Shown: positions 1 through 64,000 of the stretch, in pieces
How positions within the stretch are numbered: position 1 is the first letter of the stretch
Layout of the letters: each line of letters starts with the position of its first letter
Assembly: GCF_002854065.1 (NCBI RefSeq)
Contig: NZ_CP024147.1
From: Escherichia coli
Lineage (GTDB): Bacteria; Pseudomonadota; Gammaproteobacteria; Enterobacterales; Enterobacteriaceae
Reading direction: 5' to 3' (one strand)
DNA length: 64,000 nt
Position numbers and translations under genes: made by a program
The notes under the pieces: generated by a model
Database searches by the model: none
What the model was told of the DNA's origin: nothing
Seen by the model: the letters and a program-made list of their open reading frames with translations, nothing else

Positions 1-73
1 CTGTACGGCAGCGCCAATTTTCTGGGGGCGCACAAAGTCAGACTTTATCTATATTTGTAAGGGGTGAATCTTG

Positions 74-695
74 ATGACAAAAATGAGTCGCTACGCCTTG
101 ATTACTGCGCTGGCGATGTTTCTCGCCGGGTGTGTGGGGCAACGTGAACCTGCACCGGTAGAAGAAGTGAAACCAGCGCCGGAACAACCAGCCGAGCCAC
201 AACAGCCTGTCCCCACAGTGCCCTCGGTGCCGACGATCCCTCAGCAGCCAGGCCCAATTGAGCACGAAGATCAAACTGCACCGCCTGCGCCGCATATTCG
301 CCATTATGACTGGAATGGCGCAATGCAGCCGATGGTCAGTAAGATGCTTGGGGCTGACGGGGTGACTGCGGGTAGCGTCCTTCTGGTTGATAGCGTTAAC
401 AACCGTACTAACGGTTCGCTGAATGCCGCAGAAGCGACCGAAACGCTGCGAAATGCGCTGGCTAATAACGGTAAATTTACCCTGGTTTCCGCCCAGCAGC
501 TGTCGATGTCTAAGCAACAGTTAGGTTTGTCGCCGCAGGACAGTTTAGGTACCCGTAGTAAAGCCATAGGCATTGCCCGCAATGTCGGCGCTCATTACGT
601 GCTGTACTCCAGCGCCTCTGGCAACGTTAACGCTCCGACCCTACAAATGCAGCTGATGCTGGTGCAGACGGGCGAAATTATCTGGTCAGGTAAAG

Positions 696-715
<20 letters not shown>
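74..715 (+). CDS. lpoB: LpoB, outer-membrane lipoprotein activator of PBP1B
   Basis: ORF with lipoprotein signal (lipobox LAGC) followed by Pro/Gln-rich linker; matches recalled E. coli YcfM/LpoB; position upstream of thiK-nagZ. Confidence 0.88.
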
Positions 716-2556
<1,841 letters not shown>

Positions 2557-2578
2557 CCCTGGCTTATGTGAGGAAGCG

Positions 2579-3121
2579 ATGATTATCTATTTACACGGTT
2601 TTGACTCTAACAGTCCGGGTAACCACGAGAAAGTCTTACAATTGCAGTTTATTGACCCGGATGTACGCTTGATAAGCTACAGTACGCGGCATCCGAAACA
2701 TGATATGCAGCATCTGCTTAAAGAAGTGGACAAAATGTTGCAACTGAACGTTGACGAGCGTCCGCTAATTTGCGGCGTTGGCCTGGGCGGATACTGGGCT
2801 GAACGGATTGGTTTTCTTTGCGACATCCGCCAGGTGATCTTCAACCCTAATTTGTTCCCTTATGAGAACATGGAAGGCAAGATTGATCGCCCGGAAGAGT
2901 ATGCCGATATTGCCACTAAGTGTGTGACCAACTTCCGTGAGAAGAATCGCGATCGTTGCCTGGTGATTTTGTCGCGTAATGATGAAGCGCTTAACAGCCA
3001 GCGGACATCTGAAGAGTTGCATCATTATTACGAGATTGTCTGGGACGAAGAGCAGACGCACAAATTCAAGAATATCTCCCCGCATTTACAGCGCATTAAA
3101 GCGTTCAAAACCCTCGGGTAA
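2579..3121 (+). CDS. ycfP: UPF0227 family esterase-like protein YcfP
   Basis: 180-aa ORF from internal ATG ([11 protein letters not shown]...), alpha/beta-hydrolase-like HGF motif. Confidence 0.85.
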
Positions 3122-3129
3122 ATGCCCTC

Positions 3130-3260
3130 GTCGCATCAGGTAACCTTGCCGGTACCTGATGCGCTCCGAATTCTGTAAGTCGGATAAGGCGTTTACGCCG
3201 CATCCGACAGTCGAGCATCAATGCCTGATGCGCCTCTTATCAGGCCTACCGAACGCCCTG
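3130..3260. repeat. REP/BIME-type palindromic repeat cluster
   Basis: Tandem imperfect palindromes of the gcctgatgcgc...gcatccg type characteristic of E. coli REP elements, in ycfP-ndh intergenic region. Confidence 0.6.
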
Positions 3261-3521
3261 CATACACCCCTCACTCTATATCACTCTCACAAATTCGCTC
3301 AAATAATAAACAATAAACTCTGTTTTTTGATCTCACCCGGTAAAGTCGCCTATCTTTTCAGCAACAAAACTTGATTAACATCAATTTTGGTATGACCAAT
3401 GCACCATTCATGTTATTCTCAATAGCGAAGAACATTTTTCATTGCTGTAACCTGTTGTTAATTAAGAGCTATGTTAATAACCATTAATTAACAATTGGTT
3501 AATAAATTTAAGGGGGTCACG

Positions 3522-4826
3522 TTGACTACGCCATTGAAAAAAATTGTGATTGTCGGCGGCGGTGCTGGTGGGCTGGAAATGGCAACACAGCTGGGGCATA
3601 AGCTGGGACGCAAGAAAAAAGCCAAAATTACGCTGGTCGATCGTAACCACAGCCACCTGTGGAAACCGCTGCTGCACGAAGTGGCGACTGGCTCGCTTGA
3701 TGAAGGCGTCGATGCGTTGAGCTATCTGGCCCATGCGCGCAATCATGGTTTCCAGTTCCAGCTGGGTTCCGTCATTGATATTGATCGTGAAGCGAAAACA
3801 ATCACTATTGCAGAACTGCGCGATGAGAAAGGTGAACTGCTGGTTCCGGAACGTAAAATCGCCTATGACACCCTGGTAATGGCGCTGGGTAGCACCTCTA
3901 ACGATTTCAATACGCCAGGTGTCAAAGAGAACTGCATTTTCCTCGATAACCCGCACCAGGCGCGTCGCTTCCACCAGGAGATGCTGAATTTGTTCCTGAA
4001 ATACTCCGCCAACCTGGGCGCGAATGGCAAAGTGAACATTGCGATTGTCGGCGGCGGCGCGACGGGTGTAGAACTCTCCGCTGAACTGCACAACGCGGTC
4101 AAGCAACTGCACAGCTACGGTTACAAAGGCCTGACCAACGAAGCCCTGAACGTAACGCTGGTAGAAGCGGGTGAACGTATTTTGCCTGCATTACCGCCAC
4201 GTATCTCTGCTGCGGCCCACAACGAGCTAACGAAACTTGGCGTTCGCGTGCTGACGCAAACCATGGTCACCAGTGCTGATGAAGGCGGCCTGCACACTAA
4301 AGATGGTGAATATATTGAGGCTGATCTGATGGTATGGGCAGCCGGGATCAAAGCGCCAGACTTCCTGAAAGATATCGGTGGTCTTGAAACTAACCGTATC
4401 AACCAGCTGGTGGTGGAACCGACGCTGCAAACCACCCGCGATCCAGATATTTACGCTATTGGCGACTGCGCGTCATGCCCGCGTCCGGAAGGGGGCTTTG
4501 TTCCGCCGCGTGCTCAGGCTGCACACCAGATGGCGACTTGCGCAATGAACAACATTCTGGCGCAGATGAACGGTAAGCCGCTGAAAAATTATCAGTATAA
4601 AGATCATGGTTCACTGGTATCGCTGTCGAACTTCTCCACCGTTGGTAGCCTGATGGGTAACCTGACGCGCGGCTCAATGATGATTGAAGGACGAATTGCG
4701 CGCTTTGTATATATCTCGCTATACCGAATGCATCAGATTGCGCTGCATGGTTACTTTAAAACCGGATTAATGATGCTGGTGGGGAGTATTAACCGCGTTA
4801 TCCGTCCGCGTTTGAAGTTGCATTAA
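3522..4826 (+). CDS. ndh: type II NADH:quinone oxidoreductase (NDH-2)
   Basis: 434-aa product [19 protein letters not shown]... with two GxGxxG FAD/NAD folds; non-ATG start in frame. Confidence 0.93.
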
Positions 4827-4834
4827 TCGACGTA

Positions 4835-4930
4835 CACTGGCGGATGTGGCATAAACGCCTCATCCGCCCTGGACAAATGGTACGAACGGTAGGCCTGATA
4901 AGACGCGTTAAGCGTCGCATCAGGCATTCC
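4835..4930. repeat. REP-type palindromic repeat
   Basis: gcctgataagacgcg...gcgtcgcatcaggc REP consensus downstream of ndh. Confidence 0.55.
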
Positions 4931-5052
4931 TTCAGACTCCTCCGAATCCTTAAGTATTTCCAGCCATTCCCGCGCTTTTCATCTTCTGTCTGATAGCTGC
5001 TTTTCTCCTTCGCTTGCATGATTGGCATAACTGCAAAGAAGGAGGTATTCCC

Positions 5053-5592
5053 GTGAATAAATCAATGTTGGCGGGTATCGGGATTGGTGTCGCAGCTGCG
5101 CTTGGCGTAGCGGCAGTGGCCAGTCTGAACGTGTTTGAACGTGGCCCGCAATACGCTCAGGTTGTTTCTGCAACCCCAATCAAGGAAACGGTTAAAACAC
5201 CGCGTCAGGAGTGTCGCAACGTCACAGTGACCCATCGTCGACCGGTGCAGGATGAAAATCGCATTACCGGGTCGGTGCTCGGCGCTGTTGCTGGCGGCGT
5301 GATAGGGCATCAGTTTGGTGGTGGTCGTGGTAAAGATGTCGCCACTGTTGTGGGGGCGCTGGGTGGTGGATATGCCGGTAACCAGATCCAGGGCTCTCTC
5401 CAGGAAAGCGATACTTACACGACTACGCAACAGCGTTGTAAAACGGTGTATGACAAGTCAGAAAAAATGCTCGGTTATGATGTGACCTATAAGATTGGCG
5501 ATCAGCAGGGCAAAATCCGCATGGACCGCGATCCGGGTACGCAGATCCCGCTAGATAGTAACGGGCAACTGATTTTGAATAACAAAGTATAA
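5053..5592 (+). CDS. ycfJ: glycine-zipper outer membrane protein YcfJ
   Basis: 179-aa product MNKSMLAGIGIGVAAALG... (GTG start), Gly-rich zipper segments. Confidence 0.85.
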   Translation: MNKSMLAGIGIGVAAALGVAAVASLNVFERGPQYAQVVSATPIKETVKTPRQECRNVTVTHRRPVQDENRITGSVLGAVAGGVIGHQFGGGRGKDVATVVGALGGGYAGNQIQGSLQESDTYTTTQQRCKTVYDKSEKMLGYDVTYKIGDQQGKIRMDRDPGTQIPLDSNGQLILNNKV

Positions 5593-5615
5593 CAAGGCTG
5601 TACTCTGCAATTTGG

Positions 5616-5648
5616 CCCCTCATTCGCTCAGGCTGAGGGGCTTTTTTT
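5616..5648 (+). terminator. rho-independent terminator after ycfJ
   Basis: cccctcattcgctcaggctgagggg hairpin followed by T7 run. Confidence 0.65.
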
Positions 5649-5653
5649 GCGAC

Positions 5654-6286
5654 TTATTTCACCAGTTCGGGCCATAAACGCAAAGTCGTTCCGGCAATCT
5701 GCATCAGTTTTTCCAGCGATGCACCTTCGCGTGCGCTGATCGACATCCCCTGAATAATACAATTAAGGAATTCTGCCAGATGTGTCACGTCACAGTGGGT
5801 CGGGATTTCCCCGCGCGCTTGTCGTTGACATAAAAACTGCTGCAAAGTGCGCTCTTGCATCGCATGGCGTGATTTCAACGTATTGGCGATATCTCCTGAA
5901 TCTGGGGAGAGGGTGGTGCAGTTGTTGATCATGAAGCAGCCTGCCGGGGTGTCTTTGCTGGTAAAGCAGTTGGCGATGGCAGCAAAATAGTCAGCCAGCG
6001 CAGACTCCACGCTTTTCTCTTCACAAAACAGTTGTGCTTCATGCTTAGCGGCAAAACGATCGATATAGCGGTCGAGAACGGCACGAAATAACCCCTCTTT
6101 GTTGGTAAATTCCGCGTATAGCGTGGGCGCTTTGGCTCCGGTCGCTTCGACGAGGTCCGCAAGAGAAGTCGCTTCATAACCGTGTTGCCAGAACAATTTC
6201 ATGGCCTTATCAAGCGCGGCATCTCTGTCGAACACTTTTGGGCGGCCACGGCTTTTTTTTACACATTGTGTTGAGTCAGTTGCCAT
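5654..6286 (-). CDS. comR: TetR-family transcriptional repressor ComR (YcfQ)
   Basis: 210-aa product with N-terminal TetR HTH (RGRPKVFDRDAALDKAMKLFWQHGYEATSL), divergent to bhsA. Confidence 0.85.
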   Translation of the reverse strand: MATDSTQCVKKSRGRPKVFDRDAALDKAMKLFWQHGYEATSLADLVEATGAKAPTLYAEFTNKEGLFRAVLDRYIDRFAAKHEAQLFCEEKSVESALADYFAAIANCFTSKDTPAGCFMINNCTTLSPDSGDIANTLKSRHAMQERTLQQFLCQRQARGEIPTHCDVTHLAEFLNCIIQGMSISAREGASLEKLMQIAGTTLRLWPELVK

Positions 6287-6526
6287 GATGCCGTTGTACC
6301 TGGTGACTGTGAATGAAAGGTTATTATAAAAATAATCACCTCCGTTCACCAGTCCAGATCCCATAAAAATAATTGCTTTCTATTTAACTGAAATTTAAAG
6401 ATTTTTAAATTAATTAATGATTGTTATAAAAAATATCTTGTATGTGATCCAGATCACATCTATCATTTAGTTATCGATCGTTAAGTAATTGCTTGCGACG
6501 TCATTCATCTGCATAAGGCCACTATT

Positions 6527-6784
6527 ATGAAAAACGTAAAAACCCTCATCGCTGCGGCGATTTTAAGCTCCATGTCATTTGCCAGCTTTGCGGCTGTCGA
6601 AGTTCAGTCAACGCCAGAAGGCCAACAAAAAGTCGGTACAATCAGTGCTAACGCGGGGACAAATCTGGGATCGCTGGAAGAGCAGCTGGCGCAAAAAGCG
6701 GATGAGATGGGCGCAAAATCTTTCCGTATTACTTCTGTAACCGGTCCGAATACCCTCCATGGAACAGCAGTAATTTATAAATAA
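6527..6784 (+). CDS. bhsA: multiple stress resistance outer membrane protein BhsA (YcfR)
   Basis: 85-aa secreted YhcN/DUF1471-family protein, signal peptide ...SFASFA. Confidence 0.88.
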   Translation: MKNVKTLIAAAILSSMSFASFAAVEVQSTPEGQQKVGTISANAGTNLGSLEEQLAQKADEMGAKSFRITSVTGPNTLHGTAVIYK

Positions 6785-6823
6785 GCATTAACCCTCATTA
6801 ATGCCTGCTACTGCTGATTTTTT

Positions 6824-6857
6824 CCCCGCGACATGCCGTGTAGCGGGGATTTTTTTT
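6824..6857 (+). terminator. rho-independent terminator after bhsA
   Basis: ccccgcgacatgccgtgtagcgggg hairpin followed by T9 run. Confidence 0.65.
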
Positions 6858-6866
6858 ATCCAGGAT

Positions 6867-7829
6867 TTACAGAGTTTGTGGGCTCACTTGATGACGGCGG
6901 ACATCCACCGGCATCCCGGAACGGACATCCATCACAAGTTGCATCACTTCAGCGTCAGTTTGTGCTGCATCTTTAAATGATTGCATTGCGCTATTCAGCG
7001 TAATTGGCAGCAGCTGCGGATCGTCATCAATCTTCTCTGACAGCGGCTGATGTACTTCAACCAGACGTGCACCGTTTGGTTCGGCAGAGACTTTTATCGG
7101 AGTGTTGATGATATTCACTTTGGTGCCTGGGGTGACCTGGCTAAAGAGTGTTTTGATATCGTCATCCCGCAGACGAATACAGCCAGAACTTACCCGCATG
7201 CCAATGCCGAAATCGGCGTTCGTACCGTGAAGCAAATAAACGCCGCCATAGGCCGCCAGACGAATCGCATGATGGCCCATTGGATTATCCGGTCCAGCCG
7301 GCACTACCGCAGGCAACTCAATTCCTTGTGCCTTATATCGCGCGCGAATGTTTGCCGTTGGCGTCCAGGTTGGGTTTGCACGCTTGTCAGAAACGGTGGT
7401 CACCATTGTCGGTGTCAGCGTGTCACCACCTAACTGACCAATACCTATTGGATACACGGTTACCGAATTTTTACCCGGCGGGTAGTAATAGAGACGAAGC
7501 TCCGCAATGTTGATCACAATGCCTTCGCGCGGCGCGTCTGGAAGTAGGGTTTGCAACGGGATCGTTAACACGCTGCCCGCGCGCGGTACGTAAGGATCAA
7601 CGCCGGGGTTAGCCTGTAATAGAGCGAGAAAGCCGACGTTATATTTTTTGGCGATGGCTTCCAGAGAACCACCGTCATTTTCCACCACATGAAATTTGTT
7701 TTCGCCAACCAGACGACTGCCCGCTGGCGGCAGCGGCCAGGTGTTGGCTTTTGCCGGTAGCGCCAGCGCCACGGCAGCGGCGAACGTAAAAAACGTTAGC
7801 CAGCGAGAAAAACGCGTTTTGATCATCAC
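6867..7829 (-). CDS. ldtC: L,D-transpeptidase LdtC (YcfS)
   Basis: 320-aa ORF with signal peptide, LysM-like region and YkuD catalytic motif (HGT...SSGCIRL). Confidence 0.88.
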   Translation of the reverse strand: MMIKTRFSRWLTFFTFAAAVALALPAKANTWPLPPAGSRLVGENKFHVVENDGGSLEAIAKKYNVGFLALLQANPGVDPYVPRAGSVLTIPLQTLLPDAPREGIVINIAELRLYYYPPGKNSVTVYPIGIGQLGGDTLTPTMVTTVSDKRANPTWTPTANIRARYKAQGIELPAVVPAGPDNPMGHHAIRLAAYGGVYLLHGTNADFGIGMRVSSGCIRLRDDDIKTLFSQVTPGTKVNIINTPIKVSAEPNGARLVEVHQPLSEKIDDDPQLLPITLNSAMQSFKDAAQTDAEVMQLVMDVRSGMPVDVRRHQVSPQTL

Positions 7830-7972
7830 CAAAAATCCATAATAAATATAAGGTTATTGTAATAAACAGATAAGCCTGAATTATGGATGGTGACAGTGTC
7901 GGATAGTGCAGGGAAGTGCAAAGAATTTGTAAATGTTGCAGATGGGGGCGCAGAAACGCCCCCGATTTACCA

Positions 7973-10900
7973 TTAAGCGATCGCGTTTTCTTCCAGTTCA
8001 CGCATAAACTGGCGTACCCATTCGATACGCGTTTTCCGCTCACTCAAATCCTGAATAAATTTCAGGCGCGTCGGACCATCAAGGCGGTAATGCTGCGGCT
8101 GTTTTTGCAGCAAACCAATCAACCAGGCCGGATTAACGTGATTCTTCTCGGCAAATTCGATCACCCCACCTTTCTCATTACCTTCCAGCTTCCTGATCCC
8201 CAGTTTCTGCGCTTGCTGGCGCAGACGGGCAATATCCAGCAGGGTACGCGCCGGATCCGGCAGCAGGCCGAAGCGATCGATAAGCTCGACTTTGATCTCT
8301 TCCAGTTCGTTTTCCGTTTTGGCGCTGGCAATACGTTTGTAGAACGACAGACGCGTGTTCACGTCAGGGATGAAATCATCTGGCAATAGCGACGGCATCC
8401 GCAGCTCGACTTCTGTTTGCTGGCTGGTGAGATCTTCCAGCGACGGCTCGCGTCCGGCTTTCAGTGCATCGACGGCGTTTTCCAGCAACTCCATATACAG
8501 CGAGAAACCGATGGTTTCCATCGAGCCACTTTGTTCTTCGCCAAGCAGTTCACCCGCGCCGCGAATCTCCAGATCGTGCGTTGCCAGCGCAAAACCTGCC
8601 CCGAGATCTTCCAGCGAGGCAATCGCTTCAAGACGTTTTTGTGCATCGGTAGTCATCGCTTTTGGATGCGGTGTCAGCAACCATGCATATGCCTGATGAT
8701 GCGAACGTCCGACGCGACCGCGTAACTGGTGCAGCTGCGCCAGACCGAAGTGATCCGCGCGTTCAATGATAATGGTGTTGGCTGTCGGGATGTCGATCCC
8801 GGTTTCGATAATGGTTGTACAAACCAGCACGTTGAAACGTTGATGATGGAAATCATTCATCACCCGTTCCAGTTCGCGCTCGCGCATCTGCCCGTGACCG
8901 ATGGCGATCCGCGCTTCTGGCACCAGTTCTGCCAGCCGTTCGGCGGCTTTCTGAATGTTTTCCACATCATTGTAGAGATAATAAACCTGTCCTCCGCGCA
9001 AAATTTCACGCAGGATCGCCTCCCGGACCACCAGGCTGTCATACTCACGGACAAAGGTTTTAACTGCCAGACGACGGGCGGGCGGCGTGGCGATAATCGA
9101 CAGGTCACGCATTCCGCTCATTGCCATATTCAGCGTACGTGGGATCGGCGTTGCAGTAAGCGTCAGAATATCCACGTTCGCGCGCATCGCTTTAATGCGC
9201 TCTTTATGACGCACCCCGAAGCGGTGTTCTTCATCGACAATCAGCAGGCCTAAATCTTTAAACTTGACGTCACTTTGCAGCAGTTTGTGCGTACCGATCA
9301 GAATATCGATTTTCCCTTCCGCCACTTCCGCAAGGATTTGCGTCTGCTCTTTGGCGCTGCGGAAACGGGAGATCATTTCGATACGTACCGGCCAGTTGGC
9401 GAAACGGTCGCGGAAGTTGTCGTAATGCTGCTGCGCGAGAAGGGTGGTAGGCACCAGCACCGCCACCTGCTTGTGGTTATCTACTGCCAGGAAAGCGGCG
9501 CGCATCGCCACTTCTGTTTTACCAAAGCCAACATCGCCGCACACCAGACGATCCATTGCCAGCGGCTGACACATGTCGCTAAGTACCGCATTAATGGCCT
9601 GCGCCTGATCCGGCGTGGTTTCAAACGGGAAGCTGTCGCAGAACAACTGATACTGCTCACGATCGTGTTTAAACGCGAAGCCCTCTTTGGCGGCGCGTTG
9701 CGCGTAGATATCCAGCAATTCCGCCGCCACATCACGCACTTTTTCCGCCGCTTTCTGCCGCGCGCGTGACCACGCATCGCCGCCAAGTTTATGCAGCGGG
9801 GCGTTTTCTTCCGCGCCACCTGCGTAACGGCTAATCAGATGCAGTGACGACACCGGAACATACAGTTTGGCGTCGTTGGCATAGGTGAGCATCAGGTACT
9901 CGCCAGTAATGCCGCCAGCTTCCAGCGTGGTCATTCCGGCATAGCGACCGACGCCGTGCTCCAGATGGACCACCGGCTGGCCAATATGCAGCTCCGCGAG
10001 GTTGCGGATCAGTGTATCGGGGTTGATGGTGCGGCGAGAATCCTGACGACGGCGGGCAACACGTTCACCGAGCAGATCGCTTTTGCAAATCAGCGCCAGG
10101 TTACGCACCTTATCGACAAAACCATGTTCGGCAGCGCCAATCATCAGATAACGCCCACGGTCGCTGGCTTCATCAAGACGCATAATGCGTTGCGGAGCAA
10201 TTTTAATTCGTGCGAGCAGTTCACCCAGCGCTTCACGGCGACCTTCACTTTCTACCGAGAACACCACCGGACCGTCGAAAGTCTCGAGGAACTTACGCAG
10301 CGCATCCAGCGGCGCTTTTTGTTGTGCCTGAACGGCCAGGTCTGGCAGTTTCTGGAAACCTAAATTGGCATTCGCGGCTTTTGTCGGTAAATGTTCAGTT
10401 TTTAGCTGCACTCGGGGCCAGTTTTTCAGCTCTGAGAAGAGCTCGTCCACCCGCAGCCAGAGCGATTGTGGTGGCAACAGTGGGCGCATCGGATCGACGC
10501 CGCGATTCTCAAAACGCGCCAGCGTGTCAGCCTGGAAACGTTCGGCACTGTTTTCCAGATCGCCAGTATTCACCAGCAAGGTATTGGCAGGGAAATAACT
10601 GAACAGCGGCGGCAGTGGTTCGCTGAAGAACAATGGCTGCCAGTACTCGATCCCGGCAGGTAATGTGCCTTTACTCACTTGCTGGTAAATATGTTCCGGA
10701 TCGCGCTTCACTTCGAAGGTATCGCGCCACTGGCTGCGGAACAGTTCAATTGCCGCTTTATCGGTCGGAAATTCGTGCGCGGGCAGCAGATTGATCGCTT
10801 CTACTTCCTCCAGCGTGCGCTGGCTGTCGACGTCAAACACCCGCAGGCTGTCGATTTCATCATCAAAGAAATCAAGACGATAAGGCAGCTCACTCCCCAT

Positions 10901-11419
10901 CGGGAAGAGATCCAGCAACGCGCCGCGCGTGGCGTATTCGCCGTGCTCCATCACCTGGTCAACATGGCGATAACCGGCGCTGTCCAGTTGGGTTCGTAAT
11001 GCATCTCGTGACAGGCGCTGACCTTTTTTCATCACCAGCGCATGACCGTGGAGAAAACTGTGTGGGCAAACGCGCTGCATAAGCGTATTCACCGGAACAA
11101 TCAGTACGCCACGCTGCATCGTCGGTAGCTGGTAAAGGGTGGAAAGGCGCGAGGAGATAATGTCCTGATGAGGCGAAAAACTGTCGTAAGGGAGGGTTTC
11201 CCAGTCCGCCAGATTCATCACCATCTGATCGGTGAACTGGCTGATTTCATCATGCAAACGCAGAGCATTTTGCATATCTGGTGCAATGAGTACCACCGGA
11301 CCGGCGTGACGTTCGGCAATTTCCGCCACCAGCGTCGCGCAGGCAGCGCCGGTTAACTCGCCCAGCAGACGCTGCTCACCCGCTTTGACGGGCAGCGTAT
11401 AACGATATTGTTCAGGCAT
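7973..11419 (-). CDS. mfd: transcription-repair coupling factor Mfd
   Basis: 1148-aa product from MPEQYRYTLPVKAGEQRL...; superfamily-2 helicase motifs (GDVGFGKTEVA, DEEHRFG). Confidence 0.95.
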   Translation of the reverse strand: MPEQYRYTLPVKAGEQRLLGELTGAACATLVAEIAERHAGPVVLIAPDMQNALRLHDEISQFTDQMVMNLADWETLPYDSFSPHQDIISSRLSTLYQLPTMQRGVLIVPVNTLMQRVCPHSFLHGHALVMKKGQRLSRDALRTQLDSAGYRHVDQVMEHGEYATRGALLDLFPMGSELPYRLDFFDDEIDSLRVFDVDSQRTLEEVEAINLLPAHEFPTDKAAIELFRSQWRDTFEVKRDPEHIYQQVSKGTLPAGIEYWQPLFFSEPLPPLFSYFPANTLLVNTGDLENSAERFQADTLARFENRGVDPMRPLLPPQSLWLRVDELFSELKNWPRVQLKTEHLPTKAANANLGFQKLPDLAVQAQQKAPLDALRKFLETFDGPVVFSVESEGRREALGELLARIKIAPQRIMRLDEASDRGRYLMIGAAEHGFVDKVRNLALICKSDLLGERVARRRQDSRRTINPDTLIRNLAELHIGQPVVHLEHGVGRYAGMTTLEAGGITGEYLMLTYANDAKLYVPVSSLHLISRYAGGAEENAPLHKLGGDAWSRARQKAAEKVRDVAAELLDIYAQRAAKEGFAFKHDREQYQLFCDSFPFETTPDQAQAINAVLSDMCQPLAMDRLVCGDVGFGKTEVAMRAAFLAVDNHKQVAVLVPTTLLAQQHYDNFRDRFANWPVRIEMISRFRSAKEQTQILAEVAEGKIDILIGTHKLLQSDVKFKDLGLLIVDEEHRFGVRHKERIKAMRANVDILTLTATPIPRTLNMAMSGMRDLSIIATPPARRLAVKTFVREYDSLVVREAILREILRGGQVYYLYNDVENIQKAAERLAELVPEARIAIGHGQMRERELERVMNDFHHQRFNVLVCTTIIETGIDIPTANTIIIERADHFGLAQLHQLRGRVGRSHHQAYAWLLTPHPKAMTTDAQKRLEAIASLEDLGAGFALATHDLEIRGAGELLGEEQSGSMETIGFSLYMELLENAVDALKAGREPSLEDLTSQQTEVELRMPSLLPDDFIPDVNTRLSFYKRIASAKTENELEEIKVELIDRFGLLPDPARTLLDIARLRQQAQKLGIRKLEGNEKGGVIEFAEKNHVNPAWLIGLLQKQPQHYRLDGPTRLKFIQDLSERKTRIEWVRQFMRELEENAIA

Positions 11420-11546
11420 AACGGTTGTCAGATTCTCGTTAGGATATGCCTCAACATATGGGGGCATATCTCTGATAAGCAATGCTGTTCATTATCCGTA
11501 ATCGACATGGTTTAGCAAATTGAATCGCCCCGGCTGGGGCGATGGC

Positions 11547-12620
11547 TTAGCGGGAGTAACTGACGGCAGCGGGCAGTGAAGGCGGGGAGAACAACAGATC
11601 GCTGAATGCACGCTGTGAAAATTTTCTTACCAGCAAGCCCGCAACAGTACAGATGAACAAACTGACAAAGGGATAAACCAGCAGGAGTGTCAGTTCGACT
11701 TGCGGCGACCAGCGTGCTGCGTTCATTTGCGCAAGCAGAGTTAAGCTGAATATTTCAACCAGAATGCGATGGGTGGTGTAGATAGCAATGGTGTTGGAGC
11801 CAATCACATTCAGCAGGCTGGTGGAGCGCATACCGAATCGTTGCTCGTATTGATAAAACAGCTTCATGATCACCACAATCGATACCAGCGACAACAGCAG
11901 CGAGATAGTAAACAACCAGGCACTGACCGCCAGAACGGTCAGCAAAGAAGCCATCAGCAGATAGCGGCGCAACGGCACCTCTTTAACACAGGTCATTAAT
12001 GTTGCGCCAAACCATGCGCCAAGGCTGTAATAAGGCAAATTGCGGATCACACTGTTCATTCCCCACCACGGCGTGGGAACGAAATTAACCGCCACACTCA
12101 GCAGTACAAACAAGGCGAATAGTGGCAGCGCCAGACGGCTAAAAATTTTACATACCACGAAATAGACAATTAACGCATACAGATACCACAAGCTGGTGCT
12201 GGCGGTGATCATCCCGTGCAGGAACTCACCGGTGGAATCGGCATACGCGGCATTGGAAGCGTTGCTTAAATCGCGCTCAGGTGCCAGCCACTGGTTCAGC
12301 GCACTTAACGCCAGCCACTGCACCACGCCCCAAAGCGCCAGCACCCAAAAGATGCTCCAGATGCGTTTATCGAGACAATTTCCCCACGGTACGCTGTCGA
12401 TATAGCGGCGAATCAAATAGCCGGAAATAAAGAAAAAAACCGGCATACGAAAGGGGGCAAGGTAAAGATTGAAATAGATCCAGCATTTGCTCAGGACTTC
12501 CGATAACGGATGCTGAAAAGTGGTCATATGCGGATAAAAGGTAATGACCGAGTGATAAATCACGACCAGACAAATACATAACCCTTTGATCTGGTTAATC
12601 CATAGCTCTTTTTGTTTCAT
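11547..12620 (-). CDS. ycfT: inner membrane acyltransferase-family protein YcfT
   Basis: 357-aa polytopic membrane ORF. Confidence 0.82.
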   Translation of the reverse strand: MKQKELWINQIKGLCICLVVIYHSVITFYPHMTTFQHPLSEVLSKCWIYFNLYLAPFRMPVFFFISGYLIRRYIDSVPWGNCLDKRIWSIFWVLALWGVVQWLALSALNQWLAPERDLSNASNAAYADSTGEFLHGMITASTSLWYLYALIVYFVVCKIFSRLALPLFALFVLLSVAVNFVPTPWWGMNSVIRNLPYYSLGAWFGATLMTCVKEVPLRRYLLMASLLTVLAVSAWLFTISLLLSLVSIVVIMKLFYQYEQRFGMRSTSLLNVIGSNTIAIYTTHRILVEIFSLTLLAQMNAARWSPQVELTLLLVYPFVSLFICTVAGLLVRKFSQRAFSDLLFSPPSLPAAVSYSR

Positions 12621-12770
12621 CAGGACAACACGCTCTTTTTTAATTTACATGCGGTTGATCCTGCGGGTTATGACCCGAGGTGTAATGGGTATCTGTCTGT
12701 ATTGGATAATTTTTCAGATTAAGATCAGGCGGCAAGATTGATGATAAAACATGGCAATTTAGCCGATTGA

Positions 12771-16019
<3,249 letters not shown>

Positions 16020-16047
16020 AGGCAGTACATTAAAACAAGGAGCGGCA

Positions 16048-16959
16048 ATGTATTACGGGTTTGATATTGGTGGAACAAAAATTGCGCTTGGCGTGTTTGA
16101 TAGCGGTCGGCAGTTGCAGTTGGAAAAGCGGGTGCCGACACCGCGTGACAGCTATGACGCATTTTTAGATGCAGTGTGTGAGCTGGTAGCTGAAGCTGAC
16201 CAACGTTTTGGCTGTAAAGGTTCTGTCGGCATCGGTATTCCGGGAATGCCGGAAACAGAAGATGGTACGCTGTATGCCGCCAATGTCCCCGCTGCCAGCG
16301 GTAAACCGCTGCGTGCCGACCTGAGCGCACGTCTTGATCGCGATGTACGCCTTGATAACGATGCCAACTGTTTTGCCCTTTCAGAAGCCTGGGATGATGA
16401 ATTTACGCAATATCCACTGGTGATGGGGTTGATTCTCGGCACCGGCGTTGGCGGCGGGCTGATTTTCAACGGCAAACCGATTACCGGTAAAAGCTACATT
16501 ACCGGCGAGTTTGGCCATATGCGTCTGCCGGTTGATGCGTTAACCATGATGGGGTTGGATTTCCCGTTACGCCGCTGCGGCTGTGGTCAGCATGGCTGCA
16601 TTGAAAATTATCTGTCTGGTCGCGGTTTTGCGTGGCTGTATCAACACTATTATCATCAACCGTTGCAGGCTCCCGAAATTATTGCGCTTTATGATCAAGG
16701 CGATGAGCAGGCAAGGGCGCACGTTGAGCGTTATCTGGATTTATTAGCGGTTTGTCTGGGAAATATCCTGACCATTGTTGACCCTGACCTGGTCGTCATT
16801 GGTGGTGGTTTATCGAATTTCCCGGCAATCACAACGCAACTGGCGGACAGGCCGCCTCGTCATCTCTTACCTGTAGCTCGTGTTCCGCGCATTGAACGCG
16901 CGCGCCACGGTGATGCGGGAGGAATGCGTGGTGCGGCCTTCCTACATCTAACCGATTAA
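16048..16959 (+). CDS. nagK: N-acetyl-D-glucosamine kinase
   Basis: 303-aa ROK-family product [18 protein letters not shown]... Confidence 0.9.
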
Positions 16960-16974
16960 ACAACAGAGGTTGCT

Positions 16975-17796
16975 ATGCTGTCGCGTCGGGGTCATCGGTT
17001 AAGTCGTTTTCGTAAAAATAAACGCCGCCTGCGCGAGCGTTTGCGTCAGCGTATTTTTTTCAGAGATAAAGTGGTGCCGGAAGCAATGGAAAAACCAAGA
17101 GTACTCGTACTGACAGGGGCAGGAATTTCTGCGGAATCAGGTATTCGTACCTTTCGCGCTGCAGATGGCCTGTGGGAAGAACATCGGGTTGAAGATGTGG
17201 CAACGCCGGAAGGTTTCGATCGCGATCCTGAACTGGTGCAAGCGTTTTATAACGCCCGTCGTCGACAGCTGCAGCAGCCAGAAATTCAGCCTAACGCCGC
17301 GCATCTTGCGCTGGCTAAACTGCAAGATGCTCTCGGCGATCGCTTTTTGCTGGTGACGCAGAATATAGACAACCTGCATGAACGCGCAGGTAATACCAAT
17401 GTCATTCATATGCATGGGGAACTGCTGAAAGTTCGTTGTTCACAAAGTGGTCAGGTTCTCGACTGGACCGGAGACGTTACCCCAGAAGATAAATGCCATT
17501 GCTGCCAGTTCCCGGCACCCTTGCGCCCGCACGTAGTGTGGTTTGGCGAAATGCCACTCGGCATGGATGAAATTTATATGGCGTTGTCGATGGCCGATAT
17601 TTTCATTGCCATTGGTACTTCGGGGCATGTTTATCCGGCGGCTGGGTTTGTTCACGAAGCGAAACTGCATGGCGCGCACACCGTGGAACTGAATCTTGAA
17701 CCGAGTCAGGTTGGTAATGAATTTGCCGAGAAATATTACGGCCCGGCAAGCCAGGTGGTGCCAGAATTTGTTGAAAAGTTGCTGAAGGGATTATAA
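16975..17796 (+). CDS. cobB: NAD-dependent protein deacylase (sirtuin) CobB
   Basis: Sir2 motifs [10 protein letters not shown], zinc-binding CxxC...CC, catalytic region HMHGEL. Confidence 0.9.
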
Positions 17797-17806
17797 AGCA
17801 GGAAGC

Positions 17807-17908
17807 ATTGCCTGATGCGCTACGCTTATCAGGCCTACAAGGGGACGCAATTAATTGAATTTGCGGTGTTGTGGGCCGGATAAGGCGTTCGCGTCGCATC
17901 CGGCATAA
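17807..17908. repeat. REP-type palindromic repeat cluster
   Basis: gcctgatgcgctacgcttatcaggcctac ... gccggataaggcgttcgcgtcgcatccggc REP consensus. Confidence 0.55.
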
Positions 17909-17932
17909 TACACACGCATTTTACTATCTCTT

Positions 17933-18718
17933 TTACCGTTTACTCGTCAATAACAACGCGGCAATAAACGTACAGACACCAATCAGCCCTGCCCAGAGTG
18001 GCGATATTCTGGTAATCGCAAAGCTATTATCGATATACAGGCATAAAGCCTGATAGCCCATATTGGCAATAGTCATCGCCACTGCAAATTTTAATGCATA
18101 ATTAAGGCGCGTCGTGTAGTTAAAAAATGCAGTAAAGACGATAAATGCAACCGCCCAGGCAAAAAGGCCTAATGTCGTGGTGCTGCCGGGAGGATCATTC
18201 TCCTGCTGTTGTCCGGGATGCGGATAATATGTCAGTGGCGGCGTCGGTTGTTTTAATATCTGTGCTTGTAAAACAGCCAATGCATTATTGATTCCCTGAT
18301 ACCAGAGATCCGCATGTAAATAAGCCAGCGTGTGATTTTCTACCAGAAGGCCGAGATGCTTATCGTCCATGCTGCTTTCAACATGGCCGTTGGTTATCAT
18401 AATTAACCGTGGCTCGCGTGTAGTAAAAAGTAACAGAACACTTCCTTTTACATCACTCAATGAAGATGACGCATGCGCCAGCATCGCTTTGCCATTTTGC
18501 CTGAAGCTTGCTTCATTAACGCCAGGTACAACCACGATAAACGGCGCAATCCCTGTTTGTTGACGAAAAAGCTCCGCTTTCCGCGCAATCTCCTCAGCAT
18601 CCGGTACAGTACCTGTAACATCCGTAAAAAGTGTCTTCATTATTGGGATTAAGGGCTTACTGGTTACCGTCAGAGGCAGAAGTATCAGTAAACTGAGCAG
18701 TATTGTGATTTTTTTCAT
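17933..18718 (-). CDS. ycfZ: inner membrane protein YcfZ
   Basis: 261-aa ORF with signal/TM N-terminus; synteny ymfA-ycfZ. Confidence 0.8.
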
Positions 18719-19176
18719 GGACGGGACTTCCGTTTCCTGCGTGATTTTTTAGAGGAGGGCATACTGATTAATAAACCGACGGCGATAAAAATAACGCCCA
18801 TAATGCCGATAAACCCCCATTTAAAAAAATTAACCCACGGGTTATTTATCTCAGCCTTTTCAGGATGCCCGGGAGAATAATAAACATTAACTTTATCACC
18901 TTCGCTGTCTTCATAAAAATCGCTGCCAATACTCGAATTGAAAATTAGCGTGTAATCTGGCGTCGGTCGAAAGGCAACGACGGGATACCACGAACCATTT
19001 TTACCCGTGCGATGAGAATGACTGGAGTGCAAGACGGTATCAACAATGACGCCTTCGGTATGAATCGCGTCTTTGCTATAGGTGAACTAGTTATAAAAGA
19101 TAACAACAGAAATGAGGATCAGTAACAGACCGATACCGAAGAATATACGAAAGAAAACTTTACTGTCCTGACTCAT
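18715..19176 (-). pseudogene. ymfA: ymfA interrupted by in-frame TAG (codon 30 of a 153-codon frame)
   Basis: Continuous frame from ATG (rc of 19174-19176; [29 protein letters not shown]) is broken by TAG (rc of plus 19087-19089) then continues [25 protein letters not shown]... to stop at 18715; total length equals the 153-aa YmfA I recall. Confidence 0.7.
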
Positions 19177-19196
19177 TAGTCACATCCTTGCTAACT

Positions 19197-19223
19197 AAAA
19201 AACGGGCGGTAATACCACCGCCC
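19197..19223 (-). terminator. rho-independent terminator downstream of potD
   Basis: gggcggtaataccaccgccc hairpin followed on the minus strand by a T-run. Confidence 0.6.
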
Positions 19224-19233
19224 GCTTGCTGAA

Positions 19234-20280
19234 TTAACGTCCTGCTTTCAGCTTCTGATAATACTCTTCATAAATGCTGCTGGCTGCGCCAACGTCATTC
19301 TGCCATTCGCCATTTTTAATGGTTTCAGCATCCGGGTAGAGCGTCTTATCGTTCGCCACTTCTGGACTTAACAGCTTACGCGCCGCAAGGTTTGGCGTTG
19401 GATAACCGATAGTTTCAGCAACCTGTTTTGCCACATCCGGGCGCAGCAGGAAGTTGATCAATTTCAGCGCGCCTTCTTTGTTTTTGGCATTTGCCGGGAT
19501 CGCCAGGCTGTCCATCCAGAATATGCCGCCTTCTTTCGGCCACACCACGTCAATAGGCGTACCCGCCTGGCGTGCAACGAAAGCAGAACCGTTCCAGATC
19601 ATGCCGAGGTTAACTTCGCCTTCCATGTACGGGTTAGCCGGGTTATCGGAGTTAAACGCTGCGACGTTTGGCATCAGTTTTTTCAGCTCGTTATATGCAG
19701 CTTCAATCTCTTTCGGATCGGTGGTGTTACCGGAGTAGCCCAGCTTACGCAGCGCCATCTGGAACACTTCACGGGCATCGTCGGTCAACAGCAGGCTGCC
19801 TTTGTACTCTGGCTTCCACAGATCGGCCCAGCTGGTGACAGATTTTGGATCCACCGCATCACCGTTAACACCAATCGCCGTCGCACCCCAGATATACGGA
19901 ATGGAGTAATCGTTATTCGGGTCAAACGGCTTATTGAGCATGTCTGGATCGAGATTGCTGAAGTTCGTTAACTTCGACTTGTCGATCTTCTGGATCATCC
20001 CTTCTTTACGCATTTTATCGACGTAATAGGTTGAAGGAACCACCAGGTCATAGGCACCGTCTTTGTACGTTTTCAGCTTGGCATACATGGTTTCGTTCGA
20101 CTCGTAAGTCGAATAGATAACCTTAATACCGGTTTCTTTGGTGAACTGTTCAAGCAGTCCTGGCGGCACGTACTCGGTCCAGTTGTAGAAATACAGCGTG
20201 TTGTTGTCATCGGCGTGAGCGGCGCTCATGCCCAGTGCCAGAGCACCCGCCGCGAGCAGGTGGCGTGACCATTTTTTCAT
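19234..20280 (-). CDS. potD: spermidine/putrescine ABC transporter periplasmic binding protein
   Basis: 348-aa product with signal peptide; final gene of the potABCD operon. Confidence 0.95.
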   Translation of the reverse strand: MKKWSRHLLAAGALALGMSAAHADDNNTLYFYNWTEYVPPGLLEQFTKETGIKVIYSTYESNETMYAKLKTYKDGAYDLVVPSTYYVDKMRKEGMIQKIDKSKLTNFSNLDPDMLNKPFDPNNDYSIPYIWGATAIGVNGDAVDPKSVTSWADLWKPEYKGSLLLTDDAREVFQMALRKLGYSGNTTDPKEIEAAYNELKKLMPNVAAFNSDNPANPYMEGEVNLGMIWNGSAFVARQAGTPIDVVWPKEGGIFWMDSLAIPANAKNKEGALKLINFLLRPDVAKQVAETIGYPTPNLAARKLLSPEVANDKTLYPDAETIKNGEWQNDVGAASSIYEEYYQKLKAGR

Positions 20281-21071
20281 TTAACGTCCCCTGTGTTACC
20301 TTTCGTTTTATCACGAGCAATAAGCTGGCTGGCAATAACCATCACCAGCGACAGCACCAGTAATATGGTTGCCAGCGCGTTAACTTCCGGCGATACGCCG
20401 ACTTTGACCATCGAATAAATTTTTAACGGCAGAATTTCATAACTCGGCCCGGTGACGAACGAAGAAACCACCACATCGTCCATCGACAGGGTAAAGCTTA
20501 ACACCCAGCCCGCCGCCACCGCTGGCATTGCCAGTGGCAGAATGATTTTTCGCAGAATGGTAAATTCGCTGGCACCGAGATCTTTCGCCGCTTCCAGCAT
20601 TCGCACGTCAAAACCTTTCAGGCGCGAATACACCGTCACCACCACAAATGGCAGGCAGAAGGTGATATGCGAGAACAGCAGCGACCAGAAGCCAAGCTGA
20701 ATACCCAGCAGCATAAACAGCACCAGCAGCGAAATTGCCATCACGATATCTGGTGACATCATTACCACAAACAGCATTCCGCTAACGAACGGCTTACCAC
20801 GAAAGCGATAACGGTACAGTGCAACTGCCGTCAGTGAACCGATAAGCGTAGCAAACGTCGCCGAAAACACCGCCATTGTTAGTGAATGCTGCGCTGCCTG
20901 TAACAGGCTGTCGTTGTTCATCAGCAAGCTATACCATTTAGTGGTAAAACCCTGCCAGTTGATGCCAAAGCGCGAGCTGTTAAAGGAGTTCACAATCAAA
21001 ATAATGATTGGGATATACAGGTACGCGTAGATAGCGGTCATAAAACCGCCGCGAAGCAGTCGACCGATCAT
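20277..21071 (-). CDS. potC: spermidine/putrescine ABC transporter permease
   Basis: 264-aa permease; stop overlaps potD start (ATGA). Confidence 0.95.
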   Translation of the reverse strand: MIGRLLRGGFMTAIYAYLYIPIIILIVNSFNSSRFGINWQGFTTKWYSLLMNNDSLLQAAQHSLTMAVFSATFATLIGSLTAVALYRYRFRGKPFVSGMLFVVMMSPDIVMAISLLVLFMLLGIQLGFWSLLFSHITFCLPFVVVTVYSRLKGFDVRMLEAAKDLGASEFTILRKIILPLAMPAVAAGWVLSFTLSMDDVVVSSFVTGPSYEILPLKIYSMVKVGVSPEVNALATILLVLSLVMVIASQLIARDKTKGNTGDVK

Positions 21072-21925
21072 TCGAGTTCCACCTTTTTATTCAGCAGACG
21101 AGAAGCGCGCCAGTAAACCAGCAACATCAGGCCCATTACGATAGTCAGCGTAATGCTGGTGGCTGCACCAAACGGCCAGTCACGAATATTGAGGAACTGT
21201 ACCTTGATGACGTTACCGATCAGCAGGTTTTTCGCACCGCCCATCAGGTCGGACACATAGAACAGGCCCATCGCTGGCAGCATCACCAGCAGACATCCGG
21301 CAATAATCCCCGGCATCGTCAGTGGAATAATGATGCGGATAAAAGTCTGTAACTTGCTGGCACCGAGATCGCGCGCCGCCTCAAGCAACGGCTTATCCAG
21401 TTTTTCGATACTGGAGTACAGTGGCATCACCATAAACGGCAGCAGAATGTAAACCAGACCGATAATCACCGCACTGGGCGTGAACATGATACGAATTGGT
21501 GTGTCGATAACGCCCAGCCAGAGCAAAAACTCGTTGAGATAGCCTTTGGTGCTGAGGAAAATTTTCAGCCCGTAGATGCGAATCAGTGAGTTGGTCCAGA
21601 AGGGAACAATCAGCAGAAACAGCAGCAGCGGACGCACCTTGTGTGGCAGCTTCGCCAGAAACCAGGCAAACGGGTAGCCCAGCACCAGGCAGGCGAGGGT
21701 GGCGATCAGCGCCATATTCAGCGAGTGCAATAGCACTTCAAAATAGAGCGGATCGAGCAGACGCGTGTAGTTATCCAGCGTAAAGACCATTTTGACAAAA
21801 CTGGCGTCGTCGCGGGTCAAAAAGCTGGTGCCAATGATCATCAGGTTGGGCAGAAAGACAAACAACACAAGCCAACCGACAATAGTGACAATCACTACAT
21901 TCTGGAACTTACTTGTGTTCTTCAT
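21068..21925 (-). CDS. potB: spermidine/putrescine ABC transporter permease
   Basis: Permease ORF overlapping potA stop and potC start; true start may be about 10 codons inside the ORF. Confidence 0.9.
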
Positions 21926-23045
21926 CAGCCAGTACGACCTCCCAGCTTTCTACCCAATTAATGGCCATTTTTTGGTCGAGAGAGTGGTCAAAGTCAGGAT
22001 CGTCTTCATTGAAGAATTCGCTGACCATCACCATCTTGCCATTTTCCAGTTCAACAACCGACTCCAGCGTCATGCCTTTGTAGTTACGCTCGCGAACGTA
22101 ACCAATCAGCCCTTCAGCGTGGTTGTCGTCGTTAATCTCTTCAACACGTAAGTCTTCCGGGCGCAGCAGAACATGCAGTTTTTGCCCCGGTTCAACGGCG
22201 AAGTTAACGTAGATATTACATTCGCGGCCTTCAACGTTGGCGCGTACGCGCTGCTCGTCGAGACGTTCGATGACAGTGGCGTTAAACATATTGATTTCGC
22301 CAATGAACCCGGCAACAAACAGGTTTTTCGGCTCTTCATAGATTTCACGCGGCGTGCCGTCTTGCTCAATGCGACCATCGCGCATCACCACAATCCTGTC
22401 CGACATGGTGAGTGCTTCTTCCTGGTCGTGAGTCACGAAGACGAATGTAATGCCAAGCTTACGCTGTAACGCTTTCAGCTCGTTCTGCATTTGCTTGCGC
22501 AGTTTGTAATCCAGCGCTGAGAGCGACTCATCCAGCAACAACAGACGAGGCTTGTTAACTACCGCGCGAGCAATGGCGACGCGTTGCTGTTGACCACCAG
22601 AGAGCTGATGCGGTTTACGTTGAGCGAAGGTTTCCAGCTGCACCATCCGCAGGGCTTCCATCACGCGGGGCGTAATTTCAGCAGCGGGGGTTTTTTGCAT
22701 GCGCAACCCAAAGGCCACATTTTCGAACACGGTCATGTGGGGGAAAAGTGCGTAGCTTTGGAAAACAGTGTTCACATAGCGGTTTTCCGCCGGAACGTGG
22801 GTGATGTCCTCGTTATCCAACATGATGCGTCCGGAATCAACAGTTTCCAGACCTGCAATCAGGCGAAGAACGGTTGTTTTACCGCAGCCAGAAGGGCCAA
22901 GCAGCGTGAGGAACTCGCCATTGTTGATAGTCAGATCCAGCTGGGGAATGACCTCTTTACCATCAAAGCATTTGCGAATTCCCGCCAATTGCACCAGCGG
23001 TGAAAGCGAACTCGGTTGTTTATTCAATTTTTTACTCTGTCCCAT
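21909..23045 (-). CDS. potA: spermidine/putrescine ABC transporter ATPase
   Basis: 378-aa product, Walker [10 protein letters not shown], signature LSGGQQQR, Walker B LLLLDE. Confidence 0.95.
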
Positions 23046-23294
23046 GTAAACGCAACGGATGGCTTACCGATGCGGGGTTTGTGGTTAACCACCTTGGTGA
23101 CTCTTAATGAGGGCGGTAATTCTACGGCAAACCGCTTGAATCGCCAATCTTTGTTGTGAATTACTGGCTTAGCTTTATATTCATTAAGGTAATGCTGATA
23201 AATATTCCCGCTTGCAGGGGTAAAAGTGACCTGACGCAATATTTGTCTTTTCTTGCTTCTTAATAATGTTGTCACAAAAAGTGAGGGTGACTAC

Positions 23295-24521
23295 ATGGAT
23301 AAACTACTTGAGCGATTTTTGAACTACGTGTCTCTGGATACCCAATCAAAAGCAGGGGTGAGACAGGTTCCCAGCACGGAAGGCCAATGGAAGTTATTGC
23401 ATCTGCTGAAAGAGCAGCTCGAAGAGATGGGGCTTATCAATGTGACCTTAAGTGAGAAGGGCATTTTGATGGCGACGTTACCGGCTAACGTCCCTGGCGA
23501 TATCCCGGCGATTGGCTTTATTTCTCATGTGGATACCTCACCGGATTGCAGCGGCAAAAATGTGAATCCGCAAATTGTTGAAAACTATCGCGGTGGCGAT
23601 ATTGCGCTGGGTATCGGCGATGAAGTTTTATCACCGGTTATGTTCCCGGTGCTGCATCAGCTACTGGGTCAGACGCTGATTACCACCGATGGTAAAACCT
23701 TGTTAGGTGCCGATGACAAAGCAGGTATTGCAGAAATCATGACCGCGCTGGCGGTATTGCAACAGAAAAACATTCCGCATGGTGATATTCGCGTCGCCTT
23801 TACCCCGGATGAAGAAGTGGGCAAAGGGGCGAAACATTTTGATGTTGATGCCTTCGATGCCCGCTGGGCTTACACTGTTGATGGTGGTGGCGTAGGCGAA
23901 CTGGAGTTTGAAAACTTCAACGCCGCGTCGGTCAATATCAAAATTGTCGGTAACAATGTTCACCCGGGCACGGCGAAAGGAGTGATGGTAAATGCGCTGT
24001 CGCTGGCGGCACGTATTCATGCGGAAGTTCCGGCGGATGAAAGCCCGGAAATGACAGAAGGTTATGAAGGTTTCTATCACCTGGCGAGCATGAAAGGCAC
24101 CGTTGAACGGGCCGATATGCACTACATCATCCGTGATTTCGACCGTAAACAGTTTGAAGCGCGTAAACGTAAAATGATGGAGATCGCCAAAAAAGTGGGC
24201 AAAGGGTTACATCCTGATTGCTACATTGAATTGGTGATTGAAGACAGTTACTACAATATGCGCGAGAAAGTGGTTGAGCATCCGCATATTCTCGATATCG
24301 CCCAGCAGGCGATGCGTGACTGCGATATTGAACCGGAACTGAAACCGATCCGCGGCGGTACCGACGGCGCGCAGTTGTCGTTTATGGGATTACCGTGCCC
24401 GAACCTGTTCACTGGCGGTTACAACTATCATGGTAAGCATGAGTTTGTGACTCTGGAAGGTATGGAAAAAGCGGTGCAGGTGATCGTCCGTATTGCCGAG
24501 TTAACGGCGCAACGGAAGTAA
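23295..24521 (+). CDS. pepT: peptidase T (tripeptide aminopeptidase)
   Basis: 408-aa M20-family product [18 protein letters not shown]... Confidence 0.93.
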
Positions 24522-24569
24522 GCGAAAAGGGATGCGGCATGTGATGCCGCATCCGGCTTAAATCCAAAC

Positions 24570-25691
24570 TTACCCTTCGAAGAACCAATACCCGCTATTG
24601 ACCAGCGCCGCGAGCATCGCGAGGAATGACGGATCTTCCAGCGCATCGCCAAAATTCTCCGCAGTCAGCGCAATGTTGCTGGCGAGTGCATCCAGTGCCG
24701 GACGGTGCGGGGAATCGATCTTCTCACCATTGGCATACACGTCGTCGCCAATGCGCAATACGCGCAGACCACCCAGGCGCACCAGCACATCACCTTGTTT
24801 CAGCGCATCGTAGATTTCATCCGGCTGATAAGGCGGCTCTGGCGGAGCGATATCCAGTTCATGACGTGACTGGGATATAAACTCGCCAAACCATTGCTTA
24901 AAGTGTTCCGGCTGGTTGATCAATTCGAGCATCATCTCACGCAGTTTATCCATCTCTTGCGGCAGAACGTCCGCAGGATGAGCGCGAGGTGGAACATCCG
25001 GATCGCTGTAGTAGTTGCCGCCCAGTTCACGTTGCAGCACATAATCGGCAAATCCGCTAATTAATTCCCGCGTATTTGGCGCGCGAAAACCCACGGAATA
25101 GTTCATCGCATTTTCCAGCGCGTAGCCTTCATGCGGGAATCCTGGCGGAATATAAAGAATATCGCCAGGCTCCAGCTCTTCATCGATGATGGCTTCGAAC
25201 GGATCGACCTGTAACAGATCCGGGTGCGGACAGTGCTGTTTCATTTGCAGCTTTTCGCCCACTCGCCAGCGACGACGTCCGGTACCCTGAATGATAAACA
25301 CGTCGTACTGATCGAGATGCGGGCCGACGCCGCCGCCAGGTACAGAAAAAGAGATCATCAGATCATCAATACGCCAGTCCGGTAGTTCACGGAACGGTCG
25401 CATCAGCGCGGCGGTCGGCTCATGCCAGTGGTTCACTGCCTGTACCAGTAATGACCAGTTGGTTTCACCGAGATGATCGTAGCTTTCGAACGGACCGTGG
25501 CTGACCTGCCATTTGCCATCCTGGTGACTGACCAGTCGACTGTCGACTTCGCTTTCCATCGCCAGACCCGCCAACTCGTCTGGAGAGATCGGGTCAATAA
25601 AATTATTAAACCCGCGTTTTAACACCACCGGGCGTTTCTGCCAGTGACGTTCAAGAAAATCGGGCCAGTTAAGAGTGAGTTGGTATTCCAT
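24570..25691 (-). CDS. roxA: ribosomal protein uL16 arginine hydroxylase RoxA (YcfD), JmjC/cupin
   Basis: 373-aa product MEYQLTLNWPDF...; cupin-type 2OG-oxygenase fold. Confidence 0.87.
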   Translation of the reverse strand: MEYQLTLNWPDFLERHWQKRPVVLKRGFNNFIDPISPDELAGLAMESEVDSRLVSHQDGKWQVSHGPFESYDHLGETNWSLLVQAVNHWHEPTAALMRPFRELPDWRIDDLMISFSVPGGGVGPHLDQYDVFIIQGTGRRRWRVGEKLQMKQHCPHPDLLQVDPFEAIIDEELEPGDILYIPPGFPHEGYALENAMNYSVGFRAPNTRELISGFADYVLQRELGGNYYSDPDVPPRAHPADVLPQEMDKLREMMLELINQPEHFKQWFGEFISQSRHELDIAPPEPPYQPDEIYDALKQGDVLVRLGGLRVLRIGDDVYANGEKIDSPHRPALDALASNIALTAENFGDALEDPSFLAMLAALVNSGYWFFEG

Positions 25692-25766
25692 GTTAAGCAT
25701 CCACAGGCTGGTATCTGCAACCGATTATAACGGATGCTTAACGTAATGCGTGAAGTATGGACATAT

Positions 25767-27227
25767 TTATTCATCTTTCGGCGCAGAATGCTGGCGACCA
25801 AAAATCACCTCCATCCGCGCACCGCCCAGCATGCTCTCTCCGGCGACGATTTTACCCTCATATTGCTCGGTGATTTCGCGGGCTACCGCCAGCCCCACAC
25901 CTTGCCCAGGGCGTAAAGTATCAACCCGTTGACCACGGTCGAAAATGACCTCTCGCTTGCTTAATGGAATACCGGGTCCATCATCCTCGACCACAATATA
26001 GAGATGCTCGTCGGTTTGCCTTGCAGAAATTTCGACAAACTCGAGGCAATATTTACAGGCATTATCCAGCACATTGCCCATCACCTCGACAAAATCGTTC
26101 TGCTCACCGACAAAGCTGATCTCTGGCGAAATATCGAGAGAGATATTGACCCCTTTGCGTTGATACACTTTGTTCAGCGCCGAGGTGAGATTGTCCAGCA
26201 GTGGGGCGACCGGATGCAGCTCGCGGCTGAGCAATGTCCCGCCGCGCATACTGGCACGATGCAGGTAGTAGCCAATTTGCTGTGAAATGCGGCTGATTTG
26301 CTCCAGCATTACCGGTTCAGCATCACTGACGCTCATCTTTTCACTACGCAGAGAACGCAGCGTACTTTGCAGCACCGCCAGTGGCGTTTTCAGACTATGG
26401 GTCAGGTCGGTGAGCGTTGTACGGTATTTGTCGTAACGTTCGCGTTCGCTTTTTAACAATCGGTTCAGGTTTCGTACCAGACTGGTCAGTTCTCGCGTTG
26501 TGGCTGGATTGAGCAATTCGCGGTTATGTTCTTCCAGTTCGCGGACTTCTTTTGCCAGGGCTTCGATGGGGCGTAAACTCCACCAGGCGGCGACCCACAG
26601 CAGCGGGATCACTAACAGCAGATTGGCTGAGAGCACATAGATAAACCAGCTCCAGACCATATAGGAACTTTTTAGCTCCACCGGAATGGTATCCACCACC
26701 ACAATGGTTAACTTTGGCATCCGCGATGTTGCCGGGTAGACGTTTACCGCCACCGAGTGGGTCATCTCCGCGTCGTCATCATCTTCCCGCACTTCCTGCA
26801 ACTGTTGCTGTATCGAATGATCTCCACTCAGCAAGAGGCTGGTATCGTTAACATCCGCTTCAATTTCATGAAAACCATTCGATTTCAGCCAGTCAGGCTG
26901 GATCATCTTCATCAGCCAGGGCACGTCACGTTGCGCCCATAAAAGCTGCCCGTTCTCATCATAAATTAGCGTCATGGTGGGGCTTTGCTTGTCGATATTT
27001 TCGGGTAACTCGACATGCAACTTATTGTTTTCCCACTTCGCAAGGGTATAGAACAGATTGCTCTCGCCACGTAACAGCCGAAACGTAGTTTTATCGAAAC
27101 TGACGCTATAACCGATCAGCGCGACCATTCCGTAGGCAAGCGAAAGCACCAGTACTACCGCTGCCGTTGCCAACAGAAAACGTACCCGCAGCGAGAGCGG
27201 GAAAAAAAGACGCAGTAATTTTTTCAT
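25767..27227 (-). CDS. phoQ: sensor histidine kinase PhoQ
   Basis: 486-aa product with two TM segments, periplasmic sensor domain, H-box ([12 protein letters not shown]) and ATPase motifs. Confidence 0.95.
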
Positions 27228-27898
27228 CAGCGCAATTCGAACAGATAGCCCTGGCCGCGAACGGTGGTAATCACTTCTTGGGGATATTGTGCCTGAATTT
27301 TTTTGCGCAGACGTCCCATCAGTACATCAATGGTATGGCTTTCCCGCAGCTCCGCATCCGGATAGAGTTGGAGCATTAACGAATCTTTGCTCACCACTTT
27401 GCCATTATTGCGTATCAACGTTTCCATAATGGTGTATTCGAATGCGGTCAGTTTGATCACTTCGTCATTAATAGATAATTCACGGCGAGAGAGATCAACC
27501 TGAAACGGGGGGAGCGAAATGACCTGTGAAGCCAGGCCGCTATTACGCCGCATTAATGCCTGCATTCGCGCCATCACCTCTTCAATATGAAACGGTTTAG
27601 TCACGTAATCATCAGCACCGGCACTTAATACTTCGACTTTGTCCTGCCAGCTTTCACGGGCGGTTAATACCAGAATCGGCAGTGAAACATCATTGCTACG
27701 CCAGCGGCGAATCAGTGACAGACCGTCCTCGTCTGGCAATCCGAGATCGACAATCGCAATATCCGGTAAATGTTCATTGAGATAATAATCGGCTTCTTTG
27801 GCATCTTCTGCATCATCGACCTGATGACCAGCATCCTGAATCTGAACTTTAAGGTGGTGACGTAACAACGCATTGTCTTCAACAACCAGTACGCGCAT
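27227..27898 (-). CDS. phoP: response regulator PhoP
   Basis: 223-aa OmpR-family product [16 protein letters not shown]...; stop overlaps phoQ start. Confidence 0.95.
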
Positions 27899-27957
27899 TT
27901 TTATTTCTCCCTGTCTTAATTATTAAAATAGTGTAACGCGATTATGTGGTTATGGGG

Positions 27958-27975
27958 GTAAACATTAAATAAACC
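27958..27975 (-). promoter_or_regulatory. PhoP box (direct repeat GGTTTA-N5-TGTTTA) upstream of phoPQ
   Basis: Minus-strand reading GGTTTATTTAATGTTTAC about 60-77 nt upstream of the phoP start; matches the (T/G)GTTTA-N5-(T/G)GTTTA consensus. Confidence 0.65.
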
Positions 27976-28065
27976 AGCGGGGAGGGGAGGTAAAGTGAAA
28001 AAATAAAAAGCGGATAATCTTAATAAGCAGGCCGGACAGCATCGCCATCCGGCACTGATACGAGT

Positions 28066-29439
<1,374 letters not shown>

Positions 29440-30081
29440 TCACAACTCCGGGGTTAAATGAGCAAGAATTTGTTTTGCCTGAGTGGTCAGGCGATTACGA
29501 GAAAACATCAGTTGCAGACGTCCGCCGCCGACCTGGTGCCAGAGCACGGCGGCGCGAATGCCTGCCAGCAGGGTTGCGCGAACTTTCGCCTGCACTTGTG
29601 GGCTTTGCAGTACAGCAGGGGAGCCGGTGACCTGAATGCGCGGGCCAAGCGGGCTAATCACATCAACATAGATAGCAGCCATCGCGCTCATCAGCGTTTC
29701 GGACTGTAAATCGAAGTGTTCGAGCTGGCGTTGCAGGCCGTTGATCCGGTTGCCCAGAGTGTCGAGCGCACCTTTCGCTGAGGAGAGTTTGCGCTCAAGC
29801 ACCATCAGGCTGAGTGTGTAGCGGGTTAATTCGGCGTTTAAGCCCTGGCGACTGCTGGCATTGAGCACGCCGAGCAGGGTTTCCAGCCCGACGCGCAGGT
29901 TGGCTTCGCTACCGCCAAAAACCGCCAGCGTCGAGCTGGGGTTCATATCAATAATACTGTTGAGTGAGACGTGTAGCGCATCGGCATCACAATGCCCCTG
30001 GTGAGCGAGTTGTTGCACCAGGCGTGCCGACTGACAAATACCGGCCAGGGCGAGGGTGATGTCATAGTAATTCTTTGCCAC
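29440..30081 (-). CDS. hflD: high-frequency lysogenization protein HflD
   Basis: 213-aa product ...[21 protein letters not shown]...; adjacent to purB/mnmA. Confidence 0.9.
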
Positions 30082-30116
30082 GTTCACTGCTTCCTTGTTT
30101 TAAGTAAAGATAATAA

Positions 30117-31738
<1,622 letters not shown>

Positions 31739-31747
31739 TTTGCATCC

Positions 31748-32398
31748 TTAATCTGTCACTTCTCGCCATTCGCCATTAGCAAGATTATCCAAAGAGTAAT
31801 CACCCATCGCATAACGAATCAGTCGCAGCGTGGGGAAACCAACATGGGCGGTCATGCGGCGCACCTGGCGATTACGTCCTTCAAATAAGGTGATCTTCAG
31901 CCAGCTGGTGGGAATACTTTTGCGTTCACGAATTGGTGGATTCCGCGGCCATAACCACGCAGGTTCGTCAACCAGCTCCGCGCCGGCGGGCAGGGTAGGG
32001 CCATCATTTAAGGTTACGCCATTGCGCAAGGCTTCAAGTGCGTCTTGTGTGGGAATACCTTCCACCTGCACATAATAGATTTTTCCGGTGCGTTTACCCG
32101 GCTGGGTTAAACGCGCCTGCAACGCGCCGTTATTGGTCAGCACCAGTAACCCTTCGCTATCGCGGTCAAGACGACCTGCTGCATAAACGCCCTGAACCGG
32201 GATGAATTCTTTTAATGCTTTGCGTCCGGCTTCATCGGTGAACTGCGGAAGAACATCGTAGGGTTTATTGAACAGGATCACACGCGTGGGCTGGTTTTCA
32301 GGTTTACGCTTAGTGGAGTGTTGCGAGTTTAGTCGACTAACCTGTTTTTTTCTAAAAGAAGATTTAGAATCGCTAAAGTATTTCATGGTAAATTCCAA
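31748..32398 (-). CDS. rluE: 23S rRNA pseudouridine synthase RluE
   Basis: 216-aa RsuA-family pseudouridine synthase (catalytic region [18 protein letters not shown]). Confidence 0.87.
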
Positions 32399-32718
32399 AT
32401 AGAGCTATACGCAGAGGGTAGCACAGTGTCGGATTGCATTGGACTTTGAAGGTACTCGTTAGAGGTTCAGGGTTCAGGCTCTTCAGCGCGGTTTCATCAA
32501 TACCTGGGTTAGTGAGCAGCGGTTGTGTGGCTGCATGGTGATAAATATGGCCCAATGAACACATTTTACATTGATGAATTGAATAAATATTGGTATGAAA
32601 AATAGTGTTTCTGTATTACTGATGGGTGACAGCACTTCACTGTTCAAGTTCAGGATGATGCTTTACCACTACCATCATCAGCAGTAATAAGAGGGGCATC
32701 GCAGCCTTCTTTTTTATT

Positions 32719-33054
32719 CTACTGATACAGCCATTTTCCCGCTTCTGCTGATTCCGCAAACATCCGTACAGTTAACGGTAAACGTGTTGTTTCTACCTCT
32801 TCCCGCTTGAGCTTGAACCATCGTTGAAGCAATGGTGCAGACTCCCACGGAAGGTACAAAGACCAGTCCAGATTATCCAGGTTAATCCCAAACCTCTCTT
32901 TGTATTTCCGTATAGCGTCCTCTAAATCATCTCGTGGATAGTCGAACAAATCAGAGTCCAGTTCTAACGGAATTTCCTTCCCGTGGTCATCCTGATAACC
33001 TGGAATCTCATCACGGAACAGTGCTAAAACTTCGTCTGTGATTGTTGTTGCCAT
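32719..33054 (-). CDS. hypothetical acidic 111-aa protein (family unassigned), translationally coupled to upstream ORF
   Basis: ATG overlaps the stop of the upstream ORF as TAATG; D/E-rich product MATTITDEVLALFRDEIPGYQDDHGKEIPLELDSDL...; an alternative GTG start at 33069 is possible; not a K-12 gene I recognise at this locus. Confidence 0.5.
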   Translation of the reverse strand: MATTITDEVLALFRDEIPGYQDDHGKEIPLELDSDLFDYPRDDLEDAIRKYKERFGINLDNLDWSLYLPWESAPLLQRWFKLKREEVETTRLPLTVRMFAESAEAGKWLYQ

Positions 33055-33503
33055 TAGAAGGAAGTCCACTTAATACGGTCTTGAGGTTTGGCAATCAGAT
33101 TGTATTTTTCCTGGGTACGAGTCGAAACCCTGTAAAGACTCATCGACAGTGAAACCCAACCAATCCACGGGACCCAACGAGCGATAATTGCAGCAAGCTT
33201 ATTAGATTTCTGCATCCTTACACCCACTGGTGTATGAACAGAAATACCAAAAGGCATGCGTGCATCTCTCATCAGTATACGCGCATACTTTGAGACAACA
33301 CTTGTTCCCAGGGTTGCCCCTTGCGGCTTCGCTCTTGTACCCAGCCAAGGTTGACCAGATAAGATTGCTGCACCTGATACCGAATCAATCCCCAATTCCT
33401 TACAGAATTCTTCAAGGAATATGACGTTGAGTAGTTCTATTTTGGACAGGTTCGGGTGTCCTCTATAGAAATATGTTCCATTGCGTTCTTCGGTAGTATC
33501 CAT
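33054..33503 (-). CDS. hypothetical 149-aa protein with C-proximal hydrophobic segment (family unassigned)
   Basis: ATG preceded by GGAG at a 9-nt spacing; hydrophobic stretch LAAIIARWVPWIGWVSLSMSLY; AGA/AGG Arg codons (atypical for E. coli core genes). Confidence 0.5.
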   Translation of the reverse strand: MDTTEERNGTYFYRGHPNLSKIELLNVIFLEEFCKELGIDSVSGAAILSGQPWLGTRAKPQGATLGTSVVSKYARILMRDARMPFGISVHTPVGVRMQKSNKLAAIIARWVPWIGWVSLSMSLYRVSTRTQEKYNLIAKPQDRIKWTSF

Positions 33504-33536
33504 TTTTCAACACTCCATTGTTATATAGTGTTTCTG

Positions 33537-33629
33537 TTACTTGAAGTTGATTTCTTCGGTTGCAGCAGATGCAGAACTAGAACCAGTAAAGGCAACGAGT
33601 GTCACAGCTATCAGTGCAAAGCGTTTCAT
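33537..33629 (-). CDS. putative 30-aa small ORF with signal-peptide-like N-terminus
   Basis: ATG preceded by GAGG at a 5-nt spacing; product MKRFALIAVTLVAFTGSSSASAATEEINFK; lies 33 nt upstream of the 149-aa ORF on the same strand. Confidence 0.3.
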   Translation of the reverse strand: MKRFALIAVTLVAFTGSSSASAATEEINFK

Positions 33630-34089
33630 GTGAACCTCAAAAAGGGTGGATGCCATAATTTACTCGTTGCTTGTCGCTTCAACCATGACTTTTGATAATT
33701 TTCCCAATAGTGCTCAAAGTGAGTTAGTCGCTGAATCGAGTAATGTCAAATTTTGACCAAATAGCACCCTGTTAGTTATCTCTGGTGGTTTTTTTATTGC
33801 TTAAAATCTGGTGTAACTAATTGATATTTAATACTTTATTTGAAGGTCGGGAAAATACTGTCTTTGGTCTAAAAGAAGTTTTTTGCATGGTATTTTCAGA
33901 GATTATGAATTGCCGCATTATAGCCTAATAACGCGCATCTTTCATGACGGCAAACAATAGGGTAGTATTGACAAGCCAATTACAAATCATTAACAAAAAA
34001 TTGCTCTAAAGCATCCGTATCGCAGGACGCAAACGCATATGCAACGTGGTGGCAGACGAGCAAACCAGTAGCGCTCGAAGGAGAGGTGA

Positions 34090-35340
34090 ATGGAAAGTAA
34101 AGTAGTTGTTCCGGCACAAGGCAAGAAGATCACCCTGCAAAACGGCAAACTCAACGTTCCTGAAAATCCGATTATCCCTTACATTGAAGGTGATGGAATC
34201 GGTGTAGATGTAACCCCAGCCATGCTGAAAGTGGTCGACGCTGCAGTCGAGAAAGCCTATAAAGGTGAGCGTAAAATCTCCTGGATGGAAATTTACACCG
34301 GTGAAAAATCCACACAGGTTTATGGTCAGGACGTCTGGTTGCCTGCTGAAACTCTTGATCTGATTCGTGAATATCGCGTTGCTATTAAAGGCCCGCTGAC
34401 CACTCCGGTTGGTGGCGGTATTCGTTCTCTCAACGTTGCCCTGCGCCAGGAACTGGATCTCTACATCTGCCTGCGTCCGGTACGTTACTATCAGGGCACT
34501 CCAAGCCCGGTTAAACACCCTGAACTGACCGATATGGTTATCTTCCGTGAAAACTCGGAAGACATTTATGCGGGTATCGAATGGAAAGCTGACTCTGCCG
34601 ACGCCGAGAAAGTGATTAAATTCCTGCGTGAAGAGATGGGCGTGAAGAAAATTCGCTTCCCGGAACATTGCGGTATCGGTATTAAGCCGTGTTCTGAAGA
34701 AGGCACCAAACGTCTGGTTCGTGCAGCGATCGAATACGCAATTGCTAACGATCGTGACTCTGTGACCCTGGTGCACAAAGGCAACATCATGAAGTTCACC
34801 GAAGGCGCGTTTAAAGACTGGGGCTACCAGCTGGCGCGTGAAGAATTTGGCGGTGAACTGATCGACGGCGGCCCGTGGCTGAAAGTTAAAAACCCGAATA
34901 CCGGCAAAGAGATCGTCATTAAAGACGTGATTGCTGATGCATTCCTGCAACAGATCCTGCTGCGTCCGGCTGAATATGATGTTATCGCCTGTATGAACCT
35001 GAACGGTGACTACATTTCTGACGCCCTGGCAGCGCAGGTTGGCGGTATCGGTATCGCCCCTGGTGCAAACATCGGTGACGAATGCGCCCTGTTTGAAGCC
35101 ACCCACGGTACTGCGCCGAAATATGCCGGTCAGGACAAAGTAAACCCAGGCTCTATTATACTCTCTGCTGAGATGATGTTACGCCACATGGGTTGGACCG
35201 AAGCCGCAGACCTGATTGTTAAAGGTATGGAAGGCGCAATCAATGCGAAGACCGTAACCTATGACTTCGAACGTTTGATGGAAGGCGCTAAACTGCTGAA
35301 ATGTTCAGAGTTTGGTGATGCGATCATCAAGAATATGTAA
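34090..35340 (+). CDS. icd: isocitrate dehydrogenase (NADP)
   Basis: 416-aa product [38 protein letters not shown]...; preceded by GGAGAGG RBS. Confidence 0.97.
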
Positions 35341-35364
35341 TCACTACATGTGTTAAATATTTAA

Positions 35365-35396
35365 ACGGGCGTATAACACGCCCGTTGTTTTATTTA
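35365..35396 (+). terminator. rho-independent terminator of icd
   Basis: acgggcgt-ataac-acgcccgt hairpin (8-bp stem) followed by a T-rich run. Confidence 0.7.
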
Positions 35397-35442
35397 TGTA
35401 GATATTATTAATAGCATATCGAGCATATTTATATAAAACCCA

Positions 35443-35766
35443 TTACTTGAGCCCATACGGGCATATTTTTATAATACAACTCTTATGCAAACATTTATTT
35501 GTTATTTCGCTTTCTCCTGGAGGACACTCTTGACTGCTTTTGAGTAAACTCCATAAATTCTTGTTGAATGGTGCAATGTTATAAATAGTAATAGGATATT
35601 CTTTATCCTTAAGGATAATACCAGGCTTAACAGGTGTAAATATACTTCCAGGAGGAAGAAATATAGTAGATTGATACCAGATGATCATTTTCATATCACC
35701 CCATATGGCTGAAAAAGATATGCCGCATGTAGGTTGAATTACCGTGTCAATTACTACCCACTTCAT
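35443..35766 (-). CDS. iraM: anti-adaptor protein IraM (RpoS stabiliser)
   Basis: 107-aa product [32 protein letters not shown]... matching my recollection of IraM/YcgW; AT-rich context. Confidence 0.82.
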
Positions 35767-36461
35767 TTGTTATGTCTTATCCCACGGTATTTAATATAGT
35801 TCATTTGGATGTTCATTTCTTTATTTTGCATATGAGTATATTACCCCTTCAAAAAATAAATTAATTAAAACGATTGCTTATATAAAACAAAACTTAAAGC
35901 AAGGAATCTCAATGGATGTTAAACAAAATGAGATTTAGTGAAAACAATAAATTATTCACTTCGTTTTAGATTTGTTTAGCTATAATGTTATACATTCAAA
36001 TGACTGAACATCCTGTAATTAAAACATAGCCTTTATGCTACTTTGTGCCAATTTGCTAAACATTATGGTTGCCTTTTTATATAACGATAATAATGAATAT
36101 AAGCATGACATGAGAATAAGGTTTCAATTTTTGAGTTATATAGGAAAGGTTTAACCTGTTCCTGGCTAAAATACATATAACTGGATGATGACTAAACCAA
36201 AACACATGTGCGTTAAGTATTGAAACGGGCGTATGGCACGCCCGTTGGTTTTATAAATATATTAACCGTTATAAAATAACGTATAGAAAGTCAAGTGATC
36301 ACATTTCAAATATCAATTTGATAGTATTGGCCTGGTGATTATTTATGGGTAGCAATAAAAGGACAGTATTTATCATCCATAGGGATAGTCTCTGTACTTT
36401 TATTCCCATTATGCTAATGCCTTACTGAATTATGAAGCATTTCTTAAGCATCCAACTTAAG

Positions 36462-36866
36462 CTAGATTAATGGTTTATTATTTTCTACATCTTCAATATA
36501 TAAAAGCGTATTATCAATGGCGTAGTAACTGCGTTTGTTATGATTAACATCAGTAACCCAACGGAAAACGCCCGCGTCTGCCAGTGTTGAACAGTATTCC
36601 CGAAATGTAGATTTTCCGCAAATATGAAGCAATGCGGCCTCTTTTATTTTAGCAGGGTTCTTGGTCGTACTAACTTTTAACAGGTTCCTGGTTCCTCTTA
36701 ATAACAAAACCGTGTCATCGTGAGTAATAATTCTGATGTTATCCGTAGCCAGATAATAAATGTAATGTGCAATACGGTGATGTTTTAATTCTGAATAAAA
36801 CCAGGAGAAGTTTTGCTCTTTTCTCACTTGCTCAAACATCTTTTGAAAAACAACGACCTGATCCAT
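36462..36866 (-). CDS. ycgX: uncharacterised protein YcgX
   Basis: 134-aa ORF at the conserved position between iraM and bluR. Confidence 0.75.
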   Translation of the reverse strand: MDQVVVFQKMFEQVRKEQNFSWFYSELKHHRIAHYIYYLATDNIRIITHDDTVLLLRGTRNLLKVSTTKNPAKIKEAALLHICGKSTFREYCSTLADAGVFRWVTDVNHNKRSYYAIDNTLLYIEDVENNKPLI

Positions 36867-37086
36867 CAGGATAATAACCTCTTGTTAGTTGTGAGACTGC
36901 GTAGTGTGCACGATCGGTTTTACCACTTCAATCTGGTCTGTCCTTTGGCTGTGATATGTACAAAGTGTGAAAGGGGGATTACCTGAATTCTCCCGGTGAG
37001 CATTTTGTAATGGACCAGCTCCGGTACAAACGCTGTTGTGGGTTCAGATTATAACATTCTGTCTAAGGGGCGGGATAAAGGTGAAA

Positions 37087-37818
37087 TTAGGGGGCATGAA
37101 AGATGACTTTATAACCTTGCTCACCCCAGTGTTGTAAAAGTTCATTTTGCCTTCTCGTTGGTGCCATGCCTGTCCAGACAATCAATGTTTGCGTCGGGAA
37201 CAGTTCCGGGCGCGGTGATTCAATGGGATCAGCAAGAACAGAAATATGCCATCCTGACAATGATAAACGCCATGCTTCCAGCCACAATCGAGCTCTCTCT
37301 TCAACATTCCACGCCATCAGAATGGCTTCTTTACCGGGCTTACGGCGCATTTCGAAAAGCGAGGCTGCTGCGTATTCAATTAGTGCGCCGTCAAACATAC
37401 TGCTCATAATGCGGGAGGTGTTGTGATCAAGCACGAGACGCTGGCGAACAGGAAGGTAAACATGATTAATCAATTGATCTACTGGGTACTCTCGACCCAG
37501 TGAAATAATTCTCGCGCGTAGTTTGGCAGGATTAGCCATACGAAGAATTGACATCATCTCTTCTTGCAGGCGGCTCCAGTCATCTTCCGTATCCTGGCTG
37601 GTGGTTTCCAGTAATGCTTTAACTTTGCCTACAGGGACGCCATTACTTATCCAACGCTTGATCTCTTCGATACGTTGTATGTCTTCTTCATCAAAGAGTC
37701 GGTGTCCGCCTTCACTGCGCTGTGGTTTTAACAAACCGTAGCGGCGTTGCCAGGCCCGGAGAGTGACAGGATTAATCCCGCAACGTTCAGCAACATCACC
37801 AATGCTGTAATAAGCCAC
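37087..37818 (-). CDS. bluR: MerR-family repressor BluR (YcgE)
   Basis: 243-aa product with N-terminal MerR HTH ([32 protein letters not shown]). Confidence 0.9.
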
Positions 37819-37868
37819 AATTCCTCCTTGCGGTCACAAATCTCCGTCGCCTGTACACGACCCAATAA

Positions 37869-37904
37869 TACTTTGTACAATATACGCTAAAATTGTACAA
37901 AGTA
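37869..37904. promoter_or_regulatory. inverted repeat (13-bp arms) in bluR upstream region, candidate operator
   Basis: tactttgtacaat - 10 bp - attgtacaaagta, perfect 13-bp inverted repeat 50-85 bp upstream of the bluR start. Confidence 0.35.
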
Positions 37905-38022
37905 TAAATAAGATTTCAGCTAAATTGGATGAAACATTATTTTTAATGTGGATTAAATTAAAACATAACGTATTCATTTTCACGATGATTTCCAGAAAAC
38001 TTGCAAAATAATGTGCTGAAAA

Positions 38023-39234
38023 TTATTTTTTCTCCGGCCACGCAACTGAAGGGATACCATTCAATTTAGCTTTAGCAAACAGATCCCCCTGAAACATCTC
38101 AATTCCTGCGGATTCAAGCCACATCCACTCTTCTGGTGTTGCCACGCCCATAGCACTGACTTGAATTTCAAGTGATGTACAGCATTTTATGATCGCCTGA
38201 ATAATTGCCTGCCGTGGTCCGCTTTTATGAACATTGGTAATCAATTCCTGACTGATTTTAATTCTGTCAGGCTGGAAGCGTGACAGGAGTAACAAACCAG
38301 CAAAACCTGCGCCAAAATGATCAATTGCTACACTGATACCGGCAGCCTTTAGCGATTTAACCGCTTCGGCAAACTCATCAAACCGAGATATGACTTCACT
38401 TTCAGTAAATTCAACGATGATTTGTTCAGGCACCAGACCATTGGCCTTTATTTCATCAAGTAAAAAAGAGACTGCGTCAGGCTCGTTAACCAGGGTCATA
38501 GGTAATAGATTGATAGATATCATTTTATCACCGAGCTCAAGTGCGTGTGCCATCGCGAATACAAGCGCCTTACTTTTGAGATCCGCTGTGTAGATTTCCC
38601 CGTCTTTACGCTGCCCAACCGCTATAGCTGACGGGCTGTCTTCATTTTTTTGCACAATGGCTTCAAAAGCGATTATCCGCCGCGATAAGGGATCAACAAT
38701 AGGATGAAAGGCAAAGTGGTCGTTTATATTTGGTGAAAGGGTACAGGAATCAAGTTCTTTATCAGATCTGTCAGCGATAAAAAGCCAGGAGTCTTCAGCA
38801 GGGATCTCGAAATAGGTTGATTGTTCGGTTGCAAGGACAAAAGTACGAAAAAATTGTAGCGCTCTGTCATCATAAGTTAGCTGAAATTTTGATGTGCCTT
38901 TGTCGAATACGGCCTGTAAAACGTCATCTCGCTCGTGCAGGCGTAAATCAAATAATTCCATTCCTGCTTTACCAAAACGGCGAGCAGGCGCGTAATCGCA
39001 CAACAGTTCAACAATATTATAGTGCCGAGGATCCTGGCATATAGCCCGATATATCATTTGAACCTGTTCTTCCGGACCTTCCAGAAGCTGGAAAAAATGA
39101 GAACCATTAAACAGTAAGATCCCTGTTACGTCAGACTGCATGTTCCTGCGATTTGCTATCGAAACCATTTCTTCGATTTTTTTGACAGGTTCGTCGTCAC
39201 GTATATGGCTACGATAAATAAGGGTGGTAAGCAT
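38023..39234 (-). CDS. bluF: blue-light sensor BluF (BLUF plus degenerate EAL domain; YcgF)
   Basis: 403-aa product from MLTTLIYRSHIRDD...; BLUF N-terminus and EAL-like C-terminus. Confidence 0.9.
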   Translation of the reverse strand: MLTTLIYRSHIRDDEPVKKIEEMVSIANRRNMQSDVTGILLFNGSHFFQLLEGPEEQVQMIYRAICQDPRHYNIVELLCDYAPARRFGKAGMELFDLRLHERDDVLQAVFDKGTSKFQLTYDDRALQFFRTFVLATEQSTYFEIPAEDSWLFIADRSDKELDSCTLSPNINDHFAFHPIVDPLSRRIIAFEAIVQKNEDSPSAIAVGQRKDGEIYTADLKSKALVFAMAHALELGDKMISINLLPMTLVNEPDAVSFLLDEIKANGLVPEQIIVEFTESEVISRFDEFAEAVKSLKAAGISVAIDHFGAGFAGLLLLSRFQPDRIKISQELITNVHKSGPRQAIIQAIIKCCTSLEIQVSAMGVATPEEWMWLESAGIEMFQGDLFAKAKLNGIPSVAWPEKK

Positions 39235-39547
39235 TAACTGTCCAGGGTAATGGGAGAGGCGAGAGTAAGACGGTAACAGACATATCTTCCGGTGTCTTTC
39301 TTTTAATACCAAAACATAACTGTTTCTTTACATTGATAAAAAATGGAAAAAGTTGAACACGAGTTGGCGAAAAATCTTGTATAGGTTGTCAGTTAAATGA
39401 TGCAATATGTTTTATCATAACGTATTGTTTTATATGCATTAGCACTAATTGCAAAAAATTAATTTATCATTCTGTACACATATTTCGTACAAGTTTGCTA
39501 TTGTTACCTCACTTAACATTGATTAACATTTTTAACAGAGGCGTAGC

Positions 39548-39784
39548 ATGCATCAAAATTCAGTGACTTTAGATTCTGCGGGAGCAATCACTCGTTACTT
39601 TGCAAAAGCTAACTTGCCTACTCAGCAGGAAACTCTCGGGGAAATTGTGACTGAGATTTTGAAAGATGGACGTAATCTGAGTCGAAAGTCGCTTTGTGCC
39701 AAACTTCTTTGCCGACTGGAACAAGCGACAGGGGAAGAGGAACAGAAACATTATAATGCACTAATTGGGTTGCTTTTTGAATAA
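39548..39784 (+). CDS. ycgZ: small protein YcgZ (connector of two-component signalling)
   Basis: 78-aa ORF with good RBS, divergent from bluF. Confidence 0.85.
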   Translation: MHQNSVTLDSAGAITRYFAKANLPTQQETLGEIVTEILKDGRNLSRKSLCAKLLCRLEQATGEEEQKHYNALIGLLFE

Positions 39785-39813
39785 TGCAACAGCCTGATTA
39801 TTTGGATTTGCCC

Positions 39814-40719
39814 CTATATTTCCAGACATCTGTTATCACTTAACCCATTACAAGCCCGCTGCCGCAGATATTCCCGTGGCGAGCGATAACCCAGCGCACT
39901 ATGCGGATGCCATTCGTTATAATGCTCGAACGCCTCTGCAAGGTTCTTTGCTGCCGTTAACCCGTCTGGTTTGGGCATGATACTGATGTAGTCACGCTTT
40001 ATCGTTTTCACGAAGCTCTCTGCTATTCCGTTACTCTCCGGACTCCGCACCGCCGTGTTCTTCGGTTCAAGTCCCAACATCCGGGCGAACTGGCGTGTTT
40101 CATTAGCCCGGTAGCATGAACCATTATCCGTCAGCCACTCCACTGGAGACGACGGAAGATCGTTGCCGAAGCGGCGTTCCACCGCTCCCAGCATGACGTC
40201 CTGTACTGTTTCACTGTTGAAGCCGCCGGTAGTGACCGCCCAGTGCAGTGCCTCACGATCACAGCAGTCCAGCGCGAACGTGACACGCAGTCTCTCTCCG
40301 TTATCACAGCAGAACTCGAACCCGTCAGAGCACCATCGCTGATTGCTTTCTTTCACGGCCACTCTGCCTGTATGTGCCCGTTTCGATGGCGGTACAGCAG
40401 GTTTTCGCTCAAGCAACAGCGCATTCTAGCGCATGATCCGGTAAACACGTTTGGCATTGATCGCAGGCATACCATCAAGTTCTGCCTGTCTGCGAAGCAG
40501 CGCCCATACCCGACGATAACCATACGTGGGCAGCTCTCCGATAACATGGTGTATACGGAGAAGCACATCCGTATCATCAGTGTGACGACTGCGGCGGCCA
40601 TCCATCCAGTCATCGGTTCGTCTGAGAATGACGTGCAACTGCGCACGCGACACCCGGAGACAACGGCTGACTAAGCTTACTCCCCATCCCCGGGCAATAA
40701 GGGCGCGTGCGCTATCCAC
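39814..40719 (-). pseudogene. insD: IS2 transposase OrfB (InsD) interrupted by in-frame TAG at codon 98
   Basis: Frame [12 protein letters not shown]...AKRVYRIMR / TAG (rc of plus 40426-40428) / [20 protein letters not shown]...; canonical IS2 has Gln at this position as I recall. Confidence 0.75.
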
Positions 40720-41042
40720 TTTTTTGCCCGTCCATATTCAACGGCTTCTTTGAGGAGTTCATTTTCCATCGTTTTCTTGCCGAGCAGGCGCTGGAGTTCT
40801 TTAATCTGCTTCATGGCGGCAGCAAGTTCAGAGGCAGGAACAACCTGTTCTCCGGCGGCGACAGCAGTAAGACTTCCTTCCTGGTATTGCTTACGCCAGA
40901 GAAATAACTGGCTGGCTGCTACACCATGTTGCCGGGCAACGAGGGAGACCGTCATCCCCGGTTCAAAGCTCTGCTGAACAATTGCGATCTTTTCCTGTGT
41001 GGTACGCCGTCTGCGTTTCTCCGGCCCTAAGACATCAATCAT
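40677..41042 (-). CDS. insC: IS2 transposase OrfA (InsC)
   Basis: 121-aa product [34 protein letters not shown]... Confidence 0.9.
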
Positions 41043-41162
41043 CTGTTCTCCAATGACTAGTCTAAAAACTAGTATTAAGACTATCACTTATTTAAGTGAT
41101 ATTGGTTGTCTGGAGATTCAGGGGGCCAGTCTATTATTTAACAGGTTAGCTATGAAGTCGTT

Positions 41163-41435
41163 ATGAAGACATCTGATAATGAAAGTATAAAATATGAAAT
41201 TACTGGCCAGGCGGTGCTCCAGATACTGCGCATGAAGATAAATTTTTCGGTGCAGACTCTTATTAAGCAATTACTCGTAATGAAATCGGCTGAGGAAAAT
41301 GCTTTCCGACGAGATTTAATTGACAGCATAATTCGTGATTTTAGCAACAGTGATACAGGAGGGCCAAACCGAAGAACAGCGATAGCTGACAATAAAAGTA
41401 TGTTCAATGGTAAGAAAATAAACAGAATACATTAA
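41163..41435 (+). CDS. ymgA: small protein YmgA (connector/biofilm-related)
   Basis: 90-aa ORF, first gene after the IS2. Confidence 0.82.
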   Translation: MKTSDNESIKYEITGQAVLQILRMKINFSVQTLIKQLLVMKSAEENAFRRDLIDSIIRDFSNSDTGGPNRRTAIADNKSMFNGKKINRIH

Positions 41436-41463
41436 AATTTCATAAGTAAGATGAGAGGTTACC

Positions 41464-41730
41464 ATGCTTGAAGATACTACAATTCATAATGCAATAACTG
41501 ATAAAGCGTTATCAAGTTACTTTCGCAGTTCGGGTAATTTGTTAGAAGAAGAGTCAGCAGTGTTAGGGCAGGCTGTGACTAATTTAATGCTTTCAGGCGA
41601 TAATGTTAATAATAAAAATATTATCTTAAGTCTGATACACTCCCTGGAAACAACAAGTGATATTCTCAAAGCTGACGTGATCAGAAAAACACTGGAAATC
41701 GTGTTGCGATACACAGCGGATGACATGTAA
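41464..41730 (+). CDS. ariR: AriR (YmgB), regulator of acid resistance/biofilm
   Basis: 88-aa ORF with GAGAGG RBS. Confidence 0.85.
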
Positions 41731-41842
41731 CTTTTAATTATTAAGTATAAGTTTATAGAAAACTCATTCATCTTATTTTTGTCTGTCGCTTTAGACTATA
41801 CACAGCATAATTTTATTGGGTTAATATTTCTACGAGGCTGAC

Positions 41843-42091
41843 ATGAATAATTCAATCCCAGAGAGATTTATTTTTCAATGTGCTTTGTTTAAAAATCTCG
41901 AGAGGGAGGTATTCATGACGCATGGGTATGTTGATAGTCATATTATTGATCAGGCTTTACGCTTGCGTTTAAAAGATGAAACCAGTGTGATTCTTTCTGA
42001 TCTCTATCTGCAAATCTTGCAGTACATTGAAATGCATAAGACTACACTAACGGATATCATTATTAATGACAGGGAATCCGTGCTCTCTTAG
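41843..42091 (+). CDS. ymgC: small protein YmgC
   Basis: 82-aa ORF, TAG stop. Confidence 0.78.
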   Translation: MNNSIPERFIFQCALFKNLEREVFMTHGYVDSHIIDQALRLRLKDETSVILSDLYLQILQYIEMHKTTLTDIIINDRESVLS

Positions 42092-42426
42092 AACTTGAGT
42101 AAGGTTATAGAATAAACATCAGCTGTATCATCATGCTGGTGCAAAGTGAGCATTTCAGGCGTTATGCTTTCTTAATATATCCGCAATATCAGGGGGCAAA
42201 CAGGAATGGAGAGCGCTCGTTTTCCATTCTTGACGCCTGATATCCCACCTAATTTGTTTAATTCTGCCTACATTGTGCTCAATAATTAATAGGTTAGATG
42301 AAGATGGAGAAAATTTTATCTTCGGCGTGGATATTTCTTATGCTCTCTACCATGCTCTCTGTAGACGCCAGCGCGAGCGAATGAACGTCATTTTCATGTA
42401 TTAAACCCTTTGTTCGGGACAAGCGA

Positions 42427-43950
42427 ATGCGCAATACACTCATACCCATCCTCGTTGCGATATGCTTGTTTATAACCGGTGTCGCTATTTTGAACATCCA
42501 GCTCTGGTATTCCGCAAAAGCAGAGTACCTGGCGGGAGCAAGATATGCCGCCAACAATATCAATCATATACTTGAAGAAGCGTCACAGGCGACTCAAACA
42601 GCGGTTAACATTGCCGGGAAGGAATGCGACCTCGAGGAGCAATATCAGCTTGGCACTGAAGCAGCTCTGAAACCTCACCTGCGCACAATCATCATTCTCA
42701 AACAGGGTACGGTCTGGTGTACATCCTTACCGGGGAATCGGGTCCTGCTGTCTCGTATTCCTGTTTTCCCGGACAGTAATTTACTGTTGGCTCCGGCAAT
42801 CGACACCGTTAATCGATTACCTATCCTGCTCTATCAGAGCCAATTTGCAGATACGCGCATTTTGGTTACGATAAGTGATCAGCATATTCGCGGGGCGCTT
42901 AATGTACCCTTGAAAGGGGTAAGGTATGTATTACGCGTGGCGGATGACATTATTGGACCTACGGGTGATGTGATAACGCTTAATGGACATTATCCCTATA
43001 CCGAGAAGGTTCACTCCACAAAATATCATTTCACTATTATCTTTAACTCGCCGCCACTCTTTAGCTTCTACAGACTTATCGATAAAGGCTTTGGGATTTT
43101 GATCTTTATTCTGTTAATCGCCTGCGCCGCTGCCTTCCTGCTAGATAGGTATTTCAATAAAAGCGCAACGCCTGAAGAGATCCTGCGGCGGGCTATAAAT
43201 AATGGGGAGATCGTCCCTTTTTACCAACCAGTGGTGAATGGTCGGGAAGGGACATTGCGGGGAGTTGAGGTGTTAGCCCGCTGGAAACAACCTCACGGTG
43301 GATATATTTCACCCGCGGCATTTATTCCACTTGCTGAAAAATCCGGATTAATCGTTCCGCTTACGCAAAGCCTGATGAATCAGGTTGCCAGACAGATGAA
43401 CGCTATCGCGAGTAAATTGCCGGAAGGTTTTCATATTGGAATTAATTTTAGCGCCTCGCATATTATTTCGCCGACGTTTGTCGACGAGTGCTTAAATTAC
43501 CGTGACAGTTTTACCCGCCGCGATTTAAACCTCGTTCTGGAAGTTACCGAGCGTGAGCCATTAAATGTTGATGAAAGTCTGGTTCAGCGGTTGAACATTC
43601 TGCATGAAAATGGTTTTGTCATCGCGCTGGATGATTTCGGTACTGGCTACTCAGGGCTTTCTTTTCTGCATGACCTGCATATTGATTATATCAAAATTGA
43701 TCACAGTTTCGTTGGCCGCGTAAACGCAGACCCAGAATCAACTCGGATTCTGGATTGTGTATTGGATCTGGCGCGTAAACTTTCGATCAGTATCGTCGCT
43801 GAAGGTGTCGAAACCAAAGAACAACTTGACTATCTGAACCAAAATAATATCACATTTCAGCAGGGTTATTATTTCTATAAACCTGTTACATACATCGACC
43901 TGGTCAAAATTATCCTTTCTAAACCGAAGGTGAAGGTTGTGGTTGAGTGA
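42427..43950 (+). CDS. pdeG: c-di-GMP phosphodiesterase-family protein PdeG (YcgG), CSS-motif plus EAL domain
   Basis: 507-aa product with N-terminal TM, periplasmic domain, second TM and C-terminal EAL domain. Confidence 0.87.
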   Translation: MRNTLIPILVAICLFITGVAILNIQLWYSAKAEYLAGARYAANNINHILEEASQATQTAVNIAGKECDLEEQYQLGTEAALKPHLRTIIILKQGTVWCTSLPGNRVLLSRIPVFPDSNLLLAPAIDTVNRLPILLYQSQFADTRILVTISDQHIRGALNVPLKGVRYVLRVADDIIGPTGDVITLNGHYPYTEKVHSTKYHFTIIFNSPPLFSFYRLIDKGFGILIFILLIACAAAFLLDRYFNKSATPEEILRRAINNGEIVPFYQPVVNGREGTLRGVEVLARWKQPHGGYISPAAFIPLAEKSGLIVPLTQSLMNQVARQMNAIASKLPEGFHIGINFSASHIISPTFVDECLNYRDSFTRRDLNLVLEVTEREPLNVDESLVQRLNILHENGFVIALDDFGTGYSGLSFLHDLHIDYIKIDHSFVGRVNADPESTRILDCVLDLARKLSISIVAEGVETKEQLDYLNQNNITFQQGYYFYKPVTYIDLVKIILSKPKVKVVVE

Positions 43951-44081
43951 AAATCGATCACTAAGGCCATGATGCGGTGTAATTATAGACAGCTAATTAG
44001 CTCGTTGCCTCTTGTTACTATTGTTCATTATTTTGTTTGCTATAATTGTTTGAAAGTTTTGACAGGATTGCCATTAGTAGC

Positions 44082-44300
44082 ATGAACAATAGTAATAATC
44101 TGGATTATTTCACTCTCTATATCATCTTTTCCATTGCATTTATGCTGATCACTCTCCTGGTCATCCTTATTGCAAAACCCAGTACCGGGCTGGGAGAAGT
44201 GCTTGTGACGATAAATTTGCTTAATGCCCTTGTTTGGCTGGCGATCAATCTGGTTAATCGATTAAGGGAAAGACTCGTCAGCCACAGGGATCAGCAATAA
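44082..44300 (+). CDS. ymgF: small inner membrane protein YmgF
   Basis: 72-aa product MNNSNNLDYFTLYIIFSIAFMLITLLVILIA... with two hydrophobic helices. Confidence 0.75.
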   Translation: MNNSNNLDYFTLYIIFSIAFMLITLLVILIAKPSTGLGEVLVTINLLNALVWLAINLVNRLRERLVSHRDQQ

Positions 44301-44699
44301 TCTTTCAGTTTCTCACTGTCAGCATGCGGCTGAATGGGGTGCTGACAGTGAACGCCTGGATCATTGAAGGAAAGGAATTATTGCGCAAATAGTTGTCAAC
44401 CCTGGTGTTATCACAGTTGTTTTTATATATCATTGAAATAATTTCTATGGCAACTATCAATGATTGTGATGTCGAAGAGTTATTTGTTAAACAAAATCGT
44501 CACCTCAAAGTGATCAATGTCATGAAAATAAGGTGAAAAATAATAATGCCGACTTATTTATCATTTATATATTGTTGCTGTTTATCTATTTAAATTTCTT
44601 GTGCTTTTGTTTTTGTCTTTACCCTCCGTTTTGGTAATCTGAACTCATAGGTTATTTGACCAGGAATGTTTGTTAATCCAATGAATGGATGGTTAATCT

Positions 44700-47363
44700 A
44701 TGAAACTGAAAAAACTCCCCGGGTTTAGTTTAGGACTTATTGCTCTGGCGGTGGGTAATGCATATGCAACACAATTGTTGGATGATTATAGTATAATTTC
44801 CTATATAACCGATGAAGAATCGCCGATTCAAATCAAAGATAATACTTTGAAAAGTAATGAAGAATATCTAACCACTGAAGACGAAAGCCATGCTGTGAAA
44901 GTGGATGACGGTGTAACTGGATATATAAATAATGCCAGTGTGATGACTAGTGGTGATGGATCTTATGGTATTTCTGTTGATAGTCAAAACAAAGTATTAT
45001 ATATAAGCGATAGCGATATTAAGACCTCTGGAAGCGTATCTAACAAAGAAAATAACCAAGATGTTAATGGAGGGATAACAGCCAGCGCAGTAGTCAGTGA
45101 ATTTGGTGGCACCATCGTTATGAATGGTGATAATTTAGTCGAGACGGGGGGGGCATATTCAGCGGGACTTTTAAGTCAGGTTAATGATTCTGGAAATGTG
45201 GAAAATAACACTCGTCTTGAAACCACAGATAAAACGATCATTGTTACCTCTGGGGAAAATGCAGTAGGTGTTCTTGCATGTTCAAGACCTGGAGAGTCTC
45301 GAACATGTGTCGATGCTGTAGATGATGAAGTTAGTGATTCTAACAGTTACGAAGTTATTAGCCGTGCTGATTTAAAAATGAATGGTGGTTCCATAACAAC
45401 TAATGGCATTAATAGCTATGGTGCTTATGCTAATGGGAAAAAAGCATATATTAATTTAGATTATGTGGCACTTGAAACTGTGGCTGATGGAAGTTATGCA
45501 GTTGCTATTCGACAAGGTAACATTGATATAAAAAATAGTTCTATTACAACAACAGGCACTAAAGCCCCCATTGCAAAAATATACAATGGTGGAGAGTTAT
45601 TTTTTTCCAATGTCACCGCGGTATCAGTAAAAGATAAAGGAATATCAATTGATGCATCAAATATCGATTCTCATGCCAAAATAGCACTATCAAGTGTTGA
45701 ACTTTCAAGTGCTTTGGATAGTATTGATGTTAACAAAACTACAACGAATTTAAGCATCCTTAATCGAAGTATTATCACGCCTGGTAATAATATTCTGGTT
45801 AATAATACTGGGGGTGACTTAAACATAATTTCGTCCAACTCTACTCTAAATGGAGCGACTAAACTCGTTAGCGGCACAACCACGCTGAAGCTTTCAGAAA
45901 ACACAATCTGGAATATGAAAGATGACTCCGTTGTTACCCATCTGACTAATTCAGACAGTATTATCAATCTTTCGTATGATGATGGTCAAACATTTACCCA
46001 GGGAAAAACGTTAACCGTAAAAGGTAATTATGTCGGTAATAATGGTCAGCTTAATATCCGCACTGTATTAGGTGATGATAAATCAGCTACGGATAGACTT
46101 ATTGTGGAGGGTAATACTTCGGGTTCAACTACCGTCTATGTGAAAAATGCTGGAGGAAGCGGCGCGGCCACGCTAAATGGGATCGAACTCATAACTGTGA
46201 ATGGCGATGAATCTCCAGCAGATGCCTTCAGACAAGGTGATGCAAGGATTGCAGCTGGAGCTTTCGAATATCAACTAAAACAACAAGGCAAAAACTGGTA
46301 TTTGACAAGTTATCAGTCAGTGAATGAGGAGGATAACAGCTCAGAGGGAAATTCAGAATCAACAGAAACGCCCACCCCCGTCCTGCGCCCCGAAGCTGGA
46401 AGTTACGTCGCCAACCTGGCAGCCGCTAACACTCTTTTTGTTATGCGTCTGAATGACCGTGCAGGTGAAACGCGCTACATCGATCCTGTAACTGAACAGG
46501 AGCGTTCAAGCCGACTTTGGCTACGTCAAATTGGCGGGCATAATGCCTGGCGTGACAGCAACGGACAGTTGAGAACGACCTCGCATCGCTACGTCTCGCA
46601 GTTAGGGGCCGATCTGTTAACCGGTGGTTTTACCGACAGTGACAGTTGGCGTTTGGGAGTGATGGCTGGTTATGCCCGCGACTACAACTCAACTCATTCC
46701 AGCGTGTCGGATTATCGTTCGAAAGGGAGTGTCAGAGGCTATAGCGCAGGGCTGTATGCCACCTGGTTTGCCGATGACATCAGTAAAAAAGGCGCATACA
46801 TTGACGCCTGGGCGCAATATAGCTGGTTTAAAAACTCGGTGAAAGGGGATGAATTAGCCTATGAATCCTATAGCGCGAAAGGCGCAACCGTCTCGCTGGA
46901 AGCGGGTTACGGCTTTGCCCTGAATAAATCCTTTGGTCTGGAAGCGGCGAAATATACGTGGATCTTCCAGCCACAGGCACAGGCTATCTGGATGGGCGTC
47001 GATCATAATGCGCACACCGAAGCCAATGGCTCACGTATTGAGAATGACGCAAATAACAACATCCAGACCCGACTTGGTTTCCGCACTTTTATTCGTACTC
47101 AGGAGAAAAACAGCGGTCCGCACGGTGACGACTTTGAACCTTTTGTTGAAATGAACTGGATCCATAACAGTAAAGATTTTGCTGTCTCAATGAACGGCGT
47201 GAAAGTCGAACAAGACGGGGCGCGTAATTTGGGGGAAATTAAACTTGGCGTAAATGGCAATCTGAATCCGGCGGCCAGCGTCTGGGGTAATGTGGGCGTG
47301 CAGCTGGGTGATAATGGCTACAATGACACCGCAGTGATGGTGGGCCTGAAATATAAGTTCTGA
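44700..47363 (+). CDS. ycgH: autotransporter (type Va) adhesin-like protein YcgH, full-length ORF
   Basis: 887-aa ORF: signal peptide MKLKKLPGFSLGLIALAVGNAYA, Ser/Thr/Gly/Asn-rich passenger, C-terminal beta-barrel ending ...VGLKYKF. Confidence 0.85.
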   Translation: MKLKKLPGFSLGLIALAVGNAYATQLLDDYSIISYITDEESPIQIKDNTLKSNEEYLTTEDESHAVKVDDGVTGYINNASVMTSGDGSYGISVDSQNKVLYISDSDIKTSGSVSNKENNQDVNGGITASAVVSEFGGTIVMNGDNLVETGGAYSAGLLSQVNDSGNVENNTRLETTDKTIIVTSGENAVGVLACSRPGESRTCVDAVDDEVSDSNSYEVISRADLKMNGGSITTNGINSYGAYANGKKAYINLDYVALETVADGSYAVAIRQGNIDIKNSSITTTGTKAPIAKIYNGGELFFSNVTAVSVKDKGISIDASNIDSHAKIALSSVELSSALDSIDVNKTTTNLSILNRSIITPGNNILVNNTGGDLNIISSNSTLNGATKLVSGTTTLKLSENTIWNMKDDSVVTHLTNSDSIINLSYDDGQTFTQGKTLTVKGNYVGNNGQLNIRTVLGDDKSATDRLIVEGNTSGSTTVYVKNAGGSGAATLNGIELITVNGDESPADAFRQGDARIAAGAFEYQLKQQGKNWYLTSYQSVNEEDNSSEGNSESTETPTPVLRPEAGSYVANLAAANTLFVMRLNDRAGETRYIDPVTEQERSSRLWLRQIGGHNAWRDSNGQLRTTSHRYVSQLGADLLTGGFTDSDSWRLGVMAGYARDYNSTHSSVSDYRSKGSVRGYSAGLYATWFADDISKKGAYIDAWAQYSWFKNSVKGDELAYESYSAKGATVSLEAGYGFALNKSFGLEAAKYTWIFQPQAQAIWMGVDHNAHTEANGSRIENDANNNIQTRLGFRTFIRTQEKNSGPHGDDFEPFVEMNWIHNSKDFAVSMNGVKVEQDGARNLGEIKLGVNGNLNPAASVWGNVGVQLGDNGYNDTAVMVGLKYKF

Positions 47364-47380
47364 TCCCCGTTAGCTAAAAT

Positions 47381-47405
47381 ACCGCGTCGAATTCATCGAC
47401 GCGGT
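47381..47405. terminator. bidirectional hairpin terminator between ycgH and ymgD
   Basis: accgcgtcga-attca-tcgacgcggt perfect 10-bp stem. Confidence 0.6.
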
Positions 47406-47418
47406 AACATATGAAATA

Positions 47419-47748
47419 TTATTTTTTGCCGATAGCACGCATGGTGTCATCAATTGCCGTGATCAACAGCATTTGCGGGTCTTTAGCGCAAACCTGATTC
47501 AGTTTTTCTACCACTTTGGCGCTCAGTTCCGGAGATTGCTCAATTTTTAAATCACGGCTGGCAACGCTGGCATTACCCATTACCGCAACAATTTCTGCAA
47601 CCTGTGCGCTGTCAGTTTTTGCCATTTCGTTGGCTTCTGCGCAAGTAATATAGGTTTCTGACGGCAAACCGTTTTTAATATTGTAGTCCTGCGCCCAGGT
47701 CATTGGTGCGAAAACAAACAGGCCCGCCAGTAAAGCAAATTTTTTCAT
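47419..47748 (-). CDS. ymgD: periplasmic protein YmgD
   Basis: about 109-aa secreted ORF (signal peptide ...PMTWA). Confidence 0.8.
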   Translation of the reverse strand: MKKFALLAGLFVFAPMTWAQDYNIKNGLPSETYITCAEANEMAKTDSAQVAEIVAVMGNASVASRDLKIEQSPELSAKVVEKLNQVCAKDPQMLLITAIDDTMRAIGKK

Positions 47749-47757
47749 CATCATTCC

Positions 47758-48102
47758 TTATTTCATTTTACCCAGAATTGCACCACCCGTACCGCCAATC
47801 ACGGCACCTTTAATCGCCCCTTCGAGGCCATTGCCGGTCAGAACGCCAGTGACAGCACCAACGGCGGCACCCACTTTTGCACCTTTACGTGCATTTTTAC
47901 CGTCGCGGCCTTTTTCTGTTACTGCACCAACACCAGCGCCAACAGCTGCACCTTTCAGTACGCCATTAACACCATTGCCAGTAAGTAATCCAACGCCTGC
48001 GCCTAGCAATGCACCTTTCGTGGTGCGGTTCATATCCGCCATCGCTGGCGTGGAGCAGAACAATGCTGAGATAAGCCCGAAGGCAAGTATTTTTTTCTTC
48101 AA
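47758..48102 (-). CDS. ymgG: glycine-zipper protein YmgG
   Basis: 114-aa Gly/Ala/Val-rich secreted ORF immediately downstream of ymgD. Confidence 0.8.
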
Positions 48103-48578
48103 CTTAGATGTCCGGTATTAAGTAAGTTGCACACACAATAATTTCGTCTTCAATTAAGATCTGCTTAACTAAAGAACGCTCGCTATTATTCAGATAATTC
48201 AAAATGAGCGTGGCTGTGATGATAGGAATTATGTTTTTTACGTGAATGAGAATAATCTTAAATGAGGAATAACTCATTGATTGACAATATTTTTATTCAA
48301 GAAGTGTCATTGACTGTTAACGCAATGTTGTAATGGTAAGATAATCTGATTTATCAATATTATTGTGTGATTTTTATGTGAGCAGAAGATATTCATCAGC
48401 AACGATTACATTAGTCATTTTATTTTGCCGACGGCCTCATTGTCGAAAGATAAGCGTACGACAGTATTATCTGAAAAGAGTGATTTTTTATCCAACCACA
48501 CTTCAGCGCACTGCGTTTAAAAAATGCCTCTTTCTTATGCGGGATATCATCATTTCATCATGATGTCTTTGGTGAGCG

Positions 48579-49022
48579 GTGAACACAATACACCTGCGCT
48601 GTCTCTTCAGGATGAATCCCCTGGTCTGGTGCCTGCGGGCTGATGTTGCAGCCGAGCTAAGGTCACTTAGACGCTACTATCATTTATCCAATGGCATGGA
48701 ATCGAAATCAGTCGATACCCGCAGTATATATCGTGAACTGGGTGCAACGCTGAGTTACAACATGCGTCTGGGGAACTGTATGGAAGTTGAGCCGTGGCTG
48801 AAGGCGGCTGTGCGCAAAGAATTTGTCGATGATAACCGGGTGAAAGTGAATAATGACGGTAATTTCGTCAATGATTTGTCGGGCAGACGTGGAATATACC
48901 AGGCAGGTATTAAAGCCTCATTCAGCAGTACGTTAAGCGGGCATCTCGGGGTGGGGTATAGCAACGGTGCCGATGTGGAATCCCCGTGGAACGCGGTGGC
49001 TGGTGTGAACTGGTCATTCTGA
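48579..49022 (+). pseudogene. ycgI: autotransporter beta-domain C-terminal remnant (ycgI-like)
   Basis: 147-codon frame lacking ATG and signal sequence, ending in typical autotransporter barrel terminus ...AVAGVNWSF. Confidence 0.6.
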
Positions 49023-49342
49023 CCATCAACGATTAAACTGCACTTCGGCACAGTTTTCGTTTACAGGATGTTAAAAGAGAAAATTCTGGGGTAAAAAAAG
49101 CCCGCCAGTTACGGCGGGAAACCTCATCCTATGGGAGAACAATGAATAATGAATAATGAAATTGCGGGGTTATCATCTCCCAGTATATCCATACCAACAA
49201 TAAGGTTATTTACTCAACCAGGCATAAACATTTTTTTTTGTGCGTGGGAACATCCTTAAGGTGTAAAGGGGGAGGTGGAAATAGCAATGAGGAGTATCAG
49301 CAAGAATACTCGCCGCTTTACCACAACGTGGATGAGAGGGAT

Positions 49343-49376
49343 GAAAAACTCAAGGCAGAGATAACTCTGCCTTGAA
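49343..49376 (-). terminator. rho-independent terminator downstream of minE
   Basis: tcaaggcagag-ataa-ctctgccttga 11-bp stem with adjacent T-run on minus strand. Confidence 0.6.
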
Positions 49377-49400
49377 GATAAATGCGCTTTTACAGCGGGA

Positions 49401-49667
49401 TTATTTCAGCTCTTCTGCTTCCGGTAAGGTCACGTTCAGCTCAAGAATAGAAATATCGCCATCTTTTTGCTCAAGCTGTACGGTTACCATCTCAGGATCA
49501 ATTTGTACGTATTTACAAATGACCTCAAGAATATCTTTACGCAACTGCGGCAGATAATGCGGTTCTGCATCGCTGCGACGGCGTTCAGCAACAATAATCT
49601 GCAGCCGTTCTTTTGCAATGTTGGCTGTGTTTTTCTTCCGCGAGAGAAAGAAATCGAGTAATGCCAT
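49401..49667 (-). CDS. minE: cell division topological specificity factor MinE
   Basis: 88-aa product [31 protein letters not shown]... Confidence 0.95.
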
Positions 49668-49670
49668 AAC

Positions 49671-50483
49671 TTATCCTCCGAACAAGCGTTTGAGGAAGCC
49701 TTTCTTCTCTTCTTCAATGAAGCGGAAAGGACGTTCTTCTCCCAACAGACGTTCTACGGTATCTGCGTAGGCTTTACCCGCATCGGCGTTAATGTCGAGA
49801 ATGACCGGTTCACCCTGGTTAGAGGCGCGCAATACTGATTGATCCTCTGGGATCACGCCGACGAGTTTGATGCGCAGGATCTCCAGCACATCTTCCATGC
49901 TCAGCATGTCACCTCTGCTTACGCGGCCTGGGTTATAGCGCGTTAACAGCAGGTGCTCTTTAATAGGCTCTTCGCCATTTTCTGCGCGGCGTGATTTTGA
50001 CGCCAGAATGCCTAAAATACGGTCAGAGTCGCGTACTGAGGAGACTTCCGGGTTGGTGGTAATAATGGCTTCGTCTGCAAAATAGAGTGCCATTAACGCA
50101 CCGGTTTCAATCCCTGCCGGGGAGTCACAAACGATAAATTCAAAATCCATCGCTTTCAGATCATCAAGAACTTTAGCGACCCCTTCACGGGTGAGGGCAT
50201 CTTTATCGCGTGTTTGCGATGCCGGCAGAATATAGAGATTTTCAGTACGCTTATCTTTAATTAACGCCTGATTTAGCGTTGCATCGCCCTGAATGACGTT
50301 GACGAAATCGTAAACGACCCGGCGTTCGCAACCCATAATCAGGTCGAGATTACGCAGGCCGATATCAAAATCTATCACGACAGTTTTCTTTCCCTTCTGG
50401 GCCAAACCAGTGGCGATGGCCGCGCTGGAGGTTGTCTTACCAACACCCCCTTTGCCCGAAGTAACAACAATAATGCGTGCCAT
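49671..50483 (-). CDS. minD: septum site-determining ATPase MinD
   Basis: 270-aa product MARIIVVTSGKGGVGKTTSSA... (deviant Walker A). Confidence 0.97.
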   Translation of the reverse strand: MARIIVVTSGKGGVGKTTSSAAIATGLAQKGKKTVVIDFDIGLRNLDLIMGCERRVVYDFVNVIQGDATLNQALIKDKRTENLYILPASQTRDKDALTREGVAKVLDDLKAMDFEFIVCDSPAGIETGALMALYFADEAIITTNPEVSSVRDSDRILGILASKSRRAENGEEPIKEHLLLTRYNPGRVSRGDMLSMEDVLEILRIKLVGVIPEDQSVLRASNQGEPVILDINADAGKAYADTVERLLGEERPFRFIEEEKKGFLKRLFGG

Positions 50484-50506
50484 AGAAATTCCTTGTTAAA
50501 AAGGGA

Positions 50507-51202
50507 TCAATTTAACGGTTGAACGGTCAAAGCGTTTTCGACTAACTGCAGTCGCGCCGCTTTGCCATAAAATTCTGCTGGGATTTGATCACTCAGCCAG
50601 TATTCACCTGCGATGGACACCAATTCCGCCATCAGGTTCGTACAAAATATTTGCGTTTCCCGGTCACCACTTGCCCCTGCAAGCGCACGACCGCGCATCA
50701 TGCCATAGACATGAATGTTCCCATCGGCAATCAATTCGGCCCCAGCGCTAACGTGGCTTGTAACAATCAGATCACATTGTGGAGCATAAATACGCTGACC
50801 GGAACGCACCGGGGTATCTATTAAACGCGTTTTTGTGACTGGCGTTGTATTTTGCGCTGGAACCTGCGGTGCGGGAGCTGGACGTGGCGCTTTTTCCTTT
50901 CCTTCCGTCAGGATAGGCAGCCCCATTTTTTCAATTTCGGCTTTAAGTTGCGCATCTTTGCAGCCACTTACGCCAATAACCCGCAAACCGGTTGCCGAAA
51001 CCGCCTTATGCATCGCTGACCAGTTTACCGGGTCTTCCAGTGCACTGACGTTGAGTACAACGGGGGCATGTTTTAAAAATGCGGGGGCCTGAGCGATTTT
51101 GTCTTCCAGCGCCTGATGGATAACCTTAGGTTCTGCCTCATGCAGATGAACCACAGATAAAGTGAAGCTACTGCCTTTAAGCTCGATTGGCGTGTTTGAC
51201 AT
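50507..51202 (-). CDS. minC: septum site-determining protein MinC
   Basis: 231-aa product [20 protein letters not shown]... Confidence 0.93.
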
Positions 51203-51721
51203 CCTGGCCTTACTCAATTAGCTATTAATCATCGCCAGCGCGCGATGATGTTCCGAAGACTATAAGGCATGTTATAGTCTGGATTATATTGAGGCAAGTC
51301 ACCCTCCCATTTATTCAGAGTAAAAGTCTATTCTGTGATAAATGGCGCTGATTCATAGCTTAAAAAATACCCTTGTCAATCAACCCATTGCCGTCGTACT
51401 TTTGATTCTTCTTATTTACGCTTCCTTTTTCCGCACCCTAATCGTGACAGCATCTTTAGACCTGTTTAAATATCCAGTATTGAGGCAAGTGTATTTTTTC
51501 ACCATGCCAGGCTTTCTTAACTTTCCATTTTTTGCAGCATCATTAAAGAACAGATACCCGTTATCTTAATATCCGCCACAGAATTGCTCTATCATAGAAA
51601 CCGCAGAAGACGTCTGATACTTCTGTCAGGTCATCGTAACTCGTCCAGGTCAGCGGTTTTGATTACGGATTGATGATGAAATGAGCATAAGTGTTGTACG
51701 GTTGGATTATCAGGATGTGCT

Positions 51722-52090
51722 ATGAATATGATGCGTATTTTTTATATCGGATTGTCAGGTGTGGGGATGATGTTCTCATCAATGGCGTCTGGAAATGACG
51801 CTGGCGGACTTCAATCTCCGGCGTGCGGCATTGTTTGTGACCCGTATATTTGTGTGAACTCAGATGGCATTTCCCCAGAGTTAACAAGGAAATATCTCGG
51901 CGAAAAAACCGCTGAAAACTTACAATCATTACAAGGCTACGATCCCAGCGAATTTACATTCGCTAACGGTGTATTTTGCGATGTTAAAGAAAAATTATGC
52001 CGTGATGATCGTTATTTTGGTGTAGATGGTAAGCGGAGTGGAAAAATCAATCAAACCACCACAAAGATGTTATTTATGTGTCGTGAGTGA
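51722..52090 (+). CDS. ycgJ: uncharacterised secreted protein YcgJ
   Basis: 122-aa ORF with signal peptide. Confidence 0.8.
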   Translation: MNMMRIFYIGLSGVGMMFSSMASGNDAGGLQSPACGIVCDPYICVNSDGISPELTRKYLGEKTAENLQSLQGYDPSEFTFANGVFCDVKEKLCRDDRYFGVDGKRSGKINQTTTKMLFMCRE

Positions 52091-52192
52091 TGTCTTGTTT
52101 ACATTATGTTCTATTCGTCATTAACCTCTTGAGCGACAGAGAGGAGTGGGGCGTTAACGTTTATGACGGGGAGAGTCCCCGTCGGTTGACAT

Positions 52193-52594
52193 TTACTTAA
52201 TTTGAATATCGACGTTATATTTTTTAGTTTTGTTTTTACGGGCGTCGTTTCGGGTTTGCAGCACTCGCAGCTCATATTTGCCAGAAGCAGGGAGTGAGTA
52301 TTGTCCGTGACTATCGAGTTCTGGGGAATATCTGGATAAATCAACAGAATCATCGATTCCTGGCCCGAAGAGGTAAGTATCAGCACCTTCATTAGAGATA
52401 CTCACATGCACTTTCTGACCTTTTTTGGCATAGAAGGTATATGTATCGTAATCGTATCCCTTTATTTCGCCGGAGTACTGAGCGCTGCTATGGCCTTTTC
52501 TGAACTCAACATTGACATTCTTACCCGCAGCAAAGCTCGTGGAGGTTAGCAGTGCAAGCAGCAATACAGCCTTACTGATGCTCTTGATTTTCAT
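52193..52594 (-). CDS. pliG: periplasmic inhibitor of g-type lysozyme PliG (YcgK)
   Basis: 133-aa secreted ORF (signal peptide ...SFAAG). Confidence 0.82.
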
Positions 52595-52801
52595 TGGTAG
52601 TCTCCTGTTCAGAATGAGTACGATGAACTGTTATAATATAACAATCCATTACGGGAGAATTCCAGTGGCTTTCCTGCGTTCGGTAAAATCCCGTCGCGGC
52701 ATTTTTGCCGGGGGGATTACTTATAAAGGGGGCATGGACTCAACAAACCGTAGAATCTACAGCTGGCTGGCTTGTGGCGCGGGTTTCATTGATGTTAGCT
52801 T

Positions 52802-53128
52802 ATGCCAAAACCTGGCATCTTAAAGAGTAAAAGTATGTTTTGTGTGATTTATCGAAGCAGCAAGCGTGACCAGACCTATTTATATGTCGAAAAAAAAGAC
52901 GATTTTTCGCGTGTTCCTGAGGAACTGATGAAAGGTTTTGGTCAGCCTCAGTTAGCGATGATTCTGCCGCTGGATGGGCGGAAGAAACTGGTCAATGCCG
53001 ATATTGAAAAGGTTAAACAGGCATTAACCGAGCAAGGTTACTATTTGCAGTTACCGCCACCACCCGAAGATTTGCTGAAGCAACATCTTTCCGTCATGGG
53101 GCAGAAAACAGACGACACTAACAAATAA
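52802..53128 (+). CDS. ycgL: YcgL domain protein
   Basis: 108-aa ORF. Confidence 0.8.
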
Positions 53129-53199
53129 CCGATATCCGGCGGTGGCATTATCTTTGTCGGCGCGGGTTTTCATATCCACGATAAGGTGAGGGGAACGTT

Positions 53200-53859
53200 A
53201 TGTATCAACATCACAACTGGCAAGGTGCGCTGCTGGATTATCCGGTGAGTAAAGTAGTCTGTGTTGGCAGTAACTATGCCAAACATATTAAAGAGATGGG
53301 CAGCGCAGTGCCCGAAGAGCCAGTGCTGTTTATTAAACCAGAAACGGCACTGTGCGATCTGCGGCAGCCATTGGCGATCCCATCCGATTTCGGTTCAGTT
53401 CATCATGAAGTCGAACTGGCGGTGTTGATTGGCGCGACGCTGCGTCAGGCTACGGAAGAGCATGTCCGCAAAGCCATTGCCGGTTACGGCGTGGCGCTCG
53501 ATCTGACGTTGCGTGATGTTCAGGGAAAAATGAAGAAAGCCGGGCAGCCGTGGGAAAAGGCTAAAGCGTTTGATAACTCTTGTCCGCTTTCCGGGTTTAT
53601 TCCCGCGGCGGAATTCACCGGCGATCCGCAAAATACAACGCTGGGCCTGAGCGTAAACGGCGAACAACGCCAGCAAGGTACGACTGCGGACATGATCCAT
53701 AAAATCGTTCCGCTGATCGCTTATATGAGCAAGTTTTTTACCCTCAAGGCTGGTGACGTTGTGCTGACAGGCACGCCTGATGGCGTCGGCCCGTTGCAAA
53801 GCGGTGATGAGCTGACAGTCACTTTCGATGGGCATTCTTTGACAACTCGCGTTTTGTAA
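53200..53859 (+). CDS. ycgM: fumarylacetoacetate hydrolase-family protein YcgM (oxaloacetate decarboxylase-like)
   Basis: 219-aa FAH-fold product. Confidence 0.85.
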
Positions 53860-53935
53860 TACTTTTTGCCGCCTGAAAGCGGCGGCAAAACTTGCATCGC
53901 TGTGCCAGACTGGTTATAAGGTGCGTTTTAACGTA

Positions 53936-54397
53936 ATGGCGGAACACCTGATGAGCGATGTACCTTTCTGGCAAAGTAAAACCCTGGACGAAATGAGCGA
54001 TGCGGAATGGGAGTCGTTGTGTGATGGTTGCGGTCAGTGTTGCCTGCATAAACTGATGGATGAAGACACCGACGAAATCTACTTCACTAACGTCGCCTGT
54101 CGCCAGCTCAATATTAAAACCTGTCAATGTCGGAACTACGAACGTCGTTTCGAGTTTGAACCCGACTGCATTAAATTAACCCGTGAAAATCTGCCAACAT
54201 TCGAATGGCTGCCAATGACCTGCGCTTATCGTTTGCTGGCGGAAGGTAAAGATTTACCTGCGTGGCATCCGCTGCTTACTGGTTCGAAAGCGGCAATGCA
54301 TGGTGAACGTATCTCTGTGCGTCATATCGCAGTGAAAGAATCAGAAGTGATTGACTGGCAGGATCATATCTTAAATAAACCTGACTGGGCGCAGTGA
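53936..54397 (+). CDS. ycgN: UPF0260 Cys-rich protein YcgN
   Basis: 153-aa product [15 protein letters not shown]... with CxxC...C motifs. Confidence 0.8.
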
Positions 54398-54603
54398 TAA
54401 ATTTAATAGATGTTGATGGGGGCTTTCTTAATATACGTCTGGATGCTCGCCATTTCGTAGCCCTGTTTTTGAAAGCGCTCTGTCATAATGAGAGTTACCC
54501 GATACCTTATTATCAACAGGTAACTCTCAATCTTTAAAAAACGTCTGTATTTTTAAATGTGATAAACTTTATACCTTGAGTACATGGAGAGAATAATCGC
54601 TGA

Positions 54604-55515
54604 TCAGACTTCAGGTACCTCAAAGAGTGTCTTTTTACCGTGTCTTTTCTGATACTCATTACAGGTGTTAATCATTTTTTTTGCCGCTTCTTTTAGCAAA
54701 GAAAGCATTAAATCATCATAATCAACATAGAATCTGGTTGTTTCAGTTTCCGTTTTTATCTCCCCGATGGCGGCTATTTCGGTGGTTAATTTCAATTTGG
54801 CGGCATCGATATCTTTATTCGCTTGTTTAACCGTGTTAGACAGGGTGGTAAAGAAACTCTGCACAGATTTTAACTTGTTCTTCAATTCTGGAATCAGTTT
54901 CCCTTCAACTACGCCCGCGGCAATAGAATAGGAAATGATTAATCCAAATGGACCGGCGACGACACCGGCTGCGGCACCGGCATACGCTTCCTTCCTGATT
55001 TTATCTACCTGTGACTGGAAATAGCTGCTTTTTTCTGAAAAATCATTGGTTAACTGGCTATCTAACGCCAGCAGTTTCCCGGAAGCGTTGTTGAAACTTT
55101 GTGAGCTTACCAGCAGGGATTTTTGCGCTTCATTCAGCTTCGTGATGCCGTCATCCAGTACCTTAATGAGAATGTCTTTCTGGGCGGATGCTTTCTTCTC
55201 ATTGTACTCATCAAATAGCAAAATATACGCTGCGAGCAATTGCGTCGCAACACCACACCATTCATACACTGTTTGGGTTGCTTCAAAATACTTATCCTGG
55301 CTATCCATAAGTAAGGTTTTAATATCGCCAACTAAAACGGAGGCTGCCTGTGAATACTCCTGTTTAAAGCGACTTAACTCTTTTATGGTTTCATCAAAGG
55401 TCTGCCAGGGGATGACCTGATCGAGATATTTATTATAAAGATCCAATGCTCCATCTGCGGTTTCGATTGCGTTTTTAACTACCTCTACCGTTTTATCTGC
55501 AACGATTTCAGTCAT
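54604..55515 (-). CDS. hlyE: pore-forming cytolysin HlyE (ClyA)
   Basis: 303-aa product MTEIVADKTVEVVKNAIETADGALDLYNKYLDQVIPWQ...; intact frame. Confidence 0.9.
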   Translation of the reverse strand: MTEIVADKTVEVVKNAIETADGALDLYNKYLDQVIPWQTFDETIKELSRFKQEYSQAASVLVGDIKTLLMDSQDKYFEATQTVYEWCGVATQLLAAYILLFDEYNEKKASAQKDILIKVLDDGITKLNEAQKSLLVSSQSFNNASGKLLALDSQLTNDFSEKSSYFQSQVDKIRKEAYAGAAAGVVAGPFGLIISYSIAAGVVEGKLIPELKNKLKSVQSFFTTLSNTVKQANKDIDAAKLKLTTEIAAIGEIKTETETTRFYVDYDDLMLSLLKEAAKKMINTCNEYQKRHGKKTLFEVPEV

Positions 55516-55848
55516 AATCATTCGCCTCTTTAAATATATAAATTGTAATGAAACTCCTGTTTTACAACTATTAATGAATTTTACTTCATCTAATTCATAG
55601 TTAGCCGGGAGAGATGCGTCAATGTCTTTATTTATATTAATATGATAAATATCAAACAATGTTTAATGTCATTATGGCGAATGCTTCTATTCTATTTTTT
55701 AGCCGGGTGATATTTTTCATTTCTGCTGGATGAGCGTCGTCGCCAGAAGGCCGCGTGAGCACAGGATAAGAGAACGAAAAATCAGCAGTCTATGCAGCGA
55801 CAAATATTGATAGCCTGAATCAGTATTGATCTGCTGGCAAGAACAGAC

Positions 55849-55868
55849 TACTGTATATAAAAACAGTA
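55849..55868 (+). promoter_or_regulatory. LexA (SOS) box upstream of umuDC
   Basis: TACTGTATATAAAAACAGTA: perfect CTGT-N8-ACAG palindrome 20 nt upstream of the umuD start. Confidence 0.85.
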
Positions 55869-55887
55869 TAACTTCAGGCAGATTATT

Positions 55888-56307
55888 ATGTTGTTTATCA
55901 AGCCTGCGGATCTCCGCGAAATTGTGACTTTTCCGCTATTTAGCGATCTTGTTCAGTGTGGCTTTCCTTCACCGGCCGCAGATTACGTTGAACAGCGCAT
56001 CGATCTGAATCAACTGTTGATCCAGCATCCCAGCGCGACTTACTTCGTCAAAGCAAGTGGTGATTCTATGATTGATGGTGGAATTAGTGACGGTGATTTA
56101 CTGATTGTCGATAGCGCTATTACCGCCAGCCATGGTGATATTGTCATCGCTGCTGTTGACGGCGAGTTTACGGTGAAAAAATTGCAACTACGCCCGACGG
56201 TACAGCTTATTCCCATGAACAGCGCGTACTCGCCCATTACCATCAGTAGTGAAGATACGCTGGATGTCTTTGGTGTGGTGATCCACGTCGTTAAGGCGAT
56301 GCGCTGA
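55888..56307 (+). CDS. umuD: DNA polymerase V accessory subunit UmuD
   Basis: 139-aa LexA-like S24 peptidase fold (CGFPSPA...ASGDSM). Confidence 0.95.
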
Positions 56308-57575
56308 TGTTTGCCCTCTGTGATGTAAACGCGTTTTATGCCAGCTGTGAGACGGTGTTTCGCCCTGATTTATGGGGTAAACCGGTGGTTGTGCTATCGA
56401 ATAATGACGGTTGCGTTATCGCCCGAAACGCTGAGGCAAAGGCGCTTGGCGTTAAAATGGGCGATCCCTGGTTCAAACAAAAAGATCTGTTTCGTCGCTG
56501 TGGCGTGGTTTGCTTTAGCAGCAATTATGAGCTTTACGCAGACATGAGCAATCGGGTGATGTCGACGCTGGAAGAACTATCGCCCCGCGTCGAGATTTAC
56601 AGTATTGATGAGGCATTCTGCGATCTGATAGGTGTGCGTAATTGTCGCGATCTGACTGACTTTGGCAGAGAAATTCGCGCAACGGTGCTACAACGTACCC
56701 ATCTTACTGTTGGTGTGGGGATCGCCCAGACCAAAACGCTGGCTAAGCTTGCCAATCATGCGGCAAAAAAATGGCAGCGGCAGACGGGTGGGGTGGTGGA
56801 TTTATCAAATCTGGAACGCCAGCGTAAATTAATGTCTGCTCTCCCCGTGGATGACGTCTGGGGGATTGGACGGCGGATCAGCAAAAAACTGGACGCGATG
56901 GGGATCAAAACCGTTCTCGATTTGGCGGATACAGATATCCGGTTTATCCGTAAACATTTTAATGTCGTGCTCGAAAGAACGGTGCGTGAACTGCGCGGTG
57001 AACCCTGTTTGCAACTGGAAGAATTTGCACCGACAAAGCAGGAAATTATCTGTTCCCGCTCGTTTGGTGAACGCATCACGGATTATACGTCGATGCGGCA
57101 GGCCATTTGTAGTTACGCTGCCCGGGCGGCGGAAAAACTTCGCAGTGAGCATCAATATTGTCGGTTTATCTCCACATTTATTAAGACGTCACCATTTGCG
57201 CTCAATGAACCTTATTACGGCAATAACGCGTCGGTAAAACTGCTGACGCCCACTCAGGACAGCAGGGATATCATTAACGCCGCTACGCGATCTCTGGATG
57301 CCATCTGGCAAGCGGGCCATCGCTACCAAAAAGCGGGCGTGATGCTGGGGGATTTCTTCAGTCAGGGAGTCGCGCAGCTCAATTTATTCGATGACAACGC
57401 ACCGCGCCCCGGGAGTGAGCAATTGATGACGGTAATGGATACACTGAATGCTAAAGAGGGCAGAGGAACACTCTATTTTGCCGGGCAGGGGATCCAGCAA
57501 CAATGGCAGATGAAGCGAGCCATGCTTTCACCACGTTATACAACGCGAAGTTCTGATTTACTGCGGGTCAAATAA
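56307..57575 (+). CDS. umuC: DNA polymerase V catalytic subunit UmuC
   Basis: 422-aa Y-family polymerase [15 protein letters not shown]...; start overlaps umuD stop. Confidence 0.95.
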   Translation: MFALCDVNAFYASCETVFRPDLWGKPVVVLSNNDGCVIARNAEAKALGVKMGDPWFKQKDLFRRCGVVCFSSNYELYADMSNRVMSTLEELSPRVEIYSIDEAFCDLIGVRNCRDLTDFGREIRATVLQRTHLTVGVGIAQTKTLAKLANHAAKKWQRQTGGVVDLSNLERQRKLMSALPVDDVWGIGRRISKKLDAMGIKTVLDLADTDIRFIRKHFNVVLERTVRELRGEPCLQLEEFAPTKQEIICSRSFGERITDYTSMRQAICSYAARAAEKLRSEHQYCRFISTFIKTSPFALNEPYYGNNASVKLLTPTQDSRDIINAATRSLDAIWQAGHRYQKAGVMLGDFFSQGVAQLNLFDDNAPRPGSEQLMTVMDTLNAKEGRGTLYFAGQGIQQQWQMKRAMLSPRYTTRSSDLLRVK

Positions 57576-57620
57576 ATATAGCGGCAGGAAAAAAGCGCTC
57601 CCGCAGGAGCGCCGAATGGA

Positions 57621-58151
57621 TTAGCGACCGAACAGATCACGTTTTTTCGCTTTAAACGGCTGGGAAATCACCACCAGCACTGCGACAATCAGGTAAGCGA
57701 TAAAAATACCGAGCAGCCACTGCGGCATTTCCAGACCTAAAAAATCCCACTGACGCTCGGCGCAATCGCCAGAGGCGACAAACACTTGCGGCACCCATTT
57801 ATCCAGCGGCAGCCATTCCGGGAAACGAACCATAAAATCACAGGTCGCAAACGGCGAAGGATAGAGCTGAAGCATGGTGTGCTCGTAAGTTAACTGCACA
57901 CCGCGGAACGCACTATACAACCAGATAACCATCGCTACATAACGCAGTGGCGTTTTTGGAGCGATCGCGCCAATCAGCGCAGCACCCAGAACGCCGAATA
58001 ACGCGCAGCGTTCATAAATACAGAGCACGCAAGGTTTCAGTAACATCACATGCTGGAACCACAGCGCCGTCAGTTCCAGTGCCAGAGCAGTAAACGCCAT
58101 CAACAGCCACGCGCCCCGGCCTTGTGAACATTGGTTCAAAAATCGCAACAT
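57621..58151 (-). CDS. dsbB: disulfide bond formation protein B
   Basis: 176-aa product [17 protein letters not shown]... Confidence 0.93.
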
Positions 58152-58296
58152 AATCATTTCCCTGCAATATGCATAGAGTGCGCAGTTTAAACCAATTCAT
58201 TCGCTGCGCCACCAGGAGGCAGCAAAAATAGGACGCAATTGGACAATTATCGGGCGAAAAGGCAAACCGGGCATTTATATGCCCGGTAAGTTGTTA

Positions 58297-59838
58297 TCAA
58301 AGCGTTGCTATCCAGCCCATTTGCATAAACCATTCGGTTACAGGGGCAAGCGTAAACTCGACGCAGAGCAGTCCGACGAGTGTCAGGACGAGGGTGTAAG
58401 GCAGGGCCATCCACACCATGCGGCCATAAGAGAGGCGAATCAATGGCGCGAGTGCAGAGGTCAGCAGGAACAGGAACGCAGCCTGACCGTTCGGCGTAGC
58501 GACAGAGGGCAGATTGGTACCGGTATTAATGGCGACCGCCAGCAGCTCGTATTGCTTCAACGTGATAGCGCCACTTTCCATTGCCGCTTTCGCTTCGTTG
58601 ATATAAATCGTCCCCACGAAGACGTTATCCGAAATGGATGACAGCAGTCCGTTGAAAATATAGAACAACGACAGCTGAGCATGTTCCGATGCCTGCAACA
58701 CAAACTGAATAATCGGCGAAAACAGTTGTTGGTCGATAATCACCGCGACTACCGAGAAAAACACCGTCAACAGTGCGGTGAATGGCAGAGATTCGGTGAA
58801 GGCTTTACCGATAGCATGTTCATCGGTGACACCGGTCAATGATGTTGCCAGAATAATGACTGACAAACCAATCAAGCCAACTTCCGCCAGATGCAACGCC
58901 AGCGCAGTCACCAGCCAGACGCCAATAATCGCCTGGACAATCAGACGGATTTTATCCTGACGGGTACGCTGGTGGCGGCTTTGATCGTCAAACTGTTGCA
59001 GCACTTCGCGGACTTTCTCCGGCAGCGTTTCACCGTAGCCAAACCAACGCAGCTTCTCTACCAGCAGGCAGGTTAACAGGCCACAAATCAGAACCGGAAC
59101 GGTCACCGGCGACATGCGCAGGAAGAAATCGCCAAAATGCCAGCCAGCCGCTTTAGCGATGATCAGGTTCTGTGGTTCGCCCACCATGGTCATCACGCCG
59201 CCTAATGCGGTGCCGACACCGACATGCATCATCAGGCTACGCAGAAAGCCACGGAACTGTTCCAAAACTACTTTGTAATGCTTGTCGATATGACTATCGT
59301 CTTGCAGGTCGGTGTCTTCGGTACGGGAAGAGGCTACGCGATGATAAATACCATAAAAACCGACTGCAACGCTGATCACCACCGCCACGACGGTTAAGGC
59401 ATCGAGGAACGCGGAGAGGAATGCTGCCGCCACGCAAAAAGAGAGCGACAGCAGCATTTTGGAGCGAATGCTTAACAGCAAACGGGTAAATATGAACAGC
59501 AACAGCTGTTTCATAAAATAGATACCCGCCACCATAAACATCAATAACAGCAAGACTTCAAGATTTGCCGCCACCTCTTCACGGACGTGTTCCGCGCTGG
59601 TCATGCCGATGAATACCGCTTCGATAGCCAACAGACCACCGGGGAGTAGCGGGTAGCATTTCAGGGCCATCGCCAGAGTGAAAATAAATTCCGCTACCAG
59701 CAACCAGCCAGCGACGAAAGGGCTGATGAGGAAAATTAACGGATTTACGATTAAGAAAATGATGAGGGCGAGTTTGTACCAGTCGGGGGACTGGCCCAAA
59801 AAATTGCGCCATAGCGCGCGGCCCCAGGAGATCTCCAT
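58297..59838 (-). CDS. nhaB: Na+/H+ antiporter NhaB
   Basis: 513-aa polytopic membrane product [23 protein letters not shown]... Confidence 0.93.
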
Positions 59839-60059
59839 GATGGTTTCCCTTACCTTACAAATAATCAATGATGTTTTTATGTTTAAACGCAAAGCTTAAC
59901 GGTCAGGCAGGAGTGAGGCAAGTCTTGATAGTCAAGGGGAAAGAGATGCGGAAAATGAAGCCTTGATCCCTTTTTTCTTCTTTTTGTCTGCTATCAGCGT
60001 AGTTAGCCCTCTGGTATGATGAGTCCAACTTTGTTTTGCTGTGTTATGGAAATCTCACT

Positions 60060-60779
60060 ATGGTCATTAAGGCGCAAAGCCCGGCGGGTTTCGCGGAAGA
60101 GTACATTATTGAAAGTATCTGGAATAACCGCTTCCCTCCCGGGACTATTTTGCCCGCAGAACGTGAACTTTCAGAATTAATTGGCGTAACGCGTACTACG
60201 TTACGTGAAGTGTTACAGCGTCTGGCACGAGATGGCTGGTTGACCATTCAACATGGCAAGCCGACGAAGGTGAATAATTTCTGGGAAACCTCTGGTTTAA
60301 ATATCCTTGAAACACTGGCGCGACTGGATCACGAAAGTGTGCCGCAGCTTATTGATAATTTGCTGTCGGTGCGTACCAATATTTCAACTATTTTTATTCG
60401 CACCGCGTTTCGTCAGCATCCCGATAAAGCGCAGGAAGTGCTGGCTACCGCTAATGAAGTGGCCGATCACGCCGATGCCTTTGCCGAGCTGGATTACAAC
60501 ATATTCCGCGGCCTGGCGTTTGCTTCCGGCAACCCGATTTACGGTCTGATCCTTAACGGGATGAAGGGACTGTATACGCGCATTGGTCGTCACTATTTCG
60601 CCAATCCGGAAGCGCGCAGTCTGGCGCTGGGCTTCTACCACAAACTGTCGGCGTTGTGCAGTGAAGGCGCGCACGATCAGGTGTACGAAACAGTGCGTCG
60701 CTATGGGCATGAGAGTGGCGAGATTTGGCACCGGATGCAGAAAAATCTGCCGGGTGATTTAGCCATTCAGGGGCGATAA
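60060..60779 (+). CDS. fadR: fatty acid metabolism regulator FadR (GntR family)
   Basis: 239-aa product [55 protein letters not shown]... Confidence 0.95.
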
Positions 60780-60791
60780 TCCCTTCCGTTT

Positions 60792-60830
60792 AAAAAACAA
60801 ACCCCTCAAACGAGGGGTTTTTGTTGTTTT
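60792..60830. terminator. bidirectional rho-independent terminator between fadR and ycgB
   Basis: A-run, cccctc-aaac-gagggg hairpin, T-run. Confidence 0.65.
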
Positions 60831-62362
60831 TACAGATTTCCCATTCTCGGCGGGCAACGTTCCAGCAACTCGACGCTGCCGTCTTCGTTTTGCTGTTCCA
60901 GCATCACATCAAATCCCCACAGGCGATGCACATGCTTCAGTACTTCTTTGCGCCCCCGATCCAGCGGTGCGCGATTATGTGGAATGTAACGCAGCGTCAG
61001 CGAACGGTCGCCGCGCAAATCCACGTTCCAGATCTGAATATTCGGCTCCAGATTACTTAAGTTATATTGCGACGATAGCCGGTTACGGATCTCCCGATAA
61101 CCTTCTTCATTATGAATAGCGGAAATCTCCAGATAATTATGCCGATCGTCATCCAGCACGGTGAAGAAGCGGAAATCACGCATCACTTTCGGCGACAGGA
61201 ACTGGCTGATAAAACTCTCATCTTTGAAATCACGCATCGCGAAATGCAGCGTTTCCAGCCAGTCGGAACCGGCGATATCCGGGAACCAGTATTTGTCTTC
61301 TTCCGTTGGCGACTGACAAATCCGTTTAATATCCTGGAACATGGCGAACCCGAGGGCATACGGGTTGATGCCGCTGTACCACGGGCTGTTATAGGGCGGC
61401 TGGAAGACCACATTGGTGTGGCTGTGCAAAAACTCCAGCATAAAACGTTCCGTTACTTTCCCTTCATCATACAGATGGTTAAGGATGGTGTAGTGCCAGA
61501 AAGTCGCCCAGCCTTCGTTCATCACCTGAGTCTGTTTTTGCGGATAAAAATACTGGCTCACCTTACGCACAATACGCAGGATTTCACGCTGCCATGATTC
61601 CAGCAGTGGCGCATTTTTCTCCATAAAATAGAGCAGGTTTTCTTGTGGTTCGGACGGATAACGGCGCGCTTCAGCAACCGTTTTCTCTTCCTCGCGCTTC
61701 GGCAGGGTACGCCAGAGCATATTGACCTGACTTTGCAAATACTCTTCGCGACTTTTCTGCCGGGCTTTCTCTTCTTGCAGCGAGATTTTTTGCGGGCGTT
61801 TGTACCGGTCCACGCCGTAGTTCATCAGCGCGTGACACGAGTCCAGAAGCCGTTCTACTTCATCAACGCCATAACGTTCTTCGCACTCGGTAATATATTT
61901 ACGGGCAAAAATCAGATAATCGACAATCGAACTGGCGTCGGTCCAGCTACGGAATAAGTAATTGTTTTTGAAGAAAGAGTTATGCCCATAGCAGGCATGA
62001 GCCATCACCAGCGCCTGCATGGTAATGGTGTTCTCTTCCATCAAGTAAGCGATACACGGGTTAGAGTTAATGACGATTTCATAGGCCAGTCCTTGCTGAC
62101 CGTGCTTATACAGCCGTTCAGTCTCGATAAACTTTTTACCGAATGACCAGTGCGGATAGTTAATTGGCATGCCGACGCTGGAGTAGGCATCCATCATCTG
62201 TTCTGAGGTTATCACTTCAATCTGGTGCGGGTAGGTATCCAGCCGGTAGAGTTTCGCCACCCGGTCTATCTCTGCCAGATAAACATCCAGCAGGTCGAAC
62301 GTCCAGTCGGGTCCATCGCTCAAACGTGTGGTGTCCTTATTCATAGAATCGATCGTCGCCAT
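60830..62362 (-). CDS. ycgB: SpoVR-family protein YcgB
   Basis: 510-aa ORF. Confidence 0.88.
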   Translation of the reverse strand: MATIDSMNKDTTRLSDGPDWTFDLLDVYLAEIDRVAKLYRLDTYPHQIEVITSEQMMDAYSSVGMPINYPHWSFGKKFIETERLYKHGQQGLAYEIVINSNPCIAYLMEENTITMQALVMAHACYGHNSFFKNNYLFRSWTDASSIVDYLIFARKYITECEERYGVDEVERLLDSCHALMNYGVDRYKRPQKISLQEEKARQKSREEYLQSQVNMLWRTLPKREEEKTVAEARRYPSEPQENLLYFMEKNAPLLESWQREILRIVRKVSQYFYPQKQTQVMNEGWATFWHYTILNHLYDEGKVTERFMLEFLHSHTNVVFQPPYNSPWYSGINPYALGFAMFQDIKRICQSPTEEDKYWFPDIAGSDWLETLHFAMRDFKDESFISQFLSPKVMRDFRFFTVLDDDRHNYLEISAIHNEEGYREIRNRLSSQYNLSNLEPNIQIWNVDLRGDRSLTLRYIPHNRAPLDRGRKEVLKHVHRLWGFDVMLEQQNEDGSVELLERCPPRMGNL

Positions 62363-62646
62363 ACGCGCACCTCATTGTTGTCGGCGCTCTCTGTGTGGAG
62401 CACCTCATTTCAAGCATAGAACACCTGTTAAAAACCGCGTCGCCGGAGAATTTTTTTCTTTGCGATTTCTTATTATCAGAGTGCCACTAATCCGCTTCTG
62501 AACGGAATTTTATGCTGGATAAAAAGGGCGTTCAGCAGGAGATACTAAAGACGCCATATTGCCGCAGAGTCAGGGAGATGTGAGCCAGCTCACCATAAAA
62601 AAGCAGTATGTTGAATAATATTTTCAACTGAGTTATCAAGATGTAA

Positions 62647-63990
<1,344 letters not shown>

Positions 63991-64000
63991 GGAAACGAGA

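Follow-up and report, generated by a model that had tools for sequence, protein, structure and literature searches.

The window analysed here is the whole stretch of Escherichia coli DNA, 64,000 nt in length, within which bluR (ycgE) occupies positions 37087..37818 on the minus strand. The gene begins with a GTG codon and encodes a protein of 243 aa, consisting of a MerR-type helix-turn-helix (MerR_1) followed by MlrA_helical and MlrA_C domains. Upstream of it, on the same strand, lies bluF (ycgF; 38023..39234), the product of which is the BLUF-EAL anti-repressor of BluR. BluR and BluF provide a blue-light and cold input to the control of biofilm in E. coli, acting via Ymg/Rcs. In the published wiring, BluR represses only ycgZ-ymgABC.

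The spacer between the GTG codon of bluR (37818, minus strand) and the stop codon of bluF (38023) contained a perfect inverted repeat at 37868-37905, located 118 nt from the bluF stop codon; on the plus strand this reads ATACTTTGTACAAT-ATACGCTAAA-ATTGTACAAAGTAT. Viewed on the bluR strand, the palindrome consists of a promoter-distal arm (37892..37905; ATACTTTGTACAAT), a centre of 10 nt (37882..37891; TTTTAGCGTA) and a promoter-proximal arm (37868..37881; ATTGTACAAAGTAT). The preliminary description had placed a perfect repeat with 13-nt arms and an N10 centre within a 205-bp spacer at this locus; the location, the perfect match of the arms and the N10 were all upheld, but the arms proved to be 14 nt long and the spacer 204 bp. 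Each arm carries a TGTACA box embedded in TTGTACAA: box 1 in the distal arm (37894-37899) and box 2 in the proximal arm (37874-37879), both read here on the minus strand. The boxes are separated by N14, that is, by 20 bp from centre to centre. Two (T)GTACA elements are required of an operator belonging to the BluR/MlrA family, and two were present in the palindrome.

The palindrome was confirmed as real and non-random. No other perfect inverted repeat in the 64-kb window had arms of at least 13 nt and a spacer of no more than 20 nt; dinucleotide shuffling gave an expectation of 0.015 such repeats per 64 kb, with 1% of shuffles containing any and none containing two or more. When the 204-bp spacer, which is AT-rich, was shuffled by itself, such a repeat was produced at a frequency of 1e-4. 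TGTACA occurred nine times in the window, and five of these occurrences fell within 37852-39478. Among them was a third copy close to the palindrome (37852..37857, minus strand), 22 bp from box 2 and at about +16 to +21 relative to the bluR promoter (PbluR). This copy was polymorphic within E. coli, being TGTAGA in two of seven strains. On the plus strand, 37852-37881 also offered a promoter-like match that made use of the boxes (TGTACA-18-TACAAT) and would read antisense into the 3' end of bluF; this is a consensus match only.

The position of the palindrome was compared with the published 5' end of bluR, which primer extension had located 54 nt ahead of the GTG codon and which was attributed to a sigma-70 promoter (PMC3509220). 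In window coordinates this end falls at approximately 37872, inside the promoter-proximal arm. A consensus scan of the bluR strand produced only one hexamer pair that fitted the mapped end, TTTATA-18-TATATT. The putative -10 element, TATATT (37879..37884, minus strand), ends 7 nt before the published 5' end; its 5' part lies in the centre of the palindrome and its final T doubles as the opening T of box 2. The putative -35 element, TTTATA (37903..37908, minus strand), is separated from it by a spacer of 18 bp and takes in the outermost letters of the distal arm. On this assignment, the palindrome covers about -33 to +5 of PbluR, with box 1 at about -27 to -22 and box 2 at about -7 to -2 (centred near -24.5 and -4.5 respectively). 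The site therefore overlaps promoter elements of bluR, as is expected of operators in the BluR/MlrA family. The promoter assignment derives from a single primer-extension result, and the mapped end falls within the 3' arm of a potential hairpin of -16.8 kcal/mol, 4 nt in; it could conceivably have arisen from a stop of reverse transcriptase on a longer RNA, but the favourable position of TATATT speaks for a genuine start. Among the entries listed in the Cappable-seq supplements, there was none at K-12 positions 1214085 or 1214111-1214115.

The operator of BluR at ycgZ provides a direct comparison. This region contains cTGTACAcatatttCGTACAag at 39472-39493, within which the published operator (39473..39491, plus strand) takes the form TGTACA-N7-CGTACA and belongs to a short-spacing class. 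It was defined by DNase I footprinting and mutagenesis, with GTACA/TGTACA being the element that was both protected and mutated (PMC3509220). The TGTACA half-sites noticed upstream of ycgZ in the preliminary description were indeed present, and coincide with this published footprint; its suggestion that the palindrome be compared with the ycgZ operator had a divided outcome, since the hexamer is the same at both sites but the spacing is not (N14, or 20 bp between centres, at bluR; N7, or 13 bp, at ycgZ). The two sites share a locus, the TGTACA/GTACA element, the presence of two boxes, an overlap with the core promoter and an expectation of repression. However, at ycgZ the boxes cover the -35 element and spacer of a sigma-S promoter, whereas at bluR they straddle -10 and +1 of a sigma-70 promoter; and the ycgZ site has been footprinted, while the bluR palindrome is a predicted site.

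A second comparison is offered by the MlrA site at csgD, which was described as AAAGTTGTACA-N12-TGCACAATTTT (Ogasawara et al. 2010, as reported in PMC3509220). In MG1655 this site reads TTGTACA-tttggtttttat-TGCACAA or, in the direction of csgD, T-TGTGCA-ataaaaaccaaa-TGTACA-A. The consensus of bluR-proximal sites with N13 spacing (see below) was AAnT-TGTACA-AnnAAAAAnnnnT-TGTACA-A, which has the same layout: long-spaced boxes of the TGTACA type with TTGTACAA at their core, and a spacer whose A-tract runs in the direction of transcription. The csgD site differs from the bluR palindrome in having one imperfect box (TGCACA) and N12 spacing, where the palindrome has two perfect boxes and N14, and also in its context, for it is far upstream of its promoter and activating, whereas the palindrome overlaps the core promoter. 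BluR binds the csgD site, which contains TGTACA, weakly in vitro (PMC3509220), and a long-spaced pair is therefore a demonstrated, though poor, substrate for BluR. With respect to spacing, the palindrome has N14; the N12-N15 of the orthologous bluR-proximal sites (mode N13) brackets the N12 of csgD, and none of these sites, apart from those of two groups named below, has the N7 of ycgZ.

Within E. coli, the bluR-bluF spacer of the present strain, which is not K-12, was 95.4% identical to that of MG1655 and 100% identical to that of strain CUWW06. Among seven divergent strains, including MG1655, both arms of the palindrome were invariant and there was a single change anywhere within it, a G to A substitution that one strain carried in the 10-nt centre; most of the variation in the spacer adjoined bluF. 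Of the 4611 records found for a 50-bp segment around the palindrome, 4592 were 100% identical to it. Approximately 360 records matched a 281-bp query but not the 50-bp query, which would fit variants in the centre of the palindrome, and 10-12 copies of the bluR-bluF spacer in the E. coli genome collection were on records labelled as plasmids.

Conservation beyond E. coli was assessed with a profile of 17 BluR-like proteins, which was used to recover the best 80 loci from species-representative genomes. A box pair was defined as TGTACA-N5..17-TGTACA within 200 nt upstream of the gene. Among these 80 loci, 46 genes were BluR-like (54-83% identity), from Citrobacter to Pantoea and Erwinia; 32 of them were preceded by an exact pair, and 44 by a pair when one mismatch was allowed. 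Spacing of N13 was found in 23 cases, and most others had N12-N15. The distal box was located 73-89 nt before the start codon, with a median of 81 nt, which is also its distance in E. coli. More than 40 species thus retained the pair ahead of a BluR-like gene, in sequence that was otherwise unalignable between species. In a neighbour-joining tree, which resolved three clades, the pair was found in all three Yersiniaceae and in 44 of the 46 members of the BluR/Erwiniaceae clade, in addition to E. coli; it was absent from the upstream regions of all 31 loci in the enterobacterial MlrA clade.

The background frequency of such pairs was low and specific in location. Outside of the 200-nt upstream regions, 500 kb of locus DNA contained 18 exact pairs, all of which had N7 or N8 spacing and were situated 1.5-1.75 kb upstream of bluR, in the divergent region between bluF and ycgZ. 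This pair on the ycgZ side was found at a similar relative position in 18 loci exactly, and in 23 with one mismatch, among the best 80. The restriction of pairs to bluR and to the bluF-ycgZ region indicates two separately conserved spacing classes, long at bluR and short at ycgZ. Spacing of N7 proximal to bluR, as seen at ycgZ, was confined to the Enterobacter cloacae complex and Kosakonia among the best 80 loci; in the former, the sequence took the form TATACA-N7-TGTACA-N6-TAAGGT, an arrangement like that of ycgZ. The E. coli operator at ycgZ, TGTACA-N7-CGTACA, is itself a slightly degenerate copy of the conserved TGTACA-N7/8-TGTACA (loci L007-L057).

About 30 of the BluR-like loci among the best 80 had both bluF and ycgZ upstream, while around 16 (Pantoea, Erwinia, Mixta and relatives) had neither and nonetheless kept the N13 pair. 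Since the pair is retained without bluF and is absent at mlrA, the element travels with the regulator gene and not with bluF. From these comparisons, the box-pair element would predate the split between BluR and MlrA, and it is by such a pattern that an autoregulatory site is usually recognised. The two BluR-like genes that lacked the pair were those of Pseudescherichia vulneris and Escherichia sp. ESNIH1 (L017 and L020), in which bluF ends only 66 nt before bluR; these were the only bluF-linked BluR-like genes among the best 80 loci to lack it, and their N7 operators on the ycgZ side were intact. In both cases bluF and bluR are probably co-transcribed, and this suggests that the separate promoter of bluR and its operator were lost together. 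In several loci of the Pantoea type (L016, L021-L023, L038 and L069), a further palindrome, aTCTCATATATGAGAt with variants, occurred upstream of the TGTACA pair, about 115 nt before the BluR-like gene; it may terminate the gene lying upstream or serve as a further operator.

The orthologous sites also provided evidence of a promoter. In 33 of 40 sites the proximal box was followed, at a distance of 14-18 nt (16 nt in most), by a TAnnnT motif, often TAAGGT or GCTAnnnT; the chance expectation was 4.6%. This conserved motif points to a promoter whose -35 element is the proximal box, with the boxes at about -52 and -33. TAnnnT was absent from this position in E. coli, Citrobacter and Pseudocitrobacter; the third TGTACA of E. 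coli sits where the orthologues have their conserved -10-like motif, and operation of the ancestral type of promoter in E. coli was accordingly rejected. This and the mapped 5' end together point to a promoter that moved about 28 nt upstream in the clade of E. coli, Citrobacter and Pseudocitrobacter while the boxes remained fixed. The arrangement at -52 and -33 in the orthologues is also compatible with activation, and the sign of regulation may differ between lineages.

The reading preferred here is that the palindrome is an auto-operator through which BluR represses its own gene, for which we would put the probability at about 0.6; that the BluR/MlrA family has a functional binding site of one kind or another here is very probable. 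The position over the promoter, the motif and the deep conservation support the preliminary description in its view of the repeat as a candidate operator for BluR or another regulator. According to the proposed mechanism, BluR (or a family protein) would read the two TGTACA boxes at about -24.5 and -4.5, which straddle the -10 element and the start site. Occupation of the boxes by any protein should obstruct RNA polymerase, and bound BluR would exclude the polymerase from PbluR, resulting in negative autoregulation. Under blue light and cold, BluF releases BluR from DNA, and transcription of bluR would then be raised along with the derepression of ycgZ-ymgAB; the feedback would then limit and reset the response, and keep BluR low. 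The binding of BluR at the palindrome, the sign of regulation and the logic of the feedback are each what we infer. Toxicity has been reported for overproduced BluR (PMC3509220), which supplies a rationale for self-limitation. Against the auto-operator, the N14 spacing differs from the N7 of the only BluR operator to have been footprinted, and BluR is weak on the long-spaced csgD site, although one of the csgD boxes is imperfect.

Reporter fusions to bluR were reportedly used by Tschowri et al. 2009, a study outside the literature searched here. Within that literature, neither a mapped operator nor a test of autoregulation at bluR was found, which agrees with the statement of the preliminary description that no operator was known to have been mapped there; nor was any relevant SELEX, DAP-seq or ChIP-exo work on BluR found. 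Duval 2017 (PMC5491885) contained nothing on the bluR promoter, and in PPTP-seq the bluR sgRNA dropped out and the cell for PbluR is given as N/A (PMC10505187).

The most serious rival is cross-binding by MlrA, whereby MlrA, alone or with BluR, would bind the site and repress bluR in stationary phase, a form of cross-regulation linking curli and CsgD to Ymg/Rcs. We regard this as improbable, but it has several points in its favour. The spacing and layout of the bluR site are nearer to those of the MlrA site at csgD (N12, with an A-tract spacer) than to those of ycgZ (N7), and BluR and MlrA are known to cross-bind the csgD site (PMC3509220). Furthermore, the recognition region of 20 residues was invariant in all 80 proteins of the best 80 loci, being identical in the BluR and MlrA clades; this invariance matches that of the hexamer and means that MlrA could bind the bluR site in E. 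coli too. However, the pair was also present at the loci of Erwiniaceae and Yersiniaceae, where there was no second member of the family among the best 80 loci and where binding by the regulator to its own gene is the simpler explanation, and the enterobacterial mlrA genes were themselves without the site (0/31). There was also no response of bluR to mlrA in the transcription factor network obtained by PPTP-seq, but this is weak evidence since MlrA was barely expressed there.

Another alternative is that the palindrome acts as a nucleic-acid structure, either as a hairpin in read-through transcripts of bluF (a weak terminator, an insulator or a stabiliser of the 3' end) or as a cruciform in the DNA; this was considered unlikely. 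The 14-bp stem has a folding energy of -16.8 kcal/mol (z = -5.7), appears in the MFE structure of the bluF 3' region and is followed by a U-rich tail, UAUUAUUG; bluF and bluR are, moreover, separate transcription units (PMC3509220). The comparison of species speaks against the hypothesis: the boxes remained TGTACA without covariation, and the pair persisted at loci with no bluF upstream that it could terminate. In most orthologues the arms shrank to 6-9 nt and the folds were weak (z = -1 to -2.7). The bluR mRNA itself begins inside the 3' arm and is thus unable to form the hairpin. A scan for terminator-like sites across 37700-39650 called none, and an intrinsic terminator of bluF was rejected as a candidate: only 3 of the 14 pairs in the stem are G-C, the loop is 10 nt long, the tail has no clean run of U, and the site is kept in the absence of bluF. 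One case resembles compensatory change, namely Yersinia aldovae, which had independent 14-nt arms with other flanking letters (CTAAAGTTGTACAA); selection for symmetry, or correction of a quasi-palindrome, may account for this.

With regard to the arms in E. coli, these appear to be an extension, within the E. coli lineage, of an ancestral tTGTACAa-N11-tTGTACAa. The flanking profile around a single box was asymmetric, with an outer A at -3/-4 and no mirrored inner T. This asymmetry favours a site that is read as a pair and disfavours two independent 8-bp palindromes that each accept one dimer, a possibility that was set aside, although the A-rich spacer is itself asymmetric.

Another regulator with a similar box might bind the palindrome instead of a BluR/MlrA protein, such as the TetR-type regulator RcdA (TTGTnnACA), but this is very doubtful. 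RcdA has been located in the ycgF-ycgZ spacer by gSELEX and footprinting, and TGTACA is contained in its palindromic sites, TTGTGTACAttTGTACACAA for instance; the ycgE-ycgF spacer was not among its SELEX-clos or SELEX-chip targets (PMC3535384). The sequence TTGTACAA lacks the 2-nt centre of TTGTnnACA, and the RcdA motif does not accommodate orthologous boxes such as agtTGTACAa. A shifted box in the palindrome, cTTTGTACA, matched six of the eight specified positions in E. coli but failed in the orthologues. RcdA was rejected as the binder on its motif and its SELEX target lists.

Quasi-palindrome correction is an established mutational mechanism. It is a component of the final alternative, in which no regulator is involved, the boxes are promoter-like sequence (TTGTAC approximating to -35 and TACAAT to -10) and the arms are neutral products of template switching. 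Such an explanation can appeal to the consensus scans, in which several promoter-like hexamer pairs, overlapping one another, draw on the boxes, to the placement of the orthologous proximal box at a predicted -35 and to arm lengths that, beyond TTGTACAA, are mostly within chance; but it is scarcely credible, given that a -35 role leaves unexplained a second and equally invariant box 19 bp upstream, that the identical hexamer pair at the BluR-repressed ycgZ promoter is also unexplained, and that the hexamer matches the recognition element defined experimentally for BluR and MlrA.

Returning to the reading of the palindrome as an auto-operator, the likely structure of BluR bears on how a single protein could recognise sites with different spacing. 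By sequence, its closest solved relatives are the DBDs of LitR, CarH and CarA. An AlphaFold model of BluR (pLDDT 82) had its best match in the full-length B12 photoreceptor CarH (5c8d/e/f; E about 1e-9 over approximately 270 columns), and CarH was followed in the ranking by B12-binding modules, ahead of the MerR sensors with coiled coils. Comparison of this model suggests that MlrA_helical and MlrA_C together form a CarH-like helical bundle plus a Rossmann-like module. The DBDs of CarH and CarA read TnnACA in 11-bp repeats, the number and arrangement of which are variable and which often overlap the -35 element (PMC9304148). TGTACA satisfies TnnACA on both strands. In both systems, operators overlap promoter elements, their arrangement is plastic and the regulator controls its own transcription unit, this being a proposal on the BluR side; the carB operon encodes both CarA and CarH (PMC9304148). 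There is a further likeness in the removal of the repressor from DNA by a light-controlled protein antagonist, which is CarS for CarA (PMC9304148) and BluF for BluR. The CarH repeats are direct and have a period of 11 bp, whereas the boxes of the BluR family are self-palindromic and lie 13 or 19-20 bp apart, rather than 11 or 22 bp. By analogy with CarH, tethered DBDs could reach boxes at either of these distances.

A broader scheme can be advanced on this basis, though only tentatively. BluR and MlrA would be CarH-like proteins with tethered DBDs, and not coiled-coil MerR dimers, reading TGTACA in two conserved geometries, N7 at ycgZ and N13/14 at their own promoter. The auto-operator would be older than the duplication that gave rise to BluR and MlrA, having been kept by the former and lost by the latter, and the two geometries would confer differences in occupancy and in sensitivity to BluF, creating an adaptation loop. 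Classical MerR promoters share with bluR a regulator with a MerR-type helix-turn-helix and an operator that overlaps the promoter. In those promoters, however, the dyad is centred in a -35/-10 spacer of 19-20 bp, whereas at bluR the spacer is 18 bp and the dyad centre (37886/37887) lies at about -14.5. The classical MerR geometry was rejected for this site, given a dyad displaced from the centre of the spacer and arms that extend from -33 past -10 to +5, and the bluR site, unlike those promoters, implies no mechanism of activation by distortion.

If the palindrome is a self-operator of BluR, it would add a feedback loop to the blue-light circuit; BluR would be self-limited, which is relevant to a protein that is toxic in excess, and derepression by light followed by resynthesis of the repressor would produce adaptation. 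Reporter and knockout studies that assume constant transcription of bluR would then need to be re-read. The consensus tTGTACAa-N11-tTGTACAa and the N7 class could also be used to find targets of the BluR/MlrA-like regulators in Erwiniaceae and Yersiniaceae, which are widespread and little studied. The two geometries raise a structural question besides, that of how one recognition helix serves two spacings.

The known target of BluR is itself interrupted in this strain. An IS2-like element was present at 39804-41126 (with InsC/InsD-like ORFs at 39814-41087, minus strand), between the stop codon of ycgZ (39784) and ymgA, and the K-12 sequence was colinear on both sides of it (K-12 locus positions 1-3045 and 3032-4501). 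The insertion splits the BluR-controlled ycgZ-ymgA-ariR-ymgC operon after ycgZ.

Follow-up and report, generated by a model that had tools for sequence, protein, structure and literature searches.

A private IS2 insertion between ycgZ and ymgA in Escherichia coli, with an interrupted transposase gene and predicted polarity on ymgA-ariR-ymgC

The ycgZ-ymgA-ariR-ymgC operon of the Escherichia coli strain analyzed here is split by a full-length copy of the IS3-family element IS2, which occupies 1331 bp on the minus strand at positions 39803-41133 of the window (the whole 64-kb stretch of DNA, to which all positions refer unless stated otherwise). Taken as a whole, the explanation that we consider likely is a recent insertion, private to this lineage, of an element whose transposase would be truncated and which would lower expression of the downstream genes by polarity. 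The evidence for each part of this explanation, and its bearing on the alternatives, is set out below.

Results

IS2 occupies the spacer between ycgZ and ymgA

The element was delimited through its ends. The 44-mer of the IS2 right end, TGGATTTGCCCCTATATTTCCAGACATCTGTTATCACTTAACCC, matches exactly at 39803-39846 on the plus strand, and the 53-mer of the left end, TAGACTGGCCCCCTGAATCTCC..., matches exactly at 41081-41133 on the minus strand. Neither end sequence occurs in shuffles of the window, and a search with both ends found no further IS2 copy within the 64 kb. The arms of the inverted repeats reach inward to 39843 and 41092, in agreement with the published lengths of 41 bp for IRR and 42 bp for IRL (PMC3299598), and are imperfect as in the IS2 group, beginning TAGACTGG... 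in IRL and ending ...CAAATCCA in IRR. Both ends are identical to those of the annotated IS2 of strain CUWW06. A preliminary description of this DNA had placed a complete IS2 of 1331 bp, with TTATT on both sides, 18 nt past ycgZ, and the exact end matches bear out these coordinates. The word complete holds for the length, for both ends and for insC, and fails for insD, which is broken by an in-frame TAG (Table 1).

Over its whole length the element lies 1 nt from the annotated copy of CUWW06, 2 nt from a K-12 copy and 2-3 nt from the copies in strains 639, STEC384 and NRZ106056. In addition to this near-identity and the 1331-bp length, it shares with the IS2 group the overlapping orfA and orfB with an A6G window and the 5-bp target duplication. 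What it lacks is an uninterrupted 409-aa OrfAB with the DDE (rve) domain, codon 206 being TAG. Judged by these features, the element is IS2 by descent, as a defective copy.

Table 1. Coordinates of the IS2 element, the operon genes and the features compared with them
Feature	Position	Strand	Description
ycgZ	39548-39784	+	78 aa; intact; heads the operon; YmgB family (Pfam); 2 substitutions relative to K-12
Hypothetical IRR/target hybrid promoter	39797-39824	-	would read antisense into ycgZ; from consensus scan
Left target duplication	39798-39802		TTATT
IRR	39803-39843	-	41 bp; donor end; adjoins ycgZ
orfB/insD remnant past the stop	39814-40425	-	200 aa; rve + rve_3 (Pfam); DDE catalytic domain
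Premature TAG	40426-40428	-	CAG in other copies
orfB/insD N-terminal fragment	40429-40719	-	97 aa; HTH_21 (Pfam)
orfA/insC	40677-41042	-	121 aa; HTH_Tnp_1 (Pfam); intact
A6G -1 frameshift window	40719-40725	-	AAAAAAG; IS2 nt 409-415; intact; function according to PMC3299598
IRL	41092-41133	-	42 bp; recipient end; adjoins ymgA; contains the inward-reading PIRL (PMC3299598)
Right target duplication	41134-41138		TTATT
ymgA	41163-41435	+	90 aa; intact
ariR/ymgB	41464-41730	+	88 aa; intact
ymgC	41843-42091	+	82 aa; intact; identical to K-12
icd	34090-35340		
Region after icd, with iraM	35340-35770		
ISKpn26 of HeN100	NZ_CP044443.1, 2295-3506		corresponds to window 41145-41148
IS copies of CUWW06	12066-13397, 15780-16549, 19415-20184, 25754-26523		positions in CUWW06
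Window equivalents of the CUWW06 IS sites	33061-33065, 35435-35443, 38293-38301, 45190-45198		

The spacer runs for 18 nt from the end of the ycgZ stop codon at 39784 to the first base of IS2, and the ymgA ATG at 41163 lies 29 nt past the other end of the element. From stop codon to ATG the distance is thereby 1378 nt, compared with 42 nt without IS2. Once IS2 and one TTATT are removed, the resulting 70-mer has exact matches in K-12 MG1655, in CUWW06 and at four other E. coli loci, and each of these six empty sites has a single TTATT and the restored 42-bp spacer between ycgZ and ymgA. Because the restored 70-mer is exact in other genomes with a single TTATT, we attribute the flanking pentamers to simple transposition with a 5-bp duplication rather than to a chance repeat. 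This agrees with the preliminary description, which had proposed simple transposition into the ycgZ-ymgA spacer and knew of no IS2 at this site in K-12 MG1655, where the site is indeed empty. The five other IS2 copies that were compared are likewise flanked by 5-bp duplications (CGCAG, CCTCG, ATTAG, ACTTC and ATTAC). A canonical IS2 would have entered the 42-bp spacer by the copy-out/paste-in route of the IS3 family, duplicating TTATT in the process.

On both sides of the element the gene order is that of the operon and its neighbors, with bluR-bluF on the minus strand followed by ycgZ-ymgA-ariR-ymgC-pdeG on the plus strand, and all of these genes have their K-12 lengths with 0-10 substitutions each. 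This assignment is also that of the RefSeq annotation for the near-identical locus in CUWW06. Read from the minus strand, the transposase genes run antisense to ycgZ-ymgA-ariR-ymgC, as had been described. The operon promoter, PycgZ, is presumably repressed by BluR, an assumption that we take from the preliminary description and the RefSeq gene annotation. A published study (PMC6900184) reports one promoter for the whole operon, located upstream of ycgZ; RNA polymerase with either sigma-38 or sigma-70 uses it, and MarA activates it. The same study describes a complex of YcgZ, YmgA and YmgB/AriR that contacts the kinase domain of RcsC and stimulates it, and whose action lowers CsgD and curli via RprA.

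A nonsense codon separates the two halves of the transposase

The only base that differs from the annotated intact IS2 of CUWW06 is a C-to-T change at IS2 nt 706 (window position 40428), a position that is T in the window and C in every other copy included in the base-by-base comparison. The change converts CAG to TAG, corresponding to Q98* in InsD and Q206* in OrfAB, so that the modelled product of the A6G -1 frameshift ends after residue 205 of 409. The TAG sits between the HTH_21 and rve domains (Pfam), and the list of open reading frames accordingly splits orfB into 97 aa and 200 aa. A stop at this position severs the DDE domain from the DNA-binding half of the protein. With OrfAB ending before its DDE domain, the window copy is predicted to be incapable of autonomous movement, a prediction that turns on one base in a single assembly. 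The change would leave a fixed, non-autonomous element whose OrfA repressor and two ends are still intact.

The distribution of the nonsense change was followed with a 41-mer centred on T706, in which megablast seeding is impossible unless the variant base is shared. The exact 41-mer is absent from complete E. coli genomes, and matches with one further mismatch are present in two of them, strains C10 and C11. Both matches fall within IS3-family transposase genes; the annotation of the C10 gene is that of a pseudogene with a frameshift and an internal stop. When the 97-aa InsD fragment was looked up as an exact protein, most matches were contigs cut at the IS, and the true ones are the Logan contigs L006-L009. 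In L006 and L007 (SRR23869753 and ERR14043660) the element lies at another locus, beside a cobW-family gene, and its IS2 differs at 21 positions. By these comparisons, the same CAG-to-TAG nonsense change has arisen independently in other IS2 copies.

A recent insertion, private to its lineage

None of the 5,426 complete RefSeq E. coli genomes gave a contiguous match to 500-bp queries spanning the left and the right junction, and neither the GTDB representative genomes nor the JGI metagenome contigs contain the exact junction 37-mer. The preliminary description had suggested a comparison with reference genomes; the uninterrupted, single-TTATT site is present in K-12 MG1655 and at the five other loci compared, and the junction in 0 of 5,426. 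The closest genome is that of CUWW06, from wastewater in Thailand, which has 99.9-100% identity over a backbone of about 28 kb, with about 8 substitutions. CUWW06 has the empty site and is the sole 100% match to the restored operon among the 5,426 complete genomes. Within the same 30 kb it carries four IS insertions of its own, one of IS2 and three of IS1, and the window is without all four. Its IS2 adjoins a DUF1493 gene, and the IS1 copies lie after icd, inside bluF and inside ycgH.

The lineage of the window and CUWW06 are near-identical in sequence but differ by five IS events. This near-identity, together with the empty site of CUWW06 and the absence of the junction elsewhere, marks the IS2 insertion, on comparative grounds, as recent and as private to the source lineage. 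The comparison also shows IS elements turning over rapidly, measured against point substitutions, in this lineage. As a separate observation on the shared backbone, icd is followed almost directly by iraM in the window, the e14 prophage, which lies between the two genes in K-12, being absent here as it is in CUWW06.

Other insertions in the operon

Of the 5426 genomes, 4880 have the restored operon uninterrupted and 87 have a partial one; in the other 459 it was not detected. IS2 or IS2-like elements were found within it in 11 of the 5,426, representing about 7 independent events in both orientations. Those in the same orientation as in the window comprise an IS2 inside ymgA of strains 639 and 455, IS2 at two sites in the ariR-ymgC spacer (STEC384 and STEC379; NRZ106056 and fS149a) and an IS2-like element inside ymgA of VTB96933v. 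A query with the IS inverted recovered four further genomes, representing three events, in which IS2 or an IS2-like element is turned the other way. An orientation bias, which was considered and rejected, had been an artefact of a search that joined matches on the same strand only, as these three opposite events make plain.

Elements of other families have entered the operon as well. An ISKpn26 (IS5 family, TTAG duplication) occupies the same 42-bp spacer in HeN100, 10-13 bp from the IS2 site, and an IS1 lies within the operon in SCPM-O-B-7615. In HeN100, an unrelated strain, bluR and pdeG are both interrupted by internal stop codons. The operon region is AT-rich, and a published report (PMC11335895) describes AT-rich DNA bound by H-NS as a general hotspot of transposition. 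A crude density estimate gives about 4 genomes expected to carry IS2 in the 750 bp searched, against 11 seen; enrichment at the operon may be mild, 2-3 fold at most, on counts that are clonally non-independent. Owing to this non-independence, we make no claim that the operon is a hotspot.

Promoter context at the ends of IS2

The outward -35 element of IS2, which serves the minicircle promoter Pjunc as well as fusion promoters (those of ampC and acrEF among them), is contained in IRR (PMC3299598, PMC9330008). In the window it is IRL, with its inward-reading PIRL, that lies next to ymgA, while IRR is directed at the 3' end of ycgZ. A crude consensus scan, of a kind that would miss sigma-S or weak promoters within IS2 or ymgA able to drive ariR-ymgC, found no promoter-like site on the plus strand between ycgZ and ymgA. 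Since IRL adjoins ymgA and no promoter-like site is directed toward it, a new promoter for ymgA is unlikely. The preliminary description had offered a changed promoter context for ymgA as an alternative to polarity and had proposed a search for outward promoter activity at the IS2 end beside that gene; the position of the outward -35 in IRR and the empty plus-strand scan both weigh against this alternative, and activation of ymgA by an outward IS2 promoter was set aside.

At the other end of the element, the scan yielded a hypothetical hybrid promoter directed antisense into ycgZ. Its TGGAAA lies in IRR, its spacer is the last 16 nt of IRR, and its AATAAT consists of the TTATT duplication and one flanking base. 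From the published 17-nt spacer, counted through the 1-bp junction spacer, we infer that TGGAAA sits at the -35 position of Pjunc; the hybrid has 16 nt. The site matches the consensus at 9 of 12 positions, which is the chance level for an AT-rich region, and a promoter antisense to ycgZ is accordingly a low-probability hypothesis.

The insertion is predicted to be polar

RNA made from the operon strand over IS2 runs antisense to the transposase genes, and no long reading frame follows ycgZ in it. It is rich in C and poor in G, with C exceeding G in 81% of 78-nt sub-windows compared with 42% over the whole window. A scan for hairpins resembling intrinsic terminators found none on the operon strand within IS2, and any polarity would therefore have to be Rho-dependent. 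Transcripts from PycgZ must cross about 1.38 kb of untranslated, C-rich antisense-IS2 RNA, within which Rho would terminate most of them. Production of YmgA, AriR and YmgC would then fall, that of YcgZ would continue, and the connector complex of YcgZ, YmgA and AriR on RcsC would fail to form. As a consequence, induction of PycgZ by blue light, cold, sigma-S or MarA would stop damping CsgD and curli through Rcs and RprA. We regard this chain, from termination by Rho of most PycgZ transcripts within IS2, through the shortage of YmgA, AriR and YmgC with YcgZ made, to the failure of the connector complex, as probable. The polarity argument is strengthened by the single promoter upstream of ycgZ that the operon study reports.

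Discussion

The reading of the element as a non-autonomous copy and of the insertion as polar has to be weighed against alternatives. If the TAG in orfB were a sequencing or consensus error, IS2 would be fully functional, and the codon is indeed a single base in a multicopy repeat, seen in one assembly only. Substitution errors are uncommon in finished assemblies, however, and polishing of a repeat with reads from several copies would pull the consensus toward the common C and not toward a private T. As the independent occurrence of CAG-to-TAG in L006/L007 and C10/C11 makes the change biologically plausible, we hold an error to be very unlikely. An insertion with little effect on expression, in which read-through from PycgZ, or a promoter in IRL, in ymgA or farther downstream, would keep ymgA-ariR-ymgC transcribed, appears unlikely. 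Rho termination is never complete, ymgA, ariR and ymgC all remain full-length, and the consensus scan placed two promoter-like plus-strand sites inside ymgA and ariR (41166-41193 and 41575-41604). Yet such sites occur at chance frequency (8 found compared with 7.2 expected), the first of them begins past the ymgA start codon, and intact downstream genes would be expected anyway after a very recent insertion. The one promoter reported for the operon in PMC6900184 and the known outward -35, lying in an IRR that faces away from ymgA, argue in the same direction.

The recurrence of insertions in the operon raises the question of selection, in that a knock-down of YmgA and AriR could de-repress curli and biofilm formation or alter acid resistance, and IS hits would recur for that reason. 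The independent insertions elsewhere, namely IS2 or IS2-like elements in 11 genomes, ISKpn26 in HeN100 and IS1 in SCPM-O-B-7615, are consistent with this possibility, as is the IS1 inside bluF of the close relative CUWW06. We nevertheless consider it quite unlikely, given that the operon is uninterrupted in the great majority of genomes (4880/5426), that some 4 genomes with IS2 are expected by chance, that the enrichment of at most 2-3 fold comes from counts that are not independent, and that the hotspot effect described in PMC11335895 would explain recurrence in an AT-rich region without selection. An extended version, in which the operon would be doubly disabled by Rho polarity and by an antisense ycgZ fusion promoter, the recurrent IS hits being selected to uncouple light, cold and MarA from Rcs repression of curli, seems to us very unlikely.

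The preferred reading, a recent private insertion with Rho-dependent polarity, finds parallels in well-known systems. The canonical K-12 IS2, the yaiP-yaiO copy of MG1655 (WP_088895425.1), has the same 1331-bp length, identical IRL and IRR, and the same orfA and A6G window; both copies have an orfB frame with rve and a 5-bp duplication, and they lie 2 nt apart overall. The window copy differs from it in the C706T stop, in an OrfAB without the DDE domain and in an insertion site not seen elsewhere. In the classical polar mutation galEP3 (gal3), at the start of the gal operon, IS2 is likewise positioned between a promoter and the downstream genes, and the galEP3 IS2 has been used as a set of Rho-dependent terminators (PMC3737525). 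That case concerns another operon, and the Rho precedent may concern the other strand of IS2; polarity in galEP3 is classical, that in the window predicted. The IS2 fusion promoters of ampC, acrEF and neo, together with Pjunc, involve the same element and the same outward -35 in IRR (PMC9330008, PMC3299598). The IRR of the window faces ycgZ and not the orphaned genes; the one direction open to a fusion promoter (TGGAAA-16-AATAAT) would be antisense into ycgZ, and it could not activate ymgA. The insertions in HeN100, in 639/455 and in STEC384/NRZ106056 affect the same operon with the downstream genes intact, that of HeN100 in the same spacer, but they differ from the one described here in position, duplication or IS family. 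They are independent events, and none has the junction found in the window. Set beside these cases, the IS2 of the window is an ordinary, strain-specific insertion of a familiar kind.

The wider significance of the insertion is small. For the IS2 family, the stop codon in the transposase shows that the activity of a full-length IS copy with intact ends is not to be presumed. The source strain and CUWW06, with near-identical backbones in which the site is filled in one and empty in the other, offer a clean natural comparison from which IS2 polarity could be measured. The source strain itself is predicted to be a natural knock-down of YmgA, AriR and YmgC, small proteins through which the BluF/BluR and MarA inputs reach the Rcs phosphorelay, curli and acid resistance, and its biofilm or Congo-red phenotypes may for this reason differ from those of K-12.

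Follow-up and report, generated by a model that had tools for sequence, protein, structure and literature searches.

The IS2 element between ycgZ and ymgA

The 64-kb stretch of Escherichia coli DNA that was analysed (the window) contains a complete IS2 element of 1331 bp between ycgZ and ymgA, with its transposase encoded on the minus strand. The element is located 18 bp past the ycgZ stop codon and 29 bp ahead of the ymgA start codon (39785–41162), in such a way that it lies antisense to the ycgZ-ymgA-ariR-ymgC cluster. The positions of its components are listed in Table 1. The features that define IS2 were found: a near-identical element of around 1331 bp, intact inverted repeats (IRL and IRR), a 5-bp target duplication, and overlapping orfA and orfB reading frames with an A6G window for -1 frameshifting. 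Counted from IRL to IRR, the start of orfA corresponds to IS2 position 92 and the AAAAAAG site to position 409, in the register A AAA AAG. By contrast, an open OrfAB frame encoding the DDE (rve) core was not found, since a TAG occupies codon 206 of the fusion. Judged from its sequence, the element is IS2 by descent, but a defective copy.

Table 1. Positions of the IS2 element and its components in the window
Feature	Position	Strand	Description
IS2 element (1331 bp)	39803..41133	-	IRL at the high-coordinate end, IRR at the low; aligned over its full length to K-12 IS2 (2 mismatches) and CUWW06 IS2 (1 mismatch)
Target-site duplication TTATT, left copy	39798..39802	.	Read from the sequence
Target-site duplication TTATT, right copy	41134..41138	.	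Read from the sequence
orfA (insC), 121 aa, intact	40677..41042	-	Translation; HTH DNA-binding domain and leucine-zipper-like motif; Pfam HTH_Tnp_1 at residues 8-87
A6G (AAAAAAG) programmed -1 frameshift site, intact	40719..40725	-	Located in the sequence; role according to PMC3219604
InsD codons 1-97 (OrfAB residues 109-205), still translatable	40429..40719	-	"Middle interval" with HTH_21 region; Pfam HTH_21 at fusion residues 172-212
Amber TAG (canonical CAG; Gln206 of OrfAB, Gln98 of InsD)	40426..40428	-	Mutated base 40428: plus-strand A, canonical G
Rest of the insD frame, cut off from translation	39814..40425	-	Linker and whole DDE catalytic core; Pfam rve 232-335, rve_3 324-389
D240 codon	40324-40326	-	DDE residue
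D306 codon	40126-40128	-	DDE residue
E342 codon	40018-40020	-	DDE residue
insD natural stop	39814-39816	-	Codon read from the sequence

The element was compared with other IS2 copies. In the alignment with a copy from K-12 MG1655, 1329 of the 1331 bases were identical; both inverted repeats coincided and the differences were confined to bases 40428 (A in the window, G in K-12) and 40528, which correspond to IS2 positions 706 and 606, respectively. The IS2 copy that strain CUWW06 carries at another locus was even closer (1330 of 1331), the amber base being the sole difference (C to T, changing CAG to TAG). The second base that differs from K-12, 40528, is common to CUWW06 and other copies, and it is silent, as RefSeq lists copies with one base or the other under a single protein, WP_088895425.1; it was consequently rejected as a second lesion. 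Thus, the window copy and the canonical K-12 element (IS3 family, IS2 group; InsC/InsD, OrfAB WP_088895425.1) are alike in length, inverted repeats, 5-bp duplication, orfA, A6G site and DDE codons, but the window copy has an amber codon in place of Gln206 (CAG), so that neither full-length OrfAB nor full-length InsD is encoded.

The amber codon and the transposase

An initial annotation of this DNA had described an in-frame TAG at 40426-40428 interrupting insD, and this description was exact: the plus strand reads CTA at these positions, which is TAG on the minus strand in frame with InsD, and the list of open reading frames presents the InsD frame in two pieces, one of 97 aa (40426..40719, ending in ...AKRVYRIMR) and one of 200 aa (39814..40416, starting from ...LERKPAVPP). 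The Gln (CAG) that it gave for the canonical IS2 is indeed encoded by the MG1655 copy, with its G at 40428. It had further presented the element as complete except for a single nonsense substitution that leaves the copy defective in transposase, and this agrees with the 1331 bp found, the TTATT on both sides and the CAG-to-TAG change. Regarding the site of truncation, the stop is codon 98 of InsD when counted from the InsD GTG, and codon 206 of the 409-aa OrfAB that we reconstructed as the -1 fusion; the truncation near residue 98 proposed in that annotation is therefore right for InsD (OrfB), but not for the OrfAB fusion, which is cut at 205/206.

According to the published map of IS2 OrfAB, an H+HTH binding domain at the N-terminus is followed by a leucine-zipper-like motif at residues 73-100 and then by a middle interval; the catalytic site spans 236-398, with D240, D306 and E342 as its catalytic residues, and the stretch before it, 207-235, is probably disordered (PMC3219604). 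The numbering of these three residues in the reconstructed OrfAB agrees exactly with the published one (PMC3219604), and all of them, together with the rve and rve_3 domains (232-389), are encoded downstream of the stop. The entire catalytic core is therefore lost, everything upstream of it is kept, and, since all three catalytic residues are beyond the stop, no active transposase can be produced from this IS2. We infer from this arrangement that the window copy would have lost its activity.

The insertion site in close relatives

The best match to the flanks of the window was E. coli CUWW06, a wastewater isolate from Thailand, from which the window differs over 62.7 kb by around 18 substitutions and a single indel. 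In this strain the ycgZ/ymgA site is empty and its IS2 is located elsewhere; TTATT is present there as a single copy, in which the matches to both flanks overlap by 5 bp (2061621-2061625). The site was also empty in the seven places listed among 23 contigs with the PdeG allele of the window, which were 99.93-99.98% identical to it. No IS2 at this exact ycgZ/ymgA point was found in the complete genomes searched, and exact look-up of the 97-aa, 200-aa, YmgA, 180-aa rve fragment or PdeG allele sequences did not retrieve any contig with IS2 between ycgZ and ymgA. As the site is empty in every close relative examined, the IS2 insertion is private to the source strain. Given its position, the element probably separates ymgA-ariR-ymgC from the promoter that lies upstream of ycgZ.

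Given the overall divergence between the window and CUWW06, a 1.3-kb segment is expected to contain around 0.4 substitutions, and one SNP between the IS2 copies of the two is therefore unremarkable. The share of orfAB substitutions that create a stop is about 3-4%.

The surroundings of the insertion were also analysed. The bluF-ycgZ-ymgA-ariR-ymgC-pdeG segment (38000-42500) is a region of roughly 3 kb that gathers IS2 or IS2-like insertions in many E. coli genomes. At least nine insertion points were found in the same orientation as in the window, including bluF, the 5' and 3' parts of ymgA, two at ariR/ymgC, two inside ymgC and one at ymgC/pdeG, and at least 30 further records have an IS2 or IS2-like element of opposite orientation in the bluF-pdeG region, none of them at the exact site of the window. 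An orientation bias of IS2 around ycgZ-ymgC was considered and rejected, because the search joins same-strand pieces only, and when the IS2 of the query was flipped, insertions in the opposite direction proved to be at least as numerous.

The content of insertion sequences was compared between the window and CUWW06 at about 18441, 33061-33065, 35443, 38301 and 45198. CUWW06 carries four or five IS1 elements (TPM-domain gene, after icd, bluF and ycgH) and an IS2 between a DUF1493 gene and an STM2901-family gene, all absent from the window. The turnover of IS content has been rapid, given that the two strains are only about 3e-4 apart.

Distribution of the amber allele

The TAG allele is rare. 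A 61-mer centred on the TAG was searched against 5,426 complete E. coli genomes, and no 100% match was detected among 5,679 E. coli records with 17,370 IS2 places, all of which carry a one-base difference. Neither was the allele found in 2,641 matching plasmid records of PLSDB (Escherichia, Klebsiella, Salmonella, Shigella), and exact 40-mer scans gave nothing in one-genome-per-species contigs or in JGI metagenome contigs. Whether other IS2 copies are also stopped at this codon had been put forward as a check in the initial annotation, and none of the other copies in the complete E. coli genomes or in the PLSDB plasmids has a stop there, so that this check did not refute the reading.

Exact look-up of the 97-aa product returned 11 contigs, in line with the 4 to 14 obtained for other lengths of InsD fragments, so that enrichment at this codon is not apparent. 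Among the ten matches listed, six were contigs that end at that residue, a selection effect of requiring the exact length, and four had a true internal TAG. A match of the 200-aa fragment in Shigella sonnei 4822-66 corresponded to the start of a contig and not to a true stop.

IS2 copies that are broken in one way or another are common. An interrupted orfB leads gene callers to report a 180-aa rve fragment, for which the collection has 1,252 indexed blocks. In the ten of these places that were examined, the lesions were deletions of 4 bp, an insertion of 2 bp, truncations at the 5' end or another stop, and all ten broken copies had C at IS2 position 706. In another IS2 copy the stop comes after InsD residue 104. 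The decayed IS2 elements of E. coli and Shigella, among them the 5'-truncated copy by ydfE in a prophage, the 4-bp-deleted copies and the 104-aa InsD fragment of Shigella boydii CDC 3083-94, thus resemble the window copy in that an interrupted orfB gives rise to a separate 180-aa rve fragment, but their lesions are of other kinds, being deletions, insertions and truncations or a stop in a different codon. The window copy is one more member of a known and numerous class, that of decayed IS copies; among complete genomes its particular allele is new, but trivial.

An IS2 of ColV-type plasmids with the same change

The Logan assemblies of SRR23869753, ERR14043660, ERR14043336 and SRR13870950 have a true TAG at the same codon, produced by the same C-to-T change, in an IS2 located between iss and a cobW-family gene of ColV-type plasmids. 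Apart from its plasmid locus, this copy differs from that of the window in around 20 bases (98.5% identity), which concentrate in the 3' half, all but one being downstream of position 777; its 5' segment of 776 nt, which includes T706, is equal to the window copy except for position 13. A complete reference ColV plasmid carries the same IS2 insertion, there with C706 and split by IS3. T706 has thus either had more than one origin or been transferred from copy to copy by gene conversion. As the ColV assemblies derive from independent reads, T706-type alleles are real in nature.

The IS2 at the iss-cobW site is mosaic between plasmids, with different SNP blocks in the same insertion and with or without IS3. 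Such mosaicism suggests that gene conversion takes place between IS2 copies.

Origin of the amber codon

The explanation that we favour, and consider very probable, is that a canonical IS2 would have entered the ycgZ-ymgA interval on the branch of the source strain, and that the copy acquired a CAG-to-TAG transition at OrfAB codon 206 that would make it non-autonomous. The C-to-T transition would be placed at the time of insertion or shortly before; as regards the donor, we infer a mutation after insertion rather than one already present in the donor copy. The terminal branch amounts to around 1e-4 substitutions per site to the nearest relatives, so the a priori chance of a nonsense mutation in a particular new insertion of 1.3 kb is of the order of 0.5%, a post hoc figure, as the site was chosen for being odd. 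A Dcm deamination hot spot was rejected as the source of the transition, the canonical context GCGCCAGAAT not being CCWGG.

A sequencing or assembly error was weighed against this, in which case the true base would give CAG and the IS2 copy would be intact. In favour of an error, the allele is unique to the window sequence among complete genomes, and IS2-type repeats are places where polishing with multi-mapped reads can fail. However, C was present at the site in all other IS2 copies seen, in such a way that mis-polishing from sibling copies would restore the C instead of making a T, and the site is outside the Dcm (CCWGG) motif, with GCGCCAGAAT as its canonical context. Moreover, the flanks are without sign of poor assembly, with the few differences from CUWW06 given above, and the substitution rate of the branch (around 1e-4) is above the error rates typical of finished assemblies. 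The presence of the same T allele in independent read-set assemblies, from several sequencing runs, also argues for a real base, and we regard an error as unlikely.

The TAG could also be older than the insertion and mark a non-autonomous or selected IS2 sub-lineage, whose defective donor was moved in trans and whose 205-aa N-terminal product, ending just ahead of the catalytic core, may inhibit IS2 transposition. The presence of T706 at the unrelated iss-cobW locus, within a 776-nt segment that matches the window, fits shared descent by gene conversion; in addition, the stop at residue 206 falls directly before the probably disordered interval 207-235, and trans mobilisation does happen, as deduced from the background transposition of a null mutant (PMC3219604). 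Against such an origin, the absence of the allele from the 17,370 IS2 places of complete genomes and from all matching PLSDB records implies that it has not spread, the ColV copy is at an old shared insertion site and so did not gain its T by transposition, and the number of 97-aa fragments is not enriched with respect to other lengths. A further argument is that IS3-family transposases prefer to act in cis, a preference established from IS911. An older origin of the TAG is thus very unlikely, and it is highly improbable that T706 represents a small IS2 sub-lineage spreading by trans-mobilisation or gene conversion, with the 205-aa product as a trans-dominant damper of IS2 transposition.

The ymfA amber codon and the suppressor question

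The window has another amber codon, in ymfA, which encodes a DUF3592 protein. This TAG, mentioned in the initial annotation, is real: it is codon 30, at 19087-19089 on the minus strand, and other strains have CAG. Among 3,200 complete genomes with a match, it was common to CUWW06 alone, in which RefSeq annotates ymfA as a pseudogene with an internal stop. Its presence in CUWW06 means that the ymfA TAG arose before the two strains separated; as the IS2 TAG is private, the two are independent events of different age.

That annotation had also raised, with caution, an amber-suppressor background. In such a strain supE or supF would read through the TAG and both IS2 and ymfA would be functional. 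Two CAG-to-TAG interruptions within one 64-kb window could be read in this way, as in each of them glnV(CUA) would restore precisely the Gln of the canonical sequence. The different age of the two ambers speaks against it, the ymfA one predating the split from CUWW06, a separately sequenced environmental isolate, and so does the glnX-glnV locus of CUWW06, where glnV and glnX are wild type with CTG anticodons, the locus having CTG/TTG tRNA-Gln genes only and no supE allele; within the window there is no tRNA gene. The window has 49 long ORFs, and a count of every single-base route to a stop within them gave TAG a share of 38%, rising to 55% for the transition routes, among which it is the commonest stop; two TAGs out of two stops are thus expected by chance with a p of 0.14 to 0.30. 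TAG terminates only one of these 49 ORFs, which likewise gives no support to suppression; rare natural TAG stops are the normal E. coli usage. A suppressor background therefore deserves scarcely any credence, and coincidence, for which the initial annotation had left room, is the better reading of the two ambers, on strong but indirect evidence. They should not be taken as a sign of a suppressor genotype.

Consequences for the element and the strain

Returning to the favoured reading, a canonical IS2 inserted on the branch to the source strain and carrying the transition, OrfA (InsC) would still be made from the window copy, and the rare -1 frameshift would give a 205-aa stump of OrfAB that retains the domains for DNA binding and oligomerisation as well as the middle domain, but lacks the DDE core. 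This truncated protein would presumably be produced, and it probably binds IS ends and oligomerises, without DNA cutting or joining. Truncated IS3-family transposases and OrfA are expected to bind IS ends without catalysis. The experimental truncation OrfAB[1-149] of IS911 and the natural regulator OrfA share with the stump the presence of DNA-binding and oligomerisation domains and the lack of a catalytic core, but the truncation in the window is a spontaneous chromosomal allele, and any regulatory effect of it is putative.

The window IS2 would be non-autonomous, unable to move itself. As both of its ends are intact, another IS2 could mobilise it in trans, or gene conversion could repair it. 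The background transposition of an IS2 null mutant has been ascribed to chromosomal IS2 copies (PMC3219604), and this supports trans mobilisation in principle. Decay of IS2 by a stop codon is an ordinary, strain-private route.

The window copy should be annotated as an IS2 pseudogene that contains an internal stop, and any assessment of the IS activity of the strain should treat it as non-autonomous. Beyond annotation its significance is little. The insertion splits the ycgZ-ymgA-ariR-ymgC cluster, and this may matter more for the phenotype of the strain than the stop codon.

Follow-up and report, generated by a model that had tools for sequence, protein, structure and literature searches.

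The region between ymgF and minE of Escherichia coli raises the question whether ycgH, an autotransporter gene that is disrupted in K-12, can be present as a working gene, and what the second piece of autotransporter sequence downstream of it represents. Both were analysed in a stretch of 64,000 nucleotides of E. coli DNA (the window; Table 1). Very probably, ycgH is here a functional-looking allele of a type Va, AIDA-I-type autotransporter, the K-12 copy is dead and ycgI is the stump left by a deletion.

Table 1. Positions of the autotransporter features and their flanks in the window
Feature	Position	Strand	Basis and remarks
ymgF-ycgH intergenic region, presumed ycgH promoter region	44301..44699	+	AT-rich, GC 0.33-0.36
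ycgH, intact CDS	44700..47363	+	887 codons + stop, ATG start
Sec-type signal peptide, aa 1-23 (MKLKKLPGFSLGLIALAVGNAYA)	44700..44768	+	sequence inspection and hydropathy; predicted cleavage after AYA
Passenger, aa 24 to ~560, predicted beta-helix	44769..46379	+	AlphaFold2 and Foldseek
15 bp (NNQDV) in the window, absent from K-12	45051..45065	+	alignment; in-frame polymorphism
Autochaperone domain type 1, aa 410-526	45927..46277	+	Pfam PF18883 (AC_1), E 2.5e-29
Codon 512, CAA (Gln) in the window, TAA in K-12	46233..46235	+	alignment
Linker alpha-helix, aa 564-578, predicted in the barrel pore	46389..46433	+	DSSP on AlphaFold2 model
Outer-membrane beta-barrel (translocator), aa 605-887	46512..47360	+	PF03797 and 4MEE
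T in the window, deleted in K-12 (GGGGTAAT to GGGGAAT)	47288	+	alignment
G+C-rich palindromic stem-loop between convergent ycgH and ymgD	47380..47406	.	terminator-like, 11 pairs, scored on minus strand
5' end of the mechanical ORF, flanking DNA before the deletion junction, not derived from an autotransporter	48579..48677	+	aligns with MLI114 L004 4501-5178
ycgI remnant, last 114 codons + stop of a YpjA/EhaD-like autotransporter	48678..49022	+	TIGR01414, PF03797, MLI114 alignment

The original prediction had described ycgH as a single uninterrupted frame. On re-examination no stop or frameshift was found: translation of the ORF gave 887 aa with 0 internal stops, and the alignment to intact orthologues contained no gaps. 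In RM14516 and MLI114 (each 2664 bp), PGAP places the start and the end of intact ycgH at the same points, and the product of the window gene is a 100% match to the RefSeq protein WP_158302263.1, named 'autotransporter YcgH'. The locus order pdeG-ymgF-ycgH-ymgD-ymgG-ymgI-ymgJ-remnant-minE is the same as in annotated strains. By sequence identity and by the conserved position between ymgF and ymgD, the gene belongs to this RefSeq protein.

The pseudogene status of ycgH in K-12, which the original prediction had stated, was borne out by the PGAP flag 'frameshifted; internal stop' in the K-12 derivative XL1-Blue; the clinical strain FDAARGOS_1248 carries the same flag. When K-12 ycgH was aligned to the window, 66 substitutions were counted in 2664 nt (~97.5% identity) and the disruptions were located at 46233, the TAA at codon 512, and at 47288, the 1-bp deletion. 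The latter lies 75 nt before the stop and the resulting frameshift costs the gene its last 24 codons and with them the terminal Phe. K-12 ycgH is dead because of the nonsense codon and the frameshift, which loses the last beta-strand. The gene in the window has neither of them and no other lesion. The 15 bp missing from K-12 are also missing from strain 214-4, yet its ycgH is annotated as intact with 882 aa; this deletion reads as a harmless in-frame polymorphism and not as a lesion.

The frequency of the alleles was determined with a 61-bp probe around codon 512 that had to match exactly in 5426 complete E. coli genomes. The probed segment was present in 2238 genomes, with CAA in 693 and the K-12 stop TAA in 1494. 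About 3/5 of the sampled genomes without the stop had ycgH annotated as intact, and extrapolation to the 693 makes roughly 400 intact genes probable, which places the source strain in a minority of E. coli whose ycgH is undamaged. Full-length YcgH is on record in more than 120 distinct sequences of at least 97% identity and 882-890 aa, nearly all of 887 aa. One of them is found on 585 contigs, and the 887-aa protein identical to WP_158302263.1 on 8 independent contigs. The rarity of an intact ycgH that had been implied was not upheld, as RefSeq lists the protein by name and hundreds of complete genomes carry it. The intact ycgH in the window is correctly read but ordinary, already known and previously annotated; the finding is ordinary because the intact gene and the neighbouring stump are both common and annotated in public genomes.

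The same population data bear on the suspicion that the intact frame arose as an artefact of assembly or sequencing, or that the K-12 lesions are errors of the K-12 record. One of the lesions is a 1-bp indel after a run of four G residues (GGGGTAAT), a class of change that errors can mimic. However, the recurrence of the exact protein on separate contigs, the many distinct full-length sequences, the exact match of the K-12-type stop in 1494 complete genomes and the identical PGAP flag in two independent records refute the artefact, whose probability we consider practically nil. In other strains, non-intact ycgH genes were broken independently by IS1, IS2 and IS903B and by frameshifts at nt 447 and 831. 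These separate knock-outs, together with the K-12 stop in 1494 genomes, suggest that, in many settings, ycgH is not needed or is selected against.

The domain structure of YcgH was analysed by inspection, profile searches and structure prediction. The N-terminus, MKLKKLPGFSLGLIALAVGNAYA followed by TQ, shows by inspection a basic n-region (MKLKK), a hydrophobic core and an A-x-A site (AYA before T); the Kyte-Doolittle 10-residue mean peaks at 2.5 at residues 9-18, and the AlphaFold pLDDT is below 50 over aa 1-40. At the other end, the Pfam autotransporter beta-domain PF03797 was matched at aa 606-865 (E 5.7e-41), the barrel strands of the AlphaFold2 model cover aa 605-886 and the C-terminus ...VMVGLKYKF is a beta-signal with a terminal aromatic residue. 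The predicted signal peptide and the barrel with its aromatic end (...YKF) were both recovered in this way. In the AlphaFold2 model (mean pLDDT 84.2, pTM 0.75), the passenger is all-beta with short strands across aa 55-536, where the pLDDT is mostly above 85. Foldseek matched it to pertactin 1DAB (E 3.8e-10), the IcsA passenger 5KE1 and Hap 3SYJ. The autochaperone segment was matched by sequence to the IcsA autochaperone 3ML3 (E 1.8e-19), the Pfam family Pertactin (PF03212) was found at aa 431-536 (E 5.2e-09), TIGR01414 spanned aa 434-887 in the profile search and the linker region was superposed by Foldseek on the AIDA-I transport unit 4MEE. The domain check proposed with the original prediction therefore returned a barrel (PF03797, 4MEE) as well as a passenger with autochaperone (PF18883, AlphaFold2, Foldseek). 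The passenger had also been called repetitive; this holds only structurally, as a beta-helix, and fails at the sequence level, since Tandem Repeats Finder detected no sequence repeats in the passenger and BLASTP of YcgH against itself no internal match. Taken together, YcgH has the signal peptide, the passenger with autochaperone, the linker with barrel and the terminal aromatic residue of a type Va, AIDA-I-type autotransporter.

From this domain order we infer a secretion pathway for YcgH. The 23-residue signal peptide would take the precursor through Sec, and BAM would insert the C-terminal ~280 residues as an outer-membrane beta-barrel, recognising the terminal aromatic signal. The linker helix would sit in the pore, and the passenger of ~540 residues would be threaded to the surface and fold from the autochaperone into a right-handed beta-helix. 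Our guess is that the passenger works at the surface as an adhesin or as a factor in biofilm formation, and that it is expressed in the source strain; the suggestion that this strain may display a surface adhesin absent from K-12 is compatible with the data.

A passenger with a different role, for example as an enzyme, toxin or serum-resistance factor, seems quite improbable. Not every beta-helix passenger belongs to an adhesin: the autotransporter BrkA, for example, is a serum-resistance factor. This precedent would leave room for such a role, as would aa 24-409, for which the Pfam search found no domain and NCBIfam gave no family assignment, but YcgH matches only the barrel domain of BrkA. 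No protease, lipase or esterase domain was found, the similarity to EspP, Hbp and EstA, autotransporters of the SPATE and GDSL types, is confined to the barrel, and the closest profile relatives are the adhesin families AIDA-I, MisL, YfaL/EhaC and ShdA.

We then consider whether the gene is expressed. The upstream region 44301-44699 differs from K-12 at ~20 positions, clustered near 44430-44460, and contains no indels. For K-12, genomic SELEX is reported to place an RpoD promoter site with H-NS in the ymgF>ycgH interval (PMC3946193). The hexamers printed there, TTGACA-19-TATAAG, were found in neither the window nor the K-12 upstream sequence. A consensus scan of the region upstream of ycgH gave no strong sigma-70 promoter, with 9/12 at 44517-44544 as the best match, and the Shine-Dalgarno sequence reads as weak. 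The G+C-rich stem-loop on the 3' side is a putative element of terminator-like function. Since the promoter region is AT-rich and H-NS association is reported in K-12, ycgH may be silent in the laboratory.

This leads to the reading that the frame is intact but cryptic, that is, silenced by H-NS, contributing nothing in normal growth and caught before an inactivating mutation of the kind that most lineages already carry. We give it somewhat less than an even chance. It would fit the H-NS listing, the many independent knock-outs across strains including the widespread K-12 stop, and the low GC of the passenger DNA and the upstream region (33-39% compared with ~50% in the neighbouring genes; 36-39% in the first two thirds of the passenger-coding DNA). 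On the other hand, dN/dS between ycgH alleles is ~0.3 overall; it is 0.4-0.55 for the passenger and 0.05-0.07 for the translocator. The overall and translocator values show purifying selection on the alleles. For K-12, a ChIP-seq peak of sigma-S has been listed at ycgH (PMC4447067), and the gene may therefore be transcribed under certain conditions instead of not at all. Moreover, a cryptic and a functional ycgH are compatible, as a gene silenced in the laboratory can still work in a host.

The downstream ORF at 48579-49022 (147 aa, GTG), called mechanically, had been taken as a barrel terminus over its whole length. It is indeed the stump of a second autotransporter, but the homology is limited to 48678-49022: it begins only at aa 34, and the family profile search with aa 1-33 gave no match. 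TIGR01414 was matched at profile positions 319-432 of 432 (E 2.7e-22) and PF03797 at positions 152-254 of 255. The remnant keeps roughly the last 100 barrel-profile positions; it lacks a start codon, and neither signal peptide nor passenger is left. That it comes from a different autotransporter, as proposed, is supported by the identity of 109 of its 114 aa to residues 1015-1128, the C-terminus, of WP_151298368.1 from MLI114, and by the lack of any significant match to YcgH, with 11/34 residues in the best local alignment.

At the same chromosomal position of MLI114 the autotransporter gene is still full-length (1128 aa). The alignment placed the deletion junction at 48678/48679, and 3071 bp are missing compared with MLI114 L004 5179-8249; the loss begins 30 bp ahead of the start codon. 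The deletion took everything from the ribosome-binding region and the start codon through the signal peptide and the passenger into the barrel, most of which is gone too. PGAP marks the same 345 bp in related strains as 'incomplete; missing N-terminus'. The remnant is not a complete YpjA/EhaD-like gene, although it retains homology to the barrel C-terminus; as only 345 of 3387 bp are left, no functional product is possible, and judged by its sequence the piece is a non-functional stump, a pseudogene fragment. The junction is present in 4595 of the 5426 complete genomes (~85%), and the K-12 remnant has one further 1-bp deletion at 48787. Both autotransporter genes of the ymgF-minE interval were repeatedly destroyed by independent mutations, and this loss illustrates, on a modest scale, how adhesin genes decay in E. 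coli.

Beyond correct annotation, the importance of these results is small. The searchable part of the literature holds no functional study of ycgH; it mentions the gene as a K-12 pseudogene, as an integration site and as a line in a promoter table, and otherwise concerns unrelated topics. The intact allele is therefore convenient for testing. A natural intact ycgH, or K-12 repaired at two positions, would be a handle on one of the last uncharacterised autotransporters of the K-12 lineage. It is doubtful that the ymgF-minE interval is a small hot spot of surface-antigen turnover with two autotransporter slots; if true, this would fit episodes in which display is selected against, with phage or immune pressure as examples of the cause, and which alternate with selection for an adhesin under sigma-S control in the minority of strains, the source strain among them, whose ycgH is still intact.

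Among known systems, the diffuse adherence adhesin AIDA-I of E. coli is close in the translocator. YcgH aa 434-887 align with 4mee_A (E 7.7e-77), and the barrel of the model superposes on 4MEE with a TM-score of 0.94 (normalised to the target), an rmsd of 2.9 and 35% identity in Foldseek. However, YcgH scored 284 bits with the AIDA-I model NF033176, below the cut-off of 1200, and its passenger is far shorter and lacks the AIDA-type strand-loop-strand repeats. AIDA-I is also autoproteolytically cleaved and heptosylated. The other NCBIfam equivalogs were likewise below their cut-offs (YfaL/EhaC NF007285, 198 of 1459 bits; MisL NF011841, 428 of 1297; ShdA NF011847, 192 of 2249), and the matches to the adhesin equivalogs were confined to the C-terminal half. 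On these scores YcgH is classed as related to the AIDA-I, YfaL/EhaC, MisL and ShdA families and a member of none.

The self-associating AIDA-I/TibA/Ag43 type with 19-residue repeats was also considered and rejected, as YcgH has no TIGR04415 hit and no repeats. In contrast, the full-length protein at the ycgI site of MLI114 matches TIGR04415 and the Ag43 model. PGAP names its gene YpjA/EhaD. In DNA it is 92-94% identical to the genuine ypjA, which lies elsewhere in the chromosome and of which the gene at the ycgI site is a paralogue. In pertactin (1DAB) and IcsA/VirG (5KE1, 3ML3), the passenger is a right-handed beta-helix with the autochaperone at its C-terminal end, as predicted for YcgH, which matches IcsA/VirG fragments by sequence at E 1e-18 to 1e-19. 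The identity to pertactin and IcsA is only 13-24%, and the likeness observed is one of fold and sequence. Pertactin binds integrin and IcsA nucleates actin. In strains such as CM2, the ycgH slot is occupied by an alternative allele, an ECIAI39_1904 family autotransporter adhesin. Compared with ycgH, nt 1-65 (the signal peptide) are 98.5% and nt 1327-2664 89% identical, whereas nt 66-1326, most of the passenger, are unalignable as DNA and represent a different passenger cassette. In the doubtful hot-spot reading, this slot would exchange passenger cassettes, those of YcgH, of ECIAI39_1904 and of a third type, ~65% identical, between conserved signal-peptide and translocator ends.

ycgH was found as a single ATG-started frame of 887 codons (44700..47363, plus strand) with zero internal stops in the six-frame ORF list, as the original prediction had claimed from the sequence. 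Also recovered was the proposed signal peptide. The N-terminus MKLKKLPGFSLGLIALAVGNAYA|TQ shows the complete tripartite organisation of a Sec signal peptide, as predicted from sequence and hydropathy. The claimed beta-barrel with an aromatic terminal motif was matched by the Pfam beta-domain and by the last residues ...GLKYKF; an aromatic C-terminus is typical of outer-membrane beta-barrels. In the family profile search, TIGR01414 covered residues 434-887. The domains and the differences from the K-12 copy are listed in the table.

Domains of YcgH and differences between the window and K-12 ycgH
Feature	Position	Source or change	E-value	Consequence
Autochaperone type 1	YcgH aa 410-526	Pfam	2.5e-29	
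Pertactin	YcgH aa 431-536	Pfam		
Autotransporter beta-domain	YcgH aa 606-865	Pfam	5.7e-41	
Nonsense change	window 46233	CAA (Gln512) to TAA in K-12		stop codon
1-bp deletion	window 47288	K-12 without one T, GGGGTAAT to GGGGAAT		last 24 codons shifted; terminal strand and Phe lost
In-frame 15-bp deletion (NNQDV)	window 45051-45065	missing in K-12		harmless

The passenger had been described as repetitive, the only detail that failed. Tandem Repeats Finder detected no tandem repeats in 44600-49100, the BLASTP comparison of YcgH with itself gave no internal match, and the AIDA-type repeat TIGR04415 had no match in the protein. The repetition of the passenger is structural only. YcgH remained below the curated cut-off of every named adhesin equivalog (AIDA-I, YfaL/EhaC, MisL and ShdA). 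The NCBIfam copy searched contained no YcgH-specific model, and therefore the PGAP name "YcgH" does not come from any testable HMM.

The state of the gene in K-12 was analysed next to the window. The region 44000-50000 finds matches in 5424 of the 5426 complete E. coli genomes, with the K-12 derivatives being 97.5% identical. The PGAP annotation of the K-12 derivative XL1-Blue lists ycgH among the pseudogenes ("frameshifted; internal stop"), and FDAARGOS_1248 is flagged identically. The alignment of the two genes showed 66 substitutions and three other differences, and placed the disruptions of K-12 ycgH at 46233 and 47288. The 15-bp deletion is considered harmless because strain 214-4 has the same deletion in an intact 882-aa gene. 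This allele differs from K-12 ycgH by just three further substitutions, every one nonsynonymous. The claim that ycgH is disrupted in K-12 was correct, the window frame carries neither a stop nor a frameshift, and the original prediction was accurate and its interpretation supported.

How common the intact gene is was followed in protein and genome collections. RefSeq has the exact window protein from 8 contigs, under the name "autotransporter YcgH" (WP_158302263.1). In the protein search, over 120 different sequences were ≥97% identical; they are 882-890 aa long, with 887 aa in nearly every case, most of them are named YcgH, and one was recorded on 585 contigs. Among the 40 best DNA matches, 30 had an in-frame ycgH length of 2664 or 2673 bp. 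The alleles were then surveyed with allele-specific 61-bp probes centred on codon 512, together with a five-genome sample. The probe matched 2238 genomes, 693 with exact CAA and 1494 with exact TAA. When five arbitrary CAA genomes were inspected, ycgH was annotated intact in three; one of the others had an IS2 insertion and a frameshift, and one a frameshift at nt 831 of ycgH. Independent disruptions also occur elsewhere, by IS903B in JX21CE8 and relatives and, in GPEC1446, by a frameshift at nt 447. About 7-10% of the complete genomes may keep an intact ycgH, a rough estimate from a small sample and not a census. Intact ycgH is not very unusual, but a known, annotated and fairly common allele state.

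Strain CUWW06 was the only genome 100% identical to the window over 44000-50000, apart from an IS1 (IS1B) insertion that splits its ycgH (positions 2252-5642 of its locus sequence). The window thus shows the insertion-free form of this gene in a very close relative. No other strain exceeded 99.2% identity to the window in ycgH. Window 1-25000 was 100% identical to both strain 100416 and CUWW06, and the comparison of the two regions suggests recombination mosaicism among close relatives.

Selection was estimated by the Nei-Gojobori method. Between the window and other alleles, dN/dS of ycgH was about 0.25-0.34 overall, with 0.4-0.55 in the passenger and 0.05-0.07 in the linker and barrel. Such a substitution pattern is that of functional autotransporters whose surface domain is variable. 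The frameshifted 'ECIAI39_1904 family' allele in the ycgH slot of strain CM2 (L006 1201-3849) can be aligned by BLAST with nt 1-65 and 1327-2664 of ycgH only, and its passenger-coding middle was unalignable to window 44765-46025. A third type in this slot (P0136, 880 aa) was about 65% identical to YcgH over the entire length. From these alignments, it looks as if the surface domain in the ycgH slot had been replaced by recombination between conserved ends. Such passenger-cassette replacement is mildly interesting at the population level; the other aspect of mild interest, at this level only, is the repeated independent decay of two adjacent autotransporter genes.

The second of these genes, ycgI, is represented by a mechanical ORF of 147 aa with a GTG start (48579..49022, plus strand), 1216 bp downstream of ycgH. 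It had been taken as a barrel terminus remnant over its whole length. The assignment to the 3' stump of a second autotransporter was confirmed, but the homology begins only at 48678; the autotransporter matches start at residue 34 of the ORF (TIGR01414 profile positions 319-432 of 432, E 2.7e-22). In strain MLI114, where ycgH is intact, the ycgI position holds a full-length 1128-aa autotransporter with AIDA-type repeats (L004 5208-8594), named YpjA/EhaD by PGAP (WP_151298368.1). In BLASTN, the window was colinear with MLI114 to 48678 and again from 48679, skipping L004 5179-8249. This 3071-bp deletion begins 30 bp before the start codon and has a junction microhomology of at most 1 nt. The segment 48678-49022 codes for the last 114 residues, 109 of which are identical to the MLI114 protein. 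An origin of the remnant by duplication of ycgH was rejected. The remnant had no significant similarity to YcgH, and the best local alignment (11/34 residues) sits in the YcgH passenger and not in the barrel; moreover, full-length YcgH shares just about 27% identity with the MLI114 barrel region, to which the remnant is nearly identical. The remnant is the stump of the MLI114-type gene, a ypjA paralogue whose DNA is 92-94% identical to that of the genuine ypjA. PGAP gives the full-length gene at the ycgI site and the genuine ypjA at the other locus one name, which could mislead gene-content surveys.

The deletion junction (81-bp probe) was covered in 4595 of 5426 genomes and the undeleted left junction (121-bp probe) in 408, which makes the stump the usual form in this species and the full-length gene a minority form. 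The K-12 stump has one additional 1-bp deletion, at window 48787. The short ORFs 48363-48563 and 48104-48277 correspond to ymgJ (+) and ymgI (-) annotated in related strains. PGAP places an extra 39-aa hypothetical overlapping ymgJ; in both MLI114 and CM2, ymgJ carries a frameshift annotation.

The 400 bp upstream of ycgH differ from K-12 at about 20 positions with zero indels. The upstream region and the passenger-coding DNA have a GC content of 33-39%; DNA bound by H-NS typically has such a composition. About 3 kb before ycgH, and ahead of the EAL-domain gene pdeG (42427-43950), there is another stretch that is markedly rich in AT (41200-42200, GC 0.35-0.36). A genomic-SELEX study of K-12 lists an RpoD site, with H-NS, in the ymgF-ycgH(I) interval (PMC3946193), and a sigma-S ChIP-seq study a peak at ycgH (PMC4447067). 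No sigma-70 promoter was assigned to ycgH, since the hexamers printed in PMC3946193 (TTGACA-19-TATAAG) were absent from the searched region of the window and K-12, and the consensus scan gave 19 sites against 14 ± 4 in shuffled sequence, which is no excess. In the searched literature mentioning ycgH no functional study of YcgH was apparent; the gene is used as a pseudogene integration site (e.g. PMC9509612). An adhesin role of YcgH and its expression in this strain are putative.

The domain prediction was extended to structure. The HMMER search with the YcgH passenger was run exhaustively and gave 2565 matches at E ≤ 0.001, from which 39 diverse relatives were aligned. The AlphaFold2 model built on this alignment (mean pLDDT 84.2, pTM 0.75) had short beta-strands all along residues 55-536, a helix at 564-578 and the barrel at 605-886. 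With Foldseek against the PDB, the passenger matched pertactin 1DAB (E 3.8e-10), IcsA and Hap, and the barrel matched the AIDA-I transport unit 4MEE with a TM-score of 0.94 (target-normalised), an rmsd of 2.9 Å and 35% identity. The PDB sequence search concurred (4mee_A, E 7.7e-77; IcsA fragments, about 1e-18 to 1e-19). By this strong homology, the precursor would be exported via Sec, the barrel would be inserted with the assistance of BAM and the passenger would be displayed as a beta-helix. Taken together, these results make YcgH a textbook example of a type Va autotransporter, with the AIDA-I type of structure.

Follow-up and report, generated by a model that had tools for sequence, protein, structure and literature searches.

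The locus analysed here raises the question of whether the short palindrome in front of the polymerase V genes of Escherichia coli is the element through which LexA controls them, and whether it does so from within their promoter and for these genes alone. The umuDC SOS box itself is no novelty: it has been characterised since the mid-1980s and is the basis of the umu genotoxicity test, and Kitagawa 1985 and Perry 1985 are reportedly the original footprinting and start-site papers. The original prediction for this site, a LexA operator overlapping the umuD promoter, was offered as a sanity check, and rightly so: the site is already known and is the same as the K-12 operator, nothing new is added to it here, and its worth is that of a calibration point. 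The window, by which we mean the whole 64-kb stretch of DNA that was analysed, is 99.9% identical to E. coli chromosomes. The regulatory genes lexA and recA lie outside it, and we assume their presence because the species is E. coli, in which lexA is a core gene. On the evidence given below, we consider positions 55849-55868 to be the only LexA operator of chromosomal umuDC, and one of high affinity, with a probability of about 0.97. The present analysis itself provides the sequence of the site, its matrix score, its rarity, the match to K-12, the assignment of the genes and the conservation of the box position; the LexA dependence, tightness and late timing of umuDC expression are taken from the literature on the identical K-12 promoter.

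The genes downstream of the palindrome are umuDC, as had been predicted, since both reading frames pass the curated NCBIfam cutoffs and the key residues of UmuD are present. umuD, the first gene of the operon, lies at 55888-56307 on the plus strand and encodes a LexA-like S24 self-cleaving protein of 139 aa that scores 163.3 bits with NF007621 (cutoff 110); its Cys24-Gly25 cleavage site and its Ser60/Lys97 dyad can be read directly from the sequence. umuC, at 56307-57575 on the same strand, encodes the catalytic subunit of polymerase V, a Y-family polymerase of 422 aa, which scores 890.3 bits with NF002955 (cutoff 431) in a match that spans all 422 profile positions (1-422). A single nucleotide is shared by the two genes at the junction TGATG, an arrangement of translationally coupled genes, and the ATG of umuD at 55888 follows the end of the box after 19 bp. 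Upstream, on the other strand, the operon is neighboured by hlyE, with which umuD shares an intergenic region of 372 bp and about 40% GC, and downstream by dsbB. The locus is matched, with the same four genes annotated, in 5,422 of 5,426 complete E. coli genomes, and umuD is annotated there in more than 5,400 genomes.

Two further features of this neighbourhood are worth recording. hlyE (54604-55518, minus strand) is apparently intact here, with a full-length match to NF008477; in the closest genome, that of strain 100416, it is annotated as frameshifted. Furthermore, the intergenic region holds a full-length match (111.9 bits, Rfam) to the candidate small RNA C0299 (RF00119) at 55750-55828 on the plus strand. 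This candidate is thus encoded on the umuD strand; its 3' end reaches into TTGATC, the putative -35 hexamer, and leaves 20 nt to the umuDC box. A terminator scan of 55500-56000 returned 0 terminators, so that no terminator-like site was found between C0299 and the box.

The palindrome itself, TACTGTATATAAAAACAGTA, lies at 55849-55868 to the base, as predicted, and has no other exact match in the 64-kb window and none in 100 dinucleotide-preserving shuffles of it. Read directly, its left half-site CTGT lies at 55851-55854 and its right half-site ACAG at 55863-55866, which together delimit a CTGT-N8-ACAG core at 55851-55866, and the outer arms TACTGT and ACAGTA form perfect inverted repeats. Compared with the consensus TACTG(TA)5CAGTA, as quoted in PMC6590174, the site matches at 18 of 20 positions, the two exceptions are positions 12 and 14, where A replaces T, and 16 of the 20 positions are self-complementary. 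The description of the operator as 'perfect' therefore stands for the half-sites and the outer arms, but not for the spacer, to which both mismatches belong. Moreover, the core alone is weak evidence, as it occurs near chance level: two copies are present in the window against 0.62 expected, and at least two were found in 9 of the 100 shuffles. We regard the second copy, at 42761, as a chance occurrence, as it has a GC-rich spacer, scores only 7.3 bits with the matrix described below and lies inside an EAL-domain gene.

The full site is far more telling than its core. We scored the window with a symmetrised LexA weight matrix built from 14 of the 16 published E. coli SOS boxes (PMC3009722 Table 4), from which the umuD box and the identical sbmC box had been left out, so that the umuDC operator was scored as a held-out site. 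CTG is invariant in 13 of these 14 training boxes. With 26.84 of a possible 30.41 bits, the umuDC box ranks first among 63,981 positions, and the best score across 200 simulated 64-kb sequences was 20.28 bits. The training sites reach 14.4-27.4 bits, scored on a matrix that includes them, polB being the weakest. The original prediction had named a sub-threshold score in a LexA motif scan as its refutation; instead, the site tops the window at 26.8 bits, compared with 14.4 for polB. The exact P for its score is 2.2e-10 per position, which amounts to 1.4e-5 expected sites per 64-kb window or 0.001 per 4.6-Mb genome. In this window, true operators can hence be told apart from background with a simple LexA matrix of this kind.

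All other positions in 55780-55900 stay at or below 0 bits, which argues for a single operator at umuDC. 'Two SOS boxes' have been described in a synthetic promoter derived from umuDC (PMC9074414), and a CTG-N10-CAG motif at 55831-55846, just upstream of the umuDC box, may be the second of them. We rejected this motif as a LexA site, given that it has a GC-rich spacer and that the corresponding 20-mer at 55829-55848 scores -6.6 bits.

The published record names the same sequence. The comparison with the published umuDC operator, which had been proposed as a check, yields an exact agreement: the same 25-mer, ACTACTGTATATAAAAACAGTATAA, is given as the umuD box, and its core is also given upstream of the UV-induced umuD/umuC transcript (PMC3009722 Tables 4, 7). 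In K-12 MG1655, the 20-mer upstream of b1183 (NC_000913.3, about 1230728-1230747) is identical, as are its flanks (55810-55900), its 19-bp distance to the umuD ATG and its neighbours hlyE and dsbB. The identity is base for base from 55790 through the umuD start, and the three substitutions that distinguish the two sequences, at 55753, 55764 and 55789, all lie further upstream in the intergenic region; operator and core promoter thus show no difference from K-12. Of 5,420 E. coli records, 4,998 share at least 99% identity over the 101 bp that surround the box, and in four divergent E. coli promoter variants, the substitutions fall on 55837, 55838 and 55871, with the box and TTGATC never changed.

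A more independent view of the operator comes from diverged relatives of the operon. We searched plasmids with UmuD by tblastn, which returned thousands of homologues, and took ten with a protein identity of 48-60% for comparison. Exactly one strong LexA box (19.1-25.3 bits) precedes 8 of these 10 umuD-like operons, and its end is 17-26 bp away from the first operon gene wherever the start of that gene is annotated. The two operons with no box, on Enterobacter pNDM-Exn692B and Proteus pSNYG35, have an ISKox3 transposase gene or merR directly upstream, which suggests that their native promoters have been replaced; these umuD homologues may have escaped SOS control or may be inactive, and the one on pSNYG35 is not followed by umuC. 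That the box has been kept in place across such diverged operons is independent support for its function, and the arrangement of box and operon is, as far as these sequences reach, conserved well beyond the homology of the promoter sequences.

The position of the box relative to the promoter needs a closer look, as a strict sigma-70 consensus scan of 55500-56000 found 0 promoters. By eye, a candidate -35 hexamer TTGATC (4/6 to TTGACA) can be discerned at 55826-55831 on the plus strand, 17 nt upstream of the box. From this 17-nt spacing, the -10 hexamer would be TACTGT (55849-55854, plus strand; 3/6, with T1, A2 and T6 kept), that is, the first six bases of the umuDC box; the total of 7/12 for this pair is below the scan threshold. 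TTGATC is also the hexamer that was changed to TTGACA in the umuDC-derived synthetic SOS promoter, so that the pairing of TTGATC with TACTGT would be the arrangement implied by that construct (PMC9074414). Under relaxed hexamer scoring, an alternative -10 is TATAAA (5/6) at 55856-55861 on the plus strand, equally inside the box, which in combination with CTGGCA (55834-55839, 4/6) and a 16-nt spacer reaches 9/12. Natural variants alter CTGGCA at 55837 and 55838, which indicates that this hexamer is not strongly constrained, and the lack of such variation in TTGATC mildly favours the TTGATC/TACTGT pair. In eight of nine umuD-like loci, the box is preceded, at a distance of 17-23 nt, by a hexamer that begins with TTG, and neither box positions 1-6 nor box positions 8-13 form a consistent -10. 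Since both main -10 candidates lie inside the box, the two elements would overlap under either assignment, and indeed all of the best candidates under relaxed scoring have a -10 that falls within the box or overlaps it. The overlap of the umuDC box with the umuD promoter, as originally proposed, is in our view a well-founded inference. The K-12 umuD transcription start probably lies inside the SOS box.

A different geometry is conceivable, in which LexA does not occlude the promoter but acts as a roadblock downstream of the start, with transcription arriving from an upstream promoter or by read-through from C0299 and with the box at about +8 to +27. Under relaxed scoring, TTGATA (55807-55812) and TCTGCT (55830-55835), separated by 17 nt, provide such an upstream candidate with 8/12 and a TG extension, and C0299 runs on the same strand towards the box with no terminator-like site before it. 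TCTGCT, however, is a very poor -10 that lacks the conserved A2, better candidates (TATAAA and TACTGT) are available inside the box, and C0299 is a candidate transcript only. Above all, a 47-bp synthetic promoter that starts at TTGATC is active and SOS-inducible with no upstream DNA (PMC9074414), and for this reason we deem the roadblock improbable. A still smaller probability attaches to the idea that the box is shared, acting as a bidirectional SOS operator that also controls the divergent hlyE or the C0299 RNA. hlyE and umuD do have a single intergenic region in common, and hlyE was up after UV in one microarray study, so far as its citation by a later paper conveys (Courcelle 2001, as cited in PMC3009722). 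Yet the tiling-array study that cites it found hlyE down, not up, after UV (PMC3009722), the gene is not in the SOS gene tables of PMC6590174, the umuDC box is more than 330 bp away from the hlyE start codon, and C0299 ends 20 nt before the box is reached.

The least probable reading of all is that the palindrome is a chance product of AT-rich sequence or a generic promoter element, with LexA control located elsewhere or absent. The base composition of the intergenic region and the lack of significant enrichment of the loose core in the window speak for it. But even with a 70% AT background, the P for the full site is 2.2e-9 per position, nothing else in its surroundings scores above 0 bits, it is identical to the K-12 operator, and LexA boxes occupy the same position in diverged homologues. 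Score, P and homologue boxes together effectively refute a chance palindrome.

We therefore return to the single operator in front of umuD, for which the literature on the identical K-12 sequence provides the regulatory side. Its K-12 counterpart has a published heterology index of 2.77 and has been treated as a high-affinity operator (PMC2994835), and as the two operators are identical, this index transfers directly to the present site. In a ranking of genes by UV induction, umuD and umuC stand near the top (PMC3009722). In undamaged cells, a umuDC-gfp reporter shows no detectable basal expression, with 0.09% of cells expressing it strongly; a defect in lexA goes with high expression, and a recA strain expresses the reporter less (PMC2994835). 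In its timing, umuD has been classed as 'late' together with sulA: at the highest dose it peaks at 65 min, the latest time observed, and it has a high ED50 and is barely detectable at low dose; the LexA off-rate was the parameter that best separated operators, and timing correlates with it (PMC5999292). Sub-inhibitory ciprofloxacin did not induce umuD (preprint, bioRxiv 2024.11.28.625836). Finally, genotoxins induce the 47-bp synthetic promoter, which contains the umuDC box and in which TTGATC has been improved to TTGACA (PMC9074414). The tight SOS control of polymerase V that the original prediction invoked is well documented by the heterology index and the small fraction of expressing cells, by the late response and high ED50, and by the lack of induction under sub-inhibitory ciprofloxacin.

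Taken together, these data are consistent with the following mechanism. In undamaged cells, a LexA dimer would sit on both half-sites, CTGT and ACAG, and since the box would cover the -10 together with the start of transcription, RNA polymerase would presumably form no productive open complex there, which would leave umuDC essentially silent. Upon DNA damage, RecA filaments on single-stranded DNA would stimulate the self-cleavage of LexA, so that the pool of free LexA falls. This operator, one of those nearest to the consensus, would release LexA slowly and would be vacated late, and not before damage has become heavy or persistent. UmuD and UmuC would then be made, UmuD would be cleaved to UmuD', and the resulting polymerase V (UmuD'2C) would carry out error-prone lesion bypass. 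The high affinity of this operator would thereby restrict a mutagenic polymerase to severe or prolonged damage, which makes it relevant to stress-induced mutagenesis and to the evolution of antibiotic resistance.

On a larger scale, the operator and its operon belong to a segment that is not shared by all relatives. ycgN abuts dsbB in Enterobacter and Leclercia, and minC abuts ycgL in E. fergusonii, Salmonella, Citrobacter, Enterobacter, Kosakonia and Leclercia. These adjacencies identify two stretches of the window, both absent from the otherwise syntenic order minC-ycgL-ycgM-ycgN(-dsbB) of these relatives, as lineage-specific insertions: one of 3.2 kb (about 54398-57607) between ycgN and dsbB, with hlyE, the operator and umuDC, and one of 1.5 kb (about 51338-52823) with a second LexA-type box, ycgJ and pliG. 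It thus seems that umuDC and its operator were acquired jointly. Four of the five best matches of the LexA matrix in the window lie within 4.4 kb of each other (51.4-55.9 kb), in a mildly AT-rich region of 40-44% GC. The weaker matches, with 17.6 bits at 53324-53343 in ycgM, 13.4 bits at 52330-52349 in pliG and 12.5 bits at 44915-44934 in an autotransporter gene, are at chance level genome-wide, as 2.5-25 or more of them are expected per genome.

The gene that contains the last of these matches encodes an intact autotransporter of 887 aa (44700-47363), the counterpart of which is annotated as fragments in strain 100416. That strain, which is otherwise 99.95-99.98% identical, lacks the 10.2 kb at 35978-46151, a stretch that also includes a gene for a CSS-motif EAL protein at 42427-43950. 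In its place, strain 100416 carries IS3 fragments and a group II intron; the window contains no such intron.

The second LexA-type box, ACCTGTTTAAATATCCAGTA at 51460-51479, scores 21.62 bits, above the best of all 200 simulations, and 0.16 sites of this strength are expected per genome. It lies in the 519-bp intergenic region between minC and ycgJ, 257 nt from the ATG of minC and 242 nt from that of ycgJ. K-12 has the identical box (1226338-1226357), and in five E. coli sequences the SNPs lie just outside the box and leave it unchanged, a sample too small for statistical significance. A 21-aa reading frame that starts at 51505, just past the box, was discarded, since K-12 and three further strains have ACG in place of its ATG. 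ycgJ and minC are absent from the SOS tables of PMC6590174 and from the UV tiling-array paper (PMC3009722), and we found no link of ycgJ or of E. coli minC to LexA in the accessible literature. The segment with this box is absent from all six other genera that we examined, in which it has no syntenic counterpart.

The same 20-mer is nevertheless found elsewhere. In a scan of species-representative genomes, exact copies of it turned up at ten loci of other Enterobacterales, compared with about 0.5 expected by chance, and in all ten, it lies some 40-60 nt upstream of a gene for an antirepressor-like protein of 235-253 aa. This protein has an ANT/KilAC domain (86.8 bits) and a Rha-like N-terminus just below the cutoff. 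The antirepressor-like proteins are 65-90% identical to each other, and the box is 100% identical. Such perfect, promoter-proximal conservation in front of these genes speaks for a genuine LexA operator, and very probably, the 20-mer is one. The homology of the E. coli locus to these loci is confined to the box (20-24 bp), and the antirepressor-like gene is absent from the 64-kb window. The E. coli copy could be a relic with no target of its own, or it could serve ycgJ or minC as an SOS operator that has so far escaped notice. The stronger proposal, that 51460-51479 works as an SOS operator that the standard lists do not include, a relic of or convergence on the Enterobacterales antirepressor box that controls ycgJ or an upstream minCDE transcript, is in our judgement rather unlikely; if true, it would place ycgJ or this minCDE transcript under DNA-damage control in E. 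coli.

Among known systems other than K-12 umuDC itself, the umuDC-like operons of plasmids resemble chromosomal umuDC in layout. impCAB, the samAB/mucAB-type operons and the umuDC operons of Klebsiella and Citrobacter plasmids have a single box, as does chromosomal umuDC, and the boxes of Salmonella plasmids, TACTGTATATAAAAACAGGT, are near-identical to that of umuDC. They differ in the hexamers upstream, which are TTG-initiated and lie 20-23 nt from the box, compared with 17 nt in umuDC, and in impCAB the box precedes an additional dinI-like gene, impC. On the E. coli chromosome, the SOS box of sbmC (gyrI) consists of the very same 20-mer (PMC3009722 Table 4), but it is flanked by TA...TCA instead of the AC...TAA of umuDC and regulates a different gene. 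For sbmC there are also signs that an alternative sigma factor takes part in its control (PMC5999292), so that one and the same operator has different dynamics in a different promoter context.

The boxes of recN, dinD, istR2/tisB, sulA and recA share the CTG-N10-CAG pattern and the AT-rich spacer and score 22-27 bits, and each of them is the operator of a LexA dimer within a promoter, as that of umuDC probably is. Within the SOS regulon, the umuDC box ranks among those of high affinity, in keeping with its late induction, whereas the boxes of recA and lexA, two genes that keep a basal level of expression (PMC2994835), are weaker. Finally, lexA and the colicin genes have two boxes each, whereas umuDC has one.
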